NCBI RefSeq assembly: GCF_003334815.1 | Contig: NZ_QOWO01000058.1 | Strand: one strand, 5' to 3' | DNA from: Escherichia coli | GTDB lineage: Bacteria > Pseudomonadota > Gammaproteobacteria > Enterobacterales > Enterobacteriaceae | Length of the DNA: 13,117 bases | In this document: in pieces, positions 1 through 13,117 of the stretch | How the letters are laid out: every line of letters begins with the position of its first letter | Position numbering within the stretch: position 1 is the first letter of the stretch | The notes under the pieces: generated by a model | Told to the model about the DNA's origin: nothing | The model's database searches: none | The model's input: the letters and a program-made list of their open reading frames with translations, nothing else | Made by a program: the position numbers and the translations under genes

Positions 1-39
1 TGCCTCTGCCGTCTGCATAAGACTATGATGCACAAAAAT

Positions 40-135
40 AACAGGCTATAATGGCCTGAAAAACGGGACAGGATGTGTAATTGTAATACCGTCACACGCG
101 ACGCTATTACAATTACCATCTGGTCAGGGCTTCGC
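40..135 (+). other. oriT: Candidate origin of transfer (oriT) upstream of nikA, with inverted repeats
   Basis: Perfect 12-bp inverted repeat GTAATTGTAATA (77-88) / TATTACAATTAC (105-116), extendable to about 17 bp with one indel (72-88 vs 105-120). Second short palindrome CAGGC-TATAATG-GCCTG (42-58) containing a TATAAT hexamer (47-52). Position immediately 5' of a nikA/nikB relaxosome operon matches the R64 oriT arrangement. Exact nic site not determinable by eye. Confidence 0.6.
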
Positions 136-160
136 CCCGACACCCCGTAAGGAGCCTGAA

Positions 161-493
161 GTGAGTGATAGTGCAGTAAGAAAGAAAAGTGAGGTACGGC
201 AAAAGACAGTTGTCAGAACACTCAGATTCTCTCCTGTTGAGGATGAAACCATCAGGAAAAAAGCTGAAGATTCCGGACTTACTGTATCTGCTTACATCCG
301 AAATGCAGCACTGAATAAGCGAATTAACTCCCGTACAGATGATGCTTTTCTGAAGGAGTTAATGAGACTGGGAAGGATGCAGAAGCATCTGTTTGTTCAG
401 GGAAAAAGAACCGGTGACAAGGAATACGCAGAAGTACTTGTTGCCATAACCGAACTTACAAATACATTGCGTAAACAGTTAATGGAAGGTTGA
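161..493 (+). CDS. nikA: Relaxosome accessory protein NikA (ribbon-helix-helix, oriT-binding), 110 aa
   Basis: GTG start at 161 preceded by SD TAAGGAG (148-154); stop TGA 491-493. 110-aa basic protein directly upstream of the relaxase gene; size and position match NikA of IncI1 R64. Confidence 0.88.
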   Translation: MSDSAVRKKSEVRQKTVVRTLRFSPVEDETIRKKAEDSGLTVSAYIRNAALNKRINSRTDDAFLKELMRLGRMQKHLFVQGKRTGDKEYAEVLVAITELTNTLRKQLMEG

Positions 494-503
494 GGATTCT
501 CCG

Positions 504-3203
504 GTGAATGCAGTCATTCCGAAAAAGAGAAGGGACGGCAAGTCTTCGTTCGAAGACCTGGTGTCCTACGTCTCTGTCCGGGATGACATGACCGATGAGG
601 AACTGAATTTATCTTCTTCTTCGCAGGCTGAACAACCGCACCGGAGCCGCTTCAGTCGTCTTGTTGATTATGCAACACGCCTTCGAAATGAATCATTCGT
701 GGCACTGGTTGATGTCATGAAGGACGGCTGCGAATGGGTTAACTTTTATGGTGTGACCTGTTTTCACAACTGTACATCTCTTGAAACTGCCGCTGCAGAT
801 ATGGAGTACATTGCACAGCAGGCACACTATGCGAAAGATAATACTGATCCTGTTTTTCACTACATTCTTTCCTGGCAGGCCCATGAAAGCCCGCGTCCGG
901 AACAGATTTATGACAGTGTACGCCATACCCTGAAATCTCTCGGGCTGGGTGAACATCAGTATGTCTCTGCCGTGCATACCGATACTGATAACCTGCATGT
1001 TCACGTTGCGGTCAACCGGGTGCATCCGGTTACAGGTTATCTCAATTGCCTTTCATGGAGTCAGGAAAAACTCAGCCGTGCCTGCCGTGAGCTTGAACTG
1101 AAGCATGGTTTTGCTCCGGATAACGGTTGCTGGGTCCATGCGCCGGGAAATCGTATCGTTCGCAAAACTGCCGTTGAACGTGATCGCCAGAACGCTTGGA
1201 CACGCGGAAAAAAACAAACTTTTCGCGAGTATGTTGCGCAGACAGCGGTAGCTGGTTTACGCAGTGAACCTGTACATGACTGGTTATCCCTGCATCGTCG
1301 TCTTGCTGAAGATGGTCTGTACCTGTCTCAGATGGACGGAAAATTTCTGGTGATGGATGGCTGGGATCGCAACAGGGAAGGTGTACAGCTTGACTCGTTT
1401 GGCCCTTCCTGGTGTGCAGAAAAACTCATGAAAAAAATGGGTGACTACACGCCAGTACCAAAAGACATTTTCAGCCAGGTGGAAGCACCAGGACGCTATA
1501 ATCCGGACTTCATTGCAGCTGATGTTCGCCCGGAAAAAATCGCTGAAACAGAAAGTCTGCAGCAGTATGCCTGTCGTCATCTTGGAGAACGTCTGCCGGA
1601 AATGGCACGGGAAGGACGGCTGGAAAACTGCCAGGCTATTCACCGCACACTGGCTGAAGCGGGATTATGGATGCGTGTTCAGCATGGTCACCTGGTTATC
1701 TGTGACGGTTATGATCATAACCAGACTCCCGTTCGTGCTGACAGCGTATGGTCACTGCTGACGCTCGACAATGTGAATCAACTCGATGGTGGCTGGCAGC
1801 CTGTACCAACAGATATTTTCCGCCAGGTTACGCCAACAGAACGCTTCCGTGGTCGTCGTATGGAGAGCTGTCCTGCGACCGATAAAGAATGGCACCGTAT
1901 GCGTACAGGTACGGGGCCGCAGGGGGCTATCAAACGCGAACTGTTTTCTGACAAAGAAAGTCTGTGGGGATACAGCATCAGCCATTGTAGCCCTCAGATT
2001 GAAGAAATGATCACACAGGGTGAGTTTACCTGGCAGCGTTGTCATGAGCTGTTTGCACAACAGGGACTGATGCTACAGAAACAACATCACGGGCTTGTTG
2101 TCGTTGATGCCTTTAATCATGAGCAAACGCCGGTGAAAGCCAGCAGCATTCATCCTGATCTGACACTGGGGCGTGCGGAGCCACAGGCCGGACCTTTTGT
2201 GAGTGCCCCAGCAGATTTGTTTGACAGGGTGCAACCTGAAAATCGCTATAACCCGGAGCTGGCTGTCAGTGACAGGTACGGGGTCAGCAGTAAACGTGAT
2301 CCAATGCTGCGCCGGCAGCGACGTGAAGCCAGGGCTGAGGCCCGTGCTGACCTGCGTGCCCGCTATCTGGCATGGCGTGAACAATGGCGTAAACCAGATC
2401 TGCGTTATGGGGAACGTTGTCGGGAAATTCATCAGGCATGCCGTCTGCGGAAGTCACACATTCGTGCGCAGTACGATGATCCGGCATTACGTAAGCTGCA
2501 TTATCACATTGCAGAAGTTCAGCGAATGCAGGCATTGATCAGGCTGAAAGAAGACATCAGGGATGAGCGACAGAAACTTATTGCTGACGGGAAGTGGTAT
2601 CCACCCTCTTACCGTCAGTGGGTCGAAATTCAGGCTGCTCAGGGAGACAGGGCTGCTGTATCGCAGCTGAGAGGCTGGGATTATCGCGATCGCCGTAAAG
2701 ACAAGTCACGCACAACGACGACAGACCGCTGTGTCGTGCTTTGTGAACCGGGCGGAACGCCGGTATACGGTAATACCGGTGATCTCGAGGCCCGTCTGCA
2801 GAAGAACGGGAGTGTTCGTTTCCGTGACCGTCGGACGGGAGAGTTGGTCTGTACGGATTATGGTGACAGGGTTGTTTTCCGTAATCACCATGACCGCAAT
2901 GCGCTGGCAGATAAACTAGATTTGATTGCACCTGTATTGTTTGAGCGTGATCCCAGAATGGGCTTTGAACCAGAAGGAAACGATGGACAGTTTAATCAGG
3001 TCTTTGCTGAAATGGTGGCATGGTACAATGTGACGGGATTCTCTGAACATGGAAATTACGTTATTACTCGACCGGACGTAGATCAGCACAGGGAAGTGAG
3101 TGAGCGGGGCTATCGCAATTACATGGATAGTAACACTTACAGAGATGGAGCTCAGCCAGTTCAGGATAGTGAGAATCGCTGGGAACCTCCAACACCGGTG
3201 TAA
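504..3203 (+). CDS. nikB: Conjugative relaxase NikB (MOB-P family), 899 aa
   Basis: GTG start at 504 with GAGGA (492-496) upstream; stop TAA 3201-3203. Contains the MOB-P histidine-triad motif HTDTDNLHVHVAVNRVHP (compare RP4 TraI HxDxxxxHxH) and an N-terminal Tyr-containing region (DLVSYVSV). The 899-aa length agrees with R64 NikB. Confidence 0.93.
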   Translation: MNAVIPKKRRDGKSSFEDLVSYVSVRDDMTDEELNLSSSSQAEQPHRSRFSRLVDYATRLRNESFVALVDVMKDGCEWVNFYGVTCFHNCTSLETAAADMEYIAQQAHYAKDNTDPVFHYILSWQAHESPRPEQIYDSVRHTLKSLGLGEHQYVSAVHTDTDNLHVHVAVNRVHPVTGYLNCLSWSQEKLSRACRELELKHGFAPDNGCWVHAPGNRIVRKTAVERDRQNAWTRGKKQTFREYVAQTAVAGLRSEPVHDWLSLHRRLAEDGLYLSQMDGKFLVMDGWDRNREGVQLDSFGPSWCAEKLMKKMGDYTPVPKDIFSQVEAPGRYNPDFIAADVRPEKIAETESLQQYACRHLGERLPEMAREGRLENCQAIHRTLAEAGLWMRVQHGHLVICDGYDHNQTPVRADSVWSLLTLDNVNQLDGGWQPVPTDIFRQVTPTERFRGRRMESCPATDKEWHRMRTGTGPQGAIKRELFSDKESLWGYSISHCSPQIEEMITQGEFTWQRCHELFAQQGLMLQKQHHGLVVVDAFNHEQTPVKASSIHPDLTLGRAEPQAGPFVSAPADLFDRVQPENRYNPELAVSDRYGVSSKRDPMLRRQRREARAEARADLRARYLAWREQWRKPDLRYGERCREIHQACRLRKSHIRAQYDDPALRKLHYHIAEVQRMQALIRLKEDIRDERQKLIADGKWYPPSYRQWVEIQAAQGDRAAVSQLRGWDYRDRRKDKSRTTTTDRCVVLCEPGGTPVYGNTGDLEARLQKNGSVRFRDRRTGELVCTDYGDRVVFRNHHDRNALADKLDLIAPVLFERDPRMGFEPEGNDGQFNQVFAEMVAWYNVTGFSEHGNYVITRPDVDQHREVSERGYRNYMDSNTYRDGAQPVQDSENRWEPPTPV

Positions 3204-3228
3204 AGAATGTTATAAACGGGAGATTATT

Positions 3229-3801
3229 ATGGCTTATGTCGATGATTTTAAAGAAGCAATAATCAGGACTCGGCGGTTACAACTTGCGCAACCCGTTGAT
3301 TTATGTGAGATGCATACTCGCATAATGAACGATAAACGAATCCGCCATTTGGGAGGAATTATACGTCCTGTACTGGATCTGAATTCTGGGTATGAACAAC
3401 TGGTTGCGCGATGTATGCCTGTTCATCTTCAAGCCAGACCTTTGGTTGAAGAATGGCTGGGATGTCCTGTTTATTTTACGTTGGGATGGATTGATGATGG
3501 GACCCCAAAAGGTATGTTCAGGTTTGATGAGGACTTTATTACTGATACATTGAAAAATGGTTATACAGGAGATACTGTCAATCTTCATGCATGGCTAACT
3601 TTACCTAGTATGGAAATTATAGATATCACATTATCAACAACAATTTCTATGTTGCAGGGGCATAAGAATCAGTTAGGCGGTGTTATTATCAAGAGAGCTG
3701 ATGATATTAAAGGCTTCTCATATAAGCCAATGCTTATTGGTGATGAATTCCTGTTAAAATCTGGTATATTGCATAAGTTTACATATCTAGAATTGAACTA
3801 G
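3229..3801 (+). CDS. Hypothetical protein, 190 aa, hydrophilic, no recognised domain
   Basis: ATG at 3229 with GGGAG (3218-3222) 6-7 nt upstream; the longer ORF-track start at 3100 overlaps the nikB 3' end and has no RBS. Stop TAG 3799-3801. AT-rich codon usage like the adjacent microcin island. Convergent with mcpB. Confidence 0.6.
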   Translation: MAYVDDFKEAIIRTRRLQLAQPVDLCEMHTRIMNDKRIRHLGGIIRPVLDLNSGYEQLVARCMPVHLQARPLVEEWLGCPVYFTLGWIDDGTPKGMFRFDEDFITDTLKNGYTGDTVNLHAWLTLPSMEIIDITLSTTISMLQGHKNQLGGVIIKRADDIKGFSYKPMLIGDEFLLKSGILHKFTYLELN

Positions 3802-3850
3802 TGTTTTTTAAATAAACTGGTTTTTTGACGTTCTTATCTCTGTTCAGAAA

Positions 3851-6040
3851 TCACCTCCTGTTGGGATGATTATTTATATTATGAGTTCTGACAGGTCGAT
3901 ATTTTATTTCCGAAAAGTGACCATCTCTCAGATACAGAACTCTGTCTGCGGATGCTATTGTTTCTGGTCGATGAGCTATTAACAGAACAGGAATTCCGAG
4001 TTGGCGTAATGTCTGGCTTATTTCTATTTCACTTTCCACATCAAGATGACTGGTTGCTTCGTCCAGTAATAATAGACTAGGTTTTTTATACAGTGCTCTT
4101 GCCAGTAGAATACGTTGCTTCTGACCACCGGAAAGTCCCCCCCCGGTTTCTCCAAGCAATGTTTGATAGCCCATTGGCATTGCCATAATATCACTGTCTA
4201 TAAGTGCCAGACTTGCGCATTTACGCATGTGTTCATGATCTCTAATTTCGCTAAAAAACATTATATTATCAGCTATAGAACCTTTGAAAAGATAGTCATC
4301 TTGCAATACAGTGCCAATTCGTTGACGAACCTGAAAATAATCAGAATGTGTATGTGGTATGCCAAATGCATTAATTCTTCCTTCACTGGGTGTATGAATC
4401 CCAAGAATAAGCTTTACCAATGTTGATTTGCCACATCCTGATTTACCTGTTATTGCTAATATTTCTCCAGGAAAGAGCATTAGTGACGCGTTATCCAATA
4501 TGGGTTTATCTGCGCCCTTATGGCTAAATGTTATTTTTTCGATAAGTAATGGTGGATGGGTATTATCATATTTATGTTCTCTGTACTGGCTTGCAGATAT
4601 TGTTTCATTATGGTTTGCCCAATGGTGCTGATTCTGGTGACCTTCCTGTGGTGTTAGCACAATATCGGCAAGTCTCTCGTTATAAACATCAAGCATGCGC
4701 CAGGAAAAAAAGTTATCAGTCAGATTGCTTATACTGGATGAAAAACGCATCTGATAGGATAAGTAAGCAACCAACATACCCACGGTAAATGTCCCATCCA
4801 GCACTTCTACTGCACCCTGCCACAAAATAATGGCTGAAACTACACTTTCCGTCAGTGTATGCGTCAGCTCATAGCTCATTTGTAAACGATTCTGGCGTAG
4901 CTGTGTGTTTCTGCGGGTAACGTTGAGGTTCAGCCAGGCCGCTTCTCTGTGAATAGTTACACCGTTGATTCTCAGACTCTGAATGCCGTTAAGGGTTTCG
5001 AGAAAATGCCCCGACTCCTTAGTTCCTGCATCCCAGACATCTTCAACAGATTGCCGTAAAGCCGGATACCACAATGCTCTCAGTGCGCCATATATAATAG
5101 CTGCAATTACTGCGATTAATGTCATTCCTGGACTATACAACAGCATCATGCAAAGAGCAGTCACAATAAGTAGCATATCCAGAATGCCTTCAAGAACCTG
5201 CGTTGTCAGCGCCTGCTGGATTATATCTACTGCTTCAAAACGGGCATTAATACTTCCTTTACTTCGGGCATCGAACCATGCAAGAGGGAGTCTTACAAGA
5301 TGATGGAAAACTCTGGCAGTCCATTGCATGTTAAAATTGACTGATAAACTGATCGTTGCCCATTGTCGTGCCAGGGAGAGTAATAATTGTATGAGTGATA
5401 ACAACAGTAGTGCCACTATAATGACATACAACAGACTTCTGTCTGCTGCAACCAGAACTTCATCAATTACCAGTTGATTAAGAAGTGGACCACCTAAAGC
5501 CAGAATCTCAAGGGCCAGAGCAAAAATAATAATTTTTGTCATTGATGCTAAAAGCCCCGGGGTTTTCCCTGTCAGTTGGCGCAGGTGGATTTTTTTTCTC
5601 TCGTTCCGGGGGGTGAAATCACTGGCTGGAGTTAATTCCAGTGCCACTCCTGTAAAATGCTTACCTGCGTCCAACAGACTTATTGTAATTTTTCCTCTGT
5701 CCGGATCATGGATGTATAACCGGTTTCCCCGAACTTTATGGAGAACGACGAAATGGTTCATATCCCAGTGCAGAATAGATGGAAGATTAAGACACCTCAG
5801 ATCTTCGGGTTCCAGACGAACTGCACGTGATGATAAATGGATGGACGCTGCACATTCGATCAACCTTTGTAGCGTCATTCCCTGAATACCTATATTGAAA
5901 CGTTCCCGTAATGTCGATAAATCTGTTTTCAGTCCATGCCAGCAGGCAATCATAGCCAGACACGCCAGACCGCATTCAGCTGATTCGGTTTGACGGATAA
6001 CGGGTAGTTGTTTCCTTACTTTCCAGTTTATTGATTCCAT
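3851..6040 (-). CDS. mcpB: Microcin ABC exporter with N-terminal C39 double-glycine peptidase domain (CvaB-like)
   Basis: C39 peptidase motifs (QTESAECGLACLAM catalytic Cys, HFVVLH His), a transmembrane domain, Walker A GKSGCGKST, ABC signature LSGGQKQR, Walker B LLLLDEATS, H-loop IAHR. Start chosen at the ATG 6040-6038, which overlaps the upstream gene stop as TAATG and has a GGA-containing SD (AAAGGAAA). The ORF-track start at 6088 adds 16 aa and lacks an SD. N-terminus aligns with CvaB (PVIxQTExAECGLACLAM). Confidence 0.92.
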   Translation of the reverse strand: MESINWKVRKQLPVIRQTESAECGLACLAMIACWHGLKTDLSTLRERFNIGIQGMTLQRLIECAASIHLSSRAVRLEPEDLRCLNLPSILHWDMNHFVVLHKVRGNRLYIHDPDRGKITISLLDAGKHFTGVALELTPASDFTPRNERKKIHLRQLTGKTPGLLASMTKIIIFALALEILALGGPLLNQLVIDEVLVAADRSLLYVIIVALLLLSLIQLLLSLARQWATISLSVNFNMQWTARVFHHLVRLPLAWFDARSKGSINARFEAVDIIQQALTTQVLEGILDMLLIVTALCMMLLYSPGMTLIAVIAAIIYGALRALWYPALRQSVEDVWDAGTKESGHFLETLNGIQSLRINGVTIHREAAWLNLNVTRRNTQLRQNRLQMSYELTHTLTESVVSAIILWQGAVEVLDGTFTVGMLVAYLSYQMRFSSSISNLTDNFFSWRMLDVYNERLADIVLTPQEGHQNQHHWANHNETISASQYREHKYDNTHPPLLIEKITFSHKGADKPILDNASLMLFPGEILAITGKSGCGKSTLVKLILGIHTPSEGRINAFGIPHTHSDYFQVRQRIGTVLQDDYLFKGSIADNIMFFSEIRDHEHMRKCASLALIDSDIMAMPMGYQTLLGETGGGLSGGQKQRILLARALYKKPSLLLLDEATSHLDVESEIEISQTLRQLGIPVLLIAHRPETIASADRVLYLRDGHFSEIKYRPVRTHNINNHPNRR

Positions 6041-7293
6041 TACAGATTTCCTTTCATGCTCCATAGTGGCTCTGTCAGCCATTCCCATAAATGACGAGTA
6101 TCAAGGTTGACGTCTCCTTCCAGAGTCATGCCTGGTCTTAGCGGTTCTTTTTTTCCGTATGCAAATATAAATGTATTTTCAGGCTCAACAATAACGCGAT
6201 AATGCCCTTCGTTTTCTTTCCATGTGACGGGTGAAACTGGTAATAAGTCGGAAGGAGCCAGAGTCGTATGACTGATTTCACGAATTGTGCCGTACTGGAT
6301 ACCAAATTTCTGATAAGGGAAGGCCGAAAACTTCAGAGATACTCGTTGACCTGGTCGGATAAAACCGGCTTTCTGGCTGGTAGCATAAAGCTCAATTTGT
6401 AAATGAGCATTATCGGGAATGAGAGTCATGACCGGTTCTGATGCTTTCACAGACTGCCCCTGTTTGATCAGTACAGCAGCAATAGTCCCGGATACTGGAG
6501 CCCTCAGTGTAAATTTTTCTTGTCCGGCCAGTTCATCCTGTTGTTGTTTTAGCACCTGCAATTGTCTGTCGAGTTCTGCTTTACGGCTTTTCCCCTGAAC
6601 AATAAGATGATTTAGTTCATCTTTGGCTGTGTCCATTGCAGTATGCAACTGGAGAAGCCCCTGACGCTGATCTTCAACGTTTTGTTGAGCGGCAGAAACA
6701 TCAATTTGTTTCTGTTGGAATTCGATATCTGACACATAATGCGTACCAGCCAATTTTTTATAGCGTTCCATGACGGATATAGCCAGTTCTGCCTGACGTT
6801 CAGCAAGCTGAAGTCTTTGTTCTGCACTTCTTATTTGTGGCTCAAGTGATACCATCCTTTGCCGTATGGCTTCCTGTTGTTGACTATTATCTCGCGACTC
6901 AAAGGATTGCTGGGAGGCCAGCATGATAGACTGGGTTTTCAGGGAAATACTCATCGTTGCTAATGTGCCAGTTCCGTTACCGTTATAATGTTCTCCACTT
7001 ATATGATAGAGTTGTGTCCCTGCAGTTACGTGTTCTCCTTCGGATACAGTCAGTTGTGTTACATATCCTGCATATTGAGGAATTATTTTTACCAGTCCTG
7101 ATGAGGGCATGACGATACCTGTAAGATGCGCTTTCCTTGTATAGCTACCGTAATAGATGAATACAGTCAGACTTAACATAATGAATAATGTAACTGTTGC
7201 ACATACGGATAGGCTAAATGATGTTGGTAAAATAATGTCACCATATTCAGTGTCATTATGATGTTCTATTGCTTCACTTCTGAATATATTCAT
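6040..7293 (-). CDS. mcpD: HlyD/CvaA-family membrane fusion protein for microcin export
   Basis: N-terminus MNIFRSEAIEHH aligns with CvaA MFRQDALENRK, followed by a single TM helix and a long coiled-coil Q/E-rich periplasmic region. Start taken as ATG 7293-7291; the ORF-track start at 7329 is a TTG with no SD. Stop TAA 6042-6040 overlaps the mcpB start. Confidence 0.88.
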   Translation of the reverse strand: MNIFRSEAIEHHNDTEYGDIILPTSFSLSVCATVTLFIMLSLTVFIYYGSYTRKAHLTGIVMPSSGLVKIIPQYAGYVTQLTVSEGEHVTAGTQLYHISGEHYNGNGTGTLATMSISLKTQSIMLASQQSFESRDNSQQQEAIRQRMVSLEPQIRSAEQRLQLAERQAELAISVMERYKKLAGTHYVSDIEFQQKQIDVSAAQQNVEDQRQGLLQLHTAMDTAKDELNHLIVQGKSRKAELDRQLQVLKQQQDELAGQEKFTLRAPVSGTIAAVLIKQGQSVKASEPVMTLIPDNAHLQIELYATSQKAGFIRPGQRVSLKFSAFPYQKFGIQYGTIREISHTTLAPSDLLPVSPVTWKENEGHYRVIVEPENTFIFAYGKKEPLRPGMTLEGDVNLDTRHLWEWLTEPLWSMKGNL

Positions 7294-7395
7294 TCTTTTT
7301 AATACAATAACTAACCTTTCTGTCAACAAGAGGGGTTGGTTGAATAATATTGATATTTGATATACATCTTACCTGTGTGATGTTAAAGTTTTATA

Positions 7396-8031
7396 CTATA
7401 ATATATTTAACAATATAACAAAGCCGTTTATCCCCGCATGTAACAGCATTGGATAGAAAATCCCCTTACTGCAAATTCTTATATTCAACAATAACATTGA
7501 CATAATAAACAGAATAATTTGATCAGCTACATTATAATACTGCGGATGCATCAGGCAGAAAAATAAAGATGTACACACGCAGGGGGTGAATAATTCTTTT
7601 TTATAAGTCGCACATAGAAGGCCGAATAAACATGTTCGGTAAACAATTTCTTCATAATACGGAACTATCAGGACCAGTATAAATATTTCAATCCAATTAA
7701 GTGAAGTTGATTCACTATTGTTTAAATTGTCTCTATAAGCAAAAATAAGCAGTTGCATGAGAGCAATTACAGCAAATGATATTACTAATAGCTTTAATGT
7801 TTTCGCATTTGTCTTTATGGTGATTTTACAACCTGGTATTCTTCTTAAGTAAAAAATATAAAATGAAGTTGATATTAAAATTTCAGTAATAAAGACAAAG
7901 GAAAATGCCAGGTCCAAACCAATATATTGTATGGTGAATGCTGGTGTGAATATCACAACTGTTGATATAACAACAAGTAGAAGAAACGCTATCGCATTAT
8001 CTTTGCTGTATTTATATATGTTATCATTCAT
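7396..8031 (-). CDS. mcpA: CPBP-family (CAAX protease / Abi-like) intramembrane metalloprotease homologue, 211 aa
   Basis: Polytopic membrane protein with the three CPBP motifs: EExxxR (EEIVYR), FxxxH (FFCLMH) and HxxxN (HAGIN). Very AT-rich. ATG at 8031-8029 lies 4 nt after the mcpI stop (TAG 8038-8036). Confidence 0.85.
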   Translation of the reverse strand: MNDNIYKYSKDNAIAFLLLVVISTVVIFTPAFTIQYIGLDLAFSFVFITEILISTSFYIFYLRRIPGCKITIKTNAKTLKLLVISFAVIALMQLLIFAYRDNLNNSESTSLNWIEIFILVLIVPYYEEIVYRTCLFGLLCATYKKELFTPCVCTSLFFCLMHPQYYNVADQIILFIMSMLLLNIRICSKGIFYPMLLHAGINGFVILLNIL

Positions 8032-8035
8032 AATG

Positions 8036-8236
8036 CTATTTCGCGGAGATTGTTCTTATTTTTTCTATGATATAGTCCATGAATCTTGCTGTGGAAAAAA
8101 GAGTGATCAGCATGACTACAATCTTTGAAAACTCGGAAGGGAGTGAAAACCAGTATAAATCAATAACAGAGGAGCCACTCAATAGCGCAAATCCCAGTAA
8201 CAAACCACATATAAAGGAAAGTAATTTAATAAACAT
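8036..8236 (-). CDS. mcpI: Small two-helix membrane protein, probable microcin immunity protein (66 aa)
   Basis: Small hydrophobic ORF immediately downstream of the precursor gene, the usual position of class II microcin immunity genes. Start chosen at ATG 8236-8234 (MFIKLL...) because GGAGG lies 8-9 nt upstream; the ORF-track start at 8251 would add 5 aa (MEGAT). Confidence 0.7.
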   Translation of the reverse strand: MFIKLLSFICGLLLGFALLSGSSVIDLYWFSLPSEFSKIVVMLITLFSTARFMDYIIEKIRTISAK

Positions 8237-8260
8237 AGTAGCGCCCTCCATTATATCTAT

Positions 8261-8623
8261 TTATCGGTTACATGTTCCGCCAACATTATTACCTGAACAA
8301 CTACTGGAACTTCCTCTGTTACCACATCCATTTCCACTACCATGATCTGAGAGACATTGACCAACAACGGCTCCACCAATGGTACCTCTTGCCATTCCTA
8401 TGGGACCTCCTTTGATCGCACCACCAATCATTCCACTAAATACAGCGTTAGCGCATTTTACAGTGCTTGGATCACTATAAATATGAGTTGGTGCGTTTCG
8501 ACCCAGTGAGTTACGAGCCCCACTGGAACGCTCATTACGGGGGCCACCTTCAAAGTTGCTGTTTGCGTTTCCTCCGCTGACAAGCGTTATCTCATCTAAA
8601 GTTAATTCTCTTATACCTGCCAT
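8261..8623 (-). CDS. mcpM: Class II microcin precursor with double-glycine leader (120 aa), matches microcin PDI McpM from memory
   Basis: N-terminal leader MAGIRELTLDEITLVSGG has the ExLxxxExxxVSGG double-glycine pattern ending at G17-G18, with a second GA site at G35/A36. Gly-rich mature region with GxxxG-like repeats (GGAIKGGPIGMARGTIGGAVVG) and Cys at 57, 90, 100, 109, 118. SD GGGGAAA upstream of ATG 8623-8621. First gene of an operon ending in a C39-ABC exporter. Confidence 0.88.
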   Translation of the reverse strand: MAGIRELTLDEITLVSGGNANSNFEGGPRNERSSGARNSLGRNAPTHIYSDPSTVKCANAVFSGMIGGAIKGGPIGMARGTIGGAVVGQCLSDHGSGNGCGNRGSSSSCSGNNVGGTCNR

Positions 8624-8780
8624 ATCATATTTCCCCTATTGGTTGTTTGTTATTTTGTGCGTTCAAGATAGCCAATAACAAAAATGTAATGAAAGTGAAA
8701 TTGTGTGATTAAATGTAAATATGTGAAAATATTTGTATGTTCTTGAGGTTGTGTGATTACAAAAATATCATCGTGTGAAG
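8624..8780 (-). promoter_or_regulatory. AT-rich promoter/operator region of the microcin operon
   Basis: About 160 bp AT-rich leader between the trbC terminator and the mcpM start. Read on the - strand it contains five TTYAC-type half-sites phased at about 10 bp (TTTCAC, TTTACA, aaTCAC, TTTCAC, aTTACA; + coordinates about 8685-8728). On the + strand TTGTGTGATTA occurs twice (8701-8711, 8749-8759). Exact -35/-10 not assigned. Confidence 0.5.
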
Positions 8781-8808
8781 ATATAAAACCGTGCCAGGGC
8801 TGGCACGG
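8781..8808 (-). terminator. Rho-independent terminator downstream of trbC
   Basis: Perfect 9-bp stem CCGTGCCAG (8789-8797) / CTGGCACGG (8800-8808) with a 2-nt loop; on the - strand it is followed by TTTTATAT (8788-8781). Lies 8 nt after the trbC stop codon (8816-8818). Confidence 0.7.
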
Positions 8809-8815
8809 CCTCTGT

Positions 8816-11107
8816 TCAGTACATTCCGTCCCAGTCCGGACGGTTGGTTTTTTTATGATGAAACCCGTTTACAGGACGCCCTGTCAGGTGGTTATTGTCC
8901 TGTGGAAGCGTTAACAGGTTTATACCTGCTCTTTCTGCTCTCACTGATATCTGATTTTCCTCTTTTGTTTCAGGTAGTTCTGGTCTGTTCAGCGTGATAT
9001 AGCGAATTCGTCGCTCTTCCCGTGTGGTCGTTTTAAGCGTATTCACCGCTGTTTCCCACAAGGCACTTTCACGTGCGTTGATATCCGTGTCGTACTCTTC
9101 CAGCATTGCCATAGCCGCCTGACGTCCTGCAATGCGTTGCTGGAATGTATCCACGATCGTGTGCGGCTCTGTGCGAATTTTTCGTCTTTTTCTGGAGGGT
9201 TTTGCAGTCAGGACGCCAATGATGGCACTGACATTTTCCGGTGACGGTATTCGACGTTGAGTAGTACGGGGAACAAGACGGCGGAGACGGTCCAGGCGTG
9301 GCGCATCCACGCTGATATACCTGTTTATAACAACGGGATCGCTGCTGCAGCTTTTCTCATTGTCAGGGATGAAGAATGATGCTGATGGTACGGTTTCTCC
9401 CCGGAAAATAGAAAAGAACTCGCCAGGATGAAGTTCAATCAACTCCTGAACATCTATCTTACTTTCCATCAGGATGCTGATTTGTGGGCTGTCAATCCAT
9501 GATTCACCAAATATGCCGTCCTGACGCTGCAGGTTGTTCATCCTCGCCCTGGCTTCTTCACCGGCGGCGCTTTTCAGCGTTCTGGCCGTACTGCCCTCGC
9601 TGACAATCCTGCCGGCAAATTTTGTCCCCGTGTTCTGCATCAGTGTTGCAGTATTCGTGGCTGTTGTCTGTCCTTCTATACGTTCCTGGTCCTGTGCCAT
9701 CAAAATCAGAGCAAAATCCAGTGAACGCACCTGAGTGGCTTCCACAGCAATACGGTCTGTATAGTATGCCCCCACTTCATCAAGGAAACACAGATAAGGG
9801 AAACGCCCCTTATATTTTTTGACTTCCAGTGCATCGGAATCAGTTCCTTCGAGGCGGTAGCCCAAATCACGGGCGAGAATCATACTTTTCTGGGTGATAA
9901 ACATTCGTCCCAGAGCAGACGTTGTATGCGCTGATGTATCCAGAGCGGGGATCATTACCATCAGAATCCTGTCGCTGTGAATGCTGTCACGGATATCGAT
10001 ATCACCGGAATCTTCAGCAAAAATATCCCCGAATGCTTCCGTGAATGTGCTGAAAGTTTCAGAAAACTGCCCGGAGAGATAAGCATGTTGTTTTCTGGGT
10101 TCTTCCGTCCAGGCTGATGGTGTCCTGACCAGCGACAGGTCGAAACCGGGAACGTCCTGAAGGTAGTTACGTAACGGTGCGATAGCTTCTTCCGGCCACT
10201 GATCATCGAGGCCACGACAGTAAAGTTTGGCCATCCCTTCGAGAGTCATATGTTCACGGAGCATCTGCAGCGACATTGTTTTGCCTTCGCGCACACACCA
10301 GAATTTAGTACCAAATACCAGTGCCTTGTTCATGGCAATGGCCCGGGACTGCCACTCGCCCCCCTGGACGTTCTGGGGCAACATTGACTGCATTGTCTCC
10401 GCTGTGAATGCCTCAGTGCTGTAACAGAAGGGATTCCAGGTATTTGACTGAGGTCGTGTTTTTTCACCACTCAGAATGATTTCACTGCGGGATTTTCCTC
10501 CGTTCATGAAGTTGATGACTTCCACATCGTCTTCACGGCCAAAGCGTCTGGCCAGATACCAGATCGTTCTTGCCGTATCATTCTGTGCCTTGCCATCGAC
10601 AAGGGTGAATCCTCTTGCCCAGCAAAGCGGGTTAATCGCCCAGGCAAAGATGGTTTCCGTTTTACCACCACCGGTGGTGGCGAAAAACATTATATGGCGG
10701 GTCAGATCGTCCATACTCAGCCACAACTCCCGACCTATATCCCTGACGCGTTGATAACCAACATAAAATATGCCGCTGGCCGGTGACTCCAGGATGACCT
10801 CATACTGAAACAGAGTTGGCCAGAAGCTGAAAAGGCTTCTTTTAATCATTCTGTCCTGTGACGGGTCAGCACATTCCAGCGTCATGGGCATACGAAGAGG
10901 GCAGCGCCATCGCTGCAGACTAAATACCAGCATCGTTATCAGTGTGAACAACAGACATGCCGGTAATGCAAGTGGCCAGATAAAACTGGCCACAAGACTT
11001 GCCACCAGGCAAAAGCCATAGATATTGAGACTCTGGAGTGCATTCCAGACAGGATTTCCCCAGGCTGTACGGTGTAAAAGCTCGGGGTTAACGCGATGTT
11101 CACTCAT
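8816..11107 (-). CDS. trbC: Type IVB coupling-protein-like ATPase TrbC (DotL/IcmO homologue), 763 aa
   Basis: N-terminal TM helices followed by an ATPase domain with P-loop FFATTGGGKTE. ATG 11107-11105 overlaps the trbB 3' end by 8 nt. Position after trbB and size agree with R64 TrbC. Confidence 0.88.
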   Translation of the reverse strand: MSEHRVNPELLHRTAWGNPVWNALQSLNIYGFCLVASLVASFIWPLALPACLLFTLITMLVFSLQRWRCPLRMPMTLECADPSQDRMIKRSLFSFWPTLFQYEVILESPASGIFYVGYQRVRDIGRELWLSMDDLTRHIMFFATTGGGKTETIFAWAINPLCWARGFTLVDGKAQNDTARTIWYLARRFGREDDVEVINFMNGGKSRSEIILSGEKTRPQSNTWNPFCYSTEAFTAETMQSMLPQNVQGGEWQSRAIAMNKALVFGTKFWCVREGKTMSLQMLREHMTLEGMAKLYCRGLDDQWPEEAIAPLRNYLQDVPGFDLSLVRTPSAWTEEPRKQHAYLSGQFSETFSTFTEAFGDIFAEDSGDIDIRDSIHSDRILMVMIPALDTSAHTTSALGRMFITQKSMILARDLGYRLEGTDSDALEVKKYKGRFPYLCFLDEVGAYYTDRIAVEATQVRSLDFALILMAQDQERIEGQTTATNTATLMQNTGTKFAGRIVSEGSTARTLKSAAGEEARARMNNLQRQDGIFGESWIDSPQISILMESKIDVQELIELHPGEFFSIFRGETVPSASFFIPDNEKSCSSDPVVINRYISVDAPRLDRLRRLVPRTTQRRIPSPENVSAIIGVLTAKPSRKRRKIRTEPHTIVDTFQQRIAGRQAAMAMLEEYDTDINARESALWETAVNTLKTTTREERRIRYITLNRPELPETKEENQISVRAERAGINLLTLPQDNNHLTGRPVNGFHHKKTNRPDWDGMY

Positions 11108-12170
11108 GGCCAGACTCGCTGTCGGTGGTTTTCAGGAATAAATTAAGCGTGCCAGTTTCCTGCAGAATTCCAGTAGGCAGATGCCAGCCCGTGTCGGACA
11201 GCACCCATGGGGTACCGGCAAATCCGAACTTACGGAAGGCGACATTGTTAACATCAATCGCAGCTCTGGCTGCTTTCAGGCATGTTTCATCTGCAGGCGT
11301 TGTTTCTTCTGATGGCGTCATCATTCCGTTATCTGCGGAATACAGTCGGTGCCAGCCGGCAGCACGTTTCTGAGCATCTTTTTCACACAGCAGTGGTGCC
11401 ACACGGTCGGTGGATTCCTCTCCACCAATAACTGAAACCGGGTAGATAACGACATTGAAGTCGCTGGCCAGGCGTTTTAAGGCCGGCTCCAGAAGTCTGC
11501 AGTTAGGACAGGCAGGATCGAGAAATGCGAACAGGGTTCGTTCATGACCGGATGACAGGTTGATGGTAAACATGCCCCGATCGGCGTTCCGCTTCAGAAC
11601 AGTAGCCAGATTATGTCGCGCAGCTGCGGCTTCCGGATTTTTGCTTGTGATTGTTTTCTCCGGTACCTGGACGTCTTTTTTCGGGGGAACCGGGAGTTGA
11701 ATGCCTTCATTTAATGGCACAGTGTGATTCAGGTGAGGGGGAAGCAGTCGTGGCTCACCTGCTGTCTGTACTGCTTCAGGCGTTGTATCATCCCAGAATA
11801 CACGATCAACATAGCGGAACAGAGAGAAGCCAATCGTTGCCATTACGAACAGCACAACGCTGGCGATTATGCCACGGAACAAAGGTGTTCTGCTGAAGCG
11901 GCGTTCCATCAGATATTCAAGGCGCAGGCAGGAATCAATAGCTGTAAGTATCTGGTCAGCGTTATGCTCCTGTTTATCAATCAGGAGGGTTTCTTTGTTA
12001 CGGGTGCCCATGGCGTCAAAGGCTATATGAATCAGTTGATTATTTCGTGTTACCAGCCCTGACAGGGCATCCCGTGGAAGGACGGCAATAATTTCTGTCC
12101 TGCCATCCGGCCAGATTGCCTGCACGGAAATATGTTTTGCAATACGTGTTGCAAAGTACTCGATTGTCAT
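11100..12170 (-). CDS. trbB: Thioredoxin-fold protein TrbB (CxxC = CPNC) with N-terminal domain and single TM helix, 356 aa
   Basis: ATG 12170-12168 with SD GGAGAA 8 nt upstream; central hydrophobic helix (LFRGIIASVVLFVMATIGFSLF); C-terminal domain with CPNC active-site motif typical of DsbC/thioredoxin-like conjugation proteins. Confidence 0.82.
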   Translation of the reverse strand: MTIEYFATRIAKHISVQAIWPDGRTEIIAVLPRDALSGLVTRNNQLIHIAFDAMGTRNKETLLIDKQEHNADQILTAIDSCLRLEYLMERRFSRTPLFRGIIASVVLFVMATIGFSLFRYVDRVFWDDTTPEAVQTAGEPRLLPPHLNHTVPLNEGIQLPVPPKKDVQVPEKTITSKNPEAAAARHNLATVLKRNADRGMFTINLSSGHERTLFAFLDPACPNCRLLEPALKRLASDFNVVIYPVSVIGGEESTDRVAPLLCEKDAQKRAAGWHRLYSADNGMMTPSEETTPADETCLKAARAAIDVNNVAFRKFGFAGTPWVLSDTGWHLPTGILQETGTLNLFLKTTDSESGHE

Positions 12171-12188
12171 TTTCAGTTCTCCGGATAA

Positions 12189-12875
12189 TCAGAATTCGTT
12201 GTCTGTAGCAGGTGTGCGGGGCAGGATGTCGTCGGTGAGGGACCAGTTGGTCAGGATGCGGCGTTTCCGGTCGCGATCTGGTTGTGGTTCATCCCAGATA
12301 AGACCGAGACTGAGCATATCCCGCCGTAAGCCTTCCACCGCTTCATCAACACAGGGTTCAGGGCAGGGAAGGCCAAAACGCATGGCTTCGGCCTCTGCAC
12401 GTGCAACGGCCACCACGCCAGCGCCTTCAATAAATCCTTTCGTGGTATTGGCGCGGTGTAATGCATAAAACAGCGTCCTGTCCACGCCTTTCAGCCAAAT
12501 CCAGTTGGGGGGCGTAAGCCGCAGGTCATGTGCATACAGCCAGACCAGCCCACTGCGGACGTAGCGATGTTGTTTCAGCCATTGCTGTGCTCCGTTGCTT
12601 TTAATCACTCTCTGGAAAGCTGATTTGGCCAGTGAATAAACAGGGGTACAGAATTTCCCACTGTCCCGTTTGCTTTTAATTCTGCATGAGAGGTTCAGTG
12701 TATCCATGAGCTTTAATGCTGCCTTACGATCATCCAGGAAATACTGAAGACCAAATATGGCAAAGAGCGCTTTTTCATGTGGTGCCATGTCTTTCCAGGA
12801 CGTTAAAGGTTTACCTAACTGGGCCATGAAACATCGTCTTGCAGCTGCAACATCGAGCTGCATATTGGTGATGAG
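12189..12875 (-). pseudogene. trbA: 3' portion of trbA (DotM/IcmP-like T4BSS component), probably truncated by IS insertion
   Basis: The 259-codon ORF 12189-12968 reads through the IS left terminus; its first 31 codons (12876-12968) are IS sequence. The remaining 228 codons encode a hydrophilic domain with no TM helices, consistent with the C-terminal cytoplasmic part of a DotM-like protein. Gene order trbA-trbB-trbC matches R64. Confidence 0.55.
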
Positions 12876-13117
12876 TGAACCGCCCCGGGAATCCTGGAGA
12901 CTAAACTTCCTGAGAAAGAGGTAAACAGGATGACTAAAAATACTCGTTTTTCCCCCGAAGTCCGTCAACGGGCAGTCCGTATGGTTCTGGAAAGTCAGAG
13001 CGAATATGACTCACAATGGGCGACAATTTGTTCCATTGCTCCAAAGATTGGCTGTACGCCGGAGACTCTGCGTGTCTGGGTTCGCCAGCATGAGCGGGAT
13101 ACCGGGGGCGGTGATGG
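12876..13117 (+). mobile_element. IS3-family insertion sequence (IS629/IS1203-like), left end; continues beyond window
   Basis: Terminus begins 5'-TGAACCGCCCCGGGAATCCTGGAG (12876-) with the TG start typical of IS3-family inverted repeats, followed 54 bp later by the orfA start. OrfA N-terminus MTKNTRFSPEVRQRAVRMVLESQ...TLRVWVRQHERDTGGGDG matches the IS629/IS1203 OrfA helix-turn-helix protein from memory. Confidence 0.85.
12930..13117 (+). CDS. IS3-family transposase OrfA (partial, 5' end only)
   Basis: ATG at 12930 preceded by AGAGG (12917-12921); open to the end of the window (62 codons). HTH-type N-terminal domain; the Gly-rich GGGDG stretch precedes the expected frameshift region. Confidence 0.85.
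   Translation, partial: MTKNTRFSPEVRQRAVRMVLESQSEYDSQWATICSIAPKIGCTPETLRVWVRQHERDTGGGD

Follow-up and report, generated by a model that had tools for sequence, protein, structure and literature searches.

The 13,117-nt stretch of Escherichia coli DNA analyzed here (hereafter, the window) is, judged by its sequence, part of an IncI-complex plasmid (R64-type, MOBP/MPF-I), and we consider it about 93% probable that the segment from approximately position 58 to position 149 is the conjugative transfer origin (oriT) of that plasmid and works as described for R64. This reading is based on homology, architecture, conservation, covariation, and strand logic. The segment has all of the sequence-level features that define the R64-type (MOBP12) oriT family, of which it is, by those features, a member, and it represents an already known, ordinary origin of this type, with no new biology. 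Binding by NikA, the exact bond that would be cleaved, and the putative role in termination are assigned by analogy with the R64 and pCTX-M3 literature; likewise, site- and strand-specific nicking by NikA plus NikB and mobilization by an IncI1 helper are predicted from the near-identity to R64 and from homologous sites that are mobilized (pEC156). Coordinates of all features are collected in Table 1.

Plasmid context and extent of the origin

Over its first 500 bases, the window matches several IncI-gamma/K1 and IncI1 plasmids of E. coli and E. fergusonii at 100% identity and hundreds of IncI1 plasmids at 99.6%, and nikA is annotated under the match in all of them. In one identical record (NZ_CP024481.1), the genes run in the order leading-region genes, a divergent open reading frame (ORF) of 112 amino acids, nikA, and nikB, and in the IncI1 reference plasmid R64 (NC_005014.1) they run psiA, ardA, divergent ORF, nikA, nikB, and trbC; as in these records, the origin in the window is situated immediately upstream of nikA-nikB, between that operon and the leading region. 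Aligning positions 1 to 200 with R64 yields four differences (positions 57, 78, 115, and 175), the last being a silent change within nikA, and only two of them (78 and 115) fall in the block from 58 to 149. The alignment puts the R64 oriT at this place and not elsewhere. An R64-type oriT upstream of nikA-nikB, which had been proposed from the letters of the DNA, is thereby borne out not only by the alignment but also by gene order, by the identity of NikA and NikB to their R64 counterparts, and by the literature, in which the R64 oriT lies immediately upstream of nikA and contains sets of 17-bp and 8-bp repeats (PMC3817090).

A sensitive search with the first 165 bases returned 3,789 plasmid records, 1,711 of which are typed as mobilizable by MOB-suite. 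In large conjugative plasmids the match begins at position 1, and in relaxase-less Col-type plasmids of 1.5 to 6 kb it extends only from about position 58/66 to position 145/149, at 80 to 94% identity. Because the relaxase-less plasmids share only that block, we set the limits of the minimal oriT at 58 and 149, a length that agrees with the ~93 to 94 bp given for the R64 oriT, whose core is described as the “nick region and repeat A” (PMC4743918). Judging from these comparisons, the ~90-bp block is the unit that has been copied and kept for mobilization. The T78/A115 allele carried by the window is widespread, with 547 records at least 99% identical.

Among the matches are very small Col-type plasmids (loci L011 to L019; e.g., CP057356.1, 1,551 bp, and NC_021927.1, 2,096 bp) that have only the ~90-bp oriT block and neither a relaxase nor nikA. 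Small Col-like plasmids (pEC156, pKPN2, and the 1.5-kb Col(MG828)-type plasmids) have in common with the window the ~90-bp block from 58 to 149, including the invariant nick region, the covarying 17-bp stem, and the 8-bp repeat block, but they lack nikAB as well as the TATAAT and palindrome upstream of the block, and their stems differ from that of the window in up to 6 of the 10 outer pairs. One of these plasmids, pEC156, is mobilized by R64drd11 through its R64-type oriT (PMC4743918).

Several neighboring features are recorded here in their own right. The divergent 112-amino-acid ORF beside oriT (L001:2592-2927, minus strand, 74 bp to the left of window position 1) is annotated as [quoted passage not shown] in some records and as hypothetical in others, and its molybdopterin name looks like an annotation carry-over from the mobilization “MobC.” In the intergenic DNA before this ORF, and across the left end of the window, there is a perfect 8-bp inverted repeat, GGCAGGGC-TGC-GCCCTGCC (L001:2986-3004; window positions of about −15 to 4), whose counterpart at locus L005 is a compensatory variant (GGCAGGAC…GTCCTGCC) and whose R64 counterpart lacks 1 nt of the left arm.

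On the other side of the relaxase gene, an insert of ~5.6 kb (window 3229 to 8623) separates nikB from trbC, its immediate neighbor in R64. The insert encodes a 190-amino-acid hypothetical protein, a C39-peptidase ABC exporter, an HlyD-type adaptor, and a CPBP protease, along with a 71-amino-acid membrane ORF and a Gly/Ser-rich ORF of 120 amino acids, the product of which starts MAGIRELTLDEITLVSGG and has a double-glycine leader (…LVSGG; G17-G18) and a G35-A36 site. Microcin PDI is specified by five genes, mcpM-mcpI-mcpA-mcpD-mcpB (PMC5311971); the layout and cleavage sites of the insert match the published ones, although the 120-amino-acid product has five cysteines and the microcin PDI paper describes four (PMC5311971).

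Table 1. Features in and around the R64-type origin (positions are those of the window; ↓ marks the predicted nick)
Feature	Position	Strand	Basis or remark
CAGGC-N7-GCCTG palindrome	42..58		Probably fortuitous
TATAAT, candidate nikAB −10 box	47..52	+	Conserved in diverged large plasmids
Minimal R64-type oriT	58..149	− (T strand = minus)	Defined by homology with oriT-only plasmids
Nick region, 5'-ACATCCTG↓TCCCG-3'	64..76	−	MOBP consensus, invariance, published IncI1-type nic
Nic-proximal arm of 17-bp repeat, GTAATTGTAATACCGTC; counterpart of R64 “repeat A,” putative NikA-binding arm	77..93		Repeat search
Loop ACACGC, 6 nt	94..99		Repeat search
Nic-distal arm of 17-bp repeat, GACGCTATTACAATTAC; would form T-strand hairpin with proximal arm (termination, per R64)	100..116		Repeat search
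Conserved distal block, CCATCTGGTCAGGGCTTCGCCCCGACACCCCG	117..147		Nearly invariant among 17 sequences
8-bp imperfect inverted repeat, 7/8	123-130 / 134-141		Identical to R64; inside minimal oriT
Shine-Dalgarno sequence of nikA, AAGGAG, 6 nt ahead of GTG start	149..154	+	Read from sequence
nikA, ribbon-helix-helix relaxosome accessory protein, 110 amino acids	161..493	+	100% identity to R64 NikA; annotated NikA in identical records
nikB, MOBP relaxase, 899 amino acids	504..3203	+	96% identity to R64 NikB; annotation
Insert ORFs	3229-3801; 3851-6088; 6040-7329; 7396-8031; 8036-8251; 8261-8623	+; −; −; −; −; −

The 17-bp inverted repeat and the distal block

The two arms of the large repeat are complementary at 16 of 17 positions, 12 of which form a perfect run (77-88 / 105-116), and their single internal mismatch, C89·C104, occurs at the same place in R64. 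No other inverted repeat in the 13 kb reaches at least 16/17 with a loop of 3 to 20 nt. Repeats of the class of at least 14/17 arise 0.225 times per simulated 13 kb, and the arm sequence, allowing up to three mismatches, is expected 0.01 times and was found only at the two arms; the repeat is far above chance. The sequence-only reading had drawn the arms at 72-88 and 105-120, and from that description the 12-bp core and the presence of an imperfect 17-bp repeat stand but the coordinates do not, the core having been extended outward into GATGT / CATC (with one bulge) and not inward as in R64.

Comparative evidence comes from an alignment of window positions 58 to 150 with R64 and 15 relatives (17 sequences in total). 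Across this alignment, 92.9% of the cells in the outer 10 bp are paired, and compensatory changes are present in 7 of the 10 pairs; the covariation score of the tested structure, taken as a whole, was reached in 0 of 500 shuffles, and all slid registers collapse. Stem variants that are still complementary include GGGAATGTC…GACATTCCC, GTAATCGTA…TACGATTAC, and GTGTTTGTA…TACAAACAC. The window and R64 themselves differ within the repeat, with T78/A115 in the former and C78/G115 in the latter (L004:6965 and 7002), and because these bases pair together, as the second base pair of the 17-bp stem, we regard the two substitutions as a compensatory double change. This exchange keeps the stem intact although the NikA of the window is identical to that of R64. 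An outward continuation of the helix, in which GATG (72-75) would pair with CATC (117-120), was rejected, as it displays no compensatory change and its pair 73-119 is broken in 12 of the 17 sequences.

Sequence conservation is distributed differently between the arms. Within the left arm, G83, T84, A88, C89, C90, and G91 are invariant in 17/17 sequences, whereas their right-arm partners are variable and often mispaired, and every one of the sequences has an internal mismatch at stem position 10 to 13. Such an asymmetry would be the natural outcome if sequence recognition by a protein were limited to one arm, with the other arm needed only to complement its outer part. Binding of NikA to only one arm is announced in the title of Furuya and Komano (1995), and the asymmetry is consistent with NikA on the nic-proximal arm because ACCG and GT are invariant only in 77-93. 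Initiation in R64 requires the nic-proximal arm, and termination requires the entire inverted repeat (PMC5863519). The covariation pattern agrees with these genetics: it amounts to clean comparative confirmation that selection acts on pairing in the outer part of the repeat and on sequence solely in the nic-proximal arm. Taken together with the R64 alignment, the published work on R64 supports, by analogy, the earlier suggestion of a NikA-binding and termination element of the R64 kind.

Beyond the nic-distal arm, the conserved distal block contains a second, 8-bp repeat, which had no place in the sequence-only reading. Its A126·C138 mismatch is present in 17/17 sequences, and no covariation was seen in it among the 17, which are near-invariant here and thus uninformative on pairing either way. 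The R64 oriT likewise has a 17-bp repeat with one mismatch and an 8-bp repeat with a conserved mismatch; relative to R64, the window shows C78→T and G115→A in the stem and, outside oriT, has T in place of C at position 57.

The upstream palindrome and a candidate nikAB promoter

To the left of the minimal origin, the palindrome is present exactly as had been claimed, with CAGGC at 42-46, TATAATG, GCCTG at 54-58, and TATAAT at 47-52. It could be interpreted as an operator over the nikAB −10 box, serving autoregulation by NikA or another protein, or as a hairpin right at the 5' terminus of the T strand, but we judge both versions very unlikely. The palindrome does enclose a perfect, conserved TATAAT, is only 10 nt 3' of the nic assigned below on the T strand, forms in the predicted fold of the single-stranded DNA, and is flagged as terminator-like on the minus strand by a scan. 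Nonetheless, stems of 5 bp occur at the chance rate (101 perfect stems with loops of 3 to 8 nt in the window versus 84 ± 10.5 in simulated sequence), and 5 bp of stem around a 7-nt loop is too little for a stable hairpin or terminator. The palindrome is perfect in the window owing to the T at position 57; R64, with C, reads CAGGC…GCCCG. The left arm, CAGGC, is conserved across eight diverged large plasmids except for the most distant, which has GAGGG; the right arm takes the forms GCCTG, GCCCG (R64), CCGAT (L005), GTCTG (L008), GTCTA (L009), and TGACT, and no compensating change for this variation was detected among the eight. Both the palindrome and the TATAAT lie outside the block from 58 to 149 and are absent from the oriT-only plasmids, and no similarity was found between the palindrome and the 17-bp repeat, the putative NikA site. 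The minus-strand terminator-like call (58-42) corresponds to this same palindrome and was set aside as too weak, imperfect in R64, and with nothing upstream needing termination. From these comparisons, the palindrome is probably fortuitous and not functional; its location outside the oriT block, its imperfection in R64, the lack of compensation, and its dissimilarity to the repeat all speak against the notion, put forward in the sequence-only reading, of a shared protein-binding and autoregulatory site. Any autoregulation of nikAB would more likely act through NikA at 77-93 than through the palindrome.

The TATAAT itself is plausible as a −10 box because it is conserved within diverging flanks, being kept in 7 of the 8 diverged large plasmids and replaced by TATTAT in the eighth. 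The best accompanying −35 element is weak (ATGATG at 25-30, 3/6 matches, with a 16-bp spacer), and a promoter scan called no canonical promoter within positions 1 to 160, TATAAT at 47-52 included; we found no mapped transcription start for nikAB in the literature. The nikAB promoter postulated at this site retains its perfect, conserved −10 hexamer, with the weak −35 and the negative scan weighing on the other side. The TATAAT is a plausible −10 box for nikAB, in a promoter whose transcript would cross oriT. If so, transcription would start at ~59-60 and traverse oriT in full. It is conceivable, but in our estimation unlikely, that a nikAB transcript driven from this box runs through nic and the NikA-occupied repeat, such that the relaxosome at repeat A would throttle expression and transcription would help to open the duplex. 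As far as the literature that we found goes, such coupling of transcription and relaxosome is undescribed for IncI1.

Predicted nick region, cleaved strand, and transfer direction

Read on the minus strand across 83→64, the window contains 5'-…CAATTAC ACATCCTG T CCCG…-3', within which CATCCTGT (75→68) agrees with the MOBP nick consensus, (C/T)ATCCTG(C/T), at every position. An inverted repeat closely precedes that consensus along the nicked strand (PMC3772185), and in the window the repeat (116→77) is directly 5' of CATCCTGT. Positions 66-76 (GGACAGGATGT) and C64 are invariant in 17/17 sequences, and position 65 is G in 13/17; R64 and ColIb-P9, in which oriT is also directly upstream of nikA, have the nick region ACATCCTGT. 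Matches to YATCCTGY number 5 in the window against 1.85 expected, which alone is not significant, and since the motif is this frequent, it carries weight for us only when taken together with where it lies, how invariant it is, and what has been published. The nic of pCTX-M3, ACATCTTG↓T, is called “similar to that of the IncI1 plasmids” (PMC8125031); it was predicted from the R64 oriT, and mutating it abolished self-transfer of pCTX-M3 (PMC7440800). The nick region of the window fits this published IncI1-type nic, ACATC(C/T)TG↓T. When the literal strings of the nick region were looked up in full-text literature, all of the hits were unrelated primer or guide sequences.

We infer that nic lies between the bases complementary to window positions 69 and 68, which would put it 8 nt (76→69) from the left arm. 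The choice of the exact bond rests on secondary citations, homology, and the position reported for the R64 cut. In 1991, Furuya and Komano reportedly placed that cut at a G↓T junction located 8 bp away from the repeat, and the 8-nt spacing in the window agrees with this position.

Transfer direction provides independent support for this choice of strand. In the R64 record, ardA and psiA are left of oriT on the plus strand. Genes of the leading region enter first, with the transferred strand as their template, and the relaxase is in the lagging region (PMC11541004, PMC12672017). Given a leading region on the left with ardA and psiA on the plus strand, the T strand would run 5'→3' leftwards and thus be the minus strand. 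The order along the minus strand is 8-bp repeat, 17-bp repeat, 8 nt, and nic, so that both repeats would arrive last, as a termination signal should. As a single strand, T-strand positions 150→40 have a strong predicted fold of −33.1 kcal/mol (z = −7.9) with the two hairpins. The predicted fold also has a closing helix between CGGGG (147→143) and CCCG (67→64), which would place the nick beside the base of both hairpins; we take this helix to be a by-product, probably unselected, because the substitutions of relatives at 65 and 145-146 are non-compensatory.

The sequence-only reading had expected nic on the other flank, a few bp beyond the right arm on its 3' side (~121-135). The corresponding geometry, in which NikB would nick the plus strand there and NikA would bind the right arm, is one to which we assign very little probability. 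The right flank, CCATCTGGTCAGGGC, and the block from 117 to 147 are highly conserved, equal to the left side, and CATCTGGT, on the plus strand at 117-124 and hence 0 to 8 nt from the right arm, is a relative of the MOBP motif with two mismatches. This octamer is a degenerate mirror of CATCCTGT, the segment 64-124 being a loose palindrome, but it probably does not serve as a second nick site, since most relatives read CACCTGGT, which has three mismatches. In addition, a plus-strand nick would send nikAB and tra first and ardA, psiB, and ssb last, contradicting the IncI1 leading-region data. The perfect consensus, ACATCCTG↓T, occurs across the repeat from this flank and on the opposite strand, and it agrees with the published IncI1-type nic. 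Moreover, it is the left arm rather than the right one that holds the invariant bases to be looked for where a protein makes contact. A right-hand nick of the form CATCTGG↓T was rejected on the grounds of transfer direction and of the exact consensus on the other side. The earlier placement gives way to the MOBP motif on the minus strand at 75→68, beyond the left arm, with which transfer direction agrees; an ATCCTG nick motif on the complementary strand (68-75) was absent from that first description.

Under the R64-type reading, initiation would begin with NikA binding the nic-proximal arm (77-93) and placing NikB, the relaxase, at the neighboring nick region. The relaxase would then cut the minus strand within 5'-ACATCCTG↓T-3' (69/68) and stay attached to the 5' end, and transfer would proceed leftwards, with the leading region (ardA, psiAB, and ssb) first and nikAB and the tra genes last. 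After one round, the 8-bp (123-141) and 17-bp (77-116) repeats would arrive, single-stranded, just 5' of nic, where the 17-bp hairpin would let NikB recognize and rejoin the ends. That the 17-bp repeat is instead mainly transcriptional (an attenuator in the nikAB leader, a terminator, or the operator of a symmetric repressor) is scarcely credible. In favor of such a role, the repeat is situated downstream of the candidate −10 box (47-52) and upstream of nikA (161), its arms contain a −35-like TTGTAA (81-86) and a −10-like TATTAC (105-110), and NikA bound to it could block transcription. Against it, there is no T-run after the stem on the plus strand, the repeat and its flanks are kept on tiny plasmids without a nikA to regulate, the arm sequences, including the promoter-like hexamers, which are not conserved, change freely with pairing kept, the restriction of invariant bases to one arm argues against a symmetric repressor, and the literature assigns the repeat to the initiation and termination of transfer (PMC5863519). 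As a secondary effect, NikA may nevertheless act as a roadblock to transcription.

Similar arrangements are known from other plasmids. RP4/RK2 (IncP; TraJ, TraI) also has, on the T strand, an inverted repeat followed by 8 nt and (C/T)ATCCTG↓(C/T), and it has, as proposed for the window, a ribbon-helix-helix accessory protein on the nic-proximal arm and a relaxase operon that is transferred last (PMC3772185 and textbook accounts). Termination helped by a hairpin would be a further trait that the window has in common with this paradigm. There is no sequence similarity between the two beyond the nick hexamer: unlike the window, RP4 has a 16- to 19-bp repeat of other sequence, an extra TraK-binding region, and a G↓C cut (G↓T in the window), and its repeat lies between nic and the relaxase operon, whereas the window has a second conserved block, with the 8-bp repeat, before nikA. 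The IncM plasmid pCTX-M3, for which low-efficiency cross-mobilization with the IncI1 plasmid ColIb-P9 is reported (PMC8125031, PMC7440800), differs from the window by one base of the nick octamer (T for C), by diverged repeats and NikA/NikB proteins, and by an oriT within the tra operon, where the window has a separate nikAB operon.

The value of the assignment lies only in annotation, in that it fixes where oriT is, which strand is nicked, and which way transfer proceeds in this plasmid, with the leading region to the left of window position 1, and it helps both to predict which genes enter a recipient first and to recognize hitchhiker plasmids that carry only an oriT.

Follow-up and report, generated by a model that had tools for sequence, protein, structure and literature searches.

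The closest described relative of the locus considered here is microcin PDI (MccPDI), which kills enterohaemorrhagic and antibiotic-resistant E. coli and rides on a type of self-transmissible plasmid by which resistance genes are spread as well. In E. coli-25 the system lies on Plm (JQ901381/NC_019097), a plasmid cited to Eberhart 2012 and assigned to IncI1 (PMC3870983). While the precursor, McpM, is exported through McpB/McpD/TolC, the McpB peptidase domain cuts it at G17G18, and it is cut a second time at G35A36; McpA is required for active microcin, and McpI protects the producer (PMC5311971). In published work, mcpM-mcpI-mcpA is driven by OmpR when osmolarity is low, and MccPDI kills neighbouring E. 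coli via OmpF; the killing, the OmpF dependence and the OmpR regulation have been established for E. coli-25 only. Microcin S of pSYM1 is a published relative, PDI and S being 80% identical (PMC9746304). The colicin V (microcin V) cluster cvaA-cvaB-cvaC-cvi shares the class IIa layout of a double-glycine leader, a C39-ABC exporter and HlyD protein with TolC, and a small immunity protein (PMC5311971). Unlike colicin V, MccPDI has a second cleavage site, the CPBP protein McpA, OmpR control and OmpF as its target.

We analysed a 13,117-nucleotide stretch of an E. coli contig (NZ_QOWO01000058.1), hereafter the window, in which AT-rich DNA separates nikB from trbC. This DNA is real, accessory and already known: by its sequence, what the island carries is microcin PDI as already published (mcpM-I-A plus mcpD-B), together with one older, uncharacterised gene, orf191. 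In Plm these five genes have an identical order, orientation and place, between nikB-orf191 and trbC, and the plasmid is 98.1% identical to the window over 12.9 kb, with allelic differences only. Plm and the window fall in separate clades; in that of the window, some 30 plasmids are 99-100% identical to one another. The original prediction gave the same gene set and coordinates as the ORFs that we found and named mcpA, and it was right that the region is accessory; it was wrong to treat it as generic cargo, as the locus corresponds throughout to the MccPDI cluster published for Plm. Three comparative papers on IncI1 plasmids make no mention of the locus, and exact limits for the module help in reading such comparisons.

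All five mcp genes lie on the minus strand. The mcpM ORF (8261-8623) begins MAGIRELTLDEITLVSGG and encodes a 120-residue microcin PDI precursor with the double-glycine leader G17G18; its translation has the published G17G18, G35A36, C57 and C90, plus E11, V15 and N19 (PMC5311971). The ORF of mcpI (8036-8251) encodes the 71-residue immunity protein, in the position and with the role given in PMC5311971, and mcpA (7396-8031) a CPBP/CAAX-type intramembrane protease, matching CPBP families, that is needed for microcin synthesis (PMC5311971). The exporter consists of mcpD (6040-7293), an HlyD-family membrane-fusion protein, and mcpB (3851-6040), a C39 peptidase-domain ABC protein for microcin cleavage and export (roles from PMC5311971). 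McpB has full-length matches to bacteriocin/type I secretion ABC families (TIGR03796, 1e-136; TIGR01193, 1e-89) and McpD matches TIGR01843 (1e-38), all below the NCBIfam equivalog cut-offs and so informative at the family level only. The features of a class IIa microcin system are thus present: a leader peptide, a C39 exporter with its HlyD partner and an adjacent immunity gene, together with mcpA. Because the McpM residues match those published and each of the five Mcp proteins shares 97.5-100% identity with its Plm counterpart (McpB 99.6%, McpD 99.3%, McpA 98.6%, McpI 100%, McpM 97.5%), we assign the module to MccPDI. By analogy with E. coli-25, the window copy would be expected to act as the published microcin does.

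The published OmpR sites lie at -81 to -102 (essential), -61 to -81 and -102 to -134 from the mcpM start (PMC5311971). Converted to window coordinates, they define a promoter region at 8684-8757 on the minus strand, in which the essential site B1 (8704-8725) contains TTTACATTT on the mcpM strand; the OmpR-site sequence is present, and the sites are predicted for this copy. The microcin module thus extends from about 3822 to at least 8757.

A sister cluster on the IncF plasmid pSA53IncF (CP076280; L014) has the same order of ABC exporter, HlyD protein, CAAX/CPBP protein, small immunity ORF and double-glycine precursor. Nucleotide identity is about 70% from mcpB to 95 bp upstream of mcpM, and the mcpM promoter block is conserved up to 8718. 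The precursor is 71% identical over 91 residues and the McpA and McpI counterparts are just 33-37% identical. We term this cluster PDI/S-like, the link to microcin S being drawn through the published PDI-S relation.

The compositional break that had been proposed for the region is confirmed. GC content is 0.398 for 3204-8815 against 0.504 (1-3034) and 0.506 (8802-12875), with the lowest values, as had been noticed, in mcpA (0.305) and the intergenic stretches (0.27-0.34). GC3 is 0.26-0.42 in the island genes and 0.47-0.52 in nikB, trbC, trbB and trbA; third-position GC differs between backbone and mcp genes with a chi-square of 83.9 (p = 5e-20), and island codon choice is moved toward AGA, ATA, TTA and CTA. 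The trbC terminator is also a real structure, a strong stem at 8789-8808 on the minus strand (dG -22.2 kcal/mol, z = -3.85) with its U-tract on the trbC strand. R64 has another allele of this hairpin at the equivalent position, and the sequence there in R64, P9 and L005 is GGCCGCGCC..GGCGCGGCC.

In R64 and ColIb-P9 the nikAB and trbABC genes on either side are 97-99% identical to the window (for R64, 97.0% over 1-3034 and 98.9% over 8802-12875), and nikA-nikB is likewise convergent with trbC-trbB-trbA. Between them stands a 36-bp spacer with a GC-rich terminator hairpin, with no orf191, no microcin genes and a different nikB tail, so that the island genes are not ancestral IncI1 backbone. The divergence from R64 ends sharply at 8801, 14 bp from the stop codon of trbC (8816-11107, minus strand), which is 99-100% identical to typical IncI1 plasmids up to that codon. 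Ordinary homologous recombination would not produce so sharp an edge unless the crossover fell within trbC without leaving a trace. The left border is another matter. The original prediction placed it at the stop codon of nikB, the IncI1 relaxase gene (504-3203, plus strand, as annotated in identical records). Compared with R64-type backbones, identity already decays inside nikB: it stays at 99-100% as far as about 2900 and, over the last 300 bp of the gene, drops through successive values of 86, 76, 73, 65 and 58% toward the stop, the onset lying at about 2930-3034 and BLAST homology to the R64 backbone stopping at 3034. This orf191-linked tail, which is diverged beyond about 2930 and clearly so over 3035-3203, encodes a protein end that aligns without gaps and differs at about half of its last 55 residues.

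The gene next to nikB, orf191 (3229-3801, plus strand), encodes an uncharacterised protein of 190 residues with no match in NCBIfam, PADLOC, PHROGs or the PDB sequence set. Residues C62, H120 and D132 are invariant in 40 homologues; in the structural model C62 opens helix 62-77, H120 opens strand 120-124 and D132 closes strand 129-132, and the fold is predicted to be papain/transglutaminase-like with a putative Cys-His-Asp triad. On distant Yersinia and Citrobacter contigs, orf191 homologues follow nikA-like and relaxase genes, and on the Citrobacter contig the homologue is followed by convergent genes resembling trbC, trbB and trbA. The gene looks to be transcribed with nikAB and is probably the third gene of that operon. 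We considered placing it in the microcin module and rejected this, since elsewhere it lies beside relaxase genes and the sister cluster lacks it. A role as a T6SS immunity-type protein, hinted at by the database label 'DUF1851' and by a Pseudomonas syringae homologue near Hcp and DUF2778 genes, found no support in Pfam scans of the protein and its 40 homologues. It is an unstudied, widely distributed protein family tied to relaxase genes.

The region is very probably not the single island between the nikB stop and the hairpin that had been proposed, but two layers of accessory DNA: an orf191 layer, and then the microcin PDI module between orf191 and trbC. The orf191 layer is accompanied by the diverged nikB 3' tail and the variant trbC terminator. 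Compared with R64-type IncI1, block 3035-8801 is most likely a one-piece import from a diverged relative in the I-complex, with the left crossover presumably inside nikB. The grounds for this proposal are the gradient in nikB and the lack of any true orf191-only ancestor, its polarity being unrooted; no plasmid diverged throughout nikB turned up as a donor. The synteny of orf191 with relaxase genes in distant MPF_I plasmids, and its apparent co-transcription with nikAB, would also suit the opposite polarity, in which the orf191-bearing junction is ancestral, the 36-bp R64-type spacer arose by deletion and the microcin genes are the sole true cargo. We consider this unlikely. Close copies of orf191 occur in just 58 of more than 1,600 IncI-type plasmids, nearly always with mcp, and the exceptions are deletion derivatives. 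Moreover, nikB of the R64 type is not truncated, its tail being a diverged allele of full length with a terminator of its own, and the GC content of orf191 (0.38) is well under that of the backbone.

These exceptions are three plasmids (L002, L004 and L013) that carry orf191 alone. All three have an identical junction, in which 11 bp (GAGCCGCTTAC) replace the 4,884-bp segment 3822-8705, and all retain 8706-8782, which holds OmpR sites B1 and B3. Over the 618-bp orf191 region they differ from the window at 2-4 positions, against 8 for the other mcp-positive clade. Because the mcp promoter was kept, we attribute the three plasmids to one deletion event. L004 (LR883001) had been a candidate for a virgin empty site, which we rejected since the retained DNA comprises published OmpR sites and has homology to the sister cluster (to 8718); the supposed empty site is, as its sequence reads, a deletion scar. 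The 11-bp filler is found nowhere in the window, and although it resembles the outer end of a Tn3-family repeat, the similarity spans too few positions to be of use.

We surveyed the junction with a nikB-3'/trbC-3' probe, which matched 1,620 plasmids. The identical 36-bp spacer with its terminator hairpin is present in R64, in ColIb-P9 and in 1,327 of the 1,620 matches. The island occurs in 69 plasmid records and in 45 of 5,426 complete E. coli genomes, and in none of the latter is it on the chromosome. In 55 plasmids the same spacer is occupied by an unrelated 1,014-bp DUF2971 gene (33% GC), and the junction is therefore polymorphic. (The DUF2971 product is similar to the PADLOC candidate PDC-S31.) In all, the nikB-trbC junction has at least four states. 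To this extent its description as a cargo-insertion site stands; a dedicated mechanism is not in evidence. Such a mechanism would have a single island inserted at the nikB stop, into a site with targeting of its own, for example by the terminator hairpin. It would fit the finding that three AT-rich occupants (DUF2971, orf191, and orf191 with mcp) replace the same hairpin spacer with right edges 9-14 bp from the trbC stop, and that the Citrobacter relative has a different small gene, ART-PolyVal-like, after its relaxase gene. However, no border motif is common to the occupants, and neither repeats nor a recombinase are present; on its left side the orf191 variant shows a gradient of divergence in nikB and not a point at the stop; and orf191 keeps its place beside relaxase genes in distant plasmids and so does not count as cargo in the way that the other occupants do. 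Moreover, a junction of convergent operons tolerates insertions harmlessly, which alone predicts polymorphism. A dedicated site is thus improbable, and a permissive convergent-terminator junction accounts for the data equally well. We give as little credence to a broader version, in which the MPF_I post-relaxase spacer is a targeted landing pad swapping small AT-rich competition or defence genes (DUF2971, orf191, ART-PolyVal-like, microcin) and orf191 is co-transcribed with nikAB as a conjugation-linked effector.

Consistent with the original prediction, which saw no flanking direct repeats and no integrase, we found no direct or inverted repeats in a search of all three breakpoint pairs (3034/8802, 3821/8706 and 3782/8782). 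The sole near-border match is an imperfect 16-nt repeat at 8696/8744, within the mcpM promoter. There is no integrase or transposase within the island, where every ORF is accounted for. The microcin module is a passenger of a conjugative plasmid, without mobility functions of its own in the window, and it reaches other replicons along with stretches of flanking DNA. One route, probably recombination within nikB and within trbC, led to the IncK2/Z plasmid L009, which has window 2207-8946 at 98.6% and its own trbC and trbB at about 75%. The other is probably capture beside a Tn3-family transposon: a 5,001-bp segment (3782-8782) is present on IncF plasmids of mouse E. coli, including the final 20 bp of orf191 and promoter DNA as far as 8782, and lies 23 bp from the end of such a transposon.

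How the microcin genes first came to lie in the orf191-trbC spacer cannot be recovered from the window sequence, and we infer the mode; the best lead is a decayed Tn3-family transposon, the module having come as its cargo and tnpR, tnpA and both terminal repeats having been lost later. The sister cluster, with 81-82% exporter protein identity and equal gene order, lies inside an intact Tn3-family transposon with tnpR, tnpA and perfect 38-bp inverted repeats, the IncF copy of the module lies close to a Tn3-family end as noted above, and about 30 bp between the L014 ABC gene stop and the repeat resemble window 3822-3850. Against this, window 3782-3819 matches the L014 repeat at about 9 of 38 positions (ungapped, by eye), which is chance level, and six Tn3-family terminal repeats, those of L003 and L014 among them, gave nothing above chance when the window was scanned for them, the best match (25/38) being inside nikB. 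Moreover, there is no target-site duplication and no tnpR/res remnant upstream of the promoter, and the L014 transposon may equally have acquired the cluster secondarily. Entry as transposon cargo is thus possible but doubtful.

The useful points are the extent of the module, the survival of its promoter in deletion derivatives and its movement with pieces of the flanks; the remainder is incremental and leaves the current understanding of microcins and IncI plasmids unchanged. Outside the junction, the source of the window, unlike Plm, has an IS3-family insertion in trbA. Window identity to all other plasmids breaks at 12875, and 12876-13117 (plus strand) is the left end of an IS1203/IS629-like element that interrupts the gene. 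The element end is TGAACCGCCCCGGG, and it has a 95% match beside an IS1203-family transposase in L002. In the ECOR 3 plasmid, which is otherwise identical to the window, trbA is intact.

The minus strand of the AT-rich island at 3204-8815, between nikB and the convergent trbC, encodes at 3851-8623 a recognizable set of products. ORF calls and family scans gave a 120-aa peptide with a double-glycine leader, a 71-aa ORF, a CPBP-type intramembrane protease, a HlyD-family adaptor and an ABC exporter with a peptidase domain. The 120-aa protein carries G17G18, G35A36, C57 and C90, as well as E11, V15 and N19, all of them residues investigated in McpM, the precursor of microcin PDI (MccPDI; PMC5311971). 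The layout of plasmid Plm (NC_019097) is identical, its five Mcp proteins are 97.5-100% identical to those of the window, and Plm (JQ901381, citing Eberhart et al. 2012) has been counted among IncI1 plasmids (PMC3870983). The window thus contains the MccPDI locus as published, in the plasmid setting already described for it; judged by sequence, the island is this known locus, 98-100% identical in dozens of sequenced plasmids. In none of the close records inspected did PGAP annotate mcpI or mcpM, and the Plm record instead has a 267-bp plus-strand ORF over part of that stretch. Thus, automated annotation conceals the microcin encoded by these plasmids.

The original prediction held that the island is inserted cargo rather than ancestral backbone. 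A junction probe, in which the final 500 bp of nikB and of trbC were joined, matched 1,620 plasmids, and its halves abut in 1,327 of them. R64, ColIb-P9 and one representative plasmid share a 36-bp spacer, AAAAAAGGCCGCGCCAGAATCCGGCGCGGCCACTGT, at this point. The island is present in only 69 plasmid records (at least 80% of it in 58) and in 45 of 5,426 complete E. coli genomes, every time on a plasmid. Since most of the plasmids matched have the spacer rather than these genes, and the island is rare, the DNA is accessory. Composition agrees with the predicted AT-richness: the sliding-window GC profile is 0.50-0.55 in nikB (to ~2900) and trbC/trbB/trbA versus 0.30-0.46 at ~3200-8800. By gene, GC is 0.516 for nikB (504-3034), 0.500 for trbC, 0.509 for trbB and 0.518 for trbA, versus 0.384 for orf191, 0.424 for both mcpB and mcpD, 0.366 for mcpI and 0.457 for mcpM; as expected, the lowest values are those of mcpA (0.305) and the intergenic stretches (0.27-0.34). 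Backbone and mcp genes also differ strongly in third-position GC (chi-square 83.9, p = 5e-20), and the island is enriched in rare codons, AGA, ATA, TTA and CTA among them. The proposed trbC terminator is borne out by folding, with a hairpin of -22.2 kcal/mol (z = -3.85) adjoining the trbC stop and, on the trbC strand, a U-tract after it.

Homology to R64 and typical IncI1 plasmids stops at 3034 and resumes at 8802. The right edge is sharp, trbC keeping 99-100% identity as far as its own stop. The left boundary is not the nikB stop codon, as had been supposed; divergence from the R64 type begins inside nikB as a gradient, from 99-100% identity up to ~2900 to 86, 76, 73, 65 and 58% toward the stop, and the protein encoded by the diverged tail aligns to the typical form free of gaps. 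Nor is the island a single unit. The plus-strand gene orf191 (3229-3801) constitutes a layer separate from the microcin module. In the window a gap of 25 bp, with a GGGAG ribosome-binding site and no terminator, separates it from nikB. It matches no Pfam, NCBIfam, PADLOC or PHROG profile, and 106 homologues are spread across Proteobacteria. Homologues of 58-60% identity on Yersinia kristensenii and Citrobacter braakii contigs lie directly 3' of nikA-like and relaxase genes, with convergent trbC/trbB/trbA-like genes following on the Citrobacter contig. On a C. braakii contig from a distant MPF_I plasmid, the relaxase gene and the orf191 homologue have a 174-aa ART-PolyVal-like gene (6405-6929) between them, one more small accessory gene at the end of a relaxase operon.

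Three plasmids (L002, L004 and L013) carry only orf191 between nikB and trbC, window 3822-8705 being replaced by an identical 11 bp, GAGCCGCTTAC. This apparent empty site is best read, from sequence comparison, as a deletion scar. The one junction is common to all three records, and the alignment of the sister cluster (below) with the window runs to 8718, across the 8705/8706 breakpoint. Over 618 bp of the orf191 region, the three differ from the window at 2-4 positions and a second mcp-positive clade at 8; among IncI1 plasmids, the analysis found no genuine orf191-only ancestor. In the mcpM promoter, the essential OmpR site has been placed at -81 to -102, with further sites out to -134 (PMC5311971), which convert to 8704-8725 and a limit of 8757. 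As 8706-8782 is retained, the orf191-only plasmids lack the microcin genes but still have their promoter. The promoter also contains an imperfect 16-nt direct repeat, TGAAATTGTGTGATTA (8696-8711) and TGAGGTTGTGTGATTA (8744-8759), which overlaps OmpR site B1 and ends 2 bp past the far edge of the -134 region; its first copy straddles the breakpoint.

The nikB-trbC junction therefore has at least four states: the tight 36-bp spacer (1,327 plasmid records), orf191 with mcp (about 58), a DUF2971 gene (55) and the orf191-only scar (3). The DUF2971 insert, 1,014 bp at 33% GC, puts one unrelated gene in place of the spacer in IncI1 plasmids such as pEC009.2 (12712-13725) and pSCU-483-1; its 272-aa product has weak similarity to PDC-S31, a candidate defence family of PADLOC (1e-11), and matches phrog_1762 (7e-27). 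The junction is thus polymorphic. A targeting mechanism is not supported: no motif recurs at the borders of the different occupants, and a recombinase is absent. The absence of flanking repeats was likewise upheld, with no meaningful direct or inverted ones at the island borders. An insertion-tolerant gap between two convergent operons would by itself produce the observed polymorphism.

The module has also moved between plasmids. An IncK2/Z plasmid matches window 2207-8946 at 98.6% identity, and its own trbC and trbB are only ~75% identical; the microcin block reached it along with flanking IncI1 DNA and is adjoined by an IS66-family element. In IncF plasmids of mouse E. coli, window 3782-8782, which takes in the final 20 bp of orf191, occurs as a 5,001-bp piece that begins 23 bp from a Tn3-family transposon end, between 645-bp inverted duplications. 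CP010214 has two Tn3-family terminal repeats in facing orientation ~290 bp apart (5689-5977), just 3' of a frameshifted tnpA; this pair, beside the captured module, resembles either a miniature element made up of repeats only or the end of a nested transposon. The sister cluster of pSA53IncF (CP076280) has the gene order of the window at ~70% nucleotide identity. At 5144-13869, perfect 38-bp Tn3-family inverted repeats enclose this PDI/S-like cluster (ABC, HlyD, CAAX, immunity ORF and 121-aa precursor) along with tnpR and tnpA. The cluster is thus transposon cargo, and the whole is a Tn3-family transposon, about 8.7 kb long, that carries a microcin. This cluster and the IncF copy make a Tn3-family vehicle, later decayed, the best lead for how the module may first have entered; a terminal-repeat scan of the window found no Tn3-family ends.

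The original observation was thus correct, but its interpretation calls for revision on three points: the left boundary, the single-island assumption and the implied targeting mechanism. The deletion-scar reading, the four-state junction, the Tn3-borne sister cluster and the relaxase-linked orf191 family are small new points.

Over the final 242 bp of the window (12876-13117), trbA is interrupted by the left end of an IS3-family element (IS1203/IS629-like) that begins TGAACCGCCCCGGG. As trbA is one of the transfer genes, the source plasmid may be transfer-defective. All other close relatives have an uninterrupted trbA, among them the ECOR 3 plasmid, which is otherwise 100% identical.

Follow-up and report, generated by a model that had tools for sequence, protein, structure and literature searches.

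A plasmid gene beside the microcin PDI block as a probable accessory occupant of the nikB-trbC slot and predicted thiol enzyme

Microcin PDI (mccPDI) is described as a system of five genes, in which cleavage of McpM is credited to McpB (PMC5311971). The published genetics of mccPDI covers the five mcp genes together with tolC and was performed in the native strain (PMC5311971). The literature that we searched gives five genes only, which bears out the statement in the original prediction that no sixth mccPDI gene had been described. Among papain-like enzymes, a transglutaminase-like group includes 2HLY (DUF2026, PF09641), SseI, PMT, and protein-glutaminase (PMC10318531). DUF2026 is uncharacterized and has a serine replacing the cysteine (PMC10318531). 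The one other paper that cites 2HLY employed the structure as a modeling template in a study of lasso peptides.

We analyzed a 13,117-nucleotide stretch of DNA from Escherichia coli (the window), which is a piece of an IncI1-type plasmid backbone (Table 1). Five minus-strand genes in the window match the published microcin PDI genes mcpB, mcpD, mcpA, mcpI, and mcpM (PMC5311971). Between nikB and these genes lies an open reading frame (the ORF) on the strand opposite to that of the mcp genes. The original prediction described the ORF as an orphan gene in the microcin island, possibly a microcin accessory factor not described before or else unrelated cargo. Its product is identical or nearly identical to WP_000332079.1 and WP_000332080.1, both named "hypothetical protein," and neither accession was found in the papers searched.

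Table 1. Features of the window, given as positions within the 13,117-nucleotide stretch
Feature	Position	Strand	Remark
nikA	161-493	+	
nikB	504-3203	+	
Diverged 3' end of nikB	3125-3203	+	Accompanies the ORF; left edge of the 5.68-kb extra segment
Shine-Dalgarno GGGAG	3218-3222	+	6 nt before the ORF ATG; 15-19 nt past the nikB stop
ORF	3229-3801	+	ATG 3229-3231, TAG 3799-3801; 190 codons plus stop
Cys62 codon	3412-3414	+	Predicted nucleophile; first residue of helix 62-77
His120 codon	3586-3588	+	Predicted general base; first residue of strand 120-124, HAWLTLP motif
Glu129-Asp132 codons (E-I-I-D)	3613-3624	+	Strand 129-132, directly after the His strand; Asp132 predicted to complete the triad
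Last six ORF codons plus stop	3782-3801	+	Sole part of the ORF kept on IncF microcin plasmids
Microcin PDI block (mcpB, mcpD, mcpA, mcpI, mcpM)	3822-8705	-	Outside the ORF feature; boundary marker
mcpB	3851-6088	-	745-aa C39-ABC exporter
mcpD	6040-7329	-	HlyD-type adaptor
mcpA	7396-8031	-	CPBP protease-like protein
mcpI	8036-8251	-	71-aa protein
mcpM	8261-8623	-	120-aa Gly-rich peptide
Terminator-like hairpin plus T-run	8826-8843	+	First rightward one after nikB
trbC, trbB, 3' part of trbA	Beyond mcpM	-	

Judged by its sequence relatives, the ORF is a genuine gene rather than a chance reading frame, because full-length homologs down to 26% identity share its invariant residues. Much of its earlier description held up. 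The ribosome-binding site is indeed good (GGGAG, six nucleotides before the ATG), and GGAG is found at the same spacing upstream of homologs elsewhere. The ORF is AT-rich like the microcin genes, as described, with a GC content of 38.4% versus 30 to 46% in the mcp genes and 51.4% in nikB. The 21.8-kDa product is hydrophilic, also as described, with no membrane segment (maximum 19-residue hydropathy, 1.02; GRAVY, -0.07). Coordinates, a pattern scan, and folding likewise agree with the earlier account that the ORF converges on mcpB, that the two stop codons are 49 bp apart (3802 to 3850), and that this spacer contains no terminator (z = -0.04 versus shuffled sequences); the sole hairpin reported by the pattern scan near the spacer is a weak one within the ORF itself.

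Upstream, the ORF is co-oriented with nikB and separated from it by 25 nt, and a pattern scan of positions 2900 to 4000 detected neither a terminator nor a plus-strand promoter-like site in this gap. Given the short distance, the ORF's own ribosome-binding site, and the lack of such signals in between, we infer that the ORF is most likely cotranscribed with nikA and nikB. Downstream of nikB, the first terminator-like hairpin in the rightward direction is found past the microcin block, and in the empty-site plasmid its equivalent falls approximately 150 nt beyond the ORF stop codon, a position that fits a nikA-nikB-ORF transcription unit.

Comparison with three sets of plasmids sets the boundaries. 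The standard IncI1 plasmids pESBL-EA11 and p369 have homology (blastn) to positions 1 to 3124 and 8802 to 12877 only. Because this homology ends at 3124 and resumes at 8802, positions 3125 to 8801 (5.68 kb) are, by sequence comparison, extra relative to standard IncI1 backbones. The left edge falls within nikB, whose last 26 codons in the window are diverged yet homologous: across the final two 50-aa bins, NikB identity declines first to 0.86 and then to 0.54, with the tail still homologous. In most of the 1,617 plasmids that bear this nikB, the megablast match already ends near position 3034. IncF microcin plasmids, by comparison, are 98.5 to 98.7% identical to the window across positions 3782 to 8782 (approximately 5 kb). 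In these plasmids, the microcin block begins with CATATCTAGAATTGAACTAG, which is the last six ORF codons plus the stop (20 nt). These nucleotides are native to the ORF, since the C-terminal residues that they encode, TYLELN, align with TWYELE or TWYELG at the C termini of distant homologs. On this sequence evidence, the 20-nt remnant indicates that IncF plasmids acquired their copies from a site with the ORF already in the neighboring position and that the ORF was lost in the process. In plasmids that have the ORF only, the 12 bp TGAGCCGCTTAC stands in place of positions 3822 to 8705.

The ORF and the microcin block each occur without the other. A match was present in 47 of 5,426 complete E. 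coli genomes, in every case on a plasmid; 36 carried both the ORF and the mcp genes, seven carried the mcp genes only, and four carried the ORF only. In PLSDB, 53 plasmids had both and 11 had one of the two, with at least five ORF-only and at least five mcp-only plasmids among the matches listed. The mcp-only copies (seven E. coli genomes plus at least five PLSDB plasmids) each retained just 20 nt of the ORF. Conversely, nikB, the intact ORF, and trbC occur without microcin genes on five IncI/IncF plasmids. These include NZ_LR883001.1, a conjugative IncI plasmid that is otherwise intact and likewise free of microcin genes; in it, nikB and the ORF are followed 141 bp on by trbC and then by trbB and trbA.

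We also sampled the wider family to which the ORF belongs. Fifty-nine loci were reduced to 38 independent lineages (<85% identity), and all neighboring genes were clustered. The original prediction had suggested checking whether homologs co-occur with CvaB-like exporters, and no recurrent microcin or CvaB-type exporter neighbor appeared in any of the 38 lineages. It had also named wide occurrence of homologs on IncI1 backbones lacking microcin genes as grounds for giving up its proposal, and by that standard the syntenic homologs on microcin-free I-type plasmids refute it.

These observations bear on the proposal that the ORF is an accessory gene of the microcin, whether as a predicted thiol peptidase that carries out or aids the unusual second cut in McpM (G35/A36) or by serving mccPDI as a regulator, a chaperone, or an additional immunity factor. 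The ORF adjoins mccPDI in approximately 80% of E. coli and Salmonella copies, and the fold predicted for its product is peptidase-like. Moreover, McpM is cut twice in sequence, and only dependence on mcpB and mcpD was tested, in the native background of E. coli-25, a strain that presumably carries the ORF. Nevertheless, the IncF blocks are nearly identical over 5 kb with only the 20-nt remnant, ORF-only plasmids exist (one of them an intact IncI plasmid), the syntenic homologs are on microcin-free plasmids, and none of the 38 lineages has an exporter as a recurrent neighbor. The ORF also runs toward the mcp genes rather than in the same direction. Its product lacks a signal peptide, whereas McpM cleavage goes with export; deletion of mcpB or mcpD abolishes that cleavage, in keeping with the C39 domain of McpB, and the second site is Gly-Ala, as C39 domains cut. 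A microcin accessory function is therefore very improbable, and we reject the idea of an undescribed accessory factor for a gene that separates from the mcp block both ways and has homologs in microcin-free plasmids.

What the ORF does share with its relatives is a position. In standard plasmids, nikB is followed by 36 bp and then trbC. The ORF is present at ≥95% identity in just 58 plasmid records, versus 1,617 records with the same nikB, a difference that excludes it as a core transfer gene of IncI1 plasmids. Homologs that are 54 to 62% identical to the ORF protein occupy the same slot in a metagenome, in Yersinia (39 collection blocks), and in Citrobacter braakii. The order of genes at these loci is a NikA-like gene, a relaxase of 633 to 643 aa, the homolog, sometimes a PLD-type nuclease, and then convergent trbC-like, trbB-like, and trbA-like genes, of which the trbB-like product has a thioredoxin fold and the trbA-like product a DotM_C domain. 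Neither microcin nor ABC exporter genes were found at the Yersinia, Citrobacter, and metagenomic slot loci. We accordingly read the ORF as probably an accessory gene that variably occupies the nikB-trbC slot. As a further part of the same explanation, and with the same degree of confidence, we regard it as a bystander to the microcin system, beside which the mcp block landed or, in some plasmids, was lost. Of the two options left by the original prediction, it was the fallback of unrelated cargo that survived, given that the ORF is separable from the mcp block and that the slot is shared with microcin-free I-type plasmids.

The ORF is also not an orphan in the sense first proposed. Searches of the ORF protein against Pfam, NCBIfam, PADLOC, PHROGs, and PDB sequences gave no match (for Pfam, nothing even at E ≤ 10), a profile built from a 52-sequence alignment had no significant match in Pfam or PDB, and none of the 52 members individually matched Pfam at E ≤ 0.001. 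A word-indexed search returned 106 relatives, all of them "hypothetical." When 1.84 billion cluster representatives were searched with a profile, 905 sequences had E ≤ 0.001, of which 535 reached E ≤ 1e-10; at the 50% clustering at which they were counted, the family thus has about 905 representatives. Structural search of AFDB50 yielded 128 relatives, all uncharacterized and a few mislabeled "TmRNA." Nearly all members are stand-alone proteins of 180 to 210 aa. One exception, a 405-aa fusion (P0214), was considered as a Rosetta-stone link, but its C-terminal extension has no similarity to the 370-aa gene downstream of the Rhodanobacter homolog, and the match of that extension to HEPN was nonsignificant (E = 0.56).

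The distribution of the family is wide and patchy, spanning Gamma-, Beta-, and Alphaproteobacteria, Campylobacterota, Bacteroidota, Myxococcota, and Nitrospirota. Family genes tend to an AT skew relative to their flanks, and together with the patchy taxonomy this is consistent with horizontal transfer. No member was found in 50,697 phage genomes, and just six were found in 2.9 million viral contigs.

Conservation within the family is pronounced. In a set of 225 family sequences with a median identity of 35% to the ORF protein, H120, D132, and W122 are invariant; E129, T84, G86, T124, and P167 are conserved at 99.6%; and C62 is cysteine in 96.9%, with serine in three of the seven exceptions. 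The earlier statement that the product contains no recognizable motifs thus gives way to a near-invariant Cys...His...Asp pattern. An AlphaFold model computed on the family alignment was of high confidence, with a mean pLDDT of 91.1 and a pTM of 0.88. In the model, the cysteine sits at the start of a helix, the histidine on a strand, and the Asp/Glu residues on the next strand, a layout that is canonical for the superfamily, and Asp132 or Glu129 is the candidate residue for orienting His120. An additional helical region is formed by residues 1 to 60. We regard a papain/transglutaminase-type fold as quite probable on these modeling grounds. The family would then be a new one within the papain/transglutaminase superfamily, because the ORF protein fails every existing sequence model.

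It could be argued that the protein is a noncatalytic scaffold, binding, or immunity-type protein in which Cys, His, and Asp are structural. Structural scores are modest, the papain-like superfamily includes pseudo-enzymes such as menin, and one homolog (P0050) bears the UniRef name "DUF1851 domain-containing protein." That name can be set aside as pointing to a DUF1851 or Tdi1-type immunity protein, since PF08906 was not matched by any of the 52 members, P0050 included, and neither were other Pfam families. In addition, exactly three residues are (near-)invariant over a range of approximately 26 to 98% identity, they occupy the canonical positions, and serine is the only recurrent substitute for Cys62. 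This conservation and the exchange for serine favor a nucleophile-base-acid triad, and we consider a purely structural role for the three residues very improbable. The product is instead most likely a soluble, cytoplasmic thiol enzyme.

The characterized enzymes closest in structure are glutamine deamidases, transglutaminases, and peptidases. A mechanism can be proposed. The thiolate of Cys62, activated by His120 and Asp132, would attack an amide carbonyl of a protein or peptide substrate, and a thioester intermediate would form on Cys62. If this thioester were resolved by water, the enzyme would act as a peptidase or a glutamine deamidase; if it were resolved by an amine, the outcome would be transamidation.

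Clues to the setting in which such an enzyme might act come from the genes around family members. There was no conserved partner gene across the 38 lineages, and a comparison of approximately 20 small co-oriented neighbors with NCBIfam and PADLOC mostly gave no match. One recurrent association is with relaxases. The family gene lies directly downstream of, and co-oriented with, a NikB-type relaxase in four lineages, all of I-type, and it takes the same position after a MobA/MobL relaxase and after a TraA/RecD-like relaxase-helicase fragment; other copies lie among tra genes. This company raises the possibility that the protein is coupled to conjugation, acting on relaxosome or coupling proteins in the donor or, after export through the Dot/Icm-like type IVB system, modifying a recipient protein for establishment. 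The placement between the relaxase and trbC/trbA, with the DotM_C domain of the TrbA-like product, would suit this role, as would an ART-PolyVal-like gene that the Citrobacter slot also houses. The structural neighbors include the translocated effectors SseI, SpvD, Ceg10, and RavJ, and the delivery of effectors linked to relaxases is well established (PMC5512222). However, approximately 96% of the plasmids with the same nikB lack the ORF and are nonetheless typed as conjugative, so transfer can do without it. Within the transferred strand, the ORF also falls at the trailing end and not in the leading region. Furthermore, most lineages of the family are away from any relaxase, and several are chromosomal beside defense systems. 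We therefore consider a role coupled to conjugation unlikely. In the literature searched, no transglutaminase-type domain was found among the polyvalent proteins of conjugative elements.

A second association is with defense genes. In Pantoea and Paraburkholderia, the family gene is the third of a co-oriented set, following a CBASS 2TM effector and a CD-NTase cyclase, and the three genes have diverged in parallel between the two genera (45.4%, 45.7%, and 43.8% identity). Gabija GajA is encoded 143 bp downstream of one family member. An SMC-like defense ATPase, the candidate system PDC-S05, a Qat system, paired reverse transcriptases, and a HEPN/AbiU2 gene were also found near family members. 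Genes of 377 to 380 aa upstream of two other homologs (L056 and L051) were examined as candidate CD-NTases and rejected; one proved to be a fragment of a RecD/TraA-like helicase, and the sequence of the other resembles a KAS-III-type enzyme. The ties of the family to conjugation and to defense islands amount to guilt by association.

Taken as a whole, the explanation that we think probable is that the ORF is an accessory gene of the nikB-trbC slot, a bystander to the microcin, and a thiol enzyme active in conflict between mobile elements and their hosts. In that setting it would be a protein-modifying enzyme of defense or counterdefense, a role suggested by the carriage of family members on plasmids, integrative elements, and defense islands and their near absence from phages. 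A more specific version can be offered only tentatively. It is possible that these proteins form an unrecognized kind of conflict enzyme that modifies a protein of the invader or of the host's defense, that in one clade the enzyme has become a third component of CBASS (for example, in processing or priming of the cyclase), and that the IncI copy is a defense or counterdefense gene expressed with the relaxase.

Several consequences follow for the annotation of these plasmids. The functional unit of mccPDI stays at the five published genes, and the ORF should not be counted in. The mobile microcin block is now delimited, to positions 3822 to 8705 or, as captured by IncF plasmids, 3782 to 8782. 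The nikB-trbC junction of I-type plasmids emerges as a conserved cargo slot, and a recurrent occupant of this slot belongs to an unannotated, probably enzymatic family that has approximately 900 representatives and is covered by none of the models of Pfam, NCBIfam, PADLOC, or PHROGs. The company of relaxases and of CBASS, Gabija, Qat, and reverse-transcriptase genes, together with the absence from phages, makes the family a candidate for a new activity related to defense or establishment. If it proved inert in assays of such activities, the ORF would be one more hitchhiking plasmid gene.

How the ORF protein relates to known systems can be judged case by case. The CBASS Cap genes are comparable only in that a family member is third in the operon in just two of the 38 lineages (L026 and L038). 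The window has no CBASS genes, PADLOC has no model for the ORF protein, and no third CBASS gene of this type was found in the literature searched; a description as a CBASS accessory gene is untrue for the window gene and for the other 36 lineages. McjB and the lasso-peptide B proteases (Transglut_core3, PF13471) include the one known transglutaminase-fold cysteine protease that matures a microcin. In contrast, mccPDI is a linear microcin of class IIa type that is processed by its C39-ABC exporter, and the analogy was rejected because the ORF family has no Pfam match and no context of peptide-antibiotic clusters. LapG (4FGO), TglA (9CRN), PeiW (8JX4), and protein-glutaminase (2ZK9/8Z3I) are periplasmic, secreted, or directed at the cell wall, whereas the ORF protein has neither a calcium site nor a signal peptide and carries the N-terminal helices of residues 1 to 60. 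The deamidases SseI and PMT-C3 (Tox-PLDMTX, PF15645; 4G29 and 2EBF) are domains of secreted toxins directed at eukaryotes and equipped with targeting regions; the ORF protein, by contrast, is stand-alone, predicted to reside in the bacterial cytoplasm, borne on plasmids and islands, and without sequence similarity to them. Finally, DUF2026 (PF09641), represented by the Agrobacterium protein Atu2299/APC5867 (2HLY), has 10 to 12% identity to the ORF protein in structural alignment and no sequence-profile match with the family, and it has a serine where the ORF family has its cysteine.

The microcin PDI block is shared between the plasmid studied here and two IncF plasmid loci (L002/L003), and its IncF copies retain 40 bp and 77 bp of I-type flanking sequence on their two sides. 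Included in these flanks is a 20-nt remnant of the 190-aa ORF. Because the IncF copies keep I-type flanks with part of the ORF, sequence comparison indicates that an I-type plasmid was the source of the block and IncF plasmids the recipients, not the reverse. In plasmids that carry nikB, the ORF, and trbC without the microcin genes, a unique 12-bp filler, TGAGCCGCTTAC, occupies the site of the block, and these plasmids could represent either empty sites or deletion scars.

The edges of the nikB-trbC junction also differ from the standard IncI1 arrangement. On one side, the last 26 codons of nikB in the window represent a different allele; on the other, a GC-rich hairpin (CCGTGCCAGGGCTGGCACGG) adjoins the trbC stop codon in place of the standard GGCCGCGCCAGAATCCGGCGCGGCC. 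Such divergence on both sides points to acquisition through homologous recombination rather than transposition, with the entire junction, as judged from these alleles, derived from a diverged relative in the I-complex.

Additional genes were found between nikB and trbC in other I-type plasmids. A Citrobacter braakii plasmid contig (L017) encodes an extra 174-aa protein (6405-6929) between the relaxase and its homolog of the ORF, which belongs to an unnamed family of predicted papain/transglutaminase-fold thiol enzymes. The 174-aa protein had a weak match to ART-PolyVal (ADP-ribosyltransferase) and no match in NCBIfam, and we therefore interpret the slot as one that accumulates small putative effector enzymes. 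Yersinia and metagenomic I-type plasmids (L011 and L014) carry a phospholipase D (PLD)-family nuclease gene (PLDc_2, Nuc-like) in the same slot, which is missing from the window.

Coordinates of features at the plasmid junctions and in homologous loci.
Feature	Locus	Coordinates	Strand	Basis or context
Diverged nikB 3' end	Window	3125-3203	+	Sequence comparison
I-type flanks kept beside IncF microcin PDI block	Window	3782-3821 and 8706-8782		Homology to L002/L003 9001-14001
Replaced segment near trbC stop	Window	8783-8812		Sequence comparison
trbA	Window	12189-12968		
IS3-family (IS1203-like) match	Window	12876-13117		Sequence homology
PLD-family (PLDc_2, Nuc-like) nuclease gene	L011	8086-8604		Between family member and trbC
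PLD-family (PLDc_2, Nuc-like) nuclease gene	L014	8543-9097		Between family member and trbC
Three-gene CBASS/family block	L026	4128-6588		Pantoea sp. IMH
Three-gene CBASS/family block	L038	4096-6552		Paraburkholderia unamae

Pattern scanning, together with folding of the spacer between the two stop codons, identified no terminator 3' of the ORF (window positions 3802-3900), so read-through from nikAB and the ORF would enter the 3' end of mcpB in antisense. This creates possible transcriptional interference between transfer genes and microcin export genes. At the other end of mcpB, the longest ORF of this ABC exporter gene overlaps that of the HlyD-type adaptor gene mcpD by 49 nt (6040-6088). 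RefSeq annotations of the IncF copies choose an mcpB start that leaves the two genes adjoining without overlap, so in the window, too, translation of mcpB probably begins 3' of the first ATG. In NZ_CP074123.1, the mcpB match breaks approximately 370 nt into the 3' end and picks up again at another position; the gene's sole annotation is "ATP-binding cassette domain-containing protein." In this plasmid mcpB seems to be disrupted, whereas the ORF is intact.

Homology to standard IncI1 trbA ends at position ~12877, and the window closes with 240 bp that match an IS3-family (IS1203-like) element, for which thousands of E. coli records carry matching sequence. Thus, trbA appears to be broken by an insertion sequence, which may weaken conjugation of this particular plasmid.

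Some family members are labeled "TmRNA" or "Putative TmRNA" in UniProt (AFDB entries A0AB73G0Q2 and A0A1C3RLV3), evidently an annotation error spreading through databases. Other homologs lie beside CBASS genes. In two distant genera, Pantoea (L026) and Paraburkholderia (L038), a family member is the third gene of a co-oriented block, after a CBASS 2TM effector and a CD-NTase cyclase, and 105 to 140 bp separate it from the cyclase gene. We found neither a PADLOC model nor a paper for the third gene. The recurrence of the block in distant genera, along with the parallel divergence of its genes (45%, 46%, and 44% identity), suggests that CBASS in this clade has a third component, the family protein, inherited together with the other two.

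Follow-up and report, generated by a model that had tools for sequence, protein, structure and literature searches.

Microcin PDI (MccPDI) of Escherichia coli strain 25 has been characterised in a series of studies (Eberhart 2012, Zhao 2015/2017, Lu 2017/2019), and killing of E. coli that depends on proximity and on OmpF, with O157:H7 and O26 among the targets, is described for strain 25 only (PMC5311971, PMC6795089). For the dependence on OmpF, the membrane damage and the multimerisation of McpI, our sources are reviews. The phenotype is condition dependent (PMC5311971).

The next relative after MccPDI is microcin S (MccS), encoded by mcsS-mcsI-mcsA-mcsB on plasmid pSYM1 of E. coli G3/10, with a toxin that is 79% identical. 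In both systems, the precursor is 120 aa long and has a duplicated leader, and its gene is accompanied by those for a CPBP protein, an adaptor of the HlyD type and an exporter of the C39-ABC type; pSYM1 also encodes an unannotated McpI-like small protein (74% identical). In contrast to MccPDI, the published immunity gene of microcin S codes for the CPBP protein McsI (PMC3316575) instead of the small protein, and its plasmid is of the IncX type with a Tn3 neighbourhood. MccPDI also has features in common with the colicin V/microcin V export system (CvaA-CvaB-TolC) and the class IIa microcins in general, namely a plasmid location, a small membrane protein dedicated to immunity, export that depends on TolC, an adaptor of the HlyD type, and a double-glycine leader removed by the C39 domain of a transporter that combines peptidase and ABC parts (PCAT). 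It differs from this group by a second leader that directly follows the first, by a CPBP gene in addition and, according to the literature, by OmpF instead of a TonB-dependent siderophore receptor and regulation by OmpR instead of iron.

Here, we analysed a stretch of 13,117 nucleotides from E. coli (GCF_003334815.1 NZ_QOWO01000058.1), referred to as the window. We conclude, with a probability of roughly 0.92, that it carries the production, immunity and export module of the class IIa microcin MccPDI on an IncI1 plasmid, its toxin gene being present as a common natural allele. The microcin PDI system is already known, and it is intact and ordinary here; since it has been described before, the interest of the locus as such is low.

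Results

Five intact open reading frames were found on the minus strand between positions 3851 and 8623, and the ORF listing together with the domain matches bears out the order precursor, immunity protein, CPBP protein, HlyD protein and C39-ABC exporter (mcpM-mcpI-mcpA-mcpD-mcpB) read in an earlier note on this DNA. Its assignment to an IncI1 backbone is likewise confirmed by the RefSeq annotation of the flanks, with nikA and nikB on one side and trbC, trbB and trbA on the other. Between nikB and trbC, which are spaced by 36 bp at the empty site of other IncI1 plasmids, the locus forms a 5.6-kb island of low G+C content holding nothing but the five mcp genes and a gene for a hypothetical protein of 190 aa (hyp190, 3229-3801, plus strand; RefSeq WP_000332079.1). 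The latter is convergent with mcpB, has a G+C content of 0.384 and belongs to the IncI1 island, outside the 5.0-kb core (3782-8782) that IncF plasmids have in common with it; its product had no match in Pfam, NCBIfam, PHROGs or PADLOC.

A 4950-nt stretch of the locus is present in its entirety at 95-100% identity in 65 PLSDB plasmids, while a further four records reach no more than the 60-80% band (69 in total). It was also detected in 49 of 5426 complete E. coli genomes, every time on plasmids, and all places of the locus in E. coli genomes (53/53) are plasmid-borne. Because the stretch recurs at such high identity, the locus is real coding sequence and no chance pattern. RefSeq annotation usually leaves out both mcpM and mcpI, and annotation-based surveys undercount MccPDI for this reason.

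For comparison at the nucleotide level, plasmid Plm served as stand-in for the E. coli-25 locus; an exact-sequence look-up identified the deposited McpM (AFN88382.1, I6ZU90) as the allele of this plasmid. The 71-aa form of McpI is identical to that of Plm (71/71) and to AFN88381.1 (UniRef I7B2X3, 'microcin immunity protein'; exact look-up), McpM agrees in 117 of 120 residues, and McpA (208/211), McpD (414/417) and McpB (726/729) differ by three substitutions each and are thus 98.6-99.6% identical to their Plm counterparts. UniRef names the latter three 'microcin activity protein', 'microcin HlyD secretion family protein' and 'microcin secretion/processing ABC transporter', respectively. The published E. 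coli-25 primers all match Plm exactly (5/5), whereas in the window three are exact and two have a single mismatch, one of which is the SNP causing S100C in McpM. Since one E. coli-25 primer lies inside trbC, the type locus occupies the same IncI1 site as the locus in the window. Strain 25 and the window agree in the five genes, their order and their nikB/trbC site, McpI is identical in the two, and McpM of the window retains the two cleavage sites and the four cysteines described in publications; none of the differences from the reference defines another system. The proposed match to microcin PDI is supported; the toxin itself deviates from the published sequence, as it carries N3G, D31E and S100C and hence five cysteines. 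The fallback of the earlier note, a new relative, does not apply to an allele that is already widespread in databases.

The precursor gene mcpM (8261-8623, minus strand) encodes 120 aa, consisting of leader 1 (residues 1-18, G17G18), leader 2 (residues 19-36, G35A36) and a mature peptide (residues 37-120) of 84 aa and 8.1 kDa with a pI of 9.35 and 23% glycine; it gave no significant family match in Pfam or NCBIfam. The length of 120 aa, the sites G17/G18 and G35/A36, and Cys57 and Cys90, all of which the earlier note had pointed out, are present at those positions. Three further cysteines that it did not mention are located at positions 100, 109 and 118. Cleavage at the G18 and A36 sites is reported for the published allele (PMC5311971), and all 18 positions that Zhao et al. 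2017 (PMC5311971) probed by mutagenesis are kept: R5, E11, V15, S16, G17/G18, N19, G26/G27, S33, G35/A36, R37, G41, C57, C90, C109 and C118. N3G and D31E fall into the leaders, S100C into the mature peptide. The allele of the window occurs in 25 of 60 PLSDB plasmids and on at least 1000 contigs, from which we conclude that it is not rare and is being maintained.

Three residues differ, one of them giving a fifth cysteine in the C-terminal Gly/Ser-rich tail, so potency or range of McpM could deviate from the published toxin. In class II microcins, this region is considered the part responsible for uptake (PMC13174018). An unlikely alternative to plain MccPDI is thus a functionally diverged relative, in which the three substitutions, and Cys100 in particular, alter disulfide pairing, multimers or OmpF recognition and lead to a different potency or target range. 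Compared with the reference-type plasmid, mcpM shows four non-synonymous and no synonymous nucleotide changes, the other four genes together nine and 42 (one-sided Fisher p = 0.002 for nucleotides and p = 0.009 for the three mcpM codons; the counts are very small). Residue 100 varies between Ser, Cys and Gly among plasmids via changes in the first codon position, and with an odd number of cysteines, one of them lacks a partner. On the other hand, two of the three changes reside in leader peptides that are later removed, and the exchanges C109A and C118A, published for this tail, left function unaffected. Microcin S has Gly at the equivalent of position 100, which indicates that the site tolerates change, and cross-immunity is expected since McpI is identical to the reference.

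The promoter of mcpM lies in the trbC/mcpM intergenic region (8624-8815, minus strand), which was inspected directly. OmpR-binding segments were published for -61 to -134 from the mcpM ATG (PMC5311971) and map to positions 8684-8757, with the core (-81 to -102) at 8704-8725. Nine differences from Plm were counted between -1 and -215, none of them between -61 and -102, the putative core OmpR-binding segment of reference-type Plm, and four in the weaker putative segment from -102 to -134 (at -107, -119, -121 and -132). The promoter block ATTTACATTTAATCACACAATTTCACTTT is largely kept in pSYM1 as well. Reading by eye revealed a G+C-rich hairpin (8789-8808) followed by a minus-strand T run directly past the trbC stop; the hairpin was not among the results of a consensus scan. 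A second non-coding stretch, the 102-nt gap between mcpA and mcpD (7294-7395, minus strand), has been proposed as site of a second, OmpR-independent mcpDB promoter; in the published work, the region upstream of mcpD gave no gel shift with OmpR and mcpB showed a different expression pattern (PMC5311971).

The export genes match the HlyD protein and C39-peptidase ABC exporter recognised before. McpD (6040-7293, minus strand) has 417 aa from the RefSeq start at ATG 7293, the longest ORF (6040-7329) yielding 429 aa from a TTG; it matches the type I HlyD adaptor model TIGR01843 (E = 1.4e-38), has one N-terminal membrane anchor (hydrophobic segment 20-50) and corresponds to McsA of pSYM1. Its stop overlaps the start of mcpB by 4 nt (ATGA). 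For mcpB (3851-6040, minus strand), the 729-aa product from the RefSeq start at ATG 6040 is more likely than the 745 aa of the longest ORF (3851-6088). McpB contains the Pfam domains Peptidase_C39 (12-140), ABC_membrane (170-435) and ABC_tran (515-664). Over its full length it can be aligned with PCAT1 (4RY2, E = 3e-80), a transporter of known structure. Walker A (532-539), LSGGQ (636-640), Walker B (656-661) and H-loop (689-691) are all intact, and C23, H96 and D112, positioned by aligned motifs, are the presumed C39 triad. A C39-ABC exporter with its motifs, an adjoining HlyD adaptor, the plasmid location and a mature peptide of 8.1 kDa (about 5-10 kDa expected) agree with a class IIa microcin, and genes for siderophore attachment or heavy modification are absent from the island.

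These features also bear on a very improbable reading, in which the locus is a decayed or silent copy without active microcin that travels as a passive plasmid passenger. Natural knock-outs do exist elsewhere, namely IS3 insertions within the locus in three plasmids and copies shorter by one base in two plasmids, the latter two having no mcpB in their PLSDB gene table, and the phenotype is known to depend on conditions. In the window, however, all five reading frames are full length, the catalytic and nucleotide-binding motifs are complete, the core promoter is unchanged and, in the four other genes, most substitutions are synonymous, as under purifying selection. Finally, a microcin S system shares the gene order, the 120-aa precursor, the double leader and a toxin about 79-80% identical to McpM, yet can be dismissed with near certainty, as protein identity to pSYM1 is only 79% (toxin), 54% (CPBP protein), 81% (adaptor) and 79% (exporter), far from near-identity and against 97.5-100% to MccPDI, DNA identity is 69-74%, and an IncX plasmid with Tn3 contrasts with IncI1 here.

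For mcpI (8036-8251, minus strand), translation starts either at ATG 8251 (71 aa) or at ATG 8236 (66 aa). The 66-aa start is more likely; it is the choice of most gene callers, is preceded by a GGAGGG Shine-Dalgarno sequence 8 nt upstream, and the pSYM1 homologue has a start equivalent to M6. Identity to deposited McpI and two hydrophobic segments (about 3-32 and 44-62) substantiate the previously assumed small immunity-like membrane protein.

The 211-aa McpA (7396-8031, minus strand) is a homologue of CPBP/Rce1-like intramembrane glutamic proteases, and its gene has the lowest G+C content of the locus (0.305). A Pfam Rce1-like match (residues 111-203, E = 1.4e-13) and three intact motifs (EEIVYR 127-132, FCLMH 158-162 and HAGIN 198-202) place it in the CPBP family, and NCBIfam CPBP models match the protein below their cut-offs; it is identical to UniRef A0A2P9EMW6 ('Microcin activity protein'). 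The earlier designation as CPBP membrane protease holds for the family; the published role is 'synthesis/activity' and not an established proteolytic step. The MccPDI papers assign immunity to McpI, and those consulted here contained no immunity test of McpA. Published strains without mcpA still cleave McpM and still kill. Given its homology to McsI, the most likely role of McpA is that of an additional protective factor, and not of an enzyme that matures the toxin. In Gram-positive class II bacteriocin loci, CPBP/Abi immunity proteins with three conserved CPBP motifs adjoin a double-glycine bacteriocin gene. McpA resembles them in both respects and differs in its label as synthesis/activity factor. 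The MccPDI and MccS loci both encode a small McpI-type and a CPBP protein, and the literature names a different immunity gene for each. We tentatively suggest, at rather low confidence, that this family may use two protective proteins and that the toxin gene may be under diversifying selection.

Discussion

The activities of all mcp gene products in the window are predicted by analogy with the near-identical E. coli-25 locus, and the following mechanism is drawn from the work published on that strain (PMC5311971, PMC5743794, PMC6795089, PMC10233263). Phosphorylated OmpR would bind upstream of mcpM and switch on mcpM-mcpI-mcpA at low osmolarity, with AI-2 quorum sensing as a probable further input, while a separate promoter would drive mcpD and mcpB. 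The C39 peptidase domain of McpB is expected to recognise the 120-aa precursor via its double-glycine leader, and McpM would be cut after G18 and then after A36 during export through McpB, McpD and the chromosomal TolC. The glycine-rich basic peptide, which would need Cys57 and Cys90, probably for disulfide-linked multimers, may then engage the OmpF porin of neighbouring E. coli cells, reach the periplasm and permeabilise the membrane. The producer would be protected by the small membrane protein McpI, most likely seconded by McpA.

Finding MccPDI in this plasmid is nothing new in kind. Nevertheless, MccPDI belongs to the few class IIa microcins whose receptor is known (OmpF) and that act against enterohaemorrhagic E. 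coli, and the conjugative IncI1 plasmids that carry it are common in isolates from livestock and humans. Our comparison indicates that laboratory work has dealt with a single one of several circulating alleles, and that the five-cysteine allele is at least as frequent as that one. If McpA is indeed a second immunity factor, the G3/E31/C100 five-cysteine allele could represent a toxin variant of distinct function, in which the disulfide-linked multimers or the OmpF range are altered and which has spread as widely as the allele studied so far.

Results

The mcp locus occupies positions 3851-8623 on the minus strand of the window, and the ORF listing resolves it into five genes: mcpM for a glycine-rich precursor of 120 aa (8261-8623), mcpI for a hydrophobic protein of 71 aa (8036-8251), mcpA for a CPBP protein of 211 aa (7396-8031), mcpD for an HlyD adaptor (417 aa from the ATG at 7293, the RefSeq start, or 429 aa from a TTG) and mcpB for a C39-ABC exporter (729 aa from the ATG at 6040, again the RefSeq start; 745 aa as the longest ORF). 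Along this order the intergenic gaps measure 9, 4, 102 and -4 nt, the mcpB ATG overlapping the mcpD stop in ATGA. McpB carries the Pfam domains Peptidase_C39 (residues 12-140), ABC_membrane (170-435) and ABC_tran (515-664), aligns over its full length with PCAT1, a bacteriocin transporter of known structure (4RY2; E = 3e-80), and contains the presumed catalytic residues Cys23 (in ECGL), His96 (in HWDMNHF) and Asp112 (in HDP), together with all ATPase motifs (Walker A, LSGGQ, Walker B and H-loop). The 417-aa McpD is recognised by the HlyD adaptor model for type I secretion (E = 1.4e-38) and has a single, N-terminal hydrophobic anchor, and McpA matches the Rce1-like/CPBP family (E = 1.4e-13) and retains its three motifs EExxxR, FxxxH and HxxxN. 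McpI has two hydrophobic segments; its product is more likely 66 than 71 aa long, since a GGAGGG Shine-Dalgarno sequence lies within codons 1-5 of the longer ORF, 8 nt 5' of a second ATG at 8236, and 66 aa is also the length given by most gene callers. The anatomy described in an earlier note, a five-gene module of precursor, immunity protein, CPBP protein, HlyD protein and C39-ABC exporter, was thus borne out, with the expected domains and at the expected places.

Searches of Pfam, NCBIfam, PHROGs and PADLOC returned no significant family for McpM, McpI or a 190-aa hypothetical protein encoded nearby (hyp190), so that the first two were identified by exact-sequence look-up and pairwise identity. 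The 71-aa protein is identical to the deposited McpI (AFN88381.1; UniRef I7B2X3, 'microcin immunity protein'), and the UniRef names of the window's McpA, McpD and McpB are 'microcin activity protein', 'microcin HlyD secretion family protein' and 'microcin secretion/processing ABC transporter', respectively. The deposited McpM (AFN88382.1, I6ZU90) corresponds exactly to the allele of the reference-type plasmid NC_019097, which we used as a proxy for the locus of E. coli strain 25. Protein identities between window and reference plasmid are 117/120 (McpM), 71/71 (McpI), 208/211 (McpA), 414/417 (McpD) and 726/729 (McpB). All McpM residues mutated by Zhao et al. in 2017 (R5, E11, V15, S16, G17, G18, N19, G26, G27, S33, G35, A36, R37, G41, C57, C90, C109 and C118; PMC5311971) are found at the same positions in the window protein. 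Five published strain-25 primers map to the locus, all exactly in the reference plasmid, three exactly and two with one mismatch in the window; one of them falls in trbC, 470 nt upstream of mcpM, and the type locus therefore lies at the same IncI1 site. The next relative, microcin S (MccS) on pSYM1 (NC_019013), is clearly more distant from the window (79% identity for the toxin, 54% for the CPBP protein, 81% for the adaptor and 79% for the exporter). The earlier note had proposed microcin PDI (MccPDI) as the probable identity, to be checked against published McpM, McpI, McpA, McpD and McpB, and had kept a new relative as the alternative; given these identities, the conserved residues, the primers and the distance to microcin S, the former is supported and the latter is not. 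Judged by sequence, this is the already described microcin PDI system, intact, at its usual IncI1 location and with a common toxin allele.

The locus is flanked by nikA and nikB (+) and by trbC, trbB and trbA (-); in a plasmid segment identical to this one, these genes carry an IncI1-type annotation. In IncI1 plasmids with an empty site, a 36-bp spacer containing a hairpin separates the nikB stop codon from that of trbC. The nikB and trbC ends are common to about 1630 PLSDB plasmids, 52-69 of which carry the insert. In the window it spans ~3204 to ~8801 and has a G+C content of 0.40 versus 0.50-0.51 for the backbone, mcpA being lowest (0.305); no transposase or insertion sequence was seen at the island edges. 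IncF plasmids from mouse E. coli carry the mcp genes as well, adjoining Tn3 remnants. The segment shared by these plasmids and the window, 3782-8782, defines a 5.0-kb portable core that excludes hyp190 (WP_000332079.1; 3229-3801, +; RefSeq hypothetical protein). This gene, convergent with mcpB, of G+C 0.38 and from a cluster of 216 members, belongs to the IncI1 island and is missing from the IncF copy of MccPDI. In NZ_LT985321 the mcp region is identical to that of the window, with 174 mismatches over the 13-kb window. Natural disrupted copies of the locus were seen in five plasmids (NZ_OY754445, NZ_CP074123, NZ_CP160110, NZ_CP030282 and NZ_CP043828), three with an IS3-family insertion inside it. 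For a one-base-shorter copy in two plasmids, mcpB is missing from the PLSDB gene table and listed in the RefSeq annotation.

The 3' end of nikB (3125-3203, ~80 nt or ~26 codons) is strongly diverged from nikB of empty-site IncI1 plasmids; the protein is 899 aa long in both, and identity over the remainder of the alignment is 94%. A boundary of the island within nikB was considered and rejected in favour of a same-length allelic variant; the diverged stretch appears to be an allelic or recombinant gene end and not a consequence of the island.

McpM of the window differs from the published protein by N3G in the first leader, D31E in the second leader and S100C in the Gly/Ser-rich C-terminal tail of the processed toxin, and accordingly contains five cysteines instead of four. 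Codon 100 is TGT in the window and AGT (Ser) in strain 25, as read from primer mcpM_int_R. As the low-complexity filter of tblastn removed McpM residues 95-120, we read residue 100 by translating fetched loci. The window-type mcpM group (at least 99% nucleotide identity) comprises 25 of 60 PLSDB plasmids with mcpM, the other 35 lying at 98.3-98.9%. Six plasmids of the group are nucleotide-identical to the window; of two non-identical members translated, one is protein-identical and the other adds V114A. The exact window McpM was found on at least 1000 contigs of a large collection, compared to 641 for the reference allele, and is thus not unusual. The mouse IncF plasmids combine N3, D31 and C100, and an IncK2/Z plasmid has S3/D31/G100/N107, so that residue 100 varies between Ser, Cys and Gly (AGT, TGT, GGT) across plasmids. 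Relative to the reference plasmid, mcpM shows four non-synonymous and no synonymous nucleotide changes, compared to nine and 42, respectively, in the other four mcp genes together (one-sided Fisher test, p = 0.002 by nucleotides, p = 0.009 by the three changed mcpM codons). These counts are small and hint that the toxin gene may be under diversifying selection.

The mcpM promoter is identical to that of the reference plasmid from -61 to -102, including the segment required for OmpR binding, and has four substitutions from -102 to -134. A consensus promoter/terminator scan gave 28 promoter-like sites versus 18.8 expected; it failed to single out the real mcpM promoter or the trbC hairpin and was not relied on. 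At gathering thresholds, no Rfam family matched anywhere in the window.

Discussion

We put the probability that the window locus would work as MccPDI of strain 25 does at roughly nine in ten, because it has every sequence feature needed for regulation, processing, export and targeting. In strain 25, expression of mcpM, mcpI and mcpA increases at low osmolarity and requires EnvZ/OmpR, phosphorylated OmpR binding -10 to -210 upstream of mcpM, and mcpD and mcpB apparently have their own, OmpR-independent control (PMC5311971); AI-2 signalling also contributes to MccPDI regulation (PMC5743794). McpM is processed first at G17G18 and subsequently at G35A36; since neither cleavage occurs without McpB and McpD, processing goes along with export, the channel for which is completed by chromosomal TolC; Cys57 and Cys90 are required for activity, Cys109 and Cys118 are dispensable (PMC5311971). 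MccPDI requires OmpF on the cell it attacks, membrane damage being its presumed effect, and the producer is protected by McpI, which forms a multimer (reviewed in PMC6795089 and PMC10233263).

Which protein confers immunity appears differently in the two literatures. The MccPDI papers label mcpA 'microcin synthesis'; according to their strain table, the mcpM point mutants were expressed alone in an mcpM mcpA double knockout, and there, mutants at the residues tested outside both cleavage motifs were cleaved normally and, N19 excepted, inhibited comparably to wild type (PMC5311971). McsI, the CPBP homologue of McpA, is the published immunity factor of microcin S, for which four genes were counted (PMC3316575). 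Between mcsS and the CPBP gene mcsI, however, pSYM1 contains an unannotated small ORF of 65 aa (NC_019013 6389-6586, + of the locus) with GTG as start codon and GGAGG as ribosome-binding site, the product of which is identical to McpI at 49 of 66 positions (74%). Judging from the MccS cloning primers, the protective clones pAZ8 and pAZ13 exclude this ORF and the 'mcsS' clone pAZ9 includes it. Both loci thus encode an McpI-type and a CPBP protein, yet immunity is assigned to the McpI-type protein in the MccPDI literature and to the CPBP protein in the MccS literature; the most economical inference is that both proteins contribute to protection.

The gene tables of most RefSeq plasmids hold no feature under mcpM or mcpI, so that annotation-based surveys miss the microcin and its immunity gene; pSYM1 does annotate mcsS. 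Over the mcpI region, an antisense hypothetical-protein ORF is annotated instead (6279-6545, -, in the reference plasmid; 6328-6579, -, in pSYM1). Its 88-aa counterpart in the window (8079-8345, +), annotated by RefSeq in the reference plasmid, was rejected as a gene, being antisense to the experimentally supported mcpI. Precursors resembling McpM and McsS were seen on 68 further plasmids of other Enterobacterales (Citrobacter, Klebsiella, Enterobacter, Serratia and Rahnella) at 82%, 67-71% and 37-48% identity, many of them unannotated or labelled hypothetical. By sequence similarity, the McpM/McsS family extends beyond microcins PDI and S. Worth retaining from this locus are the five-cysteine allele together with the clustering of amino-acid changes in mcpM, the conflict over immunity between MccPDI and MccS, and the gaps in RefSeq annotation.

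Follow-up and report, generated by a model that had tools for sequence, protein, structure and literature searches.

Termination-reinitiation between neighbouring genes of Escherichia coli operates when stop and start lie between -8 and about +6 nt apart, and coupling drops steeply with growing spacing (PMC6728339; PMC10666635). Of five native overlapping E. coli pairs tested, four were coupled and one, bioBF, was not (PMC6728339), and the subunits of heteromeric complexes are enriched for short gene spacings. The coupled pairs hyfH-hyfI, ydbH-ynbE, menD-menH and astD-astB (Huber et al. 2019, 2023) come from the same organism group as the DNA described here and have the same geometries (-1 TAATG, -8, few-nt spacer), with a Shine-Dalgarno (SD) sequence embedded in the upstream coding sequence; likewise, McpD and McpB function together in a complex. 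Unlike these overlapping pairs, mcpI/mcpA has a +4 gap.

The microcin PDI cluster of E. coli-25 (PMC5311971) comprises these five genes in identical order (mcpM, mcpI, mcpA, mcpD, mcpB), and we found no difference from the cluster studied here. In that system, qPCR shows mcpM, mcpI and mcpA to be co-regulated, and the three are treated as one OmpR-regulated unit, with mcpD-mcpB regulated separately; mcpI has an immunity role and mcpA a role in microcin synthesis, mcpB is required for McpM cleavage and export, and experiments place the mcpB- and mcpD-dependent cut in McpM at G17/G18 (PMC5311971). The colicin V pair cvaA-cvaB, which encodes a class IIa microcin exporter, shows the same order, an HlyD-type adaptor followed by a C39-peptidase ABC exporter, and here too stop and start overlap. 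McpB and CvaB share 39% identity and the catalytic motif QTE(S/T)AECGLAC (QTESAECGLAC in McpB). However, the cvaA/cvaB overlap is 8 nt (ATGACTAA) as against 1 nt for mcpD/mcpB, CvaB has about 9 extra N-terminal residues before the catalytic Cys, and in the ColV region shown the immunity and export genes are not separated by an mcpA-like CPBP gene. Finally, trbABC of the IncI1 plasmid R64 and its IncK and IncI-gamma counterparts, compared on annotated plasmids, share genes, order and trbC start with our locus, and trbB and trbC overlap. Overlap length differs, 20 nt in IncK2/Z and IncI-gamma/K1 against 8 nt here, with the trbC ATG conserved. The relatives carry a GAGGA SD; at our locus, a 3-nt deletion leaves a shorter one.

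The window, the whole 13,117-nt stretch of E. coli DNA analysed, is IncI1 plasmid sequence, with the published microcin PDI cluster sitting between nikB and trbC; the cluster is 99-100% identical to that of many IncI1 plasmids. As reference for gene models we used the PGAP annotation of the identical RefSeq plasmid NZ_CP024481.1, which has the same starts as the first-pass annotation and also names nikA, nikB, trbA, trbB and trbC. The genes concerned are:

3851..6040, minus strand: mcpB, ABC exporter with a C39 peptidase domain, 729 aa from ATG 6040 (ABC transporter in PGAP)
6040..7293, minus strand: mcpD, HlyD-family periplasmic adaptor, 417 aa from ATG 7293 (HlyD in PGAP; NCBIfam TIGR01843)
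7396..8031, minus strand: mcpA, CPBP-family intramembrane protease-like protein, 211 aa (PGAP; weak NCBIfam CPBP hits)
8036..8236, minus strand: mcpI, immunity protein, 66 aa, likely start ATG 8236
8261..8623, minus strand: mcpM, microcin PDI precursor, 120 aa, with a double-glycine leader (…LVSGG)
8816..11107, minus strand: trbC, 763 aa (PGAP; NF041447 TrbC_conju)
11100..12170, minus strand: trbB, 356 aa (PGAP; DsbC-family name in the annotation of relatives)

TrbC scored 1043 bits against NF041447 TrbC_conju (cut-off 800), an equivalog-level match, and the neighbours trbA/trbB and nikAB fit the IncI1 trbABC operon. McpB has an N-terminal C39 peptidase domain with its catalytic Cys, followed by ABC transmembrane and ATPase domains. 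It aligned to TIGR01193 bacteriocin_ABC over residues 17-709 (E 1.5e-89) and to TIGR03796 over residues 12-709 (E 2e-136), both with scores under the curated whole-family cut-offs, so that its membership is at the superfamily level. McpD matched TIGR01843 type_I_hlyD with E 1.2e-38 and 133 bits, below the 208-bit cut-off, and PGAP calls it an HlyD family secretion protein. The HlyD-family adaptor gene expected next to a class IIa microcin or double-glycine exporter thus lies beside mcpB, and the McpM N-terminus, MAGIRELTLDEITLVSGG, carries the double-glycine leader of an exporter substrate. An Rfam scan of the whole window returned no family at gathering score, and a search for terminal repeats flanking the microcin module gave none that was convincing.

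For mcpD, the TTG at 7329 that opens the ORF was passed over in favour of ATG 7293, on the basis of PGAP, TIGR01843 and the N-terminal alignment (MNIFRSEAIEHH against MDTFRNEALKHH of the relative L002). A sigma-70-like sequence, TTGACA-16-TATTAA, abuts this gene and ends 5 nt before ATG 7293; a promoter in this place would yield a leaderless mcpD-mcpB mRNA. We mention the candidate only in passing: its second hexamer has no T at position 6 and a consensus scan gave no call. For mcpI, ATG 8236 is likely to be the start, rather than the ORF's first ATG at 8251, judging from SD energy (GGAGG 8 nt upstream and an anti-SD duplex of -9.8 kcal/mol at 8236, +0.3 at 8251) and from the homologues L002, L016 and L017.

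Three stop/start junctions were compared with the systems above:

6038..6042, minus strand: mcpD/mcpB, TAATG, with TAA 6042-6040 and ATG 6040-6038 having one base in common (distance -1)
8029..8038, minus strand: mcpI/mcpA, TAG 8038-8036, spacer CATT, ATG 8031-8029 (gap of +4 nt)
11100..11107, minus strand: trbB/trbC, ATGAGTGA, with trbC ATG 11107-11105 and trbB TGA 11102-11100 (8-nt overlap)

The first-pass annotation had reported just these arrangements, the TAATG between HlyD-like gene and ABC exporter, the 4 nt between mcpI stop and mcpA start and the 8-nt trbB/trbC overlap, and each is present at those positions. Very probably, they are three ordinary tight junctions within two known operons, microcin PDI (mcpM-mcpI-mcpA, then mcpD-mcpB) and IncI1 trbA-trbB-trbC. 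None of them has space for a terminator and a promoter, and the 102-nt gap before mcpD, together with the tight junctions inside each unit, agrees with the two-unit regulation reported for microcin PDI (PMC5311971).

The mcpD/mcpB junction depends on where mcpB starts, as ATG 6040 lies in frame with a long ORF, 3851-6088, that holds four in-frame ATGs. Two features bear on the choice:

6049..6053, minus strand: AAGGA, Shine-Dalgarno-like, 8 nt before the mcpB ATG and within the last codons of mcpD (…AAA GGA AAT CTG TAA)
6041..6088, minus strand: 48-nt upstream stretch, dual-coding if mcpB began at 6088, which evolves as mcpD-only coding sequence

The best SD match among the four belongs to 6040 (anti-SD duplex -5.6 kcal/mol; +0.6, -3.3 and -2.1 for 6088, 6082 and 6064). 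It is also the only one conserved in two diverged relatives, L002 and L004, where AAAGGAAA is kept and the ATGs at 6088, 6082 and 6064 are GTG, GTG and CTG. Both L002 (76% nt) and L004 (80% aa) have the identical TAATG, as does a 98.7% variant. In the L002/L004 comparison, six of the seven differences within 6041..6088 fall on third positions of the mcpD frame; read in that frame, five changes are synonymous and two non-synonymous, as against one and five in the mcpB frame. The 98.7% variant has a single change in this stretch, at 6067, and it leaves the McpD residue unaltered. Moreover, a protein started at 6040 (MESINWK…) covers the NCBIfam bacteriocin/HlyB-type ABC profiles in full, the alignments opening at its residues 12-17, and public gene calls give the 729-aa McpB on 395 contigs. 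PGAP starts in the relatives are predictions too. Together, this evidence shows that mcpB starts at ATG 6040, the first base of which is also the last of the mcpD stop. The first-pass annotation had chosen the right starts over longer open-frame ones, as SD, conservation, substitutions, profiles and PGAP indicate, but its use of the overlaps themselves as support was circular, so that the start choice is carried by the independent evidence. Besides, a longer ORF start to reject existed for mcpB but not for mcpA (8031) or trbC (11107), each of which already uses the first start codon of its ORF.

Tight spacing of this sort is frequent. Of the 84 co-directional neighbour pairs of the reference plasmid, 27 overlap, ten of them at -1, ten at -4 and three at -8, and the three most frequent spacings in E. 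coli are -4, -1 and -8 (PMC10666635). The arrangements at the three junctions are therefore non-random against random sequence and typical against the genomic background: the feature is confirmed, but it is of an already known kind, the commonest packing of neighbouring bacterial genes. Among nine annotated adaptor/exporter pairs of the family (30-100% identity), seven overlap, cvaA/cvaB at -8, and gaps of 8 and 17 nt separate the genes of the remaining two, the whole range being -11 to +17. Spacings between immunity gene and mcpA in relatives are -4/+17, +9, -4/+8 and about +28 to +43 nt, with SD weak or none throughout. As geometry is not exactly conserved, selection seems to act on proximity and not on a particular overlap.

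The distances of -1, +4 and -8 all lie within the range of about -8 to +6 nt in which coupling occurs, and this geometry makes translational coupling by termination-reinitiation plausible at the junctions. A ribosome ending the upstream gene would reinitiate at the adjacent start codon, making translation of mcpB, mcpA and trbC wholly or partly dependent on that of mcpD, mcpI and trbB. Lacking an SD, mcpA would probably show the strongest dependence and mcpB, with an SD, only a partial one; with this reasonable SD at a good spacing, mcpB could initiate independently. Expression of the partners would be tied together without a defined stoichiometry, a tie that would suit McpD and McpB, which act as one export machine with TolC. 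The earlier reading of the overlaps as 'stoichiometric co-translation of precursor-handling components' went too far, since coupling sets the dependence of the downstream gene on the upstream one and no ratio, and since relatives vary from -11 to +17 (adaptor/exporter) and from about -4 to +40 (immunity/mcpA). We know of no complex between the immunity protein McpI and McpA.

The overlaps might instead be a by-product of operon compaction and of stop/start drift, with fresh ribosomes initiating each downstream gene, at the SD for mcpB and at A/U-rich unstructured RNA for mcpA. The AAGGA of mcpB at 8-nt spacing would suit such entry, as would the unstructured junctions, which new 30S subunits could enter; relatives differ in geometry, a third of the plasmid's neighbour pairs overlap whatever their function, and bioBF overlaps and yet is uncoupled (PMC6728339). 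However, mcpA is functional (PMC5311971) although its SD is absent in the window and, at the candidate starts of four relatives, absent or weak, four of five tested overlapping E. coli pairs are coupled (PMC6728339), and adaptor/exporter proximity is held over 30-100% identity. On this balance, compaction without coupling appears unlikely, though it deserves consideration.

Coupling by RNA unfolding, in which a hairpin would mask the downstream start until ribosomes translating the upstream gene open it, is a recognised mechanism in some coupled pairs (PMC12548453). We rejected it as very improbable here: 140-nt windows at the three junctions showed no significant structure and folded no better than shuffled controls (z = +0.70, +0.55, -0.02), and the SD and AUG of mcpB are mostly unpaired in the centroid structure. 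This lack of structure favours reinitiation over unfolding.

An independent mcpB start at ATG 6088 (or 6082/6064), with a 24-48 nt dual-coding overlap with mcpD and, for the extended form, the peptide MGMADRATMEHERKSV, would fit the ORF being open back to 6088, the 745-aa form picked by some gene callers (26 contigs) and, for 6064, an N-terminal length similar to that of CvaB (the family's catalytic Cys stands at positions 17-32, so that length alone did not decide against 6064), but it is hardly credible given the weak or absent SDs, the loss of all three ATGs in L002 and L004, substitutions that are silent in the mcpD frame but amino-acid-changing in that of mcpB, family profiles that require no extension, and the preference of PGAP and 395 contigs for 6040.

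Beyond annotation hygiene, the significance of these junctions is slight. The right gene models are the 729-aa McpB (6040), the 417-aa McpD (7293) and probably the 66-aa McpI (8236), and the 745-aa McpB of some gene calls is an over-extension. For engineering of microcin PDI export, it matters that the putative ribosome-binding site of mcpB falls within the 3' end of the mcpD coding sequence and that mcpA has none, so that splitting the genes or truncating the upstream one would likely alter downstream expression. As regards mcpA, the window has no SD before it (anti-SD duplex +0.1 kcal/mol), the candidate mcpA-like starts of four relatives have none or a weak one (+1.6 to -4.9), and in four of the five clusters compared the candidate start lies within -4 to +9 nt of the immunity-gene stop. 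Since mcpA has no ribosome-binding site of its own and its candidate start is close to the immunity stop, its synthesis might, as a tentative suggestion that we hold doubtful, depend strictly on the immunity gene being translated. If true, a built-in rule would operate in this microcin system: no microcin-activating component, here the CPBP-protease-like mcpA product, would be made before immunity has been translated.

By ORF listing, translation and comparison with annotated records, the window comes from an IncI1 conjugative plasmid and carries the following genes:

161-493, plus strand, nikA
504-3203, plus strand, nikB
3229-3801, plus strand, hypothetical gene
Microcin PDI cluster, minus strand, of five genes (mcpM, mcpI, mcpA, mcpD, mcpB):
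8623-8261, minus strand, mcpM
8236 or 8251 to 8036, minus strand, mcpI
8031-7396, minus strand, mcpA
7293-6040, minus strand, mcpD
6040-3851, minus strand, mcpB
11107-8816, minus strand, trbC
12170-11100, minus strand, trbB
From 12189 upward, minus strand, trbA (start only)

The microcin PDI cluster recurs at 99-100% identity on dozens of plasmids from E. coli and Salmonella. Its genes serve synthesis (mcpM, mcpA), immunity (mcpI) and export with TolC (mcpD, mcpB) (PMC5311971). The identical RefSeq plasmid, NZ_CP024481.1, annotates neither mcpM nor mcpI (8036-8623, minus), so that trbC directly follows the CPBP gene there; experiment has defined both mcpM and mcpI as genes (PMC5311971). In a cluster-free IncI1 plasmid, NZ_CP069544.1, the match to the window stops at 3821 and resumes at 8706, and only 11 nt (GAGCCGCTTAC) separate the two parts; the 4,884-bp module (3822-8705) is therefore a clean indel, with the gene that follows nikB on one side and the end of trbC on the other. 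The module's GC content ranges from 31 to 45%, while that of the backbone is about 50%, and no direct or inverted repeats were found flanking the module. The primary OmpR-binding region published for the mcpM promoter (-81 to -102 relative to the start codon) falls at 8704-8725, almost wholly on the backbone side of the boundary, in sequence common to the cluster-less plasmid; either the backbone supplied the OmpR site, or a deletion gave rise to the "empty" plasmid.

The three close junctions reported by the first-pass annotation are all present on the minus strand. The final A of the mcpD stop (TAA, 6042-6040) is also the first base of the mcpB ATG (6040-6038); the mcpI stop (TAG, 8038-8036) is separated by CATT from the mcpA ATG (8031-8029); and the trbC ATG (11107-11105) and trbB TGA (11102-11100) lie together in ATGAGTGA. 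PGAP places exactly the same boundaries on the identical RefSeq plasmid. Such junctions are not a chance outcome relative to random sequence, but they do not exceed the genomic background: of 84 neighbouring gene pairs on the same plasmid that run in one direction, 27 are annotated as overlapping (by 1 nt in ten cases, 4 nt in ten and 8 nt in three), and more than half of the 84 are no more than 20 nt apart. In E. coli K-12 the three commonest spacings are -4, -1 and -8 (minus, overlap; plus, gap), and the range from -8 to +6 takes in about 24% of unidirectional pairs (PMC10666635). All are short-overlap operon junctions of a known class, lying in a microcin cluster already published and in a known transfer operon, and no departure from expectation was found.

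It had also been argued that the overlaps support the chosen starts over longer ones. That argument is circular, although its conclusion holds for mcpB, whose ORF extends back to ATG 6088 and has two more in-frame ATGs, at 6082 and 6064. The start at 6040 is favoured by five independent lines of evidence. This start has AAGGA (6053-6049, 8 nt from the ATG) and an anti-SD pairing of -5.6 kcal/mol, against +0.6, -3.3 and -2.1 at 6088, 6082 and 6064. TAATG and AAAGGAAA are conserved in the diverged clusters of E. coli pSA31IncF (76% nt) and Enterobacter MGH3 (McpB 80% aa), where the three upstream ATGs read GTG, GTG and CTG. In the 48 nt upstream of 6040, six of seven differences occupy mcpD-frame third positions (5 synonymous/2 non-synonymous, versus 1/5 in the putative mcpB frame), and a 98.7% variant differs there at a single position, 6067, where only the mcpD frame reads the change as synonymous. 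NCBIfam bacteriocin-type ABC models begin aligning at residue 12-17 of the 6040-start McpB, which therefore needs no N-terminal extension. Finally, public gene calls give a 729-aa McpB on 395 contigs and a 745-aa McpB on 26. N-terminal length alone could not exclude 6064, because the catalytic Cys lies anywhere from position 17 to 32 in family members. For mcpA and trbC there was no longer start to reject, since no start codon precedes the chosen one in the ORF.

The adaptor-exporter spacing varies among relatives:

-1: window, pSA31IncF, Enterobacter, E. albertii
-8: ColV cvaA/cvaB, Pantoea piersonii
-11: Klebsiella
+8: Salmonella Infantis
+17: Pantoea agglomerans

Across 30-100% identity the two genes stay close, but their exact spacing differs. 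Among specific analogues, colicin V cvaA/cvaB, likewise overlapping, comes closest. The mcpD start itself is ATG 7293 and not TTG 7329 (minus; region 7293-7395), essentially without an SD (-0.9 kcal/mol). The stretch TTGACA-16 nt-TATTAA stops 5 nt short of this ATG, and pSA31IncF has TATATT 6 nt before its mcpD start. A leaderless mcpD-mcpB mRNA from a candidate promoter abutting the ATG would fit this arrangement; a consensus scan called no promoter at these hexamers, the second lacking T at position 6. Own, OmpR-independent regulation of mcpD and mcpB has been suggested (PMC5311971).

The immunity-mcpA spacing is likewise variable:

+4: window
-4 (ATGA), or +17 with the PGAP start: pSA31IncF
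+9: Citrobacter
-4 (GTGA) or +8: one Klebsiella cluster
about +28 to +43: another Klebsiella cluster

In all clusters compared, the SD of mcpA-type starts is weak or absent (+1.6 to -4.9 kcal/mol). Start calls for the SD-less mcpA are unstable: PGAP places the CPBP start of a Klebsiella relative (L017, 1333-1833) about 150 nt into the ORF, and in pSK6988_164k, the 98.7% variant, the annotated mcpA is limited to 363 nt from an internal start (3897-4259 of L019, window 7396-7758), which suggests a disrupted or mis-called gene. The first mcpI ATG (8251) has no SD, while the in-frame ATG 8236 (minus) has GGAGG at 8-nt spacing (-9.8 kcal/mol), and the pSA31IncF homologue is arranged likewise (ATG GGG GAT ACA ATG); the product is likely 66 aa (MFIKLL…), not 71.

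The trbC ATG is the same in the IncK2/Z and IncI-gamma/K1 relatives, where trbB stops 20 nt inside trbC, against 8 nt in IncI1, and a GAGGA SD is present. A 3-nt deletion upstream of the IncI1 ATG (window 11108-11125; around position 580 of these relatives, L013 and L014) weakens the SD to GCGAG (-3.1 kcal/mol). Within the last trbC codons lies a terminator-like hairpin (8826-8843, plus; CCGTCC-CAGTCC-GGACGG, then TTGGTTT), which in plasmids without the module would come after the nikB-side genes.

Coupling is currently explained by two models, unfolding of RNA and reinitiation or scanning by a ribosome at termination (PMC12548453). The regions around the three junctions folded no better than shuffled controls (z = +0.70, +0.55 and -0.02), giving no hint of a masked ribosome-binding site. 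The geometries lie within the E. coli range of efficient termination-reinitiation. In reporter tests of native overlapping E. coli pairs, four of five were coupled (one only by ~60%) and one was uncoupled; the loss of coupling was 80-100% at +38 nt and ranged from 5 to 70% at +2 nt (PMC6728339, PMC10666635). Because the junctions are unstructured, their geometry is favourable and reporters behave in this way, we infer that reinitiation is likely at all three; the SD-less mcpA would be the likeliest case, and for mcpB and trbC reinitiation is probably partial.

Stoichiometric co-translation, as first proposed, over-reads the junctions: coupling makes translation dependent, not equimolar. In solved assemblies, the adaptors and ABC transporters of type I secretion are not known to occur 1:1, and McpI and McpA are not known to form a complex. 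McpD and McpB do act together, and the idea is within the spirit of the literature, as E. coli genes for heteromeric-complex subunits are enriched in short spacings (30% versus 7%). The least ordinary reading is that mcpA translation may be obligatorily slaved to that of the immunity gene, which would, if true, be a modest finding.

Follow-up and report, generated by a model that had tools for sequence, protein, structure and literature searches.

CPBP proteins have been shown or proposed to act in bacteriocin loci either in immunity (SkkI, PlnI and PlnL) or in leader and pheromone processing (SagE, MroQ and SilX), and a third role, as a receptor or scaffold without catalysis, is attributed to LsrS, SpdC and Abx1. 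SkkI, PlnI and PlnL are Abi/CPBP proteins of Gram-positive bacteria that confer bacteriocin immunity (Kjos 2010, as cited in later papers). MroQ, SagE and SilX, from peptide-toxin or pheromone loci, take off an N-terminal propeptide once an initial processing step has occurred. A prenylated CAAX substrate, of the kind used by Rce1, is not known in bacteria.

Two Gram-negative microcin systems are closest to the locus described here. In the five-gene microcin PDI (MccPDI) cluster of E. coli-25 (Eberhart 2012; Zhao 2017), mcpA was grouped with the precursor gene mcpM under "microcin synthesis", with mcpI assigned to immunity and mcpD and mcpB to export (Zhao 2017). The mcpM promoter was reported to bind phospho-OmpR and to drive mcpM, mcpI and mcpA as a unit (Zhao 2017). 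The microcin S (MccS) operon of E. coli G3/10, on pSYM1, was published as having four genes, of which the one for the CAAX-family protein McsI (216 aa) encodes the self-immunity protein (Zschuttig 2012, PMC3316575). McsI carried on pAZ8 or pAZ13 made EPEC resistant to microcin S, as measured by an indirect assay based on EPEC adherence (PMC3316575). Work on Klebsiella microcin S-like clusters and recent reviews have kept the four-gene picture, the reviews describing class IIa clusters as having "four basic genes only".

McsI is orthologous to McpA, with the same motifs and the same place ahead of the HlyD and PCAT genes. The literature is therefore inconsistent, in that one and the same gene counts as a synthesis gene for MccPDI but as the immunity gene for MccS. 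While mcpA itself is ordinary published biology, interest remains in these contradictory assignments, in an mcpI homologue overlooked in the MccS operon, and in the two-layer, partly cross-protective immunity predicted below. Settling the role of McpA would put right the annotation of this microcin family, which is present in about 1% of complete E. coli genomes and also occurs on many plasmids of Klebsiella and Enterobacter, and would show which genes have to be included to produce the microcin safely in another host or to confer resistance.

The microcin PDI cluster and its plasmid setting

The window analysed here, the whole stretch of 13,117 nucleotides from an E. coli contig, carries on its minus strand the gene order mcpM-mcpI-mcpA-mcpD-mcpB (Table 1). 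Published knockout and expression primers for mcpA, mcpD and mcpB map to the expected positions in the window, and together with the McpM precursor and the gene order, with the CPBP gene between mcpI and mcpD, they identify this gene as mcpA of microcin PDI. The preliminary description of this DNA, made from the sequence alone, had placed a CPBP gene between the immunity gene and the export genes of a Gram-negative microcin operon, and this arrangement holds for what is a class II microcin operon, with mcpI on one side and mcpD and mcpB on the other. The presence of mcpA was already known from the cluster published in 2012. The classical colicin V operon, as also stated there, is not known to carry a gene of this type.

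Table 1. Features of the microcin PDI cluster in the window, and regions used for comparing second leaders
Feature	Position	Strand	Basis
mcpM, 120-aa microcin PDI precursor with two leaders	8261..8623	-	ORF, match to published McpM and its cut sites
mcpI, small two-helix membrane protein, published MccPDI immunity protein	8036..8251	-	ORF, annotation of identical locus
mcpA, 211-aa CPBP/Rce1-like intramembrane glutamic protease (predicted)	7396..8031	-	ORF, Pfam, motifs
CPBP motif 1, EEIVYR (residues 127-132; E127, E128, R132)	7636..7653	-	translation
CPBP motif 2, FFCLMH (residues 157-162; F158, H162)	7546..7563	-	translation
CPBP motif 3, HAGIN (residues 198-202; H198, N202)	7426..7440	-	translation
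mcpD, HlyD-family membrane fusion protein of type I exporter	6040..7293	-	NCBIfam TIGR01843, E 1.2e-38
mcpB, peptidase-C39 ABC transporter (PCAT)	3851..6040	-	NCBIfam bacteriocin ABC exporters, E 2e-136
mcpM promoter region	8624..8815	-	Zhao 2017
Second-leader comparison regions	L012 482-853; L004 4314-4673; L019 2612-2935; window 8515-8569

The annotated start of mcpI at 8236 gives a protein of 66 aa, and an upstream ATG at 8251 would give 71 aa. The mcpA open reading frame runs from ATG to TAG over 211 codons, and the mcpI stop codon lies 4 nt ahead of its start; mcpA is co-transcribed and probably translationally coupled with mcpM and mcpI. A scan for promoters and terminators in the mcpM promoter region and around mcpA returned weak consensus matches only, which were not used. 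The start of mcpD (MNIFRSE) fits the published mcpD expression primer, and McpB has the motifs QTESAECG (with Cys23) and NHFVV (with His96), the Pfam C39 domain being found on its homologues. Relative to the published E. coli-25 cluster, the window is a variant allele: its McpM is about 98% identical to the published protein and differs at three residues, with G3 for N3, E31 for D31 and an extra Cys100. The same McpM allele occurs in two of the collected loci (L001 and L007).

The module is flanked by nikA/nikB and by trbC/trbB/trbA of an IncI-type conjugative plasmid. At 95% identity or more, the cluster segment is present on 60 PLSDB plasmids (52 from Escherichia and 8 from Salmonella), where mcpA is annotated as "CPBP family intramembrane glutamic endopeptidase", and among 5426 complete E. 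coli genomes the cluster was found in 49 (about 1%), always plasmid-borne. Comparison with an IncI1 plasmid that has no cluster (L013), in which homology resumes at about window position 8706, places an indel at about 3833-8705 (roughly 4.9 kb) and shows that the five genes and the promoter form one discrete indel. Adjoining nikB, and kept in this plasmid, is a gene for a hypothetical protein of 190 aa (window 3229-3801) that is AT-rich (GC3 0.32) and matched no NCBIfam family.

McpA as a member of the CPBP family

On every testable criterion McpA was confirmed as a CPBP/Rce1-like family member, as the preliminary description had proposed from its three motifs. The Pfam profile PF02517 (Rce1-like) matches residues 111-203 with an E value of 1.4e-13, over positions 3-92 of the 93 in the model. 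An exhaustive profile search gave 576 relatives, of which 74, reaching down to about 19% identity, were aligned for conservation; a smaller alignment held 17 close relatives. Only P124, E127, E128, R132, H162 and H198 are invariant among the 74, and F158, N202 and F175 are kept in at least 90% of them, so that EExxxR, FxxxH and HxxxN persist on proper alignment; E127, E128 and R132 are also invariant in the 17 close relatives. The catalytic residues by which the CPBP family is defined are all among these positions; the predicted active site appears to be kept, and by its conserved residues McpA would be an intramembrane glutamic protease of the CPBP/Abi type that is competent for catalysis.

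When PDB sequences were searched with a McpA profile, no match reached an E of 1 or below, and a comparison of folds was therefore needed. The model computed from the 74-sequence alignment was confident, and its strong structural matches were to SpdC and Rce1 only, which confirms a polytopic helical fold of the Rce1 type. AlphaFold2 run on the shallow 17-sequence alignment had reached a pLDDT of 47, and that model was discarded. Rce1 (MmRce1, PDB 4cad) and SpdC/LyrA (PDB 6u0o) are only 10-20% identical to McpA; seven membrane helices are predicted for McpA against eight in the Rce1/SpdC comparison, and McpA keeps the catalytic motifs that SpdC does not have. By positive-inside reasoning the N-terminus would be cytoplasmic, with 13 of the 14 Lys/Arg residues on the predicted cytoplasmic side. 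In the NCBIfam scan all CPBP matches to McpA fell below threshold, the best being MrtJ (35 bits, where 75 would be required), and the MroQ model NF046050 reached 28.1 bits against its cut-off of 270, so that no equivalog was assigned.

The codon usage of mcpA had been thought to set it apart from the glycine-rich precursor gene. Overall GC is indeed 0.305 for mcpA and 0.457 for mcpM, but GC3 is 0.297 and 0.264, respectively; the gap is due to the glycine codons of mcpM, that is, to amino-acid composition and not to codon choice, and the argument from codon usage for a separate origin of mcpA is rejected on this ground. The five-gene module as a whole is AT-rich (GC3 0.26-0.40) compared with nikB (0.47) and trbC (0.52) of the plasmid backbone. 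Within the operon McpA/McsI evolves fastest (pN 0.26; other proteins 0.10-0.18), and where dS was measurable the McpA-type CPBP is under purifying selection (dN/dS 0.17-0.24).

Precursor cleavage in published deletion strains

McpM is cut at two sites, G17/G18-N19 and G35/A36-R37, which were defined with plasmid-expressed variants, and the host for all of them, according to the text, legends and Table S1 of Zhao 2017, was E25 ΔmcpMΔmcpA. Mapping of the ΔmcpA primers on the window shows a scarless design that removes the whole open reading frame (8031 to 7397). The cleavage experiments were thus done without mcpA, a point left unremarked. In this host the normal three-band pattern was seen for G26P, G27P, R5A, S16A, S33A, R37A and G41P, the smallest band was lost only in G35P and A36D, and of the intact-site variants that were put into competition most matched the wild type approximately in their inhibition of the target strain (Zhao 2017). 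Both cleavages were lost in ΔmcpB and in ΔmcpD (Zhao 2017). These data come from McpM expressed from Ptac, with no row for wild-type mcpM in this host in Table S1 and with the authors silent on mcpA.

Taken at face value, these results mean that McpA is needed neither for the McpM cuts nor for killing, which sets it apart from processing-type CPBP proteins, required for cleavage of their peptides. They contradict the suggestion, made in the preliminary description, that McpA performs the second cleavage at G35/A36. They also conflict with an earlier statement, given in Zhao 2017, that deletion of each cluster gene abolishes the PDI phenotype; the kanamycin-cassette knockouts of 2012 are noted in the same paper to have had polar effects. 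A modification of the toxin by McpA, likewise suggested at first, finds no support, as mass spectrometry of the middle McpM band revealed no modification (Zhao 2017), and at face value McpA makes no detectable change to the toxin. C-terminally His-tagged McpM was active and was detected in all three forms (Zhao 2017), and the C109A and C118A substitutions left McpM function unaffected.

Comparison of loci encoding McpA relatives

Eleven loci were compared, with McpA relatives from 25% to 100% identical. In eight of these (the window, L002, L003, L004, L008, L012, L016 and L019) the genes for a precursor, a small two-helix protein and the CPBP protein follow in this order, as in the mcpM-mcpI-mcpA unit, and, as for Abi-type proteins, the CPBP gene shares an operon with the precursor gene of a class II bacteriocin. 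Most of the eight have HlyD and PCAT genes next to this unit; the exporter of L004 is located upstream, and the contig of L008 is too short to hold a whole exporter. Two further loci (L005 and L017) have precursor, CPBP and exporter genes, and no clear small open reading frame was found in either; the eleventh (L014/L015) holds the orphan described below. The locus on the Klebsiella IncR plasmid NZ_CP125116.1 (L005 3785-4872) is a distant relative of the module, with a PCAT gene and a CPBP gene whose product is 25-31% identical; its precursor gene is convergent and encodes 114 aa with a GA leader and an McpM-like C-terminus, its HlyD gene looks frameshifted, and a search of the locus for a small immunity-like reading frame found none. 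Matches by tblastn at the same identity of about 31% recur on many other Klebsiella plasmids (H39-H51).

In pairwise comparisons the small proteins are 67-83% identical where the toxin cores are alike and 17-26% identical where the cores differ. The CPBP proteins behave otherwise: between MccS and L004 the CPBP proteins are 62% identical and the toxins 39%, whereas between MccPDI and MccS the values are 55% and 79%. Divergence of the small protein thus goes along with that of the toxin core. For the CPBP protein this is not so, although a factor of cognate specificity would be expected to behave in that way. This uncoupling makes it less probable that McpA is a classical cognate immunity protein, and leaves the standing of McpA as a protective factor as it was. 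The difference between the two proteins suggests two layers of protection, and the absence of co-variation suggests that McpA recognises something common to the family.

In all of the CPBP-linked precursors examined, a hydrophilic spacer, about 9 to 30 aa long, comes after a GG or GA leader, and in precursors with MccPDI- or MccS-type cores a conserved Ala-Arg junction comes next. The second leader is modular, as seen in L012, where a spacer of the L004 type (EGHGSEVNRD...NA|R) is joined to a core of the MccS type. A tracking of the CPBP protein with the type of second leader was considered and rejected on the table of pairwise identities. By alignment, many precursors have a residue other than glycine at position -2 of the second site (RNA|R in L012, GHA|R in L019 and NAA|R in L004), which would be atypical for a C39 double-glycine peptidase. 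All precursors have an invariant cysteine one or two residues before the C-terminus (...GGTCNR, ...GQCRW, ...GGTCK).

Immunity in the microcin S operon

The nearest relative of MccPDI is MccS; the two precursors are 79% identical, and McsI and McpA 55-56% identical. The MccS locus was examined on the Citrobacter plasmid CP055705.1 (L002), in which McsS matches the published sequence. Between mcsS and mcsI lies an unannotated open reading frame of 65 aa (L002 4773-4970) that is 74-75% identical to McpI. Both operons therefore contain both genes, and the literature has placed immunity on different genes of two orthologous five-gene operons. By mapping of the published primers, the pAZ8 insert begins near L002 4957 and so does not contain the mcpI-like reading frame; it follows that the MccS CPBP protein protects without the small protein. 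The forward primer of pAZ13 is absent from the primer table (PMC3316575).

The labels of pAZ9 and pAZ11 look swapped in the microcin S paper (PMC3316575): the "ac" primers, listed for pAZ9 (mcsS), amplify L002 4695-4994, the mcpI-like region, while the "ab" primers, listed for pAZ11 (ORF2), amplify mcsS. It may therefore be that the mcpI-like frame of MccS was assayed as a candidate toxin and in no other capacity. In view of this conflict, just two primers were relied on, the forward one of pAZ8 and the reverse one of pAZ13/14. One reason for the lack of annotation is probably that gene callers often prefer a longer reading frame on the opposite strand. Such an antisense frame (83-113 aa) covers mcpI and the end of mcpM at window 8079-8345 (plus strand), L012 818-1069, L011 1030-1281 and L002 4712-4963, and an 83-aa product is called in L011 and L012; its conservation follows from that of the sense strand.

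An orphan homologue and a natural mcpA null

A CPBP protein 45% identical to McpA with all three motifs intact (P0054) is encoded at 5001-5678 of L014 and L015 on Enterobacter cancerogenus chromosomes, alone between the genes for a LysR regulator and an EamA transporter, and this context is the same in independent assemblies. In its vicinity in both loci, no precursor, small reading frame or exporter was found. Compared with the cluster-borne relative in E. hormaechei (L016), the orphan has a dN/dS of 0.24. A homologue that stands alone fits protection better than the processing of a precursor made by the same cell.

In the E. coli plasmid pF829-2 (NZ_OY754445.1; L007 4096-6067), mcpA is split within motif 1 (...VPYYEEIV|) by an element of the IS3 family, while mcpM and mcpI are identical to those of the window and mcpD and mcpB are intact. 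Together with the tolerance of Ptac-driven mcpM by the ΔmcpMΔmcpA host, this plasmid indicates that McpA is not essential for survival of the producer when McpI is present. Such tolerated loss fits a second, partly redundant layer of protection. Insertion sequences were also seen in mcpD, on plasmids H87 and H88.

Proposed role of McpA and alternative explanations

The role considered best supported for McpA, though given only about an even chance of being correct, is self-protection, with McpA forming a second, family-generic layer of immunity beside the toxin-specific protein McpI. In such an arrangement McpI would provide immunity specific for the toxin core, removal of the leaders would depend on the McpB/McpD exporter and not on McpA, and McpA would probably capture or cleave microcin that reaches the inner membrane of the producer or of another carrier cell; protection by McpA itself, a need for catalysis in it and the microcin as substrate are inferred. 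A protective role exerted through the active site is favored by the invariance of the catalytic residues, by the immunity that McsI confers, by the existence of an orphan copy and by processing that is independent of mcpA. A second immunity factor had already been among the roles suggested in the preliminary description, and this suggestion gains further backing from the gene arrangement conserved in eight loci and from the Gram-positive Abi precedent. Like McpA, SkkI, PlnI and PlnL belong to the CPBP Pfam family, are polytopic, carry the three motifs and lie beside class II bacteriocin genes; McpA differs in its Gram-negative host, its conjugative plasmid and the separate small immunity protein that accompanies it. 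Counting against self-protection are the published assignment of MccPDI immunity to McpI, with mcpA classed under synthesis, the tolerated loss of mcpA and the indirect nature of the MccS immunity assay, and counting against classical cognate immunity in particular is the divergence of the CPBP protein, which does not follow the toxin core. If the CPBP protein does recognise a feature shared by the family, cross-immunity would result, and it is possible, but on present evidence somewhat doubtful, that two-layer protection with a family-wide CPBP protein extends across MccPDI, MccS and their Klebsiella and Enterobacter relatives, with the orphan serving as a resistance gene in non-producers. 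Were the two-layer reading true, the system would offer a tractable E. coli model for the neutralisation of bacteriocins by Abi/CPBP proteins.

McpA might instead be a maturation or "activation" protease that cuts off the second hydrophilic propeptide after A36, or processes McpM in some other way, at least at native expression. The original grouping under synthesis and the reported loss of the PDI phenotype on deletion (given in Zhao 2017) would agree with this, as would the co-occurrence of two unusual features, double-leader precursors and CPBP genes, the frequent residues other than glycine at position -2 of the second site, which may point the same way, and the precedent of SagE, MroQ and SilX. 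A maturation role is nevertheless unlikely, given that intact-site McpM variants are cut normally and inhibit in ΔmcpMΔmcpA, that both cleavages disappear in ΔmcpB and ΔmcpD, that the orphan P0054 exists without any precursor, that McsI confers immunity on a non-producer, and that the score against the MroQ model lies far below its cut-off (28 against 270 bits). A different kind of processing, trimming of the microcin at its conserved, Cys-containing C-terminal tail, as CAAX proteases or myxosortases would do, is suggested by the invariant near-terminal cysteine of all precursors and by the sorting protease MrtJ as best, sub-threshold NCBIfam match, myxosortases being known to cut after Cys-containing C-terminal tags. 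It is regarded as very improbable in view of the activity of His-tagged McpM and its appearance in all three forms, the lack of effect of C109A and C118A, and the absence of modification by mass spectrometry; moreover, other class IIa microcins have a near-terminal cysteine and are not known to have a CPBP gene. There is also little to recommend McpA as a non-catalytic or largely dispensable protein, be it a scaffold or partner (stabilising McpI or the exporter, for example) or the product of a decaying accessory gene. Unlike SpdC, which does not have the motifs, the 74 relatives of McpA keep E127, E128, R132, H162 and H198 without exception and N202 nearly so. Purifying selection (dN/dS 0.17-0.24) argues further against this reading, as does the fact that mcpA is intact in nearly every one of the 60 plasmids and 49 genomes with the cluster. 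Self-protection by a catalytically active McpA thus remains the preferred reading.

The McpM allele of the window has five cysteines (57, 90, 100, 109 and 118), whereas the McpM of E. coli-25 is described with four, and the odd cysteine could alter the disulfide-dependent activity that has been proposed.

Follow-up and report, generated by a model that had tools for sequence, protein, structure and literature searches.

The open reading frame at positions 8261-8623 (minus strand) of the 13,117-nucleotide stretch of Escherichia coli DNA analysed here (the window) is almost certainly an allele of mcpM, the gene for the class IIa microcin PDI (MccPDI) precursor, and it belongs to a full mcpM-mcpI-mcpA-mcpD-mcpB cluster carried by a conjugative plasmid of IncI1 type. 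An earlier note on this DNA, made from the letters alone, had described a precursor peptide with two candidate processing sites and a glycine- and cysteine-rich C-terminus. That finding is real, accurately described and rightly interpreted, yet it has been known in detail since 2017, because Zhao et al. (PMC5311971) had already reported the interpretation and most of the tests that the note proposed. Its value as a discovery is accordingly small, as the two cleavage sites, the need for cysteine, the Dsb experiments and the placement in class IIa all appeared in print in that year, and reviews have since restated them.

Results

The mcpM locus and its plasmid setting

The features that define the locus, with the evidence for each, are as follows.

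8261-8623, minus strand: mcpM, very probable microcin PDI precursor of 120 aa, stop codon at 8261-8263 (open reading frame and translation; 100% DNA identity to IncI plasmids)
8036-8251, minus strand: mcpI, immunity gene, a 71-aa open reading frame directly after mcpM as in the published cluster
7396-8031, minus strand: mcpA, CPBP/Rce1-like intramembrane protease homologue (Pfam PF02517, E = 1.4e-13; CPBP family protease in RefSeq)
6040-7293, minus strand: mcpD, HlyD-family periplasmic adaptor of a type I exporter (TIGR01843, E = 1.4e-38; RefSeq coordinates, the longest frame running to 7329)
3851-6040, minus strand: mcpB, ABC exporter with an N-terminal C39 peptidase domain (Pfam Peptidase_C39 at 1.4e-33, ABC_membrane and ABC_tran; longest frame to 6088)
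3204-8801, no strand assigned: low-GC island of about 5.6 kb in the IncI1 backbone, bounded by the nikB and trbC stop codons (empty-site comparison and GC)
8624-8786, minus strand: AT-rich mcpM promoter region, with a promoter-like site at 8727-8700 (sequence)

The mcpM frame opens with an ATG behind a GGGG/A-rich ribosome-binding stretch, and its translation is MAGIRELTLDEITLVSGGNANSNFEGGPRNERSSGARNSLGRNAPTHIYSDPSTVKCANAVFSGMIGGAIKGGPIGMARGTIGGAVVGQCLSDHGSGNGCGNRGSSSSCSGNNVGGTCNR. All of the residues that the earlier note had listed are found in this protein: the pairs G17-G18 and G35-A36, spaced exactly 18 residues apart, the cysteines at 57, 90, 100, 109 and 118, a C-terminus that reads ...NNVGGTCNR, and a glycine content of 25/120 overall and 19/84 (22.6%) within residues 37-120. 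An additional GG pair, G26-G27, is situated between the two sites. The assignment to McpM was made by matching length, named residues and their positions to the published E. coli-25 protein rather than by direct alignment; 18 residues named in PMC5311971 (R5, E11, V15, S16, G17, G18, N19, G26, G27, S33, G35, A36, R37, G41, C57, C90, C109 and C118) occur at identical positions in the window protein. The E. coli-25 system (Eberhart et al. 2012; Zhao et al. 2017, PMC5311971) is alike also in its 120-aa precursor, its five-gene cluster, its location on a plasmid and its AT-rich upstream region.

The distribution of the sequence is in keeping with this identification. The mcpM DNA is 95-100% identical to that of 60 PLSDB plasmids from E. 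coli, Salmonella and E. fergusonii (52 Escherichia and 8 Salmonella; 57 of them conjugative), and the gene was found in 44 of 5,426 complete E. coli genomes, where it was plasmid-borne in every case. The exact window protein occurs on at least 1000 contigs, under the UniRef name 'Microcin protein', and 49 protein homologues, reaching down to about 40% identity, extend the family into Klebsiella, Enterobacter, Cronobacter and Pantoea. The frame is thus a genuine gene by its plasmid-wide DNA identity, its occurrence in complete genomes and its distant protein homologues. Pfam gave McpM only a non-significant Bacteriocin_IIc match (E = 1.3) and had no match for a 190-aa frame in the island, a PDB profile search with McpM gave zero matches at E <= 1, neither NCBIfam nor PADLOC matched McpM, McpI or the 190-aa frame, and Rfam placed no RNA family anywhere in the window. 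The NCBIfam CPBP models do match mcpA, though under their cut-offs.

The neighbours of mcpM all lie on the minus strand and match the published five-gene order mcpM-mcpI-mcpA-mcpD-mcpB. The mcpI frame holds two in-frame ATGs (8234-8251, minus strand), of which the second, at 8236, has GGAGGG 7 nt upstream; the true start is likely this second ATG, which would shorten the protein from 71 aa to 66 aa. Among the distant homologues, those of Pantoea and Cronobacter keep the neighbourhood of precursor, CPBP, HlyD and C39-ABC genes. On the Cronobacter malonaticus chromosome (loci L004/L005, 5682-7378), two paralogous McpM-like precursors of 122 and 125 aa stand on either side of one CPBP gene, and this group lies upstream of one HlyD/C39-ABC pair; in the Pantoea locus (L003) no open reading frame is called between the precursor and the CPBP gene.

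The island has a GC content of 30-46%, versus about 50% outside, and contains mcpMIADB and the 190-aa frame without a family match. The empty-site plasmid CP133143.1 aligns solely to window positions 1-3034 and 8802-12875, and at its empty site there is just a 36-bp hairpin. The 190-aa frame (3229-3801, plus strand) adjoins mcpB in convergent orientation and stands outside the published five-gene cluster; it accompanies the cluster in 4/4 plasmids compared, at 98.6-99% DNA identity. The final ~170 bases of nikB (3035-3203, plus strand) were not aligned by megablast to the nikB of CP133143.1, the alignment ending at 3034, and the C-terminus of the relaxase therefore differs beside the island junction. 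The last ~240 bases of the window (12876-13117) match the terminal part of an insertion sequence of the IS3 family that thousands of plasmids carry and that here interrupts trbA; this gene is intact (12189-13397) in the otherwise identical ECOR 3 plasmid RCS85_pI.

Just past the trbC stop (8781-8810, minus strand) there is a GC-rich hairpin followed by TTTTATAT, which looks like the terminator of the trb operon, and the AT-rich mcpM promoter follows. EnvZ/OmpR is needed for mcpM transcription, and OmpR-P binds from -61 to -134 relative to the start codon (PMC5311971, with OmpR-P gel shifts and a truncation series). By arithmetic this interval maps to window positions 8684-8757 and its core (-81 to -102) to 8704-8725; the repeated element AATCACACAA is found at 8757-8748 and 8711-8702, within the published OmpR-binding interval.

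Cysteine requirement and the C100 allele

The earlier note held that the five cysteines probably stabilise the peptide through disulfides, and it proposed to look for a dependence on dsbA/dsbB. The importance of cysteine is upheld for C57 and C90, which are invariant among 41 homologues and whose replacement (C57A, C90A) eliminates killing, as 5 mM DTT eliminates inhibition (PMC5311971). It does not extend to C109 and C118, which are conserved in at least 90% of the homologues and whose replacement (C109A, C118A) does not eliminate killing (PMC5311971). Since C109 and C118 are dispensable, the description 'disulfide-stabilised' holds at most for C57/C90, and the disulfide is putative. The expected Dsb dependence fails on the producer side, where knock-outs of dsbA, dsbB and dsbD, whether single, double or triple, had no effect (PMC5311971). 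Target-cell dsbA/dsbB mutants have been described as less susceptible, in reports that conflict with one another (PMC7680869; the conflict was noted by a 2025 study). Reviews list two putative intramolecular bonds for MccPDI (PMC7680869); neither direct proof of a McpM disulfide nor disulfide mass spectrometry was found in the literature searched.

It is possible, and we would put it forward tentatively, that the cysteines serve a role other than the intramolecular stabilisation of a monomer, such that C57 and C90 form disulfides between chains, or build multimers, once in the periplasm of the target, or act in some manner that involves no disulfide at all, while the tail cysteines (100, 109 and 118) are neutral. 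The lack of a phenotype for C109A and C118A and the ineffectiveness of the producer knock-outs are what such a role would lead one to expect, as is the free variation among G, S and C at position 100; moreover, the authors' own three-dimensional model keeps C57 and C90 apart, and they propose multimers formed via the Dsb enzymes of the target. An AlphaFold2 model computed here on the 41-sequence alignment has C57 and C90 at opposite ends of one long helix, although with a mean pLDDT of 51 and a pTM of 0.28 it is unreliable for the proximity of these two residues. The conservation of C109 and C118 across genera, on the other hand, argues for some function in the tail, and both the two intramolecular bonds listed in reviews and the intramolecular disulfides of the class IIa microcins V and L speak for a more conventional arrangement. 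The reading that we prefer retains a requirement for C57 and C90 with a putative disulfide.

8324-8326, minus strand: codon 100 (TGT, Cys), allele-specific fifth cysteine; GGT (G) or AGT (S) in sister alleles

The count of five cysteines made in the earlier note is right for the window allele but not for the published E. coli-25 allele, which has cysteine at 57, 90, 109 and 118 only (PMC5311971), and C100 occupies a non-conserved position: column 100 of the 41-member alignment contains G (18), N (9), R (6), C (3) and S (2). The exact 60-nt stretch with C100 is nonetheless present in 31/60 of the mcpM-bearing PLSDB plasmids. A discussion of this variant was not found in the literature searched; all published experiments concern the four-cysteine allele, and the activity of the C100 allele is assumed. 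The residue at position 100 of the E. coli-25 protein is ambiguous by mass, as S100 minus two disulfides would give 9,952.7 Da and G100/N107 unreduced would give 9,953.7 Da, the listed value being 9,953 Da (PMC7680869).

Sister alleles vary at positions 3 (G/S/N), 31 (E/D), 100 (C/G/S) and 107 (S/N), and position 73 also differs in the comparison of the window with loci L006, L008 and L009. The McpI protein is identical across four mcpM alleles (that of the window and three others), and in mcpM the share of nucleotide differences that change an amino acid is 3/4, 4/6 and 4/5 relative to the three others. In the comparison with NC_019097.1, 3/4 of the differences are amino-acid-changing in mcpM versus 9/48 in mcpA, mcpD and mcpB together (Fisher p = 0.034, on small numbers), and differences between alleles in the transport genes are mostly synonymous. 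Taken together, the changing substitutions in mcpM, the invariant McpI and the largely silent differences in the transport genes hint weakly that the toxin is under diversifying selection. We think it improbable, if worth stating, that this pattern goes together with a functional distinction, in which a five-cysteine allele as common as the four-cysteine one carries an unpaired C100 thiol that could alter covalent multimerisation, potency or stability, and the variation would fit diversifying selection over drift.

Leaders and maturation

8570-8623, minus strand: leader 1, residues 1-18 (MAGIRELTLDEITLVSGG), a canonical double-glycine leader with hydrophobic residues at -4/-7/-12/-15 and E at -8
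8516-8569, minus strand: residues 19-36 (NANSNFEGGPRNERSSGA), the published 'second leader', with G35-A36 at its end (G35P/A36D mutants, PMC5311971)

The suggestion that the precursor matures in two steps, at G17/G18 and then at G35/A36, is borne out by published mutants. G17P, G18P and G17A/G18A remove both cleaved bands and killing, G35P and A36D remove the smaller band alone and weaken killing, and G26P and G27P, in the intervening pair, are without effect (PMC5311971). Both cuts are McpB/McpD-dependent, being lost in mcpB and mcpD deletions, and the supernatant contains both processed forms of McpM and no precursor (PMC5311971). When residues 1-18 are deleted or exchanged for the ColV leader there is little protein and no activity, and when residues 19-36 are deleted export persists and most of the activity is gone (PMC5311971). 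For the window allele, residues 19-120 come to a calculated average mass of 9,987 Da and residues 37-120 to 8,141 Da.

The family alignment separates these segments as well. G17 and G18 are invariant among the 41 homologues, whereas G35 is kept in 32/41 and A36 in 34/41. The block means of column identity are 0.79 (residues 1-18), 0.45 (19-36), 0.89 (37-56) and 0.73 (57-90), such that 19-36 is the least conserved block of the 41-member alignment and 37-56 the most conserved. Residues 19-36 look unlike a double-glycine leader or a C39 substrate: at -4, -7, -12 and -15 leader 1 reads V, I, L and I but this segment S, N, E and S, and an in-register match of the one to the other finds just 3/18 positions in common. 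Family conservation supports the view that residues 19-36 form a pro-segment that is non-canonical and poorly conserved.

These properties bear upon which enzyme makes the second cut. One could suppose that the bond after A36 is cleaved after export by some other protease, and not by the C39 domain of McpB, with residues 19-36 acting as a pro-segment or spacer and no true second leader. The non-hydrophobic residues at the leader positions, the poor match to leader 1 and the low conservation of the block are all points in its favour, as is the replacement of G35 by R, N, H, K or E in 9/41 homologues; the authors leave 'during or after export' undecided, and the loss of the cut in mcpB and mcpD deletions would also be expected if cleavage merely needs prior export. 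Set against this, both G35P and A36D block the cut, as with a peptidase specific for Gly-Gly/Gly-Ala, and whole-cell lysates show both cleaved forms. The obvious alternative protease, McpA, is not required: according to the figure legends, the published blots used a background deleted for both mcpM and mcpA, in which the cut persists, and the second cut is therefore independent of McpA. On balance we consider cleavage by another protease unlikely, and retain two McpB/McpD-dependent cuts as the preferred account of maturation.

The glycine-rich core

8264-8515, minus strand: core peptide, residues 37-120, comprising the block R37..T54 (RNSLGRNAPTHIYSDPST), C57, the Gly ladder G64-G88, C90 and a Gly/Ser/Asn-rich tail with C100, C109 and C118 (conservation)

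The most conserved block of the family begins just behind the second cleavage site, a position that speaks for residues 37-120 being the functional core. The earlier note also described a mature region extremely rich in glycine with GxxxG-type repeats, and this withstood a shuffle test: residues 37-120 contain 9 GxxxG motifs, whereas shuffles that keep the composition have 3.9 +/- 1.6 (a fraction of 0.0024 reach the observed number or more). Seven of the glycines (G64, 68, 72, 76, 80, 84 and 88) form an unbroken i+4 ladder that was matched by only 106/200,000 shuffles, and the ladder glycines are retained in 28-40 of the 41 homologues. Hydropathy is moderate, the maximum 19-residue Kyte-Doolittle mean being 1.11, and the segment has the form of a glycine zipper, for which a moderately hydrophobic stretch needs three or more small residues spaced at i+4, as the seven glycines of 64-88 provide. 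The link that the note drew from GxxxG to membrane insertion is plausible, and the conserved ladder would be compatible with a role in the membrane or in oligomerisation. Taken as a whole, the pattern of conservation in the family fits the published mutant phenotypes.

Membrane damage by MccPDI has been reported (Lu et al. 2019, as relayed in PMC7680869 and PMC6795089, in accounts that do not tie it to the Gly ladder), and a glycine-zipper link for MccPDI was not found in the literature searched. A comparable ladder occurs in CdzC/CdzD of Caulobacter (PMC5380434), which are likewise small, leave by type I export and have a killing action restricted to contact or close range; they differ in that no sequence homology is shown, and MccPDI occurs in supernatants and uses OmpF.

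Class assignment and relatives

Reviews place MccPDI in class IIa (PMC10233263, PMC7680869), and the window agrees with the preference of the earlier note for this class over IIb. A class IIa microcin has a double-glycine leader of 15-19 aa, as residues 1-18 are with GG at -2/-1, and it has a dedicated C39-peptidase ABC exporter with a membrane-fusion protein, both of which are encoded in the cluster. It has no modification genes, and in the island there are only mcpMIADB and the 190-aa frame; UPLC-MS/MS of McpM found no modification (PMC5311971). Its mature peptide is under 10 kDa, as are both calculated products. Class IIb peptides carry a C-terminal motif (PMC10233263) that is absent here, and their clusters are chromosomal, with glycosyltransferase, esterase and acyltransferase genes; none of these is in the window, and the locus is always plasmid-borne. 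A siderophore (class IIb) microcin or a post-translationally modified peptide might be suggested by the Gly/Ser-rich tail (GSSSSCSG) and the protease-like mcpA, but can be rejected given a C-terminus of ...GGTCNR in place of a Gly/Ser motif with terminal Ser, an island devoid of the three modification genes, a plasmid-borne locus and the unmodified peptide seen by UPLC-MS/MS.

Microcin S (MccS, from pSYM1 of E. coli G3/10) has a precursor that is likewise of 120 aa and shares about 80% identity with MccPDI, with the same apparent double signal and cysteines at 57, 90, 109 and 118 (PMC10233263, PMC7680869). At 96-99% identity, the window protein goes with the MccPDI-type cluster and is not of the MccS type; its identity to the MccS-like protein P0007 is 78%. 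Immunity in MccS is attributed to a 216-aa protein of the CAAX-protease family (PMC6795089), whereas in MccPDI it is assigned to the small McpI, and McpA, the homologue of that 216-aa protein, is there called a 'synthesis' gene. The class IIa microcins MccV, MccL and MccN share the double-glycine leader, C39-ABC/HlyD/TolC export, plasmid location and lack of modification, with cysteines in V and L; unlike MccPDI they have a single leader, Cir/TonB uptake (V, L) in place of OmpF, dissimilar cores and no CPBP gene.

Discussion

The phenotype of MccPDI, as described in the literature for the four-cysteine allele, is OmpF-dependent and proximity-dependent killing of E. coli (PMC7680869, PMC6795089), and reviews add ATP synthase subunits and DsbA/DsbB to OmpF among the needs of the target cell (PMC10233263, PMC7680869, PMC6795089). 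If what has been reported for that allele applies to the one in the window, OmpR-P would turn on mcpM transcription at low osmolarity, and the 120-aa precursor would leave through the type I system of McpB (C39 peptidase-ABC), McpD (HlyD) and TolC. It would be cut after G18 and then after A36 into forms of 102 and 84 aa, both of which would be found in the supernatant. The toxin would require OmpF on the target cell and C57 and C90 in order to kill, and the producer would be protected by McpI. Beyond the published work, uptake may be mediated by the conserved block 37-56, by the C-terminal tail or by both, and the conserved glycine-ladder segment 58-90 may insert or oligomerise in the inner membrane and so bring about the reported membrane damage. 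C57 and C90 may form one or more disulfides, possibly intermolecular, that are made in the target periplasm. The five-cysteine variant, which accounts for about half of natural mcpM genes, seemingly lies outside all experiments so far.

The genes themselves are easily overlooked. In the RefSeq/PGAP records examined, mcpM and mcpI (window 8036-8623, minus strand; also 6009-6275 of locus L006) are without CDS annotation, and NC_019097.1 annotates an antisense 88-aa frame (window 8079-8345, plus strand) in place of mcpM. The notion that this antisense frame is the true gene and mcpM a spurious one, to which that record and the omission of mcpM by PGAP in most records might lend some colour, deserves practically no credence in view of the published mcpM knock-out with complementation, the western blots of mcpM products and the conservation of McpM across genera with its functional residues invariant. 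As standard annotation misses both the microcin gene and its immunity gene in the records examined, the carriage of microcin PDI on IncI1 plasmids is under-reported. IncI1 plasmids, which are frequent bearers of resistance genes, are in circulation in livestock and humans alike, and part of the practical value of this work lies in the missed annotation of mcpM and mcpI.

Follow-up and report, generated by a model that had tools for sequence, protein, structure and literature searches.

A phased array of OmpR-type half-sites ahead of mcpM, the microcin PDI precursor gene

The regulation of microcin PDI was described previously in E. coli-25, where deletion of envZ or ompR abolishes the microcin PDI inhibition phenotype and complementation restores it (Zhao et al. 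2017, Sci Rep 7:42529, PMC5311971). In the same work, mcpM transcription drops in an envZ mutant, an EnvZ H243A variant is inactive, and low salt raises both microcin PDI activity and mcpM mRNA. OmpR gel-shifts a -10/-210 promoter fragment only if it is phosphorylated, and the shift is abolished by D55A or by phosphatase treatment. Truncation gel shifts showed that -102..-81 is essential (site B1), with auxiliary regions at -61..-81 and -102..-134 (PMC5311971). The OmpR mapping consists of gel shifts of truncated fragments only, and the “reduced binding” seen for some of them is qualitative and, according to the authors, possibly a staining artefact. A second fragment from the cluster, PmicD, gave no OmpR binding, and the expression pattern of mcpB differs, so an additional regulator was postulated (PMC5311971). 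A further report found that mcpM declines in stationary phase though salt stays low (PMC5743794). The OmpR identity and the regulatory logic of the mcpM array were thus already published in 2017. Here, we place the published fragments at base resolution on a second promoter allele, carried by a 13,117-nt stretch of Escherichia coli DNA (contig NZ_QOWO01000058.1; hereafter, the window), and compare the array with those of homologous microcins.

The mcpM promoter region and its plasmid context

The window is part of an IncI1-type conjugative plasmid and holds nikB, a low-GC insert with the microcin PDI cluster, and trbC. The features that matter here are as follows.

504-3203, plus strand: nikB, plasmid backbone
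6088-3851, minus strand: mcpB
about 7329-6040, minus strand: mcpD
8031-7396, minus strand: mcpA
8251-8036, minus strand: mcpI
8261-8623, minus strand: mcpM, the regulated gene, a 120-aa microcin PDI precursor with a double-glycine leader (from translation and homologue alignment)
8637-8631, minus strand: mcpM Shine-Dalgarno sequence, AGGGGAA
8789-8808, minus strand: hairpin, CCGTGCCAGCCCTGGCACGG then UUUUAUAU, inverted repeat I2 (fold energy -19.1 kcal/mol, z = -3.45)
11107-8816: trbC, plasmid backbone

The mcpM product was identified as the precursor of microcin PDI because the published primers match exactly. The sole DNA upstream of mcpM is a 192-bp gap at 8624-8815. GC content is 0.30-0.40 across 7200-8800, compared with about 0.50 in the backbone. 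Homology of the backbone to island-free IncI1-type plasmids (roughly 1,400 without the cluster) restarts at 8802, and the mcpM promoter region is therefore part of the microcin insert rather than of the backbone. In these cluster-free plasmids, only a different hairpin separates nikB from trbC. Judging from its fold, the hairpin at 8789-8808 looks like a terminator downstream of trbC that may insulate the mcpM promoter from read-through. An Rfam scan of the entire window returned no RNA family, with no hint of a known sRNA in the region. Five plasmids match the window solely from 8706 on, a position within the proximal copy of an 11-mer repeat described below. We rejected 8706 as a recombination site, as these plasmids have simply lost 3822-8705, with 11 nt of filler in its place and no repeat at the far end of the deletion.

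A phased half-site array at the published OmpR fragments

In the mcpM sense, the intergenic region contains five half-sites of the form T(T/C)AC in the same orientation, which we call HS0 to HS4.

8681-8729, minus strand (mcpM sense): the whole array, HS0-HS4
8729-8720, minus strand: HS0, TTTTCACATA
8719-8710, minus strand: HS1, TTTACATTTA
8709-8700, minus strand: HS2, ATCACACAAT
8699-8690, minus strand: HS3, TTCACTTTCA
8690-8681, minus strand: HS4, ATTACATTTT
8700-8719, minus strand: best 20-bp OmpR-type site, TTTACATTTA-ATCACACAAT (HS1 and HS2), the top intergenic PWM match
8680-8699, minus strand: second 20-bp unit, HS3 and HS4, corresponding to the published auxiliary region -61..-81; the homologues keep both half-sites

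The five T[TC]AC cores begin at 8726, 8718, 8708, 8698, and 8689, or -103, -95, -85, -75, and -66 from the mcpM ATG. Their AC dinucleotides lie at -101, -93, -83, -73, and -64 from the ATG, in steps of 8, 10, 10, and 9 bp. A first-pass annotation of the sequence had pointed to a T-AC array reading in the mcpM direction with its AC dinucleotides phased at 8-10 bp, and all of its coordinates are right. Its TTYAC pattern needs relaxing, as its own brackets conceded: a strict TT[TC]AC fits three of the five cores, whereas the looser T[TC]AC fits all five.

The phasing of the half-sites is non-random. When the 192-bp intergenic region was shuffled with its dinucleotides preserved, 0/5000 shuffles gave a five-member chain on one strand with 8-11 bp spacing (shuffle mean 1.24), although the P-value is post hoc, the motif having been taken from the very sequence under test. 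The chain of five is also unique in the 13-kb window, where the runner-up on either strand has two members, and T[TC]AC occurs in the intergenic region seven times in the sense direction and once in the antisense direction. Independent replication is provided by the homologues, as the phased chain is present in seven of the eight homologue lineages.

We also scored the region with a PWM built from six ompF and ompC sites (F1-F3 and C1-C3), which were first confirmed in MG1655 DNA, using window-wide and local backgrounds. The best intergenic match is exactly 8719-8700, which ranks fifth of about 26,000 window positions, and the top three intergenic matches all lie in phase inside the array. However, the score of the best match is within the range of shuffled AT-rich sequence (P = 0.23), and equally good matches are found within the AT-rich mcp genes. 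We therefore rejected the porin-site PWM as a discriminating test. The comparison with shuffled AT-rich sequence that the first-pass annotation had proposed is thus passed by the phasing of the array (0/5000) and not by the porin-site score. At the level of single bases, the first 9 bases of HS1 equal the start of ompC C1 (TTTACATTT), and the core 20-bp site shares 14/20 bases with ompF F1.

Next to these scores stands the published binding evidence, which we placed on the window via the supplementary primer table (position -n = 8623+n). The fragment-end primers inside the array fit the window with 0-1 errors, and the outer and allele-variable primers with at most 3. Primer Pmic_-102_F matches the reverse complement of 8704-8725 without error. 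The mapped segments and fragments are listed here.

8704-8725, minus strand: essential segment -102..-81 (CACATATTTACATTTAATCACA), which holds the core site B1, from primer mapping
8684-8704, minus strand: auxiliary region -61..-81
8725-8757, minus strand: auxiliary region -102..-134, which includes HS0 and most of the distal 11-mer
8658-8833, 8684-8833, 8704-8833, 8634-8757, 8634-8740, 8634-8725, and 8684-8733 (fragment 10): OmpR-binding fragments
8722-8833 (fragment 4), 8739-8833, and 8658-8708 (fragment 9): non-binding fragments

All of the binding fragments include 8709-8721 and all of the non-binding fragments lack it, so the indispensable information lies in 8709-8721, which is the TTTACATTTA half-site. 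The HS3-HS4 unit does not bind alone (fragment 9), and its removal qualitatively lowers binding (PMC5311971). Binding is weaker for fragments 7 and 8, from which -102..-134 is wholly or partly missing, and fragments 4 and 5, which retain this region and lack the core, do not bind at all (PMC5311971). The published phospho-OmpR gel shift therefore maps exactly to the array, as the first-pass annotation anticipated in proposing tandem winged-helix (OmpR) sites. The segment that it had marked, 8685-8760, corresponds to -62..-137 and is nearly identical to the published binding region of -61..-134. Its suggestion of osmolarity-regulated expression agrees with the induction of mcpM at low osmolarity and the need for EnvZ/OmpR, and the report of OmpR/EnvZ control of microcin PDI to which it referred does exist (PMC5311971).

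Taken together, it is very likely that this segment serves the mcpM promoter as its binding array for phospho-OmpR. In the mechanism that we infer, OmpR-P monomers would line up head-to-tail along the tandem half-sites, each 10 bp long with a TTTAC(A) or T(C/T)AC(A) pattern. Binding would be nucleated at the core 20-bp site (8719-8700), and the flanking half-sites, at 8699-8681 downstream and at 8729-8720 (and beyond) upstream, would reinforce occupancy cooperatively while not binding alone. Bound OmpR-P would then activate a weak sigma-70 promoter immediately downstream of, or partly overlapping, the array, and this promoter would drive mcpM-mcpI-mcpA at low osmolarity. The reduced expression at high salt would likely come from weaker sites that are filled at high OmpR-P.

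A periodicity of 10 bp could also arise from phased T-tracts that give intrinsic curvature, and/or from H-NS nucleation in an AT-rich island, with OmpR acting mainly as a counter-silencer. The cluster is indeed AT-rich over 7200-8800 relative to the backbone, and a T-run ends every half-site. We nevertheless consider this reading quite improbable, as conservation is strongest in the T[TC]AC cores and not just in the T-runs, the half-sites show a strand asymmetry of 7 to 1, and OmpR-P binding is specific and dependent on 8709-8721.

Repeats, promoter candidates, and other regulators

The 11-mer TTGTGTGATTA occurs exactly twice upstream of mcpM, 48 bp apart, and the shorter TGTGTGAT is found at 7374-7381, with an additional minus-strand copy at 2010-2017 inside nikB. 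The exact 11-mer repeat is marginal against shuffles (P about 0.025) and extends to 14/16 bases.

8701-8711, plus strand: proximal TTGTGTGATTA, the reverse complement of TAATCACACAA, which is HS2 of the core OmpR site
8749-8759, plus strand: distal TTGTGTGATTA, an exact copy specific to the window's allele

Homologues read TTTACATAA or ATTACAAAT at the proximal position. At the distal position, other alleles read TTGTGTAATTA via a C/T SNP at 8755, which turns TCAC into TTAC and keeps the T[TC]AC core. The window's allele belongs to 24/65 plasmids at an identity of at least 99%, and the class at 95-97% is the commoner one. All six sampled plasmids of this commoner class (L004 to L009) read TAATTACACAA, and the E. 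coli-25 primers read ATTACACAAC at the distal 11-mer, in agreement with the TAATTACACAA class. Neither 11-mer copy is conserved as such among the homologues examined. The first-pass annotation had listed both copies and the third TGTGTGAT at the correct positions, but its view of them as a distinct repeated motif does not hold, as the proximal copy is HS2 and the distal copy is exact in one allele only. TTGTGTGATTA is a by-product, namely, a T(C/T)ACA half-site seen from the other strand, whose exact duplication is confined to the window's allele. We also rejected a single duplication of the 11-mer and neighbouring 16-mers, as the two repeat pairs lie in opposite order.

If TTGTGTGATTA were instead the operator of an unnamed factor, its copies at 8701, 8749, and 7374 could tie the mcpM promoter to the promoter between mcpA and mcpD. 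The cluster has just one other intergenic gap and the third TGTGTGAT does lie in it, the P of about 0.025 and the extension to 14/16 bases are in keeping with a separate element, and the differing mcpB expression pattern led to the postulate of a further regulator. Such an operator is very unlikely, however. The distal copy is inexact (TAATTACACAA) in E. coli-25 and in 6/6 plasmids sampled from the commoner class, and both the 11-mer and the distal region are unconserved in homologues. Furthermore, the CAAX-protease and HlyD genes of homologue clusters lie 2-83 bp apart, which leaves hardly any gap, and the third copy is merely an 8-mer with a fourth within nikB on the other strand. As a further OmpR element, the third copy is not supported either, since 7374-7381 sits within the published PmicD fragment, which we mapped to 7314-7456 and which showed no OmpR binding.

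Three promoter candidates lie in or downstream of the array.

8665-8670, minus strand: -10 candidate A, TATCTT, the sole -10-like hexamer in the same alignment column (148) in 11/11 sequences
8652-8681, minus strand: candidate B, TTGTTA (8681-8676), an 18-bp spacer, and CAAAAT (8657-8652)
8727-8700, minus strand: candidate C, TTCACA-16-CACAAT, inside the array (consensus promoter scan, 9/12 matches)

On the strength of its conservation, we infer that candidate A may be the mcpM -10 element; homologues read TGn[A/G]ATAGT here, an extended -10. With candidate A as the -10, the array would span about -61..-23 and HS3 and HS4 would cover the -35 region, unlike in ompF and ompC. Porin-type OmpR sites abut the -35 element from upstream, at about -100 to -40. 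Candidate B would put HS1-HS4 at about -74..-36, which is the ompF/ompC geometry, and is not positionally conserved among homologues. Candidate C is the top-scoring promoter model in all three microcin PDI alleles; we did not adopt it as the promoter, as it is unconserved in homologues. The highest-scoring model in microcin S-type homologues is TTTACA-17-TACATT, formed by HS2 and HS4, and the same model is weak in the window.

These overlaps raise the possibility that the array is partly the core promoter itself, with half-sites that resemble -35 hexamers (TTGACA vs TTCACA/TTTACA) and -10 hexamers and with OmpR overlapping RNA polymerase. The rank of candidate C in the window's allele, that of the HS2/HS4 model in microcin S-type homologues, and the conserved -10 candidate at 8670-8665, which puts HS3/HS4 over the -35 region, would all be consistent with it. 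We regard it as unlikely, because candidate C is unconserved and the model favoured in homologues scores poorly in the window. In addition, expression is ompR-dependent with OmpR-P binding exactly at the array, and an activator bound there would occlude a promoter at 8727-8700.

Other regulators of the OmpR/PhoB family could use the same repeats. The CpxR box consensus is GTAAA-N5-GTAAA (PMC9600279), and the only match in the window with 1 mismatch is at 8715-8729; homologues L011, L013, L014, and L016 have perfect CpxR boxes at HS1-HS2. The RstA box, TACATNTNGTTACA (PMC4117788 and others), is matched with 2 mismatches at 8717-8704 (-94) and with 1 mismatch in six lineages. From these matches, the array may be a docking site common to several regulators. 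OmpR would then be modulated or opposed there by CpxR, which responds to envelope stress, by RstA of the PhoQP-RstBA pathway (acid or low Mg), or by both, and such an input could account for the drop of mcpM in stationary phase despite constant low salt (PMC5743794). We hold it to be possible but doubtful: deletion of ompR or envZ alone abolishes the phenotype, the CpxR-like match of the window is displaced 10 bp from the conserved core, and the short direct-repeat consensuses of OmpR-type regulators overlap, such that the matches may merely reflect the OmpR site. The best matches to PhoP and PhoB boxes carry 3-4 and 5-7 mismatches, respectively.

CRP, which the first-pass annotation had suggested as a control, would place the microcin under catabolite control if the TGTGA pentamers of the region were CRP half-sites. 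Four TGTGA do occur on the plus strand within 8704-8778. All four have the same orientation with no TCACA partner at 6-bp spacing, the best TGTGA-N6-TCACA matches in the region carry 3 mismatches, and the palindrome count across the window equals chance (64 observed vs 63 expected). A palindrome scan found no credible CRP site in the region. CRP control of mcpM therefore has next to no likelihood and is effectively refuted by the sequence.

Conservation among homologues and comparison with known systems

Homologues were collected by tblastn with McpM, and a peptide-pattern scan of species genomes (100,044 genomes) added just 3 loci. A tblastn search with the Enterobacter homologue returned 4 records only, probably owing to low-complexity filtering. 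Protein identity to McpM is 79% for microcin S on pSYM1, 65% for an E. coli IncF plasmid, 69% for Klebsiella, and 45% and 40% for Enterobacter.

The upstream DNA of the homologues is unalignable with the window beyond about -97. From about -97 to the ATG, a common block reads TTTACATTT-nn-TTACA-nnnn-TT(C/T)ACT-nnnnn-CA(T/C)ACAT, followed by TGn(A/G)ATAGT, GCAC, and the Shine-Dalgarno sequence. Averaged over pairs of the eight lineages, identity jumps at HS1: it is 0.22-0.34 upstream, 0.60-0.75 for each of HS1-HS4, and 0.82 in the hexamer aligned with TATCTT. Where the phased chain is present, it has exact 10-bp steps and starts at -94/-95 from the ATG, each with P <= 0.01. The insertion within the array of lineage L017 is 10 bp long, and the phase of the array is therefore preserved. 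HS0 and the auxiliary region -102..-134 are not conserved in the homologues, and only microcin PDI has TTTCAC (8728-8723) and the distal 11-mer. What is new is that microcin S and the Klebsiella and Enterobacter homologues, even at 40% protein identity, keep four half-sites and a -10-like hexamer at an unchanged distance from the ATG.

We tentatively suggest, while regarding it as the less probable outcome, that the box of four half-sites and the conserved -10-like element form a control module ancestral to the entire family of microcin S and microcin PDI, found on plasmids and transposons of Escherichia, Klebsiella, and Enterobacter. Microcin S and its relatives would then be OmpR-controlled weapons of low osmolarity, and the module would combine activation by OmpR with modulation by CpxR and/or RstA at the shared repeats. 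HS3-HS4 would serve as the shut-off at high OmpR-P, replacing the distal F4 looping site of ompF. Our literature search found no description of microcin S regulation, and the 2012 paper could only speculate (pH or nutrients).

For the window itself, these results are of limited importance, because the EnvZ/OmpR and low-osmolarity logic was published in 2017 and was essentially re-derived from sequence by the first-pass annotation. What is added is a base-resolution map of the published gel-shift fragments on a second, common promoter allele, the demonstration that the TGTGTGATTA repeat is no separate signal, and comparative evidence of the same phased box ahead of microcin S and of uncharacterised Klebsiella and Enterobacter homologues. 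The presence of this box leads to the prediction that production of these homologues is low-salt and ompR-dependent. If so, this may explain why microcin S activity was not demonstrable on standard agar, and it may help anyone expressing microcin S or PDI-type microcins in probiotic strains. What remains of interest is the conservation across the family, the promoter geometry, and a possible multi-regulator input.

The closest described system is the E. coli-25 promoter with its OmpR sites B1, B2, and B3 (PMC5311971), which is the same locus and differs by 0-1 bases in the core fragments. Relative to E. coli-25, the window's allele has C rather than T at 8755, changes at about -121/-119 and in the T-tract around -108, and one changed base near -15. 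That paper reports neither half-site phasing statistics nor homologue conservation.

The array also resembles ompF F1-F2-F3 and ompC C1-C2-C3, which are contiguous 20-bp sites, each of two 10-bp half-sites in the same orientation with a conserved AC, and the regulation of mcpM at low osmolarity resembles that of ompF. Unlike ompF and ompC, mcpM has four conserved half-sites (two dimers) as opposed to six, these may overlap the -35 region, and mcpM is not known to have a distal site like F4. The overall PWM similarity of the mcpM array to the ompF and ompC sites is statistically indistinguishable from an AT-rich background. CpxR and RstA boxes are likewise direct repeats of the same TTTAC/TACA core with 10-11 bp spacing.

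Among microcins, microcin B17 is also plasmid-borne and requires OmpR for transcription (cited in PMC5311971 and PMC3316575), but it belongs to an unrelated cluster, is a class I microcin, and is under growth-phase rather than osmolarity control. The nearest relatives outside microcin PDI are microcin S (mcsS, pSYM1) and the Klebsiella and Enterobacter loci. These differ from the window in that HS2 is a better TTTACA and in that they lie downstream of a Tn3-family resolvase gene rather than beside trbC. They share with it a homologous precursor and, at equal distances, the array, the TGnAATAGT element, and the Shine-Dalgarno sequence.

Spacing and allelic variation around the half-site array

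Window about 8729-8734 (-106 to -111 from the mcpM ATG): T-tract of variable length, just 5' of the array

We compared the phased OmpR half-sites with those of related loci and observed two kinds of spacing change. The T-tract reads AAATATTTTC in the window and AAATTTTTTC in another microcin PDI plasmid (L004), with one additional T in L005 and two in L006, and these length changes move the distal region by 1-2 bp relative to the core sites. In the homologue of an Enterobacteriaceae metagenome-assembled genome (L017, upstream of position 1201), half-sites 2 and 3 are set 10 bp further apart by an insertion, AAAAGAAATC, which adds one helical turn to the spacing and leaves every core in phase.

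The alleles also differ in sequence. Codons 1-6 of mcpM (8606-8623) encode MAGIRE in the window, whereas the other alleles differ at codon 3, with GG changed to AA or A, and read MANIRE or something close to it. The published experiments were done with the E. coli-25 allele, and its primers point to several promoter positions at which that allele and the window disagree.

An inverted repeat at the -10 candidates

8646-8654 and 8674-8682: inverted repeat with perfectly matching 9-bp arms, TTTGTTATT / AATAACAAA, 19 bp apart

The arms of this repeat flank -10 candidate A (TATCTT) on both sides and overlap both hexamers of promoter candidate B, namely the -35 (8681-8676) and the -10 (8657-8652). 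Possible roles for the repeat are an operator or a weak hairpin in the 5' UTR; the homologues show no evident counterpart.

Cluster deletion and the hairpin beside trbC

L010 2989-3001: deletion junction, with an 11-nt filler, GAGCCGCTTAC, replacing window 3822-8705
8789-8808: strong GC hairpin (-19.1 kcal/mol) followed by UUUUAUAU, 3' of trbC

Five plasmids, e.g., NZ_AP022179.1, have lost the whole microcin cluster (window 3822-8705). In these the breakpoint lies within the proximal 11-mer (8701-8711), and what is left of the mcpM promoter beside trbC is its distal half (8706-8801). The opposite end of the deletion has no repeat matching this 11-mer. A terminator scan of the minus strand did not flag the hairpin at 8789-8808. 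In IncI1 plasmids that lack the island, its place between the convergent genes nikB and trbC is taken by a different one.

Genomic setting of the homologues

L011, L012, L014 and L015, positions about 700-1500: microcin S-type homologues, with a Tn3-family resolvase gene directly 5' and a Tn3 transposase adjoining

As they adjoin Tn3 resolvase and transposase genes, these four microcin S-type homologues are transposon cargo. A further microcin S-like gene (79% identity) lies on a 1.6-kb contig, SAAB01000146.1, labelled as a "Clostridia bacterium" metagenome-assembled genome; the contig is almost certainly a mis-binned fragment of an enterobacterial plasmid. In the IncF plasmids L008 and L009, similarity to the window stops at 8782. 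Unlike the microcin S-type loci, microcin PDI is carried either by IncF plasmids or by IncI1/IncK plasmids, where nikB and trbC flank it.

Follow-up and report, generated by a model that had tools for sequence, protein, structure and literature searches.

An IS629/IS1203-group element at a break in trbA of an IncI1-type plasmid with a microcin PDI-like cluster

Organization of the nikA to trbA region

The window analysed here is the whole of a 13,117 nt stretch of Escherichia coli DNA, in which the open reading frames (ORFs) are arranged in the order nikA-nikB-(microcin cluster)-trbC-trbB-trbA', the last being a 3' remnant. The genes nikA (161-493, + strand, 110 aa) and nikB (504-3203, + strand, 899 aa) are full-length ORFs whose products have the lengths of NikA and NikB in other IncI1 contigs, and the second is found as nikB in relatives. 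The DNA-processing (relaxosome) genes nikA and nikB therefore appear to be retained. On the opposite strand, trbC (8816..11107) is intact and encodes a DotL/IcmO-like coupling ATPase of 763 aa that matches NF041447 (TrbC_conju) at 1043 bits, over the cut-off for that model. The adjoining trbB (11100..12170, - strand) is also intact, encodes 356 aa and is annotated as TrbB in relatives. There are only 18 nt between the stop codon of trbA and the start of trbB, which has its own GGAG, and the start of trbC shares 8 nt with the end of trbB. The overlap suggests that trbB and trbC are translationally coupled, and trbA, trbB and trbC are probably expressed as one transcript.

There is a class IIa microcin cluster (3851-8623) between nikB and trbC, two genes that are adjacent in ordinary IncI1 plasmids. 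It consists of an mcpB-like gene (3851-6088), an mcpD-like gene (6040-7329), a gene for a CPBP protease (7396-8031) and a gene for a 120-aa precursor (8261-8623), all on the - strand. The 120-aa product has every residue landmark published for McpM (microcin PDI), namely G17G18, G26G27, G35A36, C57 and C90. The cluster lies within window 3000-9000, of which 58 PLSDB plasmids hold 80% or more. The interval that separates nikB from the microcin exporter also contains an ORF without annotation that may be as long as 233 codons (3100-3801, + strand); in the Logan contig ERR10124339_191 gene callers report, at the corresponding position, a 190-aa product with no Pfam match.

The trbA remnant and the insertion element

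The trbA reading frame occupies 12189..12875 on the - strand. These 687 nt comprise 228 codons and a TGA stop, and all 228 residues are identical, without gaps, to residues 175-402 of WP_000121273.1, the IncI1 TrbA encoded by plasmid NZ_CP024481.1. The intact IncI1 gene is 1209 bp long and encodes 402 aa, so that only the 3' 687 bp are present in the window; codons 1-174 are absent from it, and the break lies between codons 174 and 175. The initial annotation had placed an insertion inside trbA rather than beside it and had described the 228 remaining codons as having neither a start nor a membrane segment. Alignment with the intact gene, which the annotation had proposed as a means of finding the breakpoint, bears out both points, because a 1209-bp gene cannot fit into 12189-12875, and hydropathy agrees on the second. 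In the remnant the highest 19-residue Kyte-Doolittle mean is 0.86, in comparison with 2.83 in the missing N-terminal part, where the only strongly hydrophobic stretch of TrbA falls in 19-residue windows centred on residues 20-39. No membrane segment was seen by hydropathy and no native start codon is present in the trbA remnant of the window. The trbA sequence of the window is best regarded as a gene fragment rather than as a functional member of the TrbA family, since codons 1-174, the membrane region and the native start are all missing.

The domain PF23127 (DotM_C) spans TrbA residues 185-358 (E=2e-49), so the whole of it lies in the remnant, and it is also recorded for a 224-aa remnant product. 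The break is 10 residues ahead of this domain. As predicted from the protein sequence, then, the insertion is placed so that it parts the hydrophobic membrane region from a complete cytoplasmic domain. Intact TrbA matches the solved structures of Legionella DotM/IcmP (6EXE and others) at E=2e-8 and the NCBIfam model NF033890 (DotM/IcmP) at 3e-18. The latter match reaches 75 bits and is far under the 230-bit equivalog cut-off, so TrbA is only a distant homologue of DotM/IcmP and not an equivalog; a DotM-like role may be assumed on this basis. TrbA has the same layout as the Legionella proteins (PDB 6EXE, 6SZ9), in which the membrane region is N-terminal and the DotM_C cytoplasmic domain comes after it, but it acts in DNA conjugation whereas they act in effector secretion. 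PMC6112013 gives TrbA and TrbC as the counterparts of DotM and DotL, respectively, in the type IVB coupling complex. The initial annotation had referred to a type IVB coupling complex and, given the DotM_C domain, the structure matches and the description of TrbC as DotL-like in PMC6112013, that label is fair. In comparison with trbA of the IncI1 plasmids R64, ColIb-P9 and pESBL, the remnant agrees at 100% identity with the last 228 residues of the TrbA allele that is common among them, and the order trbA-trbB-trbC beside nikB is kept. Unlike in those plasmids, the gene in the window is without codons 1-174 (the hydrophobic membrane region), its promoter and its start.

From 12876 to the end of the window (12876..13117, + strand) the sequence is that of an IS3-family element of the IS629/IS1203 group. 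The window reaches 242 nt into the element and its end cuts off the remainder, so that the far side of the element is outside the window. The initial annotation had put the IS3-family left end at about 12876, and sequence identity fixes the first IS base at exactly that position. Plasmid RCS85_pI (NZ_LT985321.1; contig L003, 10787-12096) has a complete 1310-bp element whose left end matches these 242 nt at 100% identity; it is annotated there as an IS3 family transposase with one CDS of 1214 nt starting 54 nt in. The 242 nt are also 98.8% identical to chromosomal copies annotated as IS629 family, and the left end is 94% identical to IS1203 of plasmid p15ODAR; relatives of the element are annotated as IS629 or IS1203 family. 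Copies with 100% identity to the 1310-bp variant are found in many E. coli genomes, and RefSeq copies bear a frameshift pseudoknot annotation. The left inverted repeat TGAACCGCCCCGGGAATCCTGGAGA lies at 12876-12900 (+ strand). The right end, as seen in RCS85_pI and in contig QOWO01000079.1 (see below), reads TGAACCGCCCCGGGTTTCCTGGAGA as its reverse complement and is identical to the left end at 23 of 25 positions, so the element has TG...CA ends with imperfect terminal inverted repeats.

The 5' part of the transposase gene orfA (12930..13117, + strand) begins with an ATG at 12930, preceded by a ribosome-binding region, and runs for 62 codons (MTKNTRFSPEVRQRAVRMV...) on the strand opposite trbA. 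In a query of the first 108 transposase residues, the IS3 transposase model NF033516 matches OrfA residues 10-98 (E=1e-11, 45 bits); the 160-bit cut-off of this model applies to the whole protein and the query was OrfA alone, which is why the score falls short.

The trbA frame continues from the break into the element. There is a mechanical ORF at 12189..12968 (- strand) of 259 codons, 31 of which are IS-derived (12876..12968, - strand) and lead to a TTG start at 12966-12968, with an in-frame stop 15 codons further upstream. This agrees with the initial annotation, in which the frame entered the IS by 31 codons. No Shine-Dalgarno sequence was found ahead of the TTG or ahead of the first internal ATG (TrbA M179, 12861-12863). 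The extension is best read as chance read-through, with no sign that the start is used. Exact-product look-ups of the 259-aa hybrid product of the window, and of a 273-aa partial product in which the contig was supposed to end 137 nt into the IS, gave no record.

The reciprocal junction and the origin of the break

If the element entered trbA with a 3-bp duplication, the reciprocal product would consist of TrbA residues 1-175 followed by a TGA stop from the IS end. An exact-sequence look-up of this predicted 175-aa product led to QOWO01000079.1 (contig L017; GCA_003334815.1), in which trbA codons 1-175 (nt 1-525) are joined to the IS right end. The junction in this contig reads ...CATACTCTC followed by TGAACCGCCCCGGGTTTCC, or over a longer stretch ...GAGCAGCATACTCTC followed by TGAACCGCCCCGGGTTTCCTGGAGAG..., and in the window, in the trbA sense, the IS left end is followed directly by CTCATCACC. 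Both junctions have the same orientation and the same CTC triplet (GAG on the + strand). In the window this triplet is at 12873..12875, where GAG corresponds to CTC (codon L175) on the trbA strand; it would be one copy of a 3-bp target-site duplication. Thus the 5' trbA fragment and target duplication for which the initial annotation had suggested a search are found in QOWO01000079.1. The 3755 nt of this contig that are not IS sequence are 100% identical to RCS85_pI and lead from an older IS copy in the opposite orientation through an IS66 remnant and pnd/hok to trbA. We infer that the window and QOWO01000079.1 record one event, which the 3-bp duplication takes for granted. Because the reciprocal junctions agree in orientation and in the CTC triplet, trbA is likely to have been disrupted by a simple IS insertion with a 3-bp target duplication.

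By this mechanism a 1310-bp element of the IS629/IS1203 group would have transposed into trbA of an IncI1-type plasmid carrying microcin PDI. Its entry point would be between codons 174 and 175, its transposase gene would run against trbA, and the 3-bp target CTC (GAG on the + strand) would have been duplicated. The 5' piece would encode TrbA 1-175 with the hydrophobic membrane region and end at a TGA that the IS end contributes with its first three bases. The 3' piece would be promoterless and encode TrbA 175-402 with the complete DotM_C cytoplasmic domain.

The same join in the window could in principle be left by an IS-bounded deletion or rearrangement, in which the IS of the window is, or has recombined with, a copy like those that RCS85_pI holds 3 or 6.4 kb past trbA. 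In that case the 5' half of trbA, pnd/hok and neighbouring DNA would be gone, and trbA would be dead through a larger and irreversible loss. RCS85_pI does have two further identical copies at these distances, and the left end of the one that shares the orientation is 6.4 kb past the break point, so recombination or an IS-adjacent deletion would be mechanically easy; IS629 has been linked to genomic deletions, and the IS-excision enhancer (IEE) is described as promoting IS629 excision (PMC9943667). The far side of the IS also lies beyond the window. However, a public draft contig has the exact reciprocal junction with the matching 3-bp duplication on an identical backbone, and in that contig, QOWO01000079.1, the new and the older IS copies still have the pnd/hok and IS66 segment between them, so that a deletion is unlikely. 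A chimeric assembly join between a trbA contig and a repeated IS might also be considered, given that the window ends within a multi-copy repeat and that the exact junction is present in no complete record. Such an artefact is so improbable as to be nearly negligible, because the join falls exactly at the terminal TG of the inverted repeat and because an independent public contig has the complementary junction with the correct 3-bp duplication, which chimeras do not produce.

Another possibility concerns function rather than origin. A truncated TrbA, either DotM_C alone or the 259-codon IS-TrbA fusion, might be made from IS signals and keep the coupling complex working, alone or with the membrane fragment 1-175. 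The break falls in the linker and leaves each half as a whole domain, with DotM_C beginning 10 residues further on, and there is an open frame with the TTG and the internal ATG (M179). IS3-family elements have outward-facing promoter elements, and these are located at the right end. The remnant abuts the left end, from which its transcription would be antisense to orfA. Moreover, both starts lack a Shine-Dalgarno sequence ahead of them, no precedent was found for a functional TrbA without a membrane region, and a scan, although a weak one, detected no promoter-like site on the - strand at 11000-13117 or in the complete element. The initial annotation had offered expression of a truncated TrbA as an alternative; with both starts lacking a Shine-Dalgarno sequence and the remnant facing the IS left end, it finds no support here, and we consider it very improbable. 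The consensus promoter scan of the relevant strand found no site upstream of intact trbA either and is uninformative both ways, so that trbB/trbC or the remnant may have an internal promoter.

Insertions in trbA among related plasmids and their probable effect on transfer

RCS85_pI and NZ_CP024481.1 match window 1-12875 at approximately 100% and have intact trbA genes; trbA is also intact in GCA_003334015.1, a draft assembly from a neighbouring accession with a match of 99.98%. Since the nearest relatives (approximately 100%) keep an intact trbA, the insertion is, judged from these comparisons, recent, with the backbone otherwise unchanged. Among 1,455 plasmids with trbA in PLSDB (about 1,450), 1,442 carry it as a single stretch of at least 80% of the gene, and trbA is disrupted or partial in approximately 1% of the trbA carriers. 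The remnant is not a chance resemblance, because trbA is contiguous in these 1,442 plasmids. The exact junction was absent from a whole-record search of PLSDB, where the one full-coverage match, p15ODAR, has an insertion at a different site. It was likewise missing among 5,426 complete RefSeq E. coli genomes, and it did not turn up when genome_contigs, viral_contigs and metagenome_contigs were scanned for exact 35-mers of the junction.

The region beyond trbA is variable in these plasmids. In RCS85_pI (7900-16800) the two identical IS copies are in opposite orientation and flank a DUF6882 gene; past them are a lutABC-like lactate-utilisation operon, an L-lactate permease and then IS66 genes. 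The lactate genes represent metabolic cargo in the usual trbA-excA variable region. The + strand IS copy of RCS85_pI has a 4-bp duplication, GGAG. Some IncI1 plasmids (contigs L018, 263-1354, and L029, 688-1467) have a gene in the trbA-pnd intergenic region that matches PF26125 (AcrVA2-like), and in pESBL the gene at the trbA-pnd position carries the annotation of a fertility-inhibition protein; the lineage of the window has the IS66 remnant there.

Look-ups of TrbA 179-402 and TrbA 1-175 returned 23 and 22 contigs, respectively, most of which begin or end right at these positions. A contig-break hot spot, arising by assembly or recombination at codons 175/179, was considered for them, but the contig ends run on as native trbA with offsets of 0, 1 and 2 nt. 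The hot spot was rejected for this reason and because an exact-product look-up selects such ends; in these look-ups, made at codons 175 and 179, the ends look like random breaks. One of the Logan contigs (L007, 1-23) has a Nextera transposase adapter, AGATGTGTATAAGAGACAG, fused to trbA and left untrimmed in the public assembly.

Two other insertions of IS629-group elements in trbA were found. In p15ODAR (NZ_MG904995.1, 5040-6420), a plasmid from pig E. coli in Switzerland, IS1203 is inserted near codon 45 with a 3-bp target-site duplication (TGA). As in the window, the element belongs to the IS629/IS1203 group, is in the same orientation and has a 3-bp duplication, and trbB, trbC and nikB are intact beside it. 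The two differ in position (about codon 45 versus 175) and in the IS variant (94% over the left end), and p15ODAR, unlike the window, has no microcin cluster between nikB and trbC. The Logan contig ERR10124339_191 (1-40) has the same IS left end in trbA in the same orientation, 13 bp downstream of the window junction. Its junction runs from the IS into TGCAGCTCG, with the A of the IS end fused to the TG of codon M179, and its backbone is a microcin PDI backbone 99.36% identical to the window; the other junction of this insertion was not found. There are thus three independent IS629-group insertions in trbA (the window, ERR10124339_191 and p15ODAR), all in the same orientation. This may reflect target preference, selection against conjugation or chance. 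It might be supposed that trbA serves these plasmids as a switch by which conjugation is turned off recurrently, under selection and reversibly, although we regard this as quite improbable. If it were true, precise excision in hosts with IEE would restore transfer, and conjugation would be phase variable, with the cost of transfer spared and the microcin kept.

The need for TrbA in conjugation is well documented. TrbA, TrbB and TrbC each score 1.00 as 'required for transfer' in the TnSeq study of pESBL (PMC4288162), deletion of trbA abolishes conjugation of pCTX-M3 (PMC6112013), and trbA and trbC are restated in PMC6112013 to be indispensable in R64. The initial annotation had held that trbA and trbC are needed for R64-type conjugation, and PMC6112013 and PMC4288162 agree. 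The TnSeq score for trbA could be due in part to polarity on trbC. Because TrbA is required in R64, pESBL and pCTX-M3, loss of self-transfer is expected. TrbA would act as the DotM/IcmP-like partner of the DotL-like ATPase TrbC, and by analogy with these plasmids the trbA allele is most likely null and the plasmid has probably lost the ability to transfer itself. Additionally, the 18-nt spacing of trbA and trbB and the overlap of trbB with trbC would expose both downstream genes to polarity, and the 1.3 kb of antisense IS upstream probably lowers their expression as well.

The plasmid need not be confined to its host. Since nikA and nikB are full-length, mobilisation by a co-resident IncI1 helper is conceivable. 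PMC9397093 and PMC9943667 describe precise excision of IS3-family elements in hosts with an IS-excision enhancer, by which known gene knockouts caused by simple insertion of such elements can be reversed. Precise excision of the element would restore trbA, and the knockout need not be permanent because IS3-family elements can excise. With nikA and nikB full-length and excision possible, the proposal in the initial annotation that the microcin locus is 'locked' into its host lineage is speculative and stands as one possibility.

Taken together, a known IS group, a known conjugation gene and textbook insertional inactivation make this an ordinary, already known kind of event, and it adds nothing new on IS3-family elements, TrbA/DotM or IncI1 conjugation. 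Its importance is mainly practical. Mobility typing from sequence would class such a plasmid as 'conjugative' all the same, despite the broken transfer gene, and p15ODAR is indeed still typed as 'conjugative' in PLSDB/MOB-suite. The spread of microcin PDI from this host would need a helper plasmid, excision of the IS or clonal expansion.
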